A DNA stretch of 32,129 nucleotides, taken from positions 1 to 32,129 of IMG/VR virus record IMGVR_UViG_3300044878_000133, one strand, 5' to 3'. The stretch is from a virus. Taxonomy: Duplodnaviria; Caudoviricetes. Shown in pieces: positions 1 to 32,129 of this stretch (the stretch's first letter is position 1; each line of letters opens with the position of its first letter). The notes beneath the pieces were generated by a model that had not been told where the DNA came from, did no database searches, and saw only the letters and a program-made list of their open reading frames with translations. Both the position numbers and the translations under genes were made by a program.

Positions 1-214
1 TGCCGGAACTAAGGTCAATCCCGGCGTCCTGCAGGTCAGCCTCGATCGCGTTCCAGTGCTTGAGGATTTCGGACCATTTCAGGCCCGGCTTGCCGTGCCC
101 TTCGGGGTAGTCGTACCAGTCCGAGAGACCCGTTTCGGGGTCGTAGGCGCCGCGGCCGTAGAGGTCCGGGTCGCCGTTCGGCGCTGTGCCCTGTTCTGCT
201 CCGGCGCTTTTCCC
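1..214 (-). CDS. Tail assembly chaperone -1 frameshifted C-terminal part (runs off window)
   Basis: After G-GGA-AAA the -1 frame stays open to position 1: SAGAEQG...YDPETGLSDWYDY...WSEILKHWNAIEADLQDAGIDL. Confidence 0.8.
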
Positions 215-570
215 TCTGCCTTCCAGAAGGTCTCAGCGGTGGCGAAGTCCTGCGTGTGCCACAGGAGGGCGGTGGAGCCGATGAACTTCAGCGCCGGGAA
301 GGACGCGCCGTCGGCGATCAGTTCGGGGTAGACGGGGCCGAGGATCTGTTCGTAGAAGCCGAGCTCCTCGGCGTCGTTGACGAGTTCGATGCTGGCCGGG
401 TCGAGGCTGTCCTCGGTGGCGGCGCGGATCCCGGCGGAGACGAGCTTCTGCAGCCGGAGGCCGGTTTCGGCGGACACGGCGGGAACCTGGTAGGTCTTCC
501 CGCGGAAGGGGACGGCGAGGAACGGGTCCAGGAAGGAGCCGAGCTGTTCAAGTGTGGGGGTTTCAGTCAT
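79..570 (-). CDS. Tail assembly chaperone (short form)
   Basis: Directly downstream of the major tail gene; contains slippery GGGAAAA (208-214, - strand); RBS GGAG upstream. Confidence 0.85.
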   Translation of the reverse strand: MTETPTLEQLGSFLDPFLAVPFRGKTYQVPAVSAETGLRLQKLVSAGIRAATEDSLDPASIELVNDAEELGFYEQILGPVYPELIADGASFPALKFIGSTALLWHTQDFATAETFWKAEGKAPEQNRAQRRTATRTSTAAAPTTPKRVSRTGTTTPKGTASRA

Positions 571-613
571 GGTGCATCTCCAAGGTGAGTGAGGTGTTCC
601 AAGGAAGGTGGAG

Positions 614-647
614 CCCGGCGCGCAGCCCTTGGAAACTGCGCGCCGGG
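614..647 (-). promoter_or_regulatory. 12-bp perfect stem-loop between major tail and chaperone genes
   Basis: cccggcgcgcag (614-625) / ctgcgcgccggg (636-647); no U-tract. Confidence 0.6.
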
Positions 648-658
648 AGTAGAGGGGG

Positions 659-1123
659 TTACGGGGTGATGACGACGTCCGCGAGCGGGCCGCGGCCGGA
701 GAGGCTGAACGAGGCCGTGGTCAGGTCGGTGTGCGCGCCGCCCTCATCCGTGAATGAGGCGTCGGCAATGCCGGTCCGGCCCTCGGTCGGCTTCGTCGCG
801 TTGACGATGCGGACGTGCACGAGGCCGTCCTCCAGCATCCCGGAGCCGGCCGCCCGGAGGATCGCCTGGCCCGGATCTTCGGTCAGGGAGGCGCGGGCCC
901 GCTTGACGGTGCCCTCCACCTTCCAGCCGAGCCCGGTGGCGATCTCGGAGGCCCACCCGTCGGAGTCGAAAGACGAGTCGTCTTCGAGGTTCTTCTCGAT
1001 GGCCGGCGGGGTGAAGTCGGTAATGCCCTTCACCCGGGTCCATGTGGTGGGGGTTTCGCCGTCGACGTACGCGGCGACTTCAAGCTGCCAGTCGCGGACA
1101 ACCCCGGAAATGATTTCAGTCAA
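659..1123 (-). CDS. Major tail (tube) protein
   Basis: 154 aa, acidic and beta-rich (DDSSFDSDGW, FSLSGRG); position between tail terminator and chaperone; TTG start with AGGAG RBS. Confidence 0.85.
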   Translation of the reverse strand: MTEIISGVVRDWQLEVAAYVDGETPTTWTRVKGITDFTPPAIEKNLEDDSSFDSDGWASEIATGLGWKVEGTVKRARASLTEDPGQAILRAAGSGMLEDGLVHVRIVNATKPTEGRTGIADASFTDEGGAHTDLTTASFSLSGRGPLADVVITP

Positions 1124-1132
1124 TGTGTGCTC

Positions 1133-1561
1133 CTAGTCTTCCCGGTGTGTACCGGATCGGATGTGCTGGATGTAGTAGTTCGCCGTGTGTTCCGGCCGGT
1201 TCAGGGAGTCCGGGCCGAGGGAGGCCCCGGACTGGCGCCACATGCGGATGATCGGGACACCGCCGAGGGTGGTGTGTTCAAGGTCGTGGAACGTGTCGAA
1301 TATCCGGTCGAGGATGTCCTTATCCGCGACCCGGTCCTTGGGGTTGCCCCGGACCCGGAACTGCACGGCGATGACGGAGTCTGTCCCGCCGGAATCACTC
1401 ACCGGGTAGGTGGTCAGGGCGATGCCCTTGTCCGGGGTGGCCGGCAGGGAGTCGATGACGATGGCCGTGTCCGCGGCGAGGAACGGGCCTCCCCATTTGC
1501 CGACGTTCTGCGCGTCCGCGTACTCGCCGAGCCCGGTGAGGAGGTCCACTGTGAAGCCCAT
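1133..1561 (-). CDS. Tail terminator protein
   Basis: Synteny; VQFRVRG and LGPDSLNRPEHTANY motifs typical of actinophage terminators. Confidence 0.75.
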   Translation of the reverse strand: MGFTVDLLTGLGEYADAQNVGKWGGPFLAADTAIVIDSLPATPDKGIALTTYPVSDSGGTDSVIAVQFRVRGNPKDRVADKDILDRIFDTFHDLEHTTLGGVPIIRMWRQSGASLGPDSLNRPEHTANYYIQHIRSGTHRED

Positions 1562-1906
1562 TTAGATGTCCCCCCGGATGGTGTCGGCGATGATCTTCGC
1601 GGCGGCTTCGACTTCTGAGTTCATGGCATTCTCCAAGAACTTTGCGTTCTTGCCTGAGTCGTGGCGGGCGTGCATGTTTTCATGGACGGGCACGGCGTAG
1701 GGGGTATCGAACGAGACAGCCGCGGTGAAGGTGTCAGGGTCGGTGGACACGGCCCCGGAGTTCATGAGGGTCTTTTCCTCGATCGGCGTCTGCTCCTTCG
1801 CAACACGCAGTACGTGCTCCGCAGCAATAGCTACAGCCCGGTTCGCGGAGCCGTTGAGGATGTCCTTCGCCTTCGGGTTGATGGAGACTTTCCAGCCCTT
1901 GCCCAT
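1562..1906 (-). CDS. Neck/tail-completion protein (HK97 gp10-like)
   Basis: Start re-set to MGKGWK; TPIEEKTL..S, PYAVPVHE and AKFLENA motifs. Confidence 0.75.
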   Translation of the reverse strand: MGKGWKVSINPKAKDILNGSANRAVAIAAEHVLRVAKEQTPIEEKTLMNSGAVSTDPDTFTAAVSFDTPYAVPVHENMHARHDSGKNAKFLENAMNSEVEAAAKIIADTIRGDI

Positions 1907-2226
1907 CAGGTCAGGGTCACGGCGATGTGGTCCGGGAGGTCGAGCGGGCCGGAGTCGGCGAGTCCGCATTTGATCACGGTCGCGACACGGTCACTGAGGT
2001 GCACGAGCGATTCCGGGGCGAACACTGCGGCGTGTTCGGCGCCCGTGTAGAACGTCGACTCGGACACCACCTGATCGCCGGACGCGGCCCGGACGAGCTG
2101 GCGTTTGTCGTCCAGGAACCCGGGGACCGGGGCTGACACTGCGGCGTGGGTGTTGCCCCAGGAGTCCTCCCCGGCATAGGTTTCCACGGTCACGGTGTGG
2201 ACCATGAACTCCTCGAAGCCCTTCAC
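1906..2226 (-). CDS. Head-to-tail stopper
   Basis: GTG start overlapping the adaptor stop; HTVTVETY.G.D.WG, LVR..SG.QVVS; synteny. Confidence 0.75.
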   Translation of the reverse strand: MKGFEEFMVHTVTVETYAGEDSWGNTHAAVSAPVPGFLDDKRQLVRAASGDQVVSESTFYTGAEHAAVFAPESLVHLSDRVATVIKCGLADSGPLDLPDHIAVTLT

Positions 2227-2642
2227 AGCAGCACCACCGGGTTCCCCAGCAGCCCGGCGTCGTTGAGGATGTACCACGCGTCGGGGCCGAGGGTGCCGGC
2301 GGCGTTCGCCCGCGCCTCCGCGGTGGAGACGTAGGTGGAGTATTGGATGGATGCGCCGCCGATGGACTTGGACGCCGCGAGCGGGGCGACACCGGCCGCA
2401 CCCAATGACGGGTCGATGCCGTGGTCTGCCCAGAACTTCGCCTGCGCACACGTCGCGTCGGTGAACGCGGCCCGGGTGGCGGTGTCGGAGGGGTAGCCGT
2501 CGGTGTCGGTGGGGTAGATCGCGGTCTTCGTCTCGGACCGGATCAGCCCGGACGCGGACCGGAGAAGGCCCGCAGCGTTCGCCGGGGGCGTGGAGGGCGC
2601 CAACCATGCGGCCAGGTCCTCGGTAGTGGCATAGATGCGCAC
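2223..2642 (-). CDS. Head-to-tail adaptor
   Basis: YAT.EDL..W, ATCAQ, SKSIGGASIQY, L..AGLL; GGAGG RBS. Confidence 0.8.
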   Translation of the reverse strand: MRIYATTEDLAAWLAPSTPPANAAGLLRSASGLIRSETKTAIYPTDTDGYPSDTATRAAFTDATCAQAKFWADHGIDPSLGAAGVAPLAASKSIGGASIQYSTYVSTAEARANAAGTLGPDAWYILNDAGLLGNPVVLL

Positions 2643-2660
2643 AGAGGGCCTCCTGTCAGG

Positions 2661-2834
2661 TTATTCGGGCTTGGGGGCGGTGCGGCGCGGCTTGGGTTCG
2701 CGCTCCACCTTGTAACCGGCGCCGGCGCAGTACGAAATGACCGCCTCGTTGTCGGTCTCGGCGGACCCGTTGCTGAAGTGAACCCCGGCGATGTCGCCGT
2801 TGAAGTCCTTCACGGGGGCGGTAATCTTCGCCAT
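2661..2834 (-). CDS. Small capsid-associated hypothetical protein (57 aa, not in ORF track)
   Basis: MAKITAPVKDFNGDIAGVHFSNG...; AGGAG RBS; fills gap after the capsid gene. Confidence 0.75.
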   Translation of the reverse strand: MAKITAPVKDFNGDIAGVHFSNGSAETDNEAVISYCAGAGYKVEREPKPRRTAPKPE

Positions 2835-2857
2835 ACTTGGCTCCTAAAGGTTGGGGG

Positions 2858-2890
2858 TTGCGCGGGCGCCCATGACAGGCGCCCGCGCAA
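2858..2890 (-). terminator. 13-bp stem-loop after major capsid gene (attenuator or mRNA stabiliser)
   Basis: ttgcgcgggcgcc / ggcgcccgcgcaa. Confidence 0.55.
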
Positions 2891-2896
2891 GGGGTG

Positions 2897-3874
2897 TTAC
2901 TGGACCTTGATGTTCTTGGCGACTGCCGCCGCTTTTGTCGCTTTGAGAGCGACGGCGACGGGGCCGAGTTCAACCTCGCCCTTCTTCACCGCACCCGGGG
3001 TGGAGAAGTCCGGCAGCCACGTGCTGACCAGCGAACCGCCAGCGGTGGACACGCCGTGGAAGCCGTCCAGACCGAAGCGCACCGCGTACAGGGCGGTCGA
3101 ACCGGCGACCAGCGGGCCGGCGGAGTCCGGGTCAGCGACGTTGACGGGGATGACGTCCGTGGCGGAACCGGCCTTCAGGCCAGCGTCGATCAGGGTCGCA
3201 CCCGAGTAGGACACCAGGGCGGTGTTGCGCGGGCCGACGTGCTCCACGTACTGGTTCGCGAAACGGCTGGCAGCCTTGATCAGGGACAGGACCTTGCGGT
3301 TGCCCAGCAGGCCGCCCGCCTGACCATCCAGCAGCGAGAGCAGGTTGTCCACGTCGGTGAGGATCTGGAAGGCCTTTGCCTGGTCCAGGGTGCCCGTCCA
3401 GTCGTGCACGGCCGTGTCCTCGGTGGAGGTGCCGACGAGGGCCTTGGCGAGGCCGTCGAAGCCGTTGGCGTCCGCGCCCGTGTCACCGTTGATGACCAGG
3501 TCGCCGAAGAGTGCCTGGGTGGCCTTGATCTTCTGGGACATGTTCAGCGCGACCGAACCGGACGCGGCGGGACCGATCTTCGCGACAACACGGTCCACGT
3601 CGAAGCTGCCACCGAGGACCGCAAGGTTCACGGTCTTCTGCTCGGTCGTGACGTTCTGCGGGGAGTACTCGGAGTTGATCGCACGGGTCGCGGCCGTCGG
3701 TGCGGTCAGCAGGCGCCGGTAACCGTAGGTCATCGTCGCGCCGCCGCCGGAAGGGTTCACGGCGTCATCGAAGGTGATGAGGTCCAGGATCGGGTTGGTC
3801 CGGAACTCGTCGATCACGGAGACGTCGAGGTCGGTCTGGGCGTTGAGCTTTGCTTCAGCGAGGGTGATCGCCAT
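2897..3874 (-). CDS. Major capsid protein
   Basis: 325 aa, MAITLAEAK start, INGD...FDGL motif, follows scaffold; AGGAG RBS. Confidence 0.9.
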   Translation of the reverse strand: MAITLAEAKLNAQTDLDVSVIDEFRTNPILDLITFDDAVNPSGGGATMTYGYRRLLTAPTAATRAINSEYSPQNVTTEQKTVNLAVLGGSFDVDRVVAKIGPAASGSVALNMSQKIKATQALFGDLVINGDTGADANGFDGLAKALVGTSTEDTAVHDWTGTLDQAKAFQILTDVDNLLSLLDGQAGGLLGNRKVLSLIKAASRFANQYVEHVGPRNTALVSYSGATLIDAGLKAGSATDVIPVNVADPDSAGPLVAGSTALYAVRFGLDGFHGVSTAGGSLVSTWLPDFSTPGAVKKGEVELGPVAVALKATKAAAVAKNIKVQ

Positions 3875-3892
3875 GGTGTTCTCCTAAGCGGT

Positions 3893-4495
3893 TTAGGTGC
3901 GGTAGTGGTTGGCTACGGCACCCGCGAGGGTGGTGGGTTTCTTTGCGCTCTCCCCGGACCCGCCGGAGAAGTTCGCGCCACTCGCGCCGGCCGCCTGGAC
4001 CGTCTTGAGTTTCGGGTTATCGGTGACCGCGTCCTTGATCGCCTTTTCAATGTCGGCGGTCTTGGAAGGGTCGAGTTCCGCGATCTTCGCCAGGAAGGCG
4101 CGGGAATCTAGGAGGGCGTCAGCGTCGGCGCCATGTTTGCTGGCGGCCTTGTAGACGGCGAGTTCCGTCTGGGCCTGCCGTGCGGTGGCCTGCTGCGCGG
4201 TGAGCTGCTGGGTGAGTTCCGCAGGGTCGGCCTTCTTCGCGTCCGAGTCGGGGTTCAGCGCCTTCTGGATGGCGAGGAGCTGCTGTTCGGCGCTGCTGGC
4301 CTTGGTGCGCTTGTCCCCGGCTTCGGCGCGGAGGTCCTTGATGATCTTCTGCGCGTCGGCGGGCAGGGATTCGATCTTGCCATCCCATGCGGCGGCTTCT
4401 GCGGGCTTCGTTTCCGTCGTCGCGGCGGTGGTGGCCTGCGCGCCCTGATCGGCGGCCTGCGCCTCGCCGGTGGCTTCTGCTGCTGCTTCTGACAT
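3893..4495 (-). CDS. Capsid scaffolding protein
   Basis: Ala/Glu/Gln-rich coiled coil, LLDSRAF, P.L plus Gly-rich C-terminus; start MSEAAA with GGAGG RBS. Confidence 0.85.
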   Translation of the reverse strand: MSEAAAEATGEAQAADQGAQATTAATTETKPAEAAAWDGKIESLPADAQKIIKDLRAEAGDKRTKASSAEQQLLAIQKALNPDSDAKKADPAELTQQLTAQQATARQAQTELAVYKAASKHGADADALLDSRAFLAKIAELDPSKTADIEKAIKDAVTDNPKLKTVQAAGASGANFSGGSGESAKKPTTLAGAVANHYRT

Positions 4496-4518
4496 GTGCC
4501 CTCCAAGTGGCAATAGAA

Positions 4519-4543
4519 AAGCACCCGGGGTTAGCGGGTGCTT
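4519..4543 (-). terminator. Putative intrinsic terminator after minor capsid gene
   Basis: aagcacccg/cgggtgctt stem followed by TTTT on the - strand. Confidence 0.5.
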
Positions 4544-4563
4544 CGGTTGATTCGGTGGTGTGT

Positions 4564-5646
4564 CTAGCGGGCCTTTAGTGAGGTCCTGTAAGCCAAGTCC
4601 TTGCGGTCATTCTCTTCGCGCCAGCCCTTGAACTCGGCCCGTTTGGTGTTCAGCTTCGCCCGCGCCTGTGCGGCTTGCGGTCCGCCGAACTCGGAAGCGA
4701 TGGCGTCCTGGCGTTTCAGTTCCCGGATCCGGCGCTCATAGGCGCGCTGGGTCTGCCGGAGCGCGTCCCCTGCAGGGTCGGCGAGGTCCGTTCCGGGGCC
4801 CTTGGTGATGCCTGGCAGGTAGATGGAGTGGGAGTGGCGGCAGTTGTTGTGGTAGAGCCCGTCGGACTTGGCCTGAGCCAGTGACGCAACAACCGTCTTG
4901 CCGTCCTTGAGGCGTCCAGTCGTTCGCCCTGAGAGGCTGAGGACCTTGCCCTCGTAGGGGCGGCAAATCTTGCACTCCTCGGGAGCATTCGACACGATGA
5001 CCGTATCCACGCCCAACTCTTGGATCCGGTCCGTGTGCCCTTGCAGCATGGCGTTCGCAGTGGATGACCGTGCCGCCATCTCCGCGTAGCTCGCCATGTT
5101 CCAGTTGCGCCCGGCGACGTCGCGGAACCCGGTGACGCCTTGCTTGGCGAGGCGCTGCAGGATCATCTGGGACGCTTCCCGCCTCGTGACCGTCCCGAGT
5201 GTGGTCTGGGCGGCCACCTCAGTGACTACCCTCTGGTAGACGTCGGCGACGGCCCGGCGGATCTGAAAGCTCATCGGATCGGTGCGGGCCAGCGTCTCAG
5301 ACACCAGCGCCGCAACCGCCGAGGTCGGCTGAACCTCACCGAACGCGCCATGCGGCAGACCGGCCGCCGTCAACTCAGCGCCGGCCGTGGCGATCCCCCG
5401 GTTGTACGCGATCCCCACGGCACGCTCCACAGCGCCCGGCACGTTCGCCGCCAGGTCAGCGAGGATGCCGTCCACCTGCCGCCTGAGCGCCTGAATGCCG
5501 AGCAGCTTCTCATCCACCCATGCGGGGGAATCCCGGCCGCTGGCGAGGGCCCTGGCGACGCGCTGGAGCAGCAGTGTCTCTGCCTCCACGAACAACTCGC
5601 GGACAGCCTTCGAGAGCACCGCCGCATCATCCGGTCGGATCGCCAT
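4564..5646 (-). CDS. Minor capsid / head morphogenesis protein (MuF-like)
   Basis: GR.W...SY.EM..R, C..C.PYEGKV.S, GLYHNNCRH, QRAYERRIR; follows portal. Confidence 0.85.
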   Translation of the reverse strand: MAIRPDDAAVLSKAVRELFVEAETLLLQRVARALASGRDSPAWVDEKLLGIQALRRQVDGILADLAANVPGAVERAVGIAYNRGIATAGAELTAAGLPHGAFGEVQPTSAVAALVSETLARTDPMSFQIRRAVADVYQRVVTEVAAQTTLGTVTRREASQMILQRLAKQGVTGFRDVAGRNWNMASYAEMAARSSTANAMLQGHTDRIQELGVDTVIVSNAPEECKICRPYEGKVLSLSGRTTGRLKDGKTVVASLAQAKSDGLYHNNCRHSHSIYLPGITKGPGTDLADPAGDALRQTQRAYERRIRELKRQDAIASEFGGPQAAQARAKLNTKRAEFKGWREENDRKDLAYRTSLKAR

Positions 5647-5654
5647 GGTTCATC

Positions 5655-7232
5655 CTATCCAGTGAAGGTGAGCCCCGCGCCGTCGGTCCCGAACGTTGCC
5701 GGGTCGGCCAAGGTTTCCCCAAGGTTGAAGTCCGCCCGGATCCGGGCCACCTCTTCGTCCACCTTCGTCTGATCCCAGTCTGGGTTACGTTTCCGCACCC
5801 GTTCCTCAATCGAGGATGACTGGGAGTTGTAGTCGAGCTGGTTGGTTTCGGCGATGGCCTTCGGGTCATCGGACACGCCGTCGGGGAACTCACACTCCAC
5901 CGCGAACGGCTGCGCACCGCCCGCGGGGAAGATGACCGCATCCACAGCCAAAGCCTTGGACAGGATCGCCTCATCCGCCGGCTTCACGCCCAACACCTTG
6001 CGTTTGCGGGTGGTGAAGGACAGTTGCTGGCGGGCCGCTACCTCCGTGGCCGTCATCGCCGCCCCATCATCGGTCAGGCCGAACGTCGAGGGGGAGTAGC
6101 CGGCCGCGGCGAGGATGACGCGGCGGAAGTGGTCGATGGCCTTCAGGAAGTCCTCGGTGCGGATCTGGAACTGGACGGCTTCGATAGCCATCTTCTCGGA
6201 ACCCGCCGAGGACGGTGCGGCCTTGACCGGAGTGAAGATGGTTTGATCCAGGTCGAACCCTGCCCCCAGCCCGGCGCCAAGGTCGCGGAGCATTGACTCG
6301 CCGACGATGAGGCGGCCCTTGCCGAGCCGGATGTCCTTCAACCATGAACTGTAGAGCTCGTCGAGGGCGTCGAGCATCTGCTCAATACCCTCAAGATCGG
6401 AGCGGCCGAGGTTGCAGCCCAGCGGGTCATTCCGCCACATGGAGGAGGGCAGGATGTTCGGGGCGTATACGGCACCCAGCCCCGGGGTGGTGGTGGAGAG
6501 CGTGTTCCCGTTGATGAGCTGGGTGAGGACGTCGGGGCGCATTAGCCACTCCGCCGCAGGGTGCGCGTCGAACGTGTGCGCGGTCCCGAGGTTGCTGTCC
6601 GTGCCCATGTAGAGCCCGTACACGATCACGCCGACACCGGCAGCGTCGAGTTCGTGGCGTTCCAGCAGCCGCCACACGGTGGAGTTGGTCCGGCCGACAA
6701 CCTGCCAGAACGTCACGGCCGTCAACTGTCCAGCGGTGAACTCCGGGTGTGCGGCGTCCGCGTCAACCTTCGTGATGAACACGTGATCCTTGACCGAGGC
6801 GTCCCAGGTGATGCGCTTGAACACCCCGCCCAGCGCCGCACTGATTTCGGCGGCGGAGATGCTGAGCTGTTCGAAGGCGGGGCCGGCGATCAGGTCCAGA
6901 CGCTCCTGCACCTTCGTCACATCCGTCGACTCGGTCGGGGGGATGACGGTGGCCTTCGCCGGCTCGGAGTAGAGCAGGTTCGCGGCGGTCCGGCAGATCT
7001 CCTGCCCCAACGGGACATGGATGCTGTTGGTTTCGACGGCCCCGTTGGTCTTCGCGCCCAGGAACCACGTCCGCAGCCGGGAAATCACGCCGGGCCGGTT
7101 CGCCTCCCGGGTGTAAATGTCCGTCAGCGTCGAGACGTCGTTCTGGTACCAGCTCGAATACTCCCTGAGCTTGGGCAGGATCGCGGCGAGTTCCTTTGGA
7201 GGCCACTCGACGCCGTTGGATGGCAGAGCCAT
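5655..7232 (-). CDS. Portal protein (SPP1/A118-like)
   Basis: 525 aa, WPP N-terminus, LGRSD, GYSPSTFG, TATEV motifs. Confidence 0.9.
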   Translation of the reverse strand: MALPSNGVEWPPKELAAILPKLREYSSWYQNDVSTLTDIYTREANRPGVISRLRTWFLGAKTNGAVETNSIHVPLGQEICRTAANLLYSEPAKATVIPPTESTDVTKVQERLDLIAGPAFEQLSISAAEISAALGGVFKRITWDASVKDHVFITKVDADAAHPEFTAGQLTAVTFWQVVGRTNSTVWRLLERHELDAAGVGVIVYGLYMGTDSNLGTAHTFDAHPAAEWLMRPDVLTQLINGNTLSTTTPGLGAVYAPNILPSSMWRNDPLGCNLGRSDLEGIEQMLDALDELYSSWLKDIRLGKGRLIVGESMLRDLGAGLGAGFDLDQTIFTPVKAAPSSAGSEKMAIEAVQFQIRTEDFLKAIDHFRRVILAAAGYSPSTFGLTDDGAAMTATEVAARQQLSFTTRKRKVLGVKPADEAILSKALAVDAVIFPAGGAQPFAVECEFPDGVSDDPKAIAETNQLDYNSQSSSIEERVRKRNPDWDQTKVDEEVARIRADFNLGETLADPATFGTDGAGLTFTG

Positions 7233-7254
7233 GAGGCCTCCTAAAGGGTTGTGG

Positions 7255-7398
7255 TTACTTCACGTCCGGGGCGGTGCCCGAGATGATGAACTTCGCGAAC
7301 TTGTCGGCGTTGCCGATGACCGCGTCGAACGATGTGCCGTTACGGGCATTGTCCATGGCAATTTCGAGGGCGCGTATCCGTGCTGAGATGAGATCCAT
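7255..7398 (-). CDS. Small hypothetical protein (47 aa) between terminase and portal
   Basis: MDLISARIRALEIAMD...FAKFIISG; GGAAGG RBS; not in ORF track. Confidence 0.65.
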   Translation of the reverse strand: MDLISARIRALEIAMDNARNGTSFDAVIGNADKFAKFIISGTAPDVK

Positions 7399-7428
7399 GA
7401 TGAAACCTTCCAAGGGGTTATGTGCGGG

Positions 7429-8709
7429 TTATGCGGCGAGGTCCACGTAGGGCCGCCAGTTCGTTTCGGTGGTCGCGACCGCATAGCGGAACGCGTCGAT
7501 GGAGTGGTCGGCGACCTTGAGGGGCTTGTCCTCGCCCTTCTCCGTCGCCTTGGTGTCCCAGGAGTAGCCGGGCATTTCGGCGATGAGGCCCGTGCAGCGC
7601 TCACTGATCCGCAGCTTCCCCGCGTTCAGCAGGGAGGAGACGGTCCGGATGCCGTAGAGGACGTCGTTTTCGCCGTTGATGACGTTCTGGATGCGGTCCT
7701 GGTCTAGTTGGACTTTGAACGATGCGGCGGCGGGGTCGACGATGACCCATTCGGGCCGGTGCCCTTCGGTGGCGCGGGCTTCGAGCCAGTCCTTGAGGGC
7801 GGCGGATAGCTGCCCGTCGGTGAGCCGGATGGAGGCCTGCCGGGAGTCGTAGCGCCATTCGTCGATGGCGTAGAGGATCCCGTCAACGCCGAGGCCCAGC
7901 AGCACCGCCGACGTCGCGTTCGTCGTGCCGTAGTCCACGCCGACGCCGAGGACGGCCCGCATGGCAGGCAGCGCCTCATGGGCCACGACATGCTTGTCAG
8001 TGTCCCAGCAGTCAAAGACGGCCCCGTCAGCGGCAACCCACTCGGCATTAATGTAGCGCCGGTAGAACAAGCCGCTGTAGGACTTCTTCGTCCGCGCCAC
8101 GTAAGCGGCCGGAAGACTCTTGTTGTCGTCCAGAATGAACGTGTAGCGGTGGAGTTCCTTCGTGCCCTCACCTGACTGGCGGTGGAAGCGGCCTTGACCG
8201 TCGATCCACAGCTCGGCATGGTCCAGCCAGTTCGTTTTCAGCCAGTGCGCCGGCCCCGCAGGGTTCGACGTCAGCCACATCTTCGCGCCCTCAACGGACA
8301 GCCGCGAGTACAGCATGGAGAAGAATGACTCCGGCAAGGTAGCGGCCTCATCCGCGTACGCGCCCACAAGGGTTGCGCCCTGGATCTTCGTCTGCGCCTG
8401 CTCGTTGTTCGCGCCGTAGATGTTGATCTCACGGCCGCAAATGAACGCCGTCCCCGAACCGTAGTTGACCTTTACCCGTTCCTTGCCGAGCATTGACTGC
8501 AGCGGAAGTATCAGGTTGTTGATCACGGTCCGTTCGGTCCGCCCGCACATGGCGAGGGGACCTTCGGGGCCGGACCGGATGAACCGTGCCCAGTCAATCA
8601 GGGACGTGATGGTCTTCCCGGACCGGACACTGCCCTCATAGGCTTGGATCGACGTTGACGGGTTATTCAGGGCGAGGAGTGACTTCCCCTCCAGGGGCCG
8701 CATCTCCAC
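7429..8709 (-). CDS. terL: Terminase large subunit (PBSX-like)
   Basis: Walker A GSVRSGKT, Walker B YADEA, SNP, nuclease GVDYG and DHSIDAFRY; start uncertain (8703-8745). Confidence 0.95.
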   Translation of the reverse strand: MEMRPLEGKSLLALNNPSTSIQAYEGSVRSGKTITSLIDWARFIRSGPEGPLAMCGRTERTVINNLILPLQSMLGKERVKVNYGSGTAFICGREINIYGANNEQAQTKIQGATLVGAYADEAATLPESFFSMLYSRLSVEGAKMWLTSNPAGPAHWLKTNWLDHAELWIDGQGRFHRQSGEGTKELHRYTFILDDNKSLPAAYVARTKKSYSGLFYRRYINAEWVAADGAVFDCWDTDKHVVAHEALPAMRAVLGVGVDYGTTNATSAVLLGLGVDGILYAIDEWRYDSRQASIRLTDGQLSAALKDWLEARATEGHRPEWVIVDPAAASFKVQLDQDRIQNVINGENDVLYGIRTVSSLLNAGKLRISERCTGLIAEMPGYSWDTKATEKGEDKPLKVADHSIDAFRYAVATTETNWRPYVDLAA

Positions 8710-9133
8710 TAGAACCCCCGGTGATAAAGTCCAGCCACTTGTCAACGGCCGAATGGTCTTGGTGCCCGACGTCGAGCTTGGTGATGACGGCGTGCTTGTC
8801 CACGAAGATCCCGTGAATGGTGGCGAGGTCCTTTATGGGGACGTCGTATCCCTCAGTGGCGAGCCTGGCCTTGATGAGGTCCGCGGCCATCTGGGCAACA
8901 CTGAGCCCGTCGGAGGCGAGCATCGCCCGCAGCGCTTTCGCGTCGGCCTGTCTCGCTTCGGTGGCGGCGGTGGTTTTTGCCGTCCGAACCGTTCGGGTCC
9001 CGTTCGCCTTCGCCCACCCGGCGACGGTCCCCTTGGGGATGCCGAACCGGGCCGTGACCGCAGACGGGCCGTCTGTTTCGTAGAGCGCTAGGGCTTCGTC
9101 GCGTTGTGCCTGCGTGTACTTGGCTGCCGACAC
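8663..9133 (-). CDS. terS: Terminase small subunit
   Basis: N-terminal HTH (KYT..QR.EAL..., GIPKGTVAGW); overlaps terL start. Confidence 0.75.
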   Translation of the reverse strand: MSAAKYTQAQRDEALALYETDGPSAVTARFGIPKGTVAGWAKANGTRTVRTAKTTAATEARQADAKALRAMLASDGLSVAQMAADLIKARLATEGYDVPIKDLATIHGIFVDKHAVITKLDVGHQDHSAVDKWLDFITGGSSGDAAPGGEVTPRPE

Positions 9134-9182
9134 AAACGAGTCACCGCCTTCTGGTTGATTATTGAGTCTCAGCCGTTATTGG

Positions 9183-10502
9183 CTATGCGGCGAGTTCCAT
9201 GCCGTCGATGAGTGCGACGCCGTTGCGGATGCGGTAGACGGCGGGCCATGATTCGGTGTCGTTGTAGTAGGCGAGCCCGAACCCTTGCTGCCAGTTCTCC
9301 ACGACGCGGGCCGCTGTACCGTCAGCACCGATGGCGCCGTTGACGGATGGGACAGCACCGTCTACACGGCAGAGGCAGCCGGGGTTGGCCGAGTAGGACT
9401 CGATGGGCTCACCGCGGGGGCCGATGACGCTGTGGTAGGTGATCTCCACCCGGTGCGTGTGCCCTGCCCATGTGTTGAGGTGCGGGACCTGGTGGACGTA
9501 TTGGGCGGTGGTGCTGCCCTTGCTGTTGGCCTTGGTGCCGTGGATGTTGCGGGTGGTGTCGTTGTCCCAGTCGGTCGCTGCCGGGTAGGCGTCAACATAC
9601 TGGATGTTCAGCTCGTCCAGCCGGAGCAGGTAGGGCAGCGACATGGTCGGCCATGACTCGGGCATGTTCGCCCGCTTCAGTCCGAACGCGGCGAGGGCGT
9701 TGGCTTCGATGAAGTTCTGCATCCGCTTGTCGTGGTTGCCTTCGATGACGACTATCTCAGCATCCGGGCACATGGCGCGCAGTGTGGCGAGGAACTTATG
9801 TCCGGCGTCAAGTGCTTCCTGCGTCGTGTTGGCGAACGCTGCTTCCTGAGCAAACCGGCCCTGTGAGGCGAGGTCCAGGAAGTCACCGAGGATCTGGATC
9901 TTGTCCGGCTGCATCTTGAACGCGGCCCGGGTGAAGACGTCCATCGCCTTAGCGTCGTGGAACGGGTCAAGGGAGCCGTCAGCGAGGCGGCGGAACCCTA
10001 TCTGCGTGTCAGCACCCTTGAGGGCGAGCTTCATGCCGCGGACGGGCTTAGCCGGCTGGTCGGCGATGTTCACCTGTACCGGGGCTGCCTGTTGGATGAC
10101 GGGCCACTCGGGGCCCTGTTCAGGGTTGTCCCCCAAACCAGCAATAGGCTTGACGTTATTTAGCTTATTCCAGAAGCCGCCCGAGGGGTTGCTGGTCACT
10201 CCCCACGTAAACGTGACCGCGTCCGGGTCCTGTCCCTTGGACGCGATGAAACGGCGGAAGTCCTCGAACCCCCATGCGCGGTCACTCATGGTGACGTAGT
10301 CGGCTGTACCGTCGGGGCGGTGGCTCTCGGAGCTCACCGGGGCCGGCGCTTCGACGTCGCACACGCATTCCCCGCGGCGGTGGTTTCCGATCTGGGAGCG
10401 GCTGACCTGGTAGCCGAGGTCTTCGGCGTGCTGCCGCTCGGCCGCGGACATGTCCACATTGGGGAACCCGGCGACTACCTGTGCATATTTGCAGACCGCC
10501 AC
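9183..10502 (-). CDS. Calcineurin-like metallophosphoesterase with N-terminal extension
   Basis: DTQIG, GDFLD, GNHD, HG, GHTH motifs in canonical order; GTG start with GGAAGGGG RBS. Confidence 0.85.
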   Translation of the reverse strand: MAVCKYAQVVAGFPNVDMSAAERQHAEDLGYQVSRSQIGNHRRGECVCDVEAPAPVSSESHRPDGTADYVTMSDRAWGFEDFRRFIASKGQDPDAVTFTWGVTSNPSGGFWNKLNNVKPIAGLGDNPEQGPEWPVIQQAAPVQVNIADQPAKPVRGMKLALKGADTQIGFRRLADGSLDPFHDAKAMDVFTRAAFKMQPDKIQILGDFLDLASQGRFAQEAAFANTTQEALDAGHKFLATLRAMCPDAEIVVIEGNHDKRMQNFIEANALAAFGLKRANMPESWPTMSLPYLLRLDELNIQYVDAYPAATDWDNDTTRNIHGTKANSKGSTTAQYVHQVPHLNTWAGHTHRVEITYHSVIGPRGEPIESYSANPGCLCRVDGAVPSVNGAIGADGTAARVVENWQQGFGLAYYNDTESWPAVYRIRNGVALIDGMELAA

Positions 10503-10587
10503 GGTTGCCCCTTCCAATAGGTTGGCCTACTCGCTAGCCCGCTGTGTACGTCAGTGCGTTACTTGATCGGGGATGCTTTCGTGCCAG

Positions 10588-10658
10588 CGCTGCGTCAGGG
10601 AATCGAACCCCGGTCTGCGGTTTTGGAGACCGCCGTGCTACCACTGCACCAACTCAAC
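10588..10658 (-). tRNA. tRNA-Trp (CCA), CCA end not encoded
   Basis: Cloverleaf: D arm GTGC/GCAC, anticodon arm GCGGT-CTCCAAA-ACCGC, T arm CGGGG-TTCGATT-CCCTG; acceptor GTTGAGT/ACGCAGC with one A-G mismatch; discriminator G. Confidence 0.9.
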
Positions 10659-10668
10659 ATTTGCCATT

Positions 10669-10889
10669 TGCCGCACGTCTGCGACTCTCAGGGATGGCTC
10701 TCCTGCCCCGACCAGCTTGAGCCCTTGCGGGGCATCAAAGGCTGCGGGGACGTCCTGTATGCCAGACCGGGGGAGTTCTGCAGTCTCCCCCGGCCCGACG
10801 GAGCCAACCTCTTACCCAGGGTTGGCGCTGGGGAACGATGAAGGCCTCGCCGTATGTGGGTCAGCGAGGCCTTCAAGTCTTGTGCGGCA
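10669..10889 (-). ncRNA. Putative ~220 nt multi-hairpin structured RNA
   Basis: 8-bp closing stem (10669-10676/10882-10889) enclosing five hairpins, including 12-bp and 9-bp perfect stems and a GCAA tetraloop on the - strand. Confidence 0.6.
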
Positions 10890-10952
10890 GGGTTCTTAGC
10901 CACTACACGCAGTTTGTTCATTACCTACGTTACAGGTGTTGTGCAGAGTTGT

Positions 10953-11240
10953 CTAGTGTTCCCGCGTGTTAGTTTCGGCGTGTCGCGGTGCATCTGCGGG
11001 CGATGCCTGGATTAGCGCGAGCCCCTTGGCGGTCACTTCATAGTCGCCTCGGCATCCGCAGTTGCAACCGGTCAGATAGCCCTTATTGATGAGCTTCCCC
11101 ATCTTGGCGCGGAACAGCCTGTCGGGCAGTTCGGAATATGGTGGCTCAAGGTTCCAATAGCAGACCCACATGCCAATCTCTGCCTGCTTGTCAGCAATGA
11201 AGCGCACTAACGGTATGTCAGGGATGTCCTTGCATTTCAC
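10953..11240 (-). CDS. Hypothetical protein with GCNCGCRGD motif (possible winged helix)
   Basis: 95 aa; start overlaps upstream stop; LINKGYL...YEVT.KG resembles a wHTH wing. Confidence 0.7.
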   Translation of the reverse strand: MKCKDIPDIPLVRFIADKQAEIGMWVCYWNLEPPYSELPDRLFRAKMGKLINKGYLTGCNCGCRGDYEVTAKGLALIQASPADAPRHAETNTREH

Positions 11241-12022
11241 GCTGCCATCCTTTCACGTCGTTCTGCCAGTGCTGTTCTTGAGCGGTCCCAGAGGTTGCGG
11301 ACCTTGCGGACCTGGTACACGGGCTTGTCGCCCCGGTAACCGATGGGGGTGAGTTTCTTCCGGTTCACCCATTGCCGGATGGTCCCTTGGGGGAGTGCTT
11401 CGCGGGTGACGGGGTCGGAGAGCATCCGGGAGATTTCGGAGGCGGTGCCGGTGTGGTACCCGGCGGCGGCCAGTGCCCGCGTCCGCCATTCGGTGAGGTC
11501 CCAGGTTGTCCCGCAAGTCTGGCAGCGGGCGTCCGCCTTGCCCTCCGGCGTGTAGACCGGCGTGGCGCACTCCTGGCCCTGCTCGACGGTGGGGCAGATC
11601 CCGGCGAACACCTTGGGCGCCCCCCGATCCATCGCCGACAGGCAATCGTTCAGCGCCCCGCGTAGTTCGTCGGCCAGCACCGGTGCCCAGTCCATCCCGC
11701 GTACCTCACGGATCTGTGCGAGCAACACGCGGGCGGCTTTGGTGGCGTGGGGTTGCCGGTTGCCGAGGGCCTGGGTCCAGCCGGTGAGGATGACGTTCAG
11801 GGTGCGGCCGGCGTCGTAAGCGCGGGAGTTGGTCGGTTCCATGGGGGCGGAGTGCCCGGAGGACCCGACACTCCCGGCGCCGACGTCCATCCGGGCCGCG
11901 GACGCCCAGAGGGCCTCCACCATGGATTCGACCTCGCGCAGGTCGTCCATGAGTTTGTCCCTGCACCCCGGGCAAAGGTAAATACCCTGGGTTGTTGGCT
12001 GATCGCATCCCCCGCATGTCAT
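11237..12022 (-). CDS. Zn-finger/HTH DNA-binding protein (candidate late-gene regulator)
   Basis: CxxC/CxxC N-terminus, C-x7-C...CxxC, C-terminal HTH (TIRQWVNRKKL); apparently leaderless, with TATCCT 6 nt before ATG. Confidence 0.75.
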   Translation of the reverse strand: MTCGGCDQPTTQGIYLCPGCRDKLMDDLREVESMVEALWASAARMDVGAGSVGSSGHSAPMEPTNSRAYDAGRTLNVILTGWTQALGNRQPHATKAARVLLAQIREVRGMDWAPVLADELRGALNDCLSAMDRGAPKVFAGICPTVEQGQECATPVYTPEGKADARCQTCGTTWDLTEWRTRALAAAGYHTGTASEISRMLSDPVTREALPQGTIRQWVNRKKLTPIGYRGDKPVYQVRKVRNLWDRSRTALAERRERMAA

Positions 12023-12097
12023 ATACCAAGGATACCGTGAGTTACCTAGTGTTCCCTGTATTTGGGCGTGTCGCGGCGGGCGTGTTAGGGCCCTTGG

Positions 12098-12259
12098 TTA
12101 TGCGCTCATCCTCTTGCCATGTTTCGGACAGTCGGGATTGGTGGGCTTTGGATAGCGGGGGTTGTACCGCCACGGCGGGCAGGTGCATCCCGGATACGTG
12201 TTGGTGGGCCGGTGCCAGAACGACTCCGAGCCCGTGCCGACAACCGGGTGGTCAGCCAT
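12098..12259 (-). CDS. Small hypothetical protein (53 aa, CTC...CPKHG)
   Basis: GGGAGG RBS; manual translation. Confidence 0.6.
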   Translation of the reverse strand: MADHPVVGTGSESFWHRPTNTYPGCTCPPWRYNPRYPKPTNPDCPKHGKRMSA

Positions 12260-12356
12260 GGTCCTCCCGCTCGTAGGTGTCGGCGCGTTCCTGGTCGGGG
12301 CCGATCCGGTCGGCTTCCTGCGCCCGGGCCTGACGCTCGCGTTCGTCCTCGCTCAT
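12252..12356 (-). CDS. Small hypothetical protein (34 aa)
   Basis: ATGA overlap with upstream gene; MSEDERERQ... Confidence 0.5.
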   Translation of the reverse strand: MSEDERERQARAQEADRIGPDQERADTYEREDHG

Positions 12357-12532
12357 GGCGTCTCTGCAATCTCGTGAAGGTTCAGGCTTCTGAGCAACCC
12401 GTTAGCTGCGTCGATAATGCCCTGGCGGCGCTCGGCATCGTTTTTCTTCTCGTCCAGCCAGTTGTTCGACCGAACATCCAGCGCCACGGTGTGGTTGTTC
12501 CCGTTCTCGCGGGCCTCGATAATGACCCTCAT
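12353..12532 (-). CDS. Small hypothetical protein (59 aa)
   Basis: ATGA overlaps at both ends; MRVIIEARENG... Confidence 0.6.
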   Translation of the reverse strand: MRVIIEARENGNNHTVALDVRSNNWLDEKKNDAERRQGIIDAANGLLRSLNLHEIAETP

Positions 12533-12687
12533 GCCCCCTCCCCGGCGGTGAGTGCGGCGCGTGCCTGCTTCACGGCCTCACGGGCCTGCCGTGCATGCGC
12601 CCAGTCCCCGCCACCCGCGGCAGCCGACACGGCGGCAGTGTACGCGTCATCAGCGGCGGCAAGATCCGCGGCGAGATCGGCACTCAT
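12529..12687 (-). CDS. Small Ala-rich hypothetical protein (52 aa)
   Basis: ATGA overlaps; GGAG RBS. Confidence 0.6.
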   Translation of the reverse strand: MSADLAADLAAADDAYTAAVSAAAGGGDWAHARQAREAVKQARAALTAGEGA

Positions 12688-13094
12688 GGCTGCTCCGTTG
12701 CGGTGAGCGCGGCGATAGTCGGGCAGGGCCAGTTCACGGCTCGGCTTTCATCGAAGCTCCAGTCCTCGGCGTCCTCGATCACTTCATCCGGTGTGCAGCC
12801 ACGGCAGATGGTGGACATGACGACTTTTTCTTCGGCTTCGAGAACGAACACACCATTCACGTCGTCGTACTCGAACATCTGGCATGGCTCGTGAATCGCC
12901 TTCGCCCGTTCCAGCGCGGCCTGCTGTTCCCGCACCATGACGAGCAGGTAGGGCACGTCCTCATGTGCGAGCTTGTCAGCGTTCCGCATCCCAAAGTTGT
13001 ACGTCTGGCAGTCGGCCCGCCGTGCCTCAATATCGGCGAGCTGGTCCCCGTCCCCGCCTGCCGCGCTGATGAGTGTTTCGGTGTAGTCGCTCAT
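12684..13094 (-). CDS. Hypothetical phage protein (H..., CxxC, WPCPT motif)
   Basis: Coupled ORF; AHEDVP.L and WPCPT motifs common in actinophage early proteins. Confidence 0.7.
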   Translation of the reverse strand: MSDYTETLISAAGGDGDQLADIEARRADCQTYNFGMRNADKLAHEDVPYLLVMVREQQAALERAKAIHEPCQMFEYDDVNGVFVLEAEEKVVMSTICRGCTPDEVIEDAEDWSFDESRAVNWPCPTIAALTATEQP

Positions 13095-13360
13095 GGTTTC
13101 CTCAGTTCGGCGAGCTTGCGGGTAAGATCCATCGACTTGCGGCGGAGCGCGCCGGTTTCCTTGGAGCCGTAGGAATAGTCGTGCGGCTGCGGGCCGGGCG
13201 CCGGGGTCGCCTCATCAATCCCGGCGGCGTGGCGCTCGGCGTATCGGTGGTCTCGCTCGTCATTCTCGGCGTCGAGGCGTTCGAGTGCTGCCTGCCCGGC
13301 GACAATAAGCTCACGGGCCTGCCTGATGGTGTCCTGGATGGTCTGCCGGTTCATGCTCAT
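13091..13360 (-). CDS. Hypothetical protein (89 aa)
   Basis: Start MSMNRQ with AGGAG RBS; ALRRKSMDLTR C-terminal motif. Confidence 0.7.
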   Translation of the reverse strand: MSMNRQTIQDTIRQARELIVAGQAALERLDAENDERDHRYAERHAAGIDEATPAPGPQPHDYSYGSKETGALRRKSMDLTRKLAELRKP

Positions 13361-13479
13361 GACTGCTCCTGTTCGATGAGGGCTTTGACGTCGCGGATCG
13401 CTTCCCGACGCGCCCGGTAGTTCTCCGGGGTTTCCGGGATCGCCTCGATACTGGCAAGGACCGTAGCCGGGGTGATCAT
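13357..13479 (-). CDS. Small hypothetical protein (40 aa)
   Basis: GGAGG RBS, ATGA overlaps. Confidence 0.6.
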   Translation of the reverse strand: MITPATVLASIEAIPETPENYRARREAIRDVKALIEQEQS

Positions 13480-13772
13480 GCTGAGACCTCCGGGATTGCT
13501 TCGATGCTCTGGTGGCTCGGGGCGGCGAGCCGGTGGGTTGCCTGGTCGGCGAGGTCGGCCCCCGCCTTGATTTGCGCCCACGCCCAGAGCGCCTGCCCGG
13601 CGATCCCCGCAATGTTTGGTACGGGGAAATGCTCGCGGACCCAGAAGCCCCCGGCGTGGGCGCGGGCAACACTCGTCCGGCCATGCTTGGCGCTGATGTG
13701 GATCCAGTTCAGTTCCTTGGTTGCGGAGCCCCAGAGGACGGCAACGGTGCCGTCTGGCAGGTCGGCGCTCAT
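13476..13772 (-). CDS. Hypothetical protein
   Basis: Coupled ORF, 98 aa. Confidence 0.65.
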   Translation of the reverse strand: MSADLPDGTVAVLWGSATKELNWIHISAKHGRTSVARAHAGGFWVREHFPVPNIAGIAGQALWAWAQIKAGADLADQATHRLAAPSHQSIEAIPEVSA

Positions 13773-13960
13773 GCTGCGTTCCGGGCGGGTGTGTGGTCGC
13801 GGATTTCGGACTGGATGGATTCGTACCTGGCGCGGGCTTGGGCGGCTTCGGTGCCGGCCTGGGCGAGGGCCGCGTCGGCGCGTTCGGCGGCGACTCTCGC
13901 GATGATGAGCTGCCGGTACAGGACCGCGGCCTCAAGTTCGGGGGTGGGTAGACTGTTCAT
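13769..13960 (-). CDS. Hypothetical protein
   Basis: 63 aa; AAGGA RBS downstream of predicted promoter. Confidence 0.65.
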   Translation of the reverse strand: MNSLPTPELEAAVLYRQLIIARVAAERADAALAQAGTEAAQARARYESIQSEIRDHTPARNAA

Positions 13961-14029
13961 TGCGGGGTTCCTTCCCGTCGCGCCCCGGACTGTTCTGAAC
14001 CAGTCGCGGGGCTTCTTCTTTGTTCCCTC

Positions 14030-14088
14030 AGTCTAACAGGTTTGTTCCGTAAAGTTACCCGATGTTGGGTATTTCTTCCGGCGTGTCG
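14030..14088 (-). promoter_or_regulatory. Putative leftward promoter with operator-like motif
   Basis: Extended -10 TGtTAGACT (14030-14038), motif TGTTCCGTAAAGTTAC (14043-14058), GGCGTGTCG (14080-14088). Confidence 0.6.
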
Positions 14089-14444
14089 AGTTCCCGGATC
14101 ACGAACACCAGCGCCGGCTCACCCTTCCCGCCGTGGCGCATATCCGGGCCCAGAACGTGCGCGTGGTCATCGTCAACGAGCAGCCCCGCGGACACGATGC
14201 CGTCAACACATGCCTTGACCGTGGGCCACAAGTTATTCGGGTCATACCGTCCGCCGCGGGCCTTCCAGATGTGCGCGGTGATATGCACCCGCCCAGTGAA
14301 CGGCTCCCACCCATGCCGGGCCGCCGCTTCAAGGCCCGCGTCCCGCCACAATGCCGTCAACTTCGCGACCTGCATCCGGTGGAGGCGCTGATTCGAGTTG
14401 ATCCACGCCGCCGGCGCCGGAACGGTGAACTGCGCCAGCCTCAT
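14055..14444 (-). CDS. rusA: RusA-like Holliday junction resolvase
   Basis: YDPNNL..TVKACVDGIV.AGLLVDDD catalytic pattern. Confidence 0.8.
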   Translation of the reverse strand: MRLAQFTVPAPAAWINSNQRLHRMQVAKLTALWRDAGLEAAARHGWEPFTGRVHITAHIWKARGGRYDPNNLWPTVKACVDGIVSAGLLVDDDHAHVLGPDMRHGGKGEPALVFVIRELDTPEEIPNIG

Positions 14445-15706
14445 GAGTAGAACCCGGTCGGCTTGCCGCGGTCCCGGAGCATCGAGTTATGCCCCAGGAA
14501 GTCCATTTCCGCCGTGCCCGTGATGCCGTGCCGGTTCTTCGCCACAATGAGATCCGCCTCATGCGGGGCTTCGAGCAGGTCGCGGTGCATCAGGATCACC
14601 ACGTCCGCGTCCTGCTCAATCGCGCCGGAGGAGCGGAGGTCTGAGAGTTGGGGGACCTTCCCGTCCCGCTGTGTGGATCCGCGGTTGAGCTGAGAGAGCA
14701 CAATGACCGGCACGCCCAACGCTTTCGCCAGGAGTTTGAGCTTCCGGGAATGCTCCGTGACGACCTCATACTCGGACTTGCGTTTGTCCGGGTGTTCCAT
14801 CAGGCCGAGGTAGTCCACGACGACCGCGGACAGGCCGTGCTTGCGCTTCACACTCCATGCGTGCCGGGCCACCTGCGCCATTGTCGAGTCCGAGGACGGG
14901 TCAATGAACAGCGGCAGCGAATTCCAGCGCTCCCGGGCGCCGGCCACCCGCTCCCAGTCCGCGTTCGTGAGTTTCCGGGCGGTGATTCGGCCCATGTCCA
15001 CCTTCGCCTCCTGCGACACCATGCGCAGTTCGAGTTCGTCGTGGCTCATCTCCAGCGAGGTGAACGCGACGGGGCCCCGGTTGCACAGCGAGAGCGCGGC
15101 CTGGAACCCGGCGACGGTCTTACCCACGGACGGGCGGGCCGCGATGATGTAGAGCGCGCCGGGCCGCCATCCCTGGATGAAGTGGTTCACGTTCTCCCAC
15201 GGCGATTCCGTGTACGTGACGGGGGAGTCCAAAGAGTCGAGGGTCGCGTCGATGGTTTCCGCGACGGGCCGGATCGTGGAGCCCAGCCCCGACGTGACGC
15301 CGGAGAGCTCCCCGAGGGCTTCGTCCGTGAGGGTTTCGACGTCGTCGCCGGCCGCCGCCCGCTGCTGCAACGTGGACGCGATGCCCACGAGCCGCCTGCG
15401 GGCCGCCTCCCGCGCCACAATCGCCGCGTGGTGAGGTACTGCCGCCTCTGGCACAAACACGCCCACAAGCTCCCACAGCAGGCTAATGGGGACCAGCCGG
15501 CGCCCGGCCTCATCCAACCGCAGCGCCGCATCACCCACCGTGACAGGGTCCGCGGGCTTCCCGGACTCCACCACGTCCCGGATCAGGCCGAACAACGTCT
15601 CACCCTGCAGGGTCGAGAAGTCACGCGGCTCGAGGCTGATCTCATGCAGGCAGCCGCCCGCCGACTCCAGCAGCGCCGACAGGACCGCCGACTCCGCCGC
15701 GATCAC
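14441..15706 (-). CDS. dnaB: DnaB-like replicative helicase
   Basis: AARPSVGKT, SLEM, VVDYLGL, LSQLNR, SDLRSSGAIEQDAD, KNRHG. Confidence 0.95.
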   Translation of the reverse strand: MIAAESAVLSALLESAGGCLHEISLEPRDFSTLQGETLFGLIRDVVESGKPADPVTVGDAALRLDEAGRRLVPISLLWELVGVFVPEAAVPHHAAIVAREAARRRLVGIASTLQQRAAAGDDVETLTDEALGELSGVTSGLGSTIRPVAETIDATLDSLDSPVTYTESPWENVNHFIQGWRPGALYIIAARPSVGKTVAGFQAALSLCNRGPVAFTSLEMSHDELELRMVSQEAKVDMGRITARKLTNADWERVAGARERWNSLPLFIDPSSDSTMAQVARHAWSVKRKHGLSAVVVDYLGLMEHPDKRKSEYEVVTEHSRKLKLLAKALGVPVIVLSQLNRGSTQRDGKVPQLSDLRSSGAIEQDADVVILMHRDLLEAPHEADLIVAKNRHGITGTAEMDFLGHNSMLRDRGKPTGFYS

Positions 15707-16110
15707 TTCAGGGCCTTCGGGGTGCCGAGTGCTTCGAGGATGCCGACCGTGGATGCCTGGTAGCGCTCATACGCGGCGCGGTCCATCCTGCCGTTCCTGA
15801 TCGCCCCATACAGGGCCTTGTTTGCGGCGCTGTAATCGCCGCAGGTCTGCTCGTCATGGTCACTGAGCCGGGGTTGGGCGCCGAATCCGTCCAGCCGGGC
15901 CCGCTGCGTCAACATGACCCGCTCCACGATGTGCGCCGGCATGATCCACGCCGTCGATGTGCGGAAGTAGTCCGTGACCGCCGCAAGGCAGTCCGCGAGC
16001 GTGTACGGCTCCACCACCTCGGACCATGCCGAGAGGACAGCCTCGTCAACGTTCCGGTTGTCAAAAGCCTGGATCTTCGCGAGCAGTGCGCTCGTCTCTT
16101 CAATACGCAT
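15703..16110 (-). CDS. Helicase loader/inhibitor-like protein (G39P-like)
   Basis: Between Rep and DnaB; LLAKI.AFDNR....AW, WIMPAHI. Confidence 0.65.
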   Translation of the reverse strand: MRIEETSALLAKIQAFDNRNVDEAVLSAWSEVVEPYTLADCLAAVTDYFRTSTAWIMPAHIVERVMLTQRARLDGFGAQPRLSDHDEQTCGDYSAANKALYGAIRNGRMDRAAYERYQASTVGILEALGTPKALK

Positions 16111-16115
16111 GGGGG

Positions 16116-16871
16116 TTATCCAATCGCTAGCTGGTCTTGGGTGCCGTCCTGGACTGCTTGGAGCCGGCGGCCGATTTCAAGGGTGGACTGCATTTTGTTC
16201 ATGGTGGTGGGCTTGCCCTGCGGTGCGCGGTCTGCGGCGTTCATCATCCAGTTCCGCCACGTCGCTACCCAGTCGAGCTTCACGCCGTCCCGGCCTGCTT
16301 TGGCCTGCCAGTAGTTGATGAACTTCGTTGTCTCGCGCTGGCCGTCCACGCCGGGGCAGTTCGCCCGGGCCCAGGCCACCATCGCCGGGGCTACCGTGAA
16401 GTCATCCGGGATTCGTGAGCCGCGGTTACGCGGCATAGAAGAAGCTTTAGCTTCTTCATCTTTATCTGTATCTTTATCTGCTACAGATTTGCTACCCGTT
16501 TGCTTAGCATGTGAGCTAGCACTTGCTAGCCTGTTTGCTTTCGCCCTGCCACCCATCGAACCGGCCGCCGCCCGCGTGTTTCTGCGGTTTTCGACCTGTT
16601 CCGCCGACTGCTGGTGCTGCAAATAGTCGTGCATTTCGTAGCCATTTTCCGACTCGCCCACGAAGCCTACTGTCAGCAGTTCTTTTCGGGATTTTGCCGA
16701 AAAAAGCTTCAAAAACTGGGCTTTTGTGAGCTTGCCGTCGTTGAGGTTCCTCGAGCAGTAACACCAGGCTTCGATGAGTTGCCGGAATGCTTTGTCGGAG
16801 AGCTCTATGGACTTGGGATGTTCGGGGAATCCGTTATGGAGCTTGAAGAACAGCCGCGGGTCCGTGCCCAT
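16116..16871 (-). CDS. Replication initiator protein
   Basis: N-terminal HPK..LSD.AFR...HDY..HQ; low-complexity linker with DNA repeats; C-terminal KF.NYW...K.DW.ATWRNW. Confidence 0.8.
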   Translation of the reverse strand: MGTDPRLFFKLHNGFPEHPKSIELSDKAFRQLIEAWCYCSRNLNDGKLTKAQFLKLFSAKSRKELLTVGFVGESENGYEMHDYLQHQQSAEQVENRRNTRAAAGSMGGRAKANRLASASSHAKQTGSKSVADKDTDKDEEAKASSMPRNRGSRIPDDFTVAPAMVAWARANCPGVDGQRETTKFINYWQAKAGRDGVKLDWVATWRNWMMNAADRAPQGKPTTMNKMQSTLEIGRRLQAVQDGTQDQLAIG

Positions 16872-17080
16872 CAGGCGGCCGCCTTTCGTGCGTTGCGGAG
16901 CTGGAACGTGTAGTCAGCGTTCGCTACCCGGCACGCCTCGCAGGCCGGCACGCCGTAGCGGCGGTGACGGTGATAGCCCGCGTACGTCCCGCACTTGTCC
17001 GGGTTGAAGTCCACGGCGCCGACGTCGGCACGCTTGCCCTTGGTGATGCCGGGCTGGTTCCCGGAGTACGTGTAGCTCAT
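16871..17080 (-). CDS. Small Zn-binding protein (69 aa; CGT..GY..H...C..C)
   Basis: Start MSYTYSG with ATGA overlap. Confidence 0.7.
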   Translation of the reverse strand: MSYTYSGNQPGITKGKRADVGAVDFNPDKCGTYAGYHRHRRYGVPACEACRVANADYTFQLRNARKAAA

Positions 17081-17499
17081 GCCGCCGCCTTCAGGTTGGC
17101 CCGGTACTGGGCGGTGTGGGCGCGGGAAGCATCGGCGCACGGGCCGCACGCGGGCACGTTGTGGCGGCGGTGCCGGCAGTACCCGGCATAGGTGCCGCAC
17201 TTGTCGGCGCGGAAGCCGCGGCCGATGGTTTGGACCTGCCCGGTTTTGCGCCTGGCCTCGTAGTCGCGGCTGTACGCTGCGTTCGCGTCCTTGCAGGGCT
17301 GGCACTTTTCGGTGCCGGTTTTCTCGTGCTGCTTGTACCCGCGGAAGGTTCCGCAGTGGGACGGGTCGAATAGGCGATACCGCGGCTTCGGGCCCGGGAT
17401 TGATTGGGTGCGGACAGGGGCTTCCCGGAGGCGCTTAGCAATTTCCGCACGCCGCTCCGGACCGATGTCGCGGAGTGTGCCGCGGTAAACGTACGCCAT
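17077..17499 (-). CDS. Zn-binding protein with two CGT..GY..H...C..C repeats
   Basis: CGTFRGYKQH...CQPC and CGTYAGYCRH...CGPC. Confidence 0.75.
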   Translation of the reverse strand: MAYVYRGTLRDIGPERRAEIAKRLREAPVRTQSIPGPKPRYRLFDPSHCGTFRGYKQHEKTGTEKCQPCKDANAAYSRDYEARRKTGQVQTIGRGFRADKCGTYAGYCRHRRHNVPACGPCADASRAHTAQYRANLKAAA

Positions 17500-17933
17500 T
17501 ACGCTGCCACCTCCGCGAGTTCGCGCTGGGTTGCCCTGCGTTCACGCTGCAACTGCACCTTGCGCGCCTTCTGCTCCGGTGTCATGCCAAACTTCTTCCG
17601 CCGATCGTTGTTGCGCTTGTACACGCACGTCTTGCACTTCCGGTTTCCGCCGTCATAGATCAGGTTGTCCCCGGCGTACTCGTGGCCCTGCGGGCAGTGC
17701 GTTATTTCCGCGTTGTCGTAGGTACGGTGGCACCGGAAGCAGAGGGGCACGTACTTGGAAATGTCCGTTGAATACTTCTGCCCAAGTGGACTTGTGAGTT
17801 CGTTGGGGCAAGGGGTGTCATGCGTATACGCCCACTCTTTAGCTGCCGCGCCGCAGGTACAGGTGTAGCCGGATGCTTTACCCCGGGATCGCCAGACGCG
17901 CATATGGGCGCCGATGTAGGTGATTTCGCTCAT
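17499..17933 (-). CDS. HNH-like endonuclease with C-terminal Zn domain
   Basis: H..V...RGKA...C..CG...EWA, Y.PLC..CH..YD, THCPQGHEY...C..C. Confidence 0.65.
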   Translation of the reverse strand: MSEITYIGAHMRVWRSRGKASGYTCTCGAAAKEWAYTHDTPCPNELTSPLGQKYSTDISKYVPLCFRCHRTYDNAEITHCPQGHEYAGDNLIYDGGNRKCKTCVYKRNNDRRKKFGMTPEQKARKVQLQRERRATQRELAEVAA

Positions 17934-18679
17934 TTGGCTGCCTCAGCCTCCATGCTCGCCATGAATTCCTGCGTATCCAGGAGCGCCATTAGCTGGCGTC
18001 CGATGAACTCGGAGTATTTAGGCGGGATCGCTTCGGCGATGGACTTCCGGTTAGCCGTCCAGTCGATGCCCATCGCGGTCTGCCACTGCGCGACGGTACC
18101 CGTGCCTCCGCCTTCCCCATAGACGGCGAAATAGGGGCCGTCGAACCATTCGCCGTGACGGTAGCCGGCGACCCGGCCGCGGTGGGGTTTGTGCGCCGGG
18201 GCGAGCGCTCCCCAGCCGCCCAGCTCGAAGTAGCGGTGCCGGAGGACTCCGAGGCCGAACATCTCGCCGCAGAGCGTCAGGTCCCGGCGGAGGTCCGAGC
18301 CCTGGACGTTCTCAATCACGCTGGGCTTGTGCTGCAGCGCCAGGAGTGCCCGGGTCGCCGGGATGAGGTTGAGGTATTCGCGGCCCTTGTTCGTGCCCTT
18401 GCTCAGTGCTGAGGATGCCTGGCAGGGCGGGGAGCCGTGGATCGCGGCCAAATCGGCCATGGTGACATGCTCGACCCGGCCGTCTTTGTGGGTGAACGCG
18501 ACGGACCCGCCGCCGATGAGAGTCGACAGGACGCTAATCGCGTCTCCCTGGTGGAACGCTCCGGGGTAGTCGGGCTGCGGGTGGATGTCCACGCCGTAGA
18601 TGAGGAACCCTGCGTCTTTGTAGCCCTTGCCTGCGCCGCCGGCGCCGCAGAACAGGTCCAAGATACGCGGGGCGCTCAT
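17930..18679 (-). CDS. DNA cytosine-C5 methyltransferase
   Basis: LDLFCGAGG (I), SPPCQ (IV), IENV (VI), R.RYF (VIII), AIPP (X-like). Confidence 0.85.
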   Translation of the reverse strand: MSAPRILDLFCGAGGAGKGYKDAGFLIYGVDIHPQPDYPGAFHQGDAISVLSTLIGGGSVAFTHKDGRVEHVTMADLAAIHGSPPCQASSALSKGTNKGREYLNLIPATRALLALQHKPSVIENVQGSDLRRDLTLCGEMFGLGVLRHRYFELGGWGALAPAHKPHRGRVAGYRHGEWFDGPYFAVYGEGGGTGTVAQWQTAMGIDWTANRKSIAEAIPPKYSEFIGRQLMALLDTQEFMASMEAEAAK

Positions 18680-18891
18680 GCTGCGTCCCGGATGAGGACG
18701 TGGGCGGTGGAGGGCTTGATGCCGTACGCGTCGGCGATCTCTTTGGTCTTCGCGCCGGCGGCGGCGAGCTTCGCGGCGGCCGGGCCGTAGATGGCATTGA
18801 TCCGGCGGCGTTCCTCGGCGATGAGGCGGAGGTCGTCGAGTGTTTCGACCTGGCCTATTGCGTTGGGTGTTTTGGGCGCGTTAGTATTCAT
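18676..18891 (-). CDS. Small HTH protein
   Basis: GAKTKEIADAYGIKPSTAH; own promoter (-10 TATGAT 18975-18980) and AAGGAG RBS. Confidence 0.75.
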   Translation of the reverse strand: MNTNAPKTPNAIGQVETLDDLRLIAEERRRINAIYGPAAAKLAAAGAKTKEIADAYGIKPSTAHVLIRDAA

Positions 18892-19123
18892 TCAGAGCCA
18901 CTCCTTCTAGTGGTTATGAGGCCCGCCGGTGTTAGCGCACTTGCGGGCCTTTGTGTTCTTGCTTGGTACTTACTATCATACCCGAAGTTCCGCAGTCTTC
19001 CCCACAAATTACCCGCGTGTCGGCGTGTCGCTACGTATTTCTTGCCCCGGGTTACCCGGTGTTCCCGGACATGCGAAAGGACCCGCCCGGCCGAAGCCGA
19101 ACGGGTCCCAGGTAGTGCGGGGG

Positions 19124-19546
19124 TCAGAAGGGAGGCGGCTGGTTGCCTGCGGGTGCCTGGCCCCACTGGTCAGCCTGCGCCGGCTGGTTACCCCAGTTGC
19201 CCTGAGCCTGCCCGCCGCCCTGCTGTGCGCGGGGGATGATGCCGATATCCCGGGCGTTGATCTCCAACGACTTGCCCGCCGTGCCGTCCTTCGCCTGATA
19301 CTCGCGCATCCGCTCCGCGCCGGTCACAATCACCCGGTCACCCTTCTTCAACACCTCGGCGAGCGCTTCGGCCTTCTTGTCCCAGATGGTCACGCGGCGC
19401 CACGTCGTGCCGTCCTCGTCCCAGCCGCCCTGCGCGTTCTTCTTGCTGTGGTTCTCGGCGAGGGAGAACTCGAGGACCGGCTTACCCGAGGGTGTGAACT
19501 TCAGGTTCGGGTCGCCAATGTTGCCAACTACGGTGCAATCGCTCAT
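19124..19546 (-). CDS. ssb: Single-stranded DNA-binding protein
   Basis: GN..DP.LKFTPSG, KGDRVIVTG, Gly/Gln linker, PPF C-terminus. Confidence 0.95.
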   Translation of the reverse strand: MSDCTVVGNIGDPNLKFTPSGKPVLEFSLAENHSKKNAQGGWDEDGTTWRRVTIWDKKAEALAEVLKKGDRVIVTGAERMREYQAKDGTAGKSLEINARDIGIIPRAQQGGGQAQGNWGNQPAQADQWGQAPAGNQPPPF

Positions 19547-19800
19547 GCTGCTACTTCTTTCGTGAGGGTGTACTTGCTGAGGTTGTCGGGGTGGAAGCCG
19601 TGCCAGTGCAGATCGGTTTCCGGCGTGCGGCCAGAGACGATGACGACGGGGACGCCTTCATAGCCGAGGGCCTTGATCGCGGCCATGTCCGCCGGGGAAG
19701 TCGTGACGTCAACCGTCTGGTAATCGACGTCGCGGTTATCCAGCCACCGCTTCGTGGCCCGGCATGGCTGGCATCCCGGCTTGGTGTAGAGGGTGATCAT
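19543..19800 (-). CDS. nrdH: NrdH-like glutaredoxin
   Basis: ITLYTKPGCQPC.ATK, GY..VPVV, HW.GF.PD. Confidence 0.92.
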   Translation of the reverse strand: MITLYTKPGCQPCRATKRWLDNRDVDYQTVDVTTSPADMAAIKALGYEGVPVVIVSGRTPETDLHWHGFHPDNLSKYTLTKEVAA

Positions 19801-20171
19801 GCTGCTACTTCTTCCGTGATGATGTTGTGGGACAAATCTAGGTAGTGGCCGTCGTCGTCCAGGTAGACGTGGCGGCCGAGCTTGGGGATGTAGACGGGGA
19901 TGGTGTCGATCTCGTGGTCCGTGCGGAGCTTCCACCCGAAGCTTCGGGCCTTGGATGCCGTGGCCGCGTCGGACTCGACCATGCCGTTCCACTGCCCGCA
20001 GACGAGGAGGCCGTTCGCGACCCTGTTCCGGGACTTCACGCCGCCGGACCCGCGGCCCTTCCGGTGGTGGTGGGTCAAGTCCCCGACGCATACCCCGCCC
20101 GCGCCGTGGATGACGCAGTCGAGGTCCCGGGCGGAGATGGCGATCTTCTGGGCCTTACTGAAGCCGTTCAC
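19797..20171 (-). CDS. HNH-family nuclease-like protein
   Basis: RD..C, HHHRKGRGSGG, NGLLVC, GW; GTG start overlapping upstream stop. Confidence 0.7.
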   Translation of the reverse strand: MNGFSKAQKIAISARDLDCVIHGAGGVCVGDLTHHHRKGRGSGGVKSRNRVANGLLVCGQWNGMVESDAATASKARSFGWKLRTDHEIDTIPVYIPKLGRHVYLDDDGHYLDLSHNIITEEVAA

Positions 20172-20536
20172 GCGACCATCTGCTGCCCGGCGCCCTGCGC
20201 GCTCCACTCGGACTTGATCGCGGAGTTCAGGGACCTGCCGATGTCCAGCCGGTCGCGGAGGACCTTGATGGACTCCCGCGCCGCCCTCAACACCTGATCC
20301 GCGATCTCCGCGTCCAGCTTCAGCTCCGCCGTCTCCAGCGTGGCCTTATACTTCCGGATATCCAGGTTCCCCTCGGCCTTCAGGAAGTTCCTGGCGAACG
20401 TCACCTCATAGCGGGACTTTGCCCGGACCGCCGCCTCATCCAGGCGGGCGATCTCGTCCTGCTTCGCGTCGAGCTGCCGGCCACACTGGGACAACATGAG
20501 GATGACATCGTTCGTCGTCGGGGTCGCATTGCTCAC
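20168..20536 (-). CDS. Coiled-coil protein of the recombination module
   Basis: 122 aa helical; RLDIGRSLNS C-terminus. Confidence 0.7.
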   Translation of the reverse strand: MSNATPTTNDVILMLSQCGRQLDAKQDEIARLDEAAVRAKSRYEVTFARNFLKAEGNLDIRKYKATLETAELKLDAEIADQVLRAARESIKVLRDRLDIGRSLNSAIKSEWSAQGAGQQMVA

Positions 20537-21099
20537 GCGGCGGCCTCCTGCCGGGCGGGTTCGATCTGGGGGAGGACGGTCCCGGCGGCGAGGTCGTTCA
20601 ACTCGCCCCGGACATAGGCGGTGGCGATCTTCTCCCGGCCTCCCGGCGCGTAGGTGACGGTGAAGGATGAGGGGCCCTTGCCCGGGACGCGCTTCACGCC
20701 CGGGATGGCCTCACCAGTTTCGACGTCGATCAGTTCCCCGTCGTCGCCCTCGATCGCGGACTTAATCTTCGCGGCCAGCCAGGACGGCCGGACCCGCTTC
20801 ACGTCGCGGGCCGGGACAGCGGGGACGTGTTCGACGTCGATCCCGTCGTTCTGTTCGGCCCACTCGAACAGGGCCGACTCGTCCACGGTCTTATCAGATG
20901 CCTTGCCTTCGGGGATGGTGATCTGTCCGATCTTCGTCCCGTCCGGGAGGGTGATGGCGAACGACTTCGTCCCCTCCTCCTCGTACTTGGTGAGGAGCTG
21001 TTCGAGGTGTTCGGCGCGGGCGTCGGCCAGGAACGCGCCGAGCGCGTCGTGGTAGGCCTTAATCAGCGCAATCCGCTGGTTGTCGGTCTTGATGCTCAT
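20533..21099 (-). CDS. Hypothetical protein (Gp157/Gam-like recombination accessory)
   Basis: Next to ERF; W.E, DVETGEAIPGV motif. Confidence 0.6.
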   Translation of the reverse strand: MSIKTDNQRIALIKAYHDALGAFLADARAEHLEQLLTKYEEEGTKSFAITLPDGTKIGQITIPEGKASDKTVDESALFEWAEQNDGIDVEHVPAVPARDVKRVRPSWLAAKIKSAIEGDDGELIDVETGEAIPGVKRVPGKGPSSFTVTYAPGGREKIATAYVRGELNDLAAGTVLPQIEPARQEAAA

Positions 21100-21108
21100 T
21101 GGGTCCCC

Positions 21109-21753
21109 CTAGTTCGTTCGGGCGGCGAGAGACTTGCCCGCGGCCGTAATGGATTCGATGACATCCGCCGGGGCGGACATGTTCTGCGCCTTGGACAGCA
21201 GGTCGCGCAGCAGGTCGATGTTGTTCTTCGCCTTATCCAGGGACTCGGTCCAGTTCGGCTGGTCGTGCCGGTACTGGCCGAGGCTCGTGGCTCCGGCATC
21301 CCCGGCGGGCGCCGCCGGGCGGGGCTGGGAGTAGGTCTGGCGTTCGTAGGTGTGTTCGTCCGGGTCGGCGTCGTCCGTGGGGAGCATGAACGTCTGGAGC
21401 AGGCAGGTCCGGAGCGCGACGGACATCGCCTTCGCGGTGGCCTTATCCCCGAGGTCGAACGACTCCGCCACTACCTGGGAGGTGAACGTGTCGCCCTCCG
21501 GCCCGACGAACGTGTAGTCCACCACGACGACCGGGGCGGTGGCCGTCTTGCCGCCGGAGAGCTGGGTGGAGCCGTTGCGGTGTTCGACCTTGGACGGGTA
21601 CACGGTCAGCCCGTGCTTGCGCATGGCGGGGGAGAGGGCGTTCACGACGGCGTCGATGCCGCGGAACTTGAAGTTCTGCTGGGTGTTGCGTCCGTCCTTC
21701 TTGACCGCTCCGACGTCGCCCATGACGGCGGCGACTGCTTCGAAAACTTTCAT
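21109..21753 (-). CDS. ERF-family ssDNA annealing protein
   Basis: V.KDGRN..Q.FKFRGID, GDKATAKAMSVA.RT.L.Q.F.LPTD..DPD; start MKVFEA. Confidence 0.9.
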   Translation of the reverse strand: MKVFEAVAAVMGDVGAVKKDGRNTQQNFKFRGIDAVVNALSPAMRKHGLTVYPSKVEHRNGSTQLSGGKTATAPVVVVDYTFVGPEGDTFTSQVVAESFDLGDKATAKAMSVALRTCLLQTFMLPTDDADPDEHTYERQTYSQPRPAAPAGDAGATSLGQYRHDQPNWTESLDKAKNNIDLLRDLLSKAQNMSAPADVIESITAAGKSLAARTN

Positions 21754-21929
21754 CGGGTTAGCTCCAGTTTCTGGGTCCACGCGTTCAGTCGCGCTTGGGT
21801 GGGGTTCACGTATCCGGCCGTAACTTCGGCCTGGGTGTCGGGGGTGGGGTCGGTGTGGCCGGGGCAGTAGCAGACGTCGAGCCGGCACGTTTCGCAGCGG
21901 TACAGGCCGCCGCAGTAGCAGGCGATCAT
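21750..21929 (-). CDS. Small Cys-rich protein (59 aa)
   Basis: MIACYCGG..CETC...CYCPGH; ATGA overlap. Confidence 0.6.
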   Translation of the reverse strand: MIACYCGGLYRCETCRLDVCYCPGHTDPTPDTQAEVTAGYVNPTQARLNAWTQKLELTR

Positions 21930-22174
21930 GACGGTTCCGCGAAGTACTCGCCGAGGAGTTCCACGAAGCGCCGGATGGCGCGGAGGCTGGCCTCCGGGGC
22001 TCCTTGGACGATGTAGTGGATCTGCATGTGACCGGCGCCCTTGAGTTCCGCGAAGCCGTCCGCCATGCCCAGCAGGAATTCGCCCTGCTCGGCGTTGTCC
22101 CAATCACTGGCGGCGGACAGGCCGAGCTGGTAGTGGTTGATCTTCGTCTCGGTGGTTACTTCGATGGCCTTCAT
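21926..22174 (-). CDS. Hypothetical protein (82 aa)
   Basis: Start MKAIEV; ATGA overlaps. Confidence 0.65.
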   Translation of the reverse strand: MKAIEVTTETKINHYQLGLSAASDWDNAEQGEFLLGMADGFAELKGAGHMQIHYIVQGAPEASLRAIRRFVELLGEYFAEPS

Positions 22175-22250
22175 GACATGTCCTGTCCGCAGTAGTTGCA
22201 CGTTGTGGCGCCCTTGTCGTACGTGGTGGCGGGGTGCTCGCACTCGGCGC

Positions 22251-22373
22251 TCACAGTCCGAGCCATTCGTCATCCGCGGCGGCGCGTTCGGCGTCGGCAC
22301 GGTCGGCGGCGAGTGCCCATGCGAGCCAGCAGGCGGCGCCGATCGTGGCGAGCATCAGGATAAAGGCGTTCAT
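22251..22373 (-). CDS. Small membrane protein (40 aa)
   Basis: MNAFILMLATIGAACWLAWALAA hydrophobic helix; ATGA overlap. Confidence 0.55.
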   Translation of the reverse strand: MNAFILMLATIGAACWLAWALAADRADAERAAADDEWLGL

Positions 22374-22552
22374 GATTGGGCCTCGGCGATCGGGGTGAGG
22401 GCTTTGATCCACTGGGCGGCGGTTGCCGGGTCGATCCAGAGGGTCAGTGCGCGGCGAGTCTCGTCGGCGTCCACGTAGACCATCGTCTGGTCATCAGCGA
22501 CGTGCTCCGGCAGGACGGTCATGGTGCCGGGATTGTTGACAGTGAGGTTCAT
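22370..22552 (-). CDS. Hypothetical protein
   Basis: 60 aa coupled ORF. Confidence 0.65.
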   Translation of the reverse strand: MNLTVNNPGTMTVLPEHVADDQTMVYVDADETRRALTLWIDPATAAQWIKALTPIAEAQS

Positions 22553-22929
22553 GCCGACACTTCCCAGCGGGTGGTGATCGAACCGAGGATCATGCTGATC
22601 TCCCAGTACAGGGTGATGAGGAGGGAGCCGCGGAGGTGGTCGGTGTTGTCCACGGTGCCGGCGTCGTTGACCCGGAGGCCCGGGTGGGTGGCGTTCTCGA
22701 TGGTGCGGAGTTCCCGGGCGTAGGAGACGAGCAGGTCAACGTCGGTCCAGCGGAGGTCTTTGTCGGTGATCCAGGCGAGCCGGCGGGTGAGGGTCTGCAG
22801 CTCGGCTTCGGACGGGCCGTGAATGCTGCACTCGGCGGCGAAGTGCCGGATTTCGGCGAAGGTGATGCGGGCGGCGAGGTCCTTGTCGAACAGGTACGGC
22901 GTCCGGGTAGACTCTAGATAAGTCGTCAC
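22549..22929 (-). CDS. Hypothetical protein
   Basis: 126 aa, first gene after the promoter at 23005-23033. Confidence 0.65.
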   Translation of the reverse strand: MTTYLESTRTPYLFDKDLAARITFAEIRHFAAECSIHGPSEAELQTLTRRLAWITDKDLRWTDVDLLVSYARELRTIENATHPGLRVNDAGTVDNTDHLRGSLLITLYWEISMILGSITTRWEVSA

Positions 22930-23004
22930 TGTGGTTCCAATCGCTAGTGATGGTTTCCGAGGCCCGGGAGTTCGCGCTTCCGGGCCTCTTTTGCTGATGT
23001 ACCC

Positions 23005-23033
23005 AACTTACGGGATGTTCCCTAAAGTTACAA
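23005..23033 (-). promoter_or_regulatory. Putative sigma-A promoter with operator-like motif in spacer
   Basis: TTGTAA-N17-TAAGTT; overlaps TGTTCCCTAAAGTTAC (23016-23031). Confidence 0.7.
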
Positions 23034-23034
23034 G

Positions 23035-23361
23035 TCAGCGTGTCGGCGTGTCGTCGGAACTCTCAGGAACAAGCTCCCAGACCCCGATGGGTCGGCGTTC
23101 GATGGTGTAGTCCAGGTCCCCGTAAACACGGTCGGCGTGGGTGGCGGCCCCGTCCGCGGTGTGGAACCCGCACGAGAGCGTCACATCCCCCCGCTTCGCC
23201 GCATACTCCCACCCCGCCTGAGCAACCCAGCCCGACCGGATCACCGCCTCCACCGCCGCCGCAGCCTGCAACGCCAGCAAATGATCCGGAGACCCCGCCG
23301 CCGCCTCAGACGCATCAATCGCCGCAGCCACCGCAACGGTCAGTTCCTCCCGGGCGGTCAT
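23035..23361 (-). CDS. Hypothetical protein (108 aa)
   Basis: Start MTAREEL, ATGA overlap. Confidence 0.65.
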   Translation of the reverse strand: MTAREELTVAVAAAIDASEAAAGSPDHLLALQAAAAVEAVIRSGWVAQAGWEYAAKRGDVTLSCGFHTADGAATHADRVYGDLDYTIERRPIGVWELVPESSDDTPTR

Positions 23362-23549
23362 GGCTTGGCCCTTAGCTCGGCGCAACCGGGGCAGCGGGGG
23401 TCCGCAGGATGATTCAGGGCGCGTGTCCACTCGACTCCATTGCGTGTCATGTAGCCGTGGCGGTGGCCGTCCACAGATTCGATGTAGGGGCGGTGGTAGA
23501 CACCTCCGGTCAGTCCAGGATTGGCGGGGTCGCACATGACGAGGCTCAT
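23358..23549 (-). CDS. Hypothetical protein
   Basis: 63 aa, C-terminal H...CPGC. Confidence 0.6.
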   Translation of the reverse strand: MSLVMCDPANPGLTGGVYHRPYIESVDGHRHGYMTRNGVEWTRALNHPADPRCPGCAELRAKP

Positions 23550-23740
23550 CGGTTGACCCTCGGCTGCTTCTTCCGGTAATCCTCAACATCCGTCCAGGGG
23601 ATCCGGATGTGGTTCGACTGCTTCCCCTTGCCGGTCTTGTACGCGTTCGGGAACTCCCCGCCGCGGGTCATGGTCCGGACCGTCTCAGGGTGCAGGCCGA
23701 GGTGCTCGGCGACCTCTGAGACCTTCGCATCGGCGCTCAT
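23546..23740 (-). CDS. Excisionase-like MerR/HTH protein
   Basis: VSEVAEHLGLHPETVR...GEFP.AYK.G...IRIP; GGAGG RBS. Confidence 0.8.
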   Translation of the reverse strand: MSADAKVSEVAEHLGLHPETVRTMTRGGEFPNAYKTGKGKQSNHIRIPWTDVEDYRKKQPRVNR

Positions 23741-24201
23741 GCCGTCACCTCCTGACGAGCCTGGTAACCGCGACCGTGGCAAGTGGTGCAGAAGTCCGCG
23801 CCGCGATAGCAGCGTTCAGCCCTGCAGCGCCCACCTGACCTACGGCCCGCGCCCTTGCACTTGGGGCACTCAGTTCCACGCCCGGTGGAGTCGCAAGCAG
23901 GGCAGGCGATGCCGTCATTGAGGACTCGCTTCATTTCGGCGTAGGTCCGTGGCGCGGTCCCATCCGTGCTGGTGTCCATCTCATGCTGCAACAGGCCGAC
24001 CAGATTGTCCCATTCGGGAAGCAGTCGATCCCAATGCACTGACTTTCCCGCCATTCGCCTCTGCAATTGCTCCGTAGTCAGCCGCCCCTCGCAGTAGTTC
24101 ACGCACCGCAGTAGGTCGCTTGGGTCGTGCGGGTGGTGAAGACCGCCGCCGGCGATAGCCTGCGCTGATAAGCCCATCTGATAGCCCCAGCCCCAGCTCA
24201 T
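23737..24201 (-). CDS. Hypothetical protein with DnaJ-like CxxCxGxG Zn repeats
   Basis: PHDPSDL.RC; CPACDSTG, CPKCKGAG, CTTCHGRG. Confidence 0.7.
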   Translation of the reverse strand: MSWGWGYQMGLSAQAIAGGGLHHPHDPSDLLRCVNYCEGRLTTEQLQRRMAGKSVHWDRLLPEWDNLVGLLQHEMDTSTDGTAPRTYAEMKRVLNDGIACPACDSTGRGTECPKCKGAGRRSGGRCRAERCYRGADFCTTCHGRGYQARQEVTA

Positions 24202-24374
24202 GCTGTTACCTCCCGGAGTGCGGCGGAGGCAACGTAACCGGCGTAGAACGTCGCGTCACGGAAGGATGAGAACGTCTCACGGCCCGCAGGTGTCCGGACG
24301 TACCAGAATCTTTTGGACGGAACCCGGACTATGCAACAGTCCTTCTTGCACTGATAAACGCGGATAGGTTTCAT
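24198..24374 (-). CDS. Small hypothetical protein (58 aa)
   Basis: MKPIRVYQCKKDCC...; ATGA overlaps at both ends. Confidence 0.55.
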   Translation of the reverse strand: MKPIRVYQCKKDCCIVRVPSKRFWYVRTPAGRETFSSFRDATFYAGYVASAALREVTA

Positions 24375-24850
24375 GCGGCGGTCCTGTCTCGGTCGTTGTG
24401 CGTGAATAGCTGGCGGCGGAGGGCCACAACTGCGGCGCCGGCCTCTGCGATCTCGTCGTAGGCGCCCGCCTGGTAGTACTTGCCGTTATGCCCGACAACT
24501 GCGCGCCACTTCTTGGTGGCAGCGTGCCATGACACTCCGCGGATGCCGGACTTGCTATTCGACTGGGCGCCGACCCTGTTCTCTTGGTTTTGCTTCGTCG
24601 TGACGGGGCGCAAATGTGCCGGGTTCACGCACGAATGGTTGTGGCAACGGTGGTCGATTTCGAGACCCTTGGGGATCGGCCCAACTTCGAGTTCGTAGGC
24701 GTATCGGTGCGCCTTAGCTCTGGACTTCTTGCCGTCCAGCATGAAGCGGAATGACCCATACCCCTTCTTGTCTTTGTGGCCGGTCCACTCCCAGCAGTCG
24801 CCGGATTTGTCGACGCTGGACCAGAACCGCTCTACTTGTGCGGCGATCAT
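24371..24850 (-). CDS. HNH homing endonuclease with AP2-like DNA-binding domain
   Basis: RFW, CWEWTG, AHR..YE, IDH.C.N..CVNP.HL, SGIRGVSW...KWRA. Confidence 0.9.
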   Translation of the reverse strand: MIAAQVERFWSSVDKSGDCWEWTGHKDKKGYGSFRFMLDGKKSRAKAHRYAYELEVGPIPKGLEIDHRCHNHSCVNPAHLRPVTTKQNQENRVGAQSNSKSGIRGVSWHAATKKWRAVVGHNGKYYQAGAYDEIAEAGAAVVALRRQLFTHNDRDRTAA

Positions 24851-25107
24851 GCTGCGGCCCAAATACGGCAGGCCCCACCGCTGCGTCCCGGACGACGGGA
24901 GCGGTGGTAGCCGACGGCCCGGATCAGTCCCGCGTCATGCGCCTCCCTAAACAACTTCCCCCACATGGCCGGCGAGGGCGGGTCCCGCAACTCGGCCTGC
25001 TCCGTCAGCGTGTACGCGTCGAAGGGCTTCCCCTCCGCAGCGACCTTCAACAGCGCGTCGTGCGCGTCAGCAGTCCAGTCCAAGTCATCCAACACCGCGG
25101 CCCTCAT
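24847..25107 (-). CDS. Hypothetical protein (wHTH-like, 86 aa)
   Basis: WG.LF..A..AGLI..VGY..S.R...RIW; ATGA overlap. Confidence 0.65.
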   Translation of the reverse strand: MRAAVLDDLDWTADAHDALLKVAAEGKPFDAYTLTEQAELRDPPSPAMWGKLFREAHDAGLIRAVGYHRSRRPGRSGGACRIWAAA

Positions 25108-25349
25108 GCGAGATCCAGCCGTTCGGTGATCTGGTTTGCGGCCTTGGTCCACAGTTCGACGCCTTCCGGCTTCAGTTCATCGCGGCGCCACGCGTCCCAT
25201 TGGGTGCGCTCGAAGGCGATCAGGTTAGCCGTGCGCTGTTCATAGGCGAGAGCGAGGGTGGCGAGGGCCTTGGACTTCTCAATCTCGTACTCGCCAGGAT
25301 TGACGGCGAGGAGTGCCGCGGCTTCTGTAGCGTGCTGGTTTCCGTTCAT
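25104..25349 (-). CDS. Hypothetical protein (81 aa)
   Basis: ATLALAYEQRTANLIA motif; ATGA overlap. Confidence 0.7.
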   Translation of the reverse strand: MNGNQHATEAAALLAVNPGEYEIEKSKALATLALAYEQRTANLIAFERTQWDAWRRDELKPEGVELWTKAANQITERLDLA

Positions 25350-25558
25350 GATGCTTTCCGTTCTGCGTAGGCCTGAATGTCGGCTTCGGTGCGCTGGTTG
25401 CGTGCCTGGGTGATGATGTCGGCGAGTTCGGCCGGTGTGAGGGGTGTGTAGCGGATGGCTTGCCCGGCGGTCGGGGAGCCTAGGAGGCCGCGTTGGACGG
25501 GCTGGGTGGTGAGGTTCCGGCGGGTAGCCCGGCGCGTCACCGTACCCTCGGCCGTCAC
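25346..25558 (-). CDS. Hypothetical protein
   Basis: 70 aa coupled ORF. Confidence 0.55.
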   Translation of the reverse strand: MTAEGTVTRRATRRNLTTQPVQRGLLGSPTAGQAIRYTPLTPAELADIITQARNQRTEADIQAYAERKAS

Positions 25559-25836
25559 TGGTCGGCCTCGGGCAGGACCGTTGCGGGGAGTTCAACCCAG
25601 CAGGCGTTCCCGTGGCGGTCTACCCATTCGAGGCATCCGAACGACGTCTCTTCGAGGGTCAGTCGCTCCGCCATGTCAACGATGGTCGCCCCCTCGGTCA
25701 GTGCGTCAAGTTCTGCGGAGGTGGTGATCGTGCGAGGCTTCCGGTAACCGGCGGCGAGGATCACGTCAGCTAGTTTGCTTGCGGGGTATCCGGGCTCTTT
25801 GCGAATGATCGCGGCCAGTTCGTCGCGGGCGCTCAT
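25555..25836 (-). CDS. Hypothetical protein
   Basis: ADVILAAGYRKPRTITT.AELDAL..G, ELPATVL motifs. Confidence 0.7.
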   Translation of the reverse strand: MSARDELAAIIRKEPGYPASKLADVILAAGYRKPRTITTSAELDALTEGATIVDMAERLTLEETSFGCLEWVDRHGNACWVELPATVLPEADQ

Positions 25837-26090
25837 TTGGCGGCCCGGATGAGGGAGGGGGCGACGCCCAGGAACTTGGCGGCCTTTTCGACCTGGAGCT
25901 GGGTCATGCCGCGGTAGCCGGATTCGATGTGGGCGACGCCGGCGTGGGTTTTGTAGCCGAGGATGTCGGCGAGTTGGGTTTGGGTGACTTCGCGGTCGAT
26001 GCGGATTTGGCGGAGGTTGGTTCCGGTGGTTTTGGGGTCGGGGTCGGTGCTGCGGCGGCGGGTGGTGCGGCCGGTCTGTTTGGTGGTCAT
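25833..26090 (-). CDS. Cro-like XRE HTH protein
   Basis: LRQIR...VTQTQLA..LG...VAHIESG; divergent from repressor. Confidence 0.85.
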   Translation of the reverse strand: MTTKQTGRTTRRRSTDPDPKTTGTNLRQIRIDREVTQTQLADILGYKTHAGVAHIESGYRGMTQLQVEKAAKFLGVAPSLIRAAK

Positions 26091-26096
26091 AGGAAC

Positions 26097-26125
26097 ACTC
26101 TACGGAACATTAGGTAACTCTGCAA
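26097..26125 (-). promoter_or_regulatory. Early lytic (cro) promoter, leaderless
   Basis: TTGCAG-N17-TAGAGT-N6-ATG; spacer is the operator-like GAGTTACCTAATGTTCCG. Confidence 0.75.
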
Positions 26126-26179
26126 GGGAACACGCCGTACCACTACGAAACAAGCCCCCGAATGACAAACGTGTAGTTA

Positions 26180-26195
26180 TCGAACACGTGTTCGA
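26180..26195. promoter_or_regulatory. LexA (SOS) box
   Basis: TCGAAC-ACGT-GTTCGA, exact match to actinobacterial consensus TCGAAC-N4-GTTCGA. Confidence 0.75.
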
Positions 26196-26280
26196 ATAGG
26201 TAGAAGGTTCCCCAAACGCGGGTACTGTTCCGCGTATTTGTCCACTTGTTACCTATCCGTAAACCCTGAACTATGAGGGT

Positions 26281-26700
26281 ATGAACGAACAGCAGGCCAT
26301 AGAAGCCATAGGTGCACTGATCAAAGACGGGCGCCTCGAAATGGGCCTCGCGCAAAAGCCCTTCGCCGACCTAGCCGGGGTCGATGCGAAGACCCTCGCC
26401 ACCGCAGAGAAGGGCCGGCGGATCCCGTGGGAAACCAATCAGCGCAAGATAGAAGCGGCTCTGGGCTGGCGTCAGGGGTCAATTCAGAAGACGCTCGATG
26501 ACGCCGAACACATCCCCGTGAGTTCGCTCACGCTCGCGCACATGCGGGAAGGTGCCGGGGAGGCCACCTGGCAGGAACTCGACGCCGAAACCTCCGAGGA
26601 AGTCCGGCCGGTCACCCGCGCCGGGGAGCTCTCCAATGAGGAACTCATAGGGGAACTTGCGTATCGTTTGCGTAACAAAACGATGCGCTTTCCGGGCTGA
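26281..26700 (+). CDS. Immunity repressor (XRE HTH)
   Basis: GLAQ..FADLAGV..KTL..AEKG, IE.ALGW..GS; divergent from cro; no S24 peptidase domain. Confidence 0.8.
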   Translation: MNEQQAIEAIGALIKDGRLEMGLAQKPFADLAGVDAKTLATAEKGRRIPWETNQRKIEAALGWRQGSIQKTLDDAEHIPVSSLTLAHMREGAGEATWQELDAETSEEVRPVTRAGELSNEELIGELAYRLRNKTMRFPG

Positions 26701-26819
26701 AAACCGCGACCCGGACGTGTTTCCGATAACTCACACCGCATATGCCGGTTACGGAACATAAAGGAACCGTTGTAACCTCAACGAGTCGCCACAGTGGCGG
26801 CCACTATGCGGGGGTTTTG

Positions 26820-27131
26820 ATGCTGGAAACACAAACGGTCGGGGTCGTTCAGGAACGCTCACAGATGATGCACGAACGCGGCCATGCCTTCTACGGGACC
26901 GTGTGCGGTGACGCGTGCGAGATGGCGGGCAAGTGGGCGGCGCGGCGGCTCATCACGCCCCGGGCCTTCCTGAACGCGGGCAGGGGAACCGGCGGGCTCG
27001 GGACCATCGCCGAAGACCTCGGCGTGTTGCCGGCAGACGTGTGCGCGTACCTCTCCGACCTGGACCCGGACGAGTGGCTGATCATGCAGCGGATCATGGG
27101 CCGCGAACTGAAATGCGCGGTGGGTAGTTGA
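26820..27131 (+). CDS. Short ImmA/IrrE-like metallopeptidase domain protein
   Basis: ERSQMMHERGH (HEXXH), WAARRLI, IAEDLGV; directly after repressor; start uncertain (26742/26820). Confidence 0.6.
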   Translation: MLETQTVGVVQERSQMMHERGHAFYGTVCGDACEMAGKWAARRLITPRAFLNAGRGTGGLGTIAEDLGVLPADVCAYLSDLDPDEWLIMQRIMGRELKCAVGS

Positions 27132-27157
27132 CAGGGTGTCATGACACCCTATAGATT
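27128..27157 (+). promoter_or_regulatory. Sigma-A promoter with perfect 18-bp palindromic operator
   Basis: TTGACA (27128-27133)-N18-TAGATT; AGGGTGTCATGACACCCT (27133-27150). Confidence 0.8.
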
Positions 27158-27193
27158 CATCACATCAGCCCGGAACAACCAAAGGATCACACC

Positions 27194-27421
27194 ATGAACA
27201 CCGAAATCCTCACCGACACCAAGTTCGCCCCGGCCGCCGACGGAGTCGCCGCAGTCGGCACGTACATGGCTGCCGACAACGAAGGTGCACTCATCGCCGT
27301 CACCATCAACGACGACGCCACCGACGACAGCAGCCGCACCGGCCTCATGCTCACCATCGAGGCCGCGAAGGAACTCCAGGCCAACCTCGCCCACTTCATC
27401 GAACTCGCCGCCAGTGTCTAA
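27194..27421 (+). CDS. Small acidic hypothetical protein (75 aa)
   Basis: AAAGGA RBS; first gene after promoter. Confidence 0.75.
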   Translation: MNTEILTDTKFAPAADGVAAVGTYMAADNEGALIAVTINDDATDDSSRTGLMLTIEAAKELQANLAHFIELAASV

Positions 27422-27563
27422 GGGCACCGACCGCCGCACGGTCCGCGTAGCCGCCGCACTGTGGGAGGCGGCGCGGATTGTCGCCGTTGCGCGGGGAGAG
27501 AATCTGTCCGACGTCGTGCGGGACTCCCTGCGCGCCTACGTCGAAGAACACCGTGACAAATGA
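27414..27563 (+). CDS. Ribbon-helix-helix DNA-binding protein (49 aa)
   Basis: GTG start; RRTVRV...LWEAA...A..RGENLSDVVRDSLRAYV. Confidence 0.8.
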   Translation: MSKGTDRRTVRVAAALWEAARIVAVARGENLSDVVRDSLRAYVEEHRDK

Positions 27564-28702
27564 GGGTCGAGGACAATTGGGTCCGGAAGGATAGGACCCG
27601 CACCGCGCTCCACGGCAAGGGCCTCCGCTGGCGTGCCGTGTGGACCGAAAGCGGGAAGGAGCGGAAGAAGTCCTTCGCCGTCAAGGACGCCGCCAAAGCG
27701 CACCTTGTCTGGATCGAACACAACCAGCGCTCCGGGACCTACGTCTCACAGGACCGGGGGCGGGTGTTCATTCGGGATCTCATTGACGCCTGGGTGGACA
27801 CGCAAGTCCACCTGAAGCCGTCCACGATGGCGGCCACGCGCTCCGACGTCCGCGCCACCATCAAGCCGTACTGGGGGGATAAGATCCTCGCCGACATCAC
27901 CCGCGCCGACGTCCAAGCCTGGGTGTCCGGGATGGGCAAAGCCGCCCGCACCGTCGATACGATTTACGGCCGGTTCCGGAAGTTCCTGAACTGGTGCGTG
28001 GAAGAGGGCCGTATCGTCACCTCACCCGCCAAGGGCGTGAACCTGCCCAAGGGTCACAAGCGGGAGCACATCTTCCTGACCGTGGCGCAGGTTAGCCGGC
28101 TGGCCCGGGAGATCGACGGGCAGTTCGCGGACCTGATCTGGTTCCTCGCTACCACCGGGGTCCGGTTCGGGGAGGCCGCCGAGCTCCGGACCAGGGACAT
28201 TGACGTGAAGCGGGCCCGGGTGCGGGTCGCCAGGTCTGTGACGGAGGTGGACGGGGCCATGGTGATCGGGCCGCCGAAGAATGGCAAGGAGCGCACCGTG
28301 CCGCTGACGGCGTTCATGGTCGAACGGCTCGCCATCCGCCTCGAGGGGCGCGGCAGGGACGTGCTGGTCTTCCCGTCTGAGCGCGGTCACCATCTGCGGT
28401 CGAACAACTTCAAGACACGCGAGTACGACACGGCAGTGGAGGCGGCAGGCCTGCCGGAGGGGCTGTGGGTGCACGACCTCCGGCACACGGCCGCGAGCCT
28501 TTCGGTTCACGCGGGTGCCTCCGTGAAGACAGTGCAGCGGATGCTCGGCCACGCCTCCGCCGCGTTGACCCTTGACCTGTACTCCGGGCTGTTCGATCAG
28601 GAATTGGACGACGTCGCCGGGCGCATGGACTCCCTGATTCAAAATTCTGCAAATCTGAACCTCCCTGAAATCGCCCTGGCCCCCGAAAAATCCGCGCCAT
28701 GA
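27560..28702 (+). CDS. int: Tyrosine integrase
   Basis: TGVRFGE, PKNG, HDLRH, LGH, DLY catalytic residues; N-terminal arm-binding domain (WRAVW...KSF..K.AA). Confidence 0.95.
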   Translation: MRVEDNWVRKDRTRTALHGKGLRWRAVWTESGKERKKSFAVKDAAKAHLVWIEHNQRSGTYVSQDRGRVFIRDLIDAWVDTQVHLKPSTMAATRSDVRATIKPYWGDKILADITRADVQAWVSGMGKAARTVDTIYGRFRKFLNWCVEEGRIVTSPAKGVNLPKGHKREHIFLTVAQVSRLAREIDGQFADLIWFLATTGVRFGEAAELRTRDIDVKRARVRVARSVTEVDGAMVIGPPKNGKERTVPLTAFMVERLAIRLEGRGRDVLVFPSERGHHLRSNNFKTREYDTAVEAAGLPEGLWVHDLRHTAASLSVHAGASVKTVQRMLGHASAALTLDLYSGLFDQELDDVAGRMDSLIQNSANLNLPEIALAPEKSAP

Positions 28703-28709
28703 CGGGCAG

Positions 28710-28762
28710 GAGCGCCACGTTTACACCGTGGATGTCATCGGTTCGATCCCGGTAGGACCCAC
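28710..28762 (+). mobile_element. attP core: 3' portion of tRNA-Val(TAC)
   Basis: CCACG-TTTACAC-CGTGG anticodon arm plus ATCGG-TTCGATC-CCGGT T arm and AGGACCCA; 5' acceptor strand and D arm absent; 8 bp after int stop. Confidence 0.9.
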
Positions 28763-28774
28763 AGAGTTACGTAG

Positions 28775-28814
28775 CCCCGCTAGTCCGGATTTTCCCCGGA
28801 TTGGCGGGGTTTTT
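28775..28814 (+). terminator. Intrinsic terminator after attP core
   Basis: ccccgctagtccgg / ccggattggcgggg followed by TTTTT. Confidence 0.85.
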
Positions 28815-28952
28815 GCGTGGTTCCCGGGCGTGTCGGGTTACGTAGAGTTCTTGGACTCTGTTCCTGCGTGTGGGGGATTGTTACAGTCACCTTTTGCCGC
28901 CTGCGGTAGCTGAGGCCCCCTGAAACCTCCCTGGGATTGTCCCTGGAAACAC

Positions 28953-28985
28953 GAAAGGCCCCGCCCTCCGGGTGGAGGGCGGGGC
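28953..28985 (-). terminator. Terminator after holin
   Basis: gccccgccctcc / ggagggcggggc 12-bp stem, then CTTT on the - strand. Confidence 0.7.
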
Positions 28986-28996
28986 GTCACGTTCGG

Positions 28997-29299
28997 TCAG
29001 GCTTCGTGCTTGCCGCCATTAGTGACGGTGATGCTTCCAGGGTCTACGACTGTGATGCCGGAGGGGACTGCGCCGGGCGTGGTTTCGGCGTTGGTCAGGG
29101 ACGGGTTGCCATCCTTAGCGCCCGCCGCCAGCGCCTTGAGCAGCGCCACGACGCCAGCACCGAGCGCCACCGATGCGATGCCCTGCCAGTCGGCTTGGAG
29201 GACTCCGAAGGCGTCCGCTCCGATGACAGCCAGCGCGGCGCCCGCGATGGACGCGACGATCCGCTCAAACGCGGCCTTCCAGAATGCGAGTGTGAACAT
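28997..29299 (-). CDS. Holin (r1t-like)
   Basis: FWKAAFER, two hydrophobic segments, DW motif; follows endolysin. Confidence 0.85.
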   Translation of the reverse strand: MFTLAFWKAAFERIVASIAGAALAVIGADAFGVLQADWQGIASVALGAGVVALLKALAAGAKDGNPSLTNAETTPGAVPSGITVVDPGSITVTNGGKHEA

Positions 29300-30039
29300 C
29301 ACTTCACCAGCCGCTTCGCGAGCTCGTCAGCGACCTGCTGGGCGATGCCCGCCGGGATGGACGCGGCGATGTCCGCGGGGGACGCGTTGTCGATGATGAG
29401 CTGCTGGGTTACGCGGCCCACCGCTTCAACCTGCTGCTGGGTGGACCAGTTCACGGACTTCTCGGTGTCCTTGAGGTCCTTCTTGGTTGCGACGTTGTCG
29501 GATAGGGATGTCAGAACTGCTTGAACAAACTTCCACTGCTCGGGGTTCATGGTGTCCTCCTGTGCTTTGATGTCGCCTTGTGCGGCGATTTGGGAGCCGG
29601 TAATGGTGCGGGGGTCTATGCGCCCGTACGTGCTGTTTTGAAGGTTCCAGCCGTCGCGCATGACTTCCCAGTGGCAGTGGGGCCCGGACGTGGCGGAGCC
29701 GGTGTTGCCGGAGTAGGCCACCACATCGCCCTGCTTGACCCTGCGGCCGGACAGAACGGGGGAGCCAGAGCAGTGCGCGTAGTGGCTGAGGTAGTCGCCG
29801 TAGTCCACGCTCACGACGAACCCGGCGAACGATGGCATGATCCACCACGGGTTATCCGTGTACGTCCCGGAGAAGTAGCCGACGTGAACAACGACACCGT
29901 CAGCCATCGCAACCAGGGGCGTGCCGACCGGGACGGCGATGTCTTCGCCCGTGTGCCCGCCGGCAGGGTTGTACCCGCCCGGGTTGGTGCCGAACTTCTG
30001 CGAAGTCCAGCCCTCAGTTGTTGGGGGAATGTAGCTCAT
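29299..30039 (-). CDS. Endolysin, M23 peptidase
   Basis: HTGED (HxxxD), YAH, SGNTG..SGPHCHWE (HxH); start MSYIPP. Confidence 0.9.
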   Translation of the reverse strand: MSYIPPTTEGWTSQKFGTNPGGYNPAGGHTGEDIAVPVGTPLVAMADGVVVHVGYFSGTYTDNPWWIMPSFAGFVVSVDYGDYLSHYAHCSGSPVLSGRRVKQGDVVAYSGNTGSATSGPHCHWEVMRDGWNLQNSTYGRIDPRTITGSQIAAQGDIKAQEDTMNPEQWKFVQAVLTSLSDNVATKKDLKDTEKSVNWSTQQQVEAVGRVTQQLIIDNASPADIAASIPAGIAQQVADELAKRLVK

Positions 30040-30317
30040 TTCCGCCGCCTTAGTTGTTCGATGGCTGACCACTGGTTCCGGTCGGACTGCTGCAACCCTT
30101 TGACGATGTCGAGGACAAGGTCGAGTTTGGTGTCCACGACGTCGTGTTTTTCGTCGATGTCGTCGCGGAGGTTGATGGTGTGGGAGTTGGCTGTCTGGTC
30201 GCGGGCTTCGGCGGCGTCTTTCCCTACCCGGTTGACCTTGGATATGAGGGTGCCGAGGATGCCGAGGAGGCCGCCGCCGACGACAGTAACTAGGGCGACG
30301 AGGACGGTGTCACTCAT
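30036..30317 (-). CDS. Lysis-cassette membrane protein (DUF2746-like)
   Basis: N-terminal TM helix; NSH..NLRDDID motif; start MSDTVL. Confidence 0.75.
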   Translation of the reverse strand: MSDTVLVALVTVVGGGLLGILGTLISKVNRVGKDAAEARDQTANSHTINLRDDIDEKHDVVDTKLDLVLDIVKGLQQSDRNQWSAIEQLRRRK

Positions 30318-30418
30318 GGCAGGCTTGGGGTGTGTGCATGTGTGCCTCCTTGGCGGCATGGGTGTGGCCCCGGACTGTGGAGAGTTCCGGGGTCGGCTGG
30401 GTGTTAGGATTCAGTCCC

Positions 30419-31837
30419 ATGGACATTGTTGAAGAGGCCGAGATCGCCCTGGACGGTCTCGGACTTCCTCCACGGCTAGCGCATGGAGCTGCAGGAAAAT
30501 CTCGCTCAGCGGTGCGGACTCCTAATCCGCAGCAGCTTTTTGCCGCACTGGAATCGGCCGACTTCAAACGTGCCCCGGATGTTCAGGGGCGTGACTTGCT
30601 GGACGCCTGGGAGTTGAAGCCCGAGCGCGCCCACGCGATGCTGCGGAAGGTCTTCTACAAGACCGTTGATCAGCAGTTCAAGAACCCCGAGACGGACCCC
30701 ATCACCGGGGTGATCGGGTTCTTCACGGGGCTGCGCGGCGACCTTGCGGGTAACGCCTACTTCGATTACTTCATGACGTACCTTGAGGTGTTGCGTGAGG
30801 GGTGGCGGCTCGGGTTGGCCTCGGTTGTTGTGGAAAGGGATGGTGGGCGCGCTTCGATTCTGGCTTCCCACCTCCTGACTTTCGCTGGTGATGGCAGGCC
30901 GTCCGCGGTGCATTGCGTGGTCGGTCAGGTCTTGAGCCTGTTTGACCGTGAGGCTGCCGCGAAGCACTTCCGGGCCATCCGGGACAGCAAAGATGCGGAT
31001 CTGGTGCGGTTCTTTTACTGGGACATGGGCGCGCTGACGTACTTCGAGGACAGCGAACTGGACCGGGGCGCATTGGCTGATGATGTCCGGTCAATCACCG
31101 ACAACATGAAGCCGTTCAGCGCCAACCCGGCTGTGAACGACACGACCATTGCCGTTTCGGTTGACCCGAAGTTCTTCCGGATCTACAGCGCGTGGTTGTT
31201 CTTTTACGCCCAGCAGCTCCCGGACATTGATTTCAACTTCATTCTCTGCGCGGACGACGAGCAGGCCGCGGAACTGGTGCGCGACGGCACGGTGTTCATG
31301 GAAGCGTTGGCGCGGCTGAACCACAATCCTGTGCCGGCGAACATCCACTTCCATGCCGCGACGACACCTGGGTTCGTTACGGATGCCATGACGTTCTACG
31401 CTTGCGCCAGGTTCTTCGCCTTGCCCGCGCTCCTTGAGCGGTACACGAACGTATACCTAATGGACGCCGACCTTTACCTACAGGACAACCCGACGGCCTT
31501 CCTCAAGCGCCTCCGGGATGTGACCTTCTCCGCGCCCGCCACGACCAGTGCCGCCGCCCTGTCTCCTTGGCGGCGGCACATGGCCGGCAACATCGCCGCG
31601 AACCGGAATTTGCTTGGCAGCAACTTCCTGTCCGATCTGCACTCCTATTTGGCGCACGGGCTCAGACAGCCGGCCAGTTGGATGCTTGACCAAAACGCGC
31701 TCTCCTATGCGATAGAGCGGGCAGACAGCGGCGTTGTCGAGTCGTTGAACAGGTTCAGCCGCCCCATTTCGACTTCCAAGTTCATGAAAACTTGGGAGTC
31801 GAACTTCAAGACGGCAACCCGACAGCGGCGATCTTAG
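30419..31837 (+). CDS. Putative GT-A glycosyltransferase-like protein (moron)
   Basis: YACARF..LP.LL...VYLMDAD (DxD) and W.LDQNAL; own extended -10 TGtTAGGAT (30402-30410) 8 nt before ATG. Confidence 0.6.
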   Translation: MDIVEEAEIALDGLGLPPRLAHGAAGKSRSAVRTPNPQQLFAALESADFKRAPDVQGRDLLDAWELKPERAHAMLRKVFYKTVDQQFKNPETDPITGVIGFFTGLRGDLAGNAYFDYFMTYLEVLREGWRLGLASVVVERDGGRASILASHLLTFAGDGRPSAVHCVVGQVLSLFDREAAAKHFRAIRDSKDADLVRFFYWDMGALTYFEDSELDRGALADDVRSITDNMKPFSANPAVNDTTIAVSVDPKFFRIYSAWLFFYAQQLPDIDFNFILCADDEQAAELVRDGTVFMEALARLNHNPVPANIHFHAATTPGFVTDAMTFYACARFFALPALLERYTNVYLMDADLYLQDNPTAFLKRLRDVTFSAPATTSAAALSPWRRHMAGNIAANRNLLGSNFLSDLHSYLAHGLRQPASWMLDQNALSYAIERADSGVVESLNRFSRPISTSKFMKTWESNFKTATRQRRS

Positions 31838-32129
31838 ACGACGTCGGTGAGTAGCTGCTCGTAAGGGCCAACAACCTTCAGCCGTCCAGCCGTAACTTCC
31901 GCCTGGACGTAGTTGAGGATCGAGACAAAAGTCGCGGTCGCCATACCGTCTACACCGTCGAGTAGCGATGGGTGGAGCATGAATTGCACCGCCCGTTTCC
32001 CTGTTTCGGCGCTTTGGATCGCGGCCTGCGCTTGTGCCAGCGTGTACGAGTCAAGGGTGTAGTGCCCCATGCCGTGCCGTACCATGCCGTCTTGCCAGCG
32101 TGTGGCGGCGGGCAGGTACCCGGAAGAGA
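31834..32129 (-). CDS. Partial gene; C-terminal polysaccharide-deacetylase-like domain (probable minor tail protein end)
   Basis: Frame open to window end; I..A...K..VQFMLH...F..IL.YV...VV pattern. Confidence 0.5.
   Translation of the reverse strand, partial: SSGYLPAATRWQDGMVRHGMGHYTLDSYTLAQAQAAIQSAETGKRAVQFMLHPSLLDGVDGMATATFVSILNYVQAEVTAGRLKVVGPYEQLLTDVV

Follow-up and report, generated by a model that had tools for sequence, protein, structure and literature searches.

The stretch between positions 10669 and 10889 of the window (the whole 32,129-nt stretch of DNA that was analysed) very probably holds, on its minus strand, several RNA modules that are strung together but inherited separately, within a predicted late-transcript leader. 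One of them, designated module A, is highly likely to pair intermolecularly, loop to loop, as a predicted HIV-DIS-like homodimer. The original prediction of an uncatalogued, selected minus-strand RNA structure associated with a tRNA that heads the late operon is thereby supported, its release by RNase P is probable, and covariation among homologues was found for module A as well as for a second module, C (94% and 98% of cells paired, respectively, a level reached by 0 of 500 shuffles). We regard the modules as genuine RNA families that are new, although their niche, that of the structured RNAs of phage tRNA regions, is already known. No description of them was found in the literature searched, in which coverage of subscription papers is thin. 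In the table of Fremin et al. 2023 the 20 Micrococcaceae rows are all Rothia-linked and almost wholly human-associated (PMC10690425); the modules may be among the candidates of that study that carry no host label.

Genomic context and organization of the late leader

The window contains integrase, repressor and replication genes followed by minus-strand terminase, portal, head and tail genes, indicating a temperate phage whose virus record is 81% complete. The tRNA-Trp is 93-96% identical to the tRNA-Trp of Arthrobacter phages Richie and Isolde, and all 36 of the 36 GenBank records matching a related cassette are Arthrobacter phages. Both observations point to Arthrobacter or a close relative as the probable host. 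PHROG matches identified terL, portal and major head genes downstream of the metallophosphoesterase, and the gene that follows the metallophosphoesterase is, from its position, likely the small terminase subunit. The following features were assigned:

10927..10955, minus strand: predicted late promoter, -35 TAGACA (10955-10950), 17-nt spacer, -10 TAACGT (10932-10927)
10878..10921, minus strand: leader segment L, promoter-proximal, conserved in relatives, folding locally in the stretch from transcript start to tRNA
10839..10875, minus strand: module H1, C-rich-loop hairpin of 11-13 bp, 8 aligned copies
10803..10832, minus strand: module A pseudoknot, S1 10832-10828/10819-10815 with a 1-nt loop, S2 10826-10820/10809-10803 with a 5-nt loop
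10761..10799, minus strand: module A hairpin P3, 15 bp with conserved G-U pairs, CUGCAG at 10783-10778 as predicted intermolecular kissing loop
10706..10751, minus strand: variable hairpin P0, 5' of module C
10663..10705, minus strand: module C pseudoknot, P1 10705-10702/10692-10689, knot GCCAU 10698-10694 with AUGGC 10667-10663
10685-10680/10675-10670, minus strand: module C P2, with a GACG tetraloop
10587..10658, minus strand: tRNA-Trp(CCA), found by ARAGORN, Rfam 59 bits, predicted RNase P / RNase Z punctuation
10523..10586, minus strand: module D, directly 3' of the tRNA, conserved stem with GAAA and AGUA strands, outside the finding
9183..10517, minus strand: metallophosphoesterase, first late gene, PHROG 20266, E 3e-135

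In six of eight leaders aligned by eye the promoter spacing was the same with changed letters, the other two leaders being cut short at their 5' end. A scan for consensus promoters and terminators found nothing, and the predicted late promoter lies below its threshold. Transcription would start near 10921. An AAGUG-type motif was observed just past the predicted late start in the window (10900-10915, minus strand) and in leaders L136, L142, L144, L146 and L210. It is often followed by an intrinsic terminator and could be a late activator or antiterminator site, perhaps of the zinc-ribbon protein encoded at 11237-12022.

The eight copies of hairpin H1 aligned by eye differ in the letters of the stem, with pairing kept and the loop remaining C-rich. 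The possible pairing of the H1 loop with the downstream ribosome-binding site, also read by eye, comprises 3 bp here and 5-6 bp in certain relatives, and is absent from L043. H1 was rejected as a terminator: a separate U-tailed terminator precedes it in L091, L072 and L093, and H1 is probably not the terminator itself. The hairpin P0 has a variable interior and abuts P1 in the relatives aligned by eye; it is near-identical in L071 and L091.

Folding strength and coding potential

The dense pairing claimed for positions 10669-10889 was borne out, every listed inverted repeat being present. The minus strand of this stretch folds at -120.5 kcal/mol (z -6.31), and none of 200 shuffles was as stable; the plus strand gave a z of -3.46. 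In a coarser scan with 20 shuffles each, the stretch had a z of -4.8, and one of the 37 other 221-nt tiles of the window reached a z as low as this. The strand asymmetry of folding, together with the conserved G-U pairs described below, points to RNA and not to DNA as the selected molecule. An Rfam scan matched the tRNA only, in agreement with the original statement that no Rfam family was recognised.

The claim that the region holds no credible ORF stands in part. A leaderless 77-codon ORF does cross it (10921-10688, minus strand), and this ORF has no PHROG match and is not conserved: the sequences of relatives show an early stop in L043 and lack the ATG in L017 and L068.

Modules assort independently among relatives

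Relatives, labelled here with L-numbers, were collected through the neighbouring metallophosphoesterase (60 loci) and by pattern scans. Same-contig duplicates as well as L020 and L037, whose module is identical to that of L002, were left out of the counts, as were the pattern matches without the fold (1/15, 1/9, 42/61 and 12/24 in the individual scans, and L096 in a further one). A metagenome scan gave 23 stretches, eight of them genuine. None of seven stretches from a genome-collection scan matched the covariance model of module A (R1), a result that says little about prophages since the pattern fixed CUGCAG. A blastn search of GenBank phages with the window's own stretch returned chance matches only, and the cultured relatives were reached via the related cassette L065.

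Some relatives share only the 5' half of the stretch and others only its last 45 nt. The order found here is promoter, leader L, H1, A (10834-10752), variable hairpin, C (10705-10663), tRNA and D. Only 9 of the 46 assessable copies of module A have a C-rich hairpin of the H1 type as their neighbour; three of the 48 copies of A have module C at a distance of 400 nt or less, and module A occurs twice in L074. As the modules assort independently among relatives, they do not make up one closed RNA, and the large closed ncRNA of the original prediction gives way to a chain of modules that occur separately.

Structure and distribution of module A

The covariation of module A was assessed on 18 hand-picked distinct copies, in which 94.2% of 497 cells were paired and changes on both sides affected 16 of the 28 pairs, whereas slid controls reached 35-48% paired. 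The 5-bp stem S1 was 91% paired with one of its five pairs changed on both sides. Its central pair was A-U in nine copies, C-G in five, G-C in three and U-G in one, and in the distant copies L019/L217 and L215 the whole of S1 is replaced with pairing kept. The stem S2 was 94% paired (six of seven pairs changed on both sides) and the hairpin P3 95% paired (8 of 15). One G-U pair of P3 was present in all 18 copies, which points to selection on RNA.

With duplicates removed, model R1 recovered 48 copies of module A. By blastn, module A matched 24 distinct cultured Arthrobacter phages, nine of which were examined with R1 and confirmed (Faja, RadFad, Auxilium, AbbyDaisy, Hestia, MargaretKali, Seahorse, Richie and Isolde). 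The module was missing from two of the five proviruses searched whole (92% and 85% complete). It stands alone right 3' of the terL stop codon in L239 and L240 and 3' of the stop codon of a holin-like gene in L229, L215 and L019 (gene identities by eye), and directly 5' of a ribosome-binding site in several cultured phages. Besides its place here, it occurs in phages whose genome end carries HNH genes. 'Hypothetical proteins' are annotated over module A in a number of phages (BillyTP 93, Auxilium 91, Zucker 96, Anekin 92, Isolde 94, BenchScraper 92 and Kukla 84); since the open frames differ between copies, these are probably not genes.

The apical hexamer of module A is palindromic in seven spellings

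The tip of P3 carried a palindromic hexamer in all 27 distinct hairpins (48 copies), for which the mean chance expectation was 0.12 per hairpin. Among these hairpins, GUGCAC occurred 12 times, CUGCAG nine times, GGAUCC twice and CGUACG, CGGCCG, CCCGGG and GCGCGC once each, so that sampling of the seven spellings is uneven, five of them resting on one or two hairpins each, and kin among the hairpins are non-independent. The loop of the window is CUGCAG and that of the cultured phages GUGCAC.

Because CUGCAG and GUGCAC alone could represent a tetraloop closed by an outer pair, IMG/VR was scanned with a loop-free pattern. The scan yielded 61 stretches, 19 of which matched the model at E below 1e-4. 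The tip hexamer was palindromic in 19 of these 19 matches, compared with three of the 42 non-matches. The five further spellings were found although model R1 had been built solely from CUGCAG and GUGCAC copies. Across the spellings the central dinucleotide takes all four self-complementary forms (GC, AU, UA and CG), AU or UA being central in 3 of 27 hairpins. This switching argues for intermolecular pairing, since adjacent bases cannot pair within one strand. The same argument was used to validate intermolecular bridges in OLE and GOLLD, where palindrome switching was described for OLE L9.3 and GOLLD L21a (Kretsch et al., 10.1101/2024.12.08.627333). The computed hexamer duplexes range from -6.4 to -11.5 kcal/mol. 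The HIV-1 hexamer has flanking purines and central G-C pairs; in the window the hexamer is flanked by A on both sides, and in most GUGCAC copies the 3' neighbour is C.

The palindrome might instead be a by-product, either of a tetraloop closed by an outer pair or of inverted repeats perfected by template switching, with no RNA-RNA pairing involved. The two common spellings would fit such an origin, as only their outer pair covaries, around an invariant UGCA. Against it, the inner and central positions switch in the five further spellings, the unpaired flanks that separate the hexamer from the stem persist in asymmetric form, and the G-U pairs are conserved on one strand only. We consider a by-product very unlikely.

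Structure of module C

The knot and P2 of module C were paired in 98.4% of 187 cells over 17 copies, a set selected in part with a pattern biased towards pairing and in which GACG was fixed, and 6 of 11 pairs changed on both sides; slid controls were 21-35% paired. The changes on both sides concern five of the six P2 pairs and only one of the five knot pairs. The pairing of P1 was judged by eye and with a simple count. At E<2e-6, model R2 matched the window as well as 25 of the 99 other sources, among which are identical copies and repeats of the same contig. In the loop-free scan for module C, the P2 loop was GACG in 11 of 12 genuine matches and CCCA, which is not self-complementary, in one. 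The GACG loop is a plausible second self-contact, for which the case is weaker than for module A. A divergent module C match (L181:91-140, minus strand, E 1.7e-6) was noted about 550 nt downstream of a module A of the GGAUCC type.

Two known pseudoknots were set aside as counterparts of module C. HDV-like/theta ribozymes form a nested double pseudoknot in which P3 and L3 lie between P2 and P4; the corresponding interval of module C measures only about 9-18 nt, most of it the 3' strand of P1, and module C gave no Rfam match. The topology of the preQ1-II riboswitch is similar to that of module C, and this riboswitch has a fixed place over the ribosome-binding site. There was again no Rfam match, and module C is followed within 90 nt on its 3' side by a T-loop motif in 11 of 23 loci.

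The closing stem and the proposed kissing pair are not conserved

The original prediction enclosed the whole stretch in an 8-bp closing stem. In the excised stretch 10669-10889 seven of its eight pairs had a probability of about 1.0 and the outer pair 0.54, and with the tRNA included, but misfolded, the stem still reached about 0.87. When the sequence was folded from the predicted start (10921) to the 5' end of the tRNA, the probability fell to 0.07, compared with about 0.9 for the local hairpin 10685-10680/10675-10670. The closing stem was 1.7 kcal/mol worse than this P2 hairpin, with the pseudoknot left uncounted, and the local hairpin covaries. Both arms have conserved local partners, the 5' arm lying within segment L, and of the 23 module C loci only 2, the window being one, have a perfect equivalent of the stem. 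We read the closing stem as a probable coincidence of this module combination, though it may form in this genome.

The kiss proposed between ACCCA and UGGGU is likewise not upheld. Its bases belong to the module A pseudoknot, where UGGG, as the 3' strand, pairs with CCCAG (10832-10828), and the scarcity of C-rich hairpins beside module A deprives it of a regular partner. The conserved candidate for kissing is the palindromic CUGCAG loop at 10778-10783, which had not been flagged. The GCAA loop described on the stem at 10706-10749 is absent as a conserved feature in relatives, and the structure does not end 10 nt before the tRNA: conserved structure runs to 10663, 4 nt before it.

A single closed RNA of 221 nt with several hairpins and a kissing loop between H1 and H2, newly assembled from modules in this phage, would account for the perfect 8-bp stem, which is also part of the lowest-energy fold of the excised stretch. 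The loss of the stem in the start-to-tRNA fold, the conserved local partners of its arms, its presence in two of 23 loci and the independent assortment of the modules make this reading most improbable.

tRNA elements, processing and possible function

A T-loop motif was found within 400 nt of 39 of the 48 copies of module A, compared with 3 of 75 background stretches, and ARAGORN predicted a tRNA near 21 of the 48. Many neighbours are, by eye, tRNA look-alikes in which the acceptor stem and T-arm are kept and the other arms lost or altered. Look-alikes with the D and anticodon arms lost or replaced were noted in the tRNA-Trp slot of L017:2883-2925, L050:5140-5190, L007:2560-2615, L068, L069, L073 and L010 (positions approximate), and the same cassette of cultured phages contains elements labelled 'tRNA-Undet' or 'tRNA-OTHER'. 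RNase P is specific for the 5' ends of tRNAs, and the tRNAs and look-alikes likely serve as RNase P cut sites. Nine of the 48 copies lack a T-loop motif nearby, several of them standing alone between late genes, so that release by tRNA processing cannot be general. Public RNA data, taken as contigs from eight of 19 runs, contained over module C only low-depth pieces of relatives (X4, X5 and X1; depth 2.6-4.9) and no piece over module A, the remainder being unrelated tRNA-Trp.

Taken together, the explanation that we judge probable is that of RNA modules in a late leader, with module A pairing two copies loop to loop. A late promoter would start an abundant transcript near 10921, and RNase P would cut at the 5' end of the tRNA (10658), freeing a leader RNA of about 260 nt. 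Such release as a discrete RNA seems fairly probable. The CUGCAG loops of two molecules would then kiss over 6 bp, perhaps relaxing into an extended duplex, and a second, weaker self-contact may come from the GACG loop of module C, giving dimers or chains. The stable product, along with the co-transcribed tRNAs and look-alikes, might act late in infection as a decoy or scaffold for RNA-binding or RNA-cleaving factors of the host. This purpose, an abundant nuclease-resistant accessory RNA, is a tentative guess.

In the main alternative, the modules would be cis-acting parts of the late mRNA. The pseudoknots might shield 5' ends from an exonuclease, RNase J, and a dimer formed on the mRNA by module A, as a kiss or an extended duplex, might cluster late messages or create a concentration-dependent RNase III site. 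The solo copies 3' of terL or of a holin-like gene, and those placed 5' of a ribosome-binding site in cultured phages, agree with a role on the message. By computation, an extended duplex gains 14-17 kcal/mol in stability over two monomer hairpins, a weak argument since such a duplex is favoured for any hairpin. Cis-action is at odds with the predominance of tRNA or tRNA-like neighbours (39 of 48 copies), with the differing downstream genes and with the accessory nature of the module, and we consider it unlikely. A packaging RNA that rings the portal like phi29 pRNA is extremely improbable. The position ahead of the terminase genes and the principle of intermolecular loop pairing recall pRNA, but palindromic loops favour closed dimers and not head-to-tail rings. 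Module A moreover changes site, is shared with phages that have HNH genes at their genome end and is absent from two of five proviruses, so that an essential role in packaging is itself unlikely.

A wider proposal extends the favoured late-leader explanation. The DIS-like hexamer and GACG would provide a retrovirus-style dimer linkage in late RNA, yielding RNA-only dimers, chains or condensates, with the palindrome as a self-recognition code and the cassette as an exchanged toolkit. We hold this proposal to be doubtful. If it were true, only RNAs of phages with the same spelling would co-assemble, and the tRNA-punctuated cassette would be a mix-and-match set of RNA parts for counter-defence or scaffolding, swapped like accessory genes.

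Comparison with known RNAs

Like module A, HIV-1 DIS/SL1 is a hairpin with a GC-rich palindromic apical hexamer whose letters vary with self-complementarity kept, and GUGCAC and GCGCGC are themselves HIV-1 DIS palindromes (PMC7357161, PMC5874298). Unlike DIS, module A comes from dsDNA phages that package no RNA genome, is fused to a 5' pseudoknot, tolerates a central AU or UA and mostly lacks the 3' flanking purine in the GUGCAC class. By prediction, module A would work like DIS without being homologous to it. The GACG of module C P2 corresponds to the kissing tetraloop of MoMuLV; in SL-C and SL-D of MoMuLV/MoMuSV it likewise sits on a stable stem (PMC7357161, PMC5874298), whereas module C has one GACG hairpin inside a pseudoknot instead of a tandem pair, and CCCA in one relative.

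GOLLD and ROOL, which are found in phages and often near tRNAs, and OLE are structured RNAs that form homo-oligomers partly through kissing loops (10.1101/2024.12.08.627333). The module chain occupies a niche like that of GOLLD and ROOL, being phage-encoded with a tRNA-Trp 4 nt downstream. GOLLD, ROOL and OLE are single large RNAs, however, many GOLLD exceeding 800 nt, whereas the units described here measure 40-90 nt, are shuffled and can stand alone. Membership in these families was rejected: no family model matched the window or 14 related loci, and the stretch is not kept as one unit. T4 RNAC and RNAD, likened here by description and not by sequence, are also small RNAs from a phage tRNA region, but they are fixed genes of a lytic coliphage (PMC3014915) and not an exchangeable toolkit. 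UG27 arrays are variable sets of structured units in prophages, with gain and loss of units; all units there have a single fold and work for a linked reverse transcriptase (10.64898/2026.09.22.753630), in contrast to the many folds seen here. No reverse transcriptase match was obtained among the 47 ORFs scanned (of a record that is 81% complete), and with units this heterogeneous a UG27 ncRNA array was ruled out.

The phi29 pRNA is a phage RNA with intermolecular loop pairing, which uses two different complementary loops as part of the motor (PMC7357161), unlike the palindromic loop of an accessory module. It was rejected as a counterpart because the H1 loop and UGGG are not a conserved pair and module A is absent from two of five proviruses. 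Actinobacterial 6C RNA has a C-rich hairpin loop, as does module H1 (PMC6486639). H1 is a single hairpin, where 6C RNA has two that are C-rich; it has a shorter C run and gave no Rfam match at E up to 10, and 6C RNA was likewise discarded.

Natural RNA homodimers are rare, and those of the palindromic-hexamer kind are reported mainly from retroviruses, a fly mRNA and the bridges of giant ornate RNAs (PMC7357161; Kretsch et al.). Module A would add a phage module of 80 nt whose comparative signature, kept through seven spellings, is that of such a dimer, and it belongs to dsDNA phages packaging no RNA. With 24 matches in cultured phages, the role of structured RNAs in phage tRNA regions becomes testable by a six-base change, and the loops would form a natural set of orthogonal kissing motifs.

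Further modules and structured stretches

At least ten different module types were distinguished by eye across the cassettes. The GAAA and AGUA strands of module D form what we take to be a loop-E-like motif. By eye, module D was seen 3' of the tRNA or a tRNA-like element in L002, L017, L043, L063, L065, L068, L069, L071, L073, L074 and L076, and also in L093, L209 and L210, its closing stem varying with compensation. Module B, a multi-stem unit that often has a C-rich loop of its own, lies right 3' of the late terminator in L136:2270-2365 (Richie) and occurs in L138, L139, L065, L071, L074, L076 and L120 (all positions approximate). Another module of about 90 nt, directly 3' of a stop codon, has a long closing stem and conserved GGUGAA and GCUGCC strands (L003, L004, L005, L007, L014, L015, L045, L086, L087, L092 and L094). 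Within the window, a second strongly folding stretch (22889-23109, minus strand; z -4.9 with 20 shuffles) spans the gap between two early ORFs. Finally, in L015 one hairpin loop about 20-30 nt 5' of the first tRNA-Trp is reverse-complemented relative to its close relative L044, as expected from a template-switch inversion.
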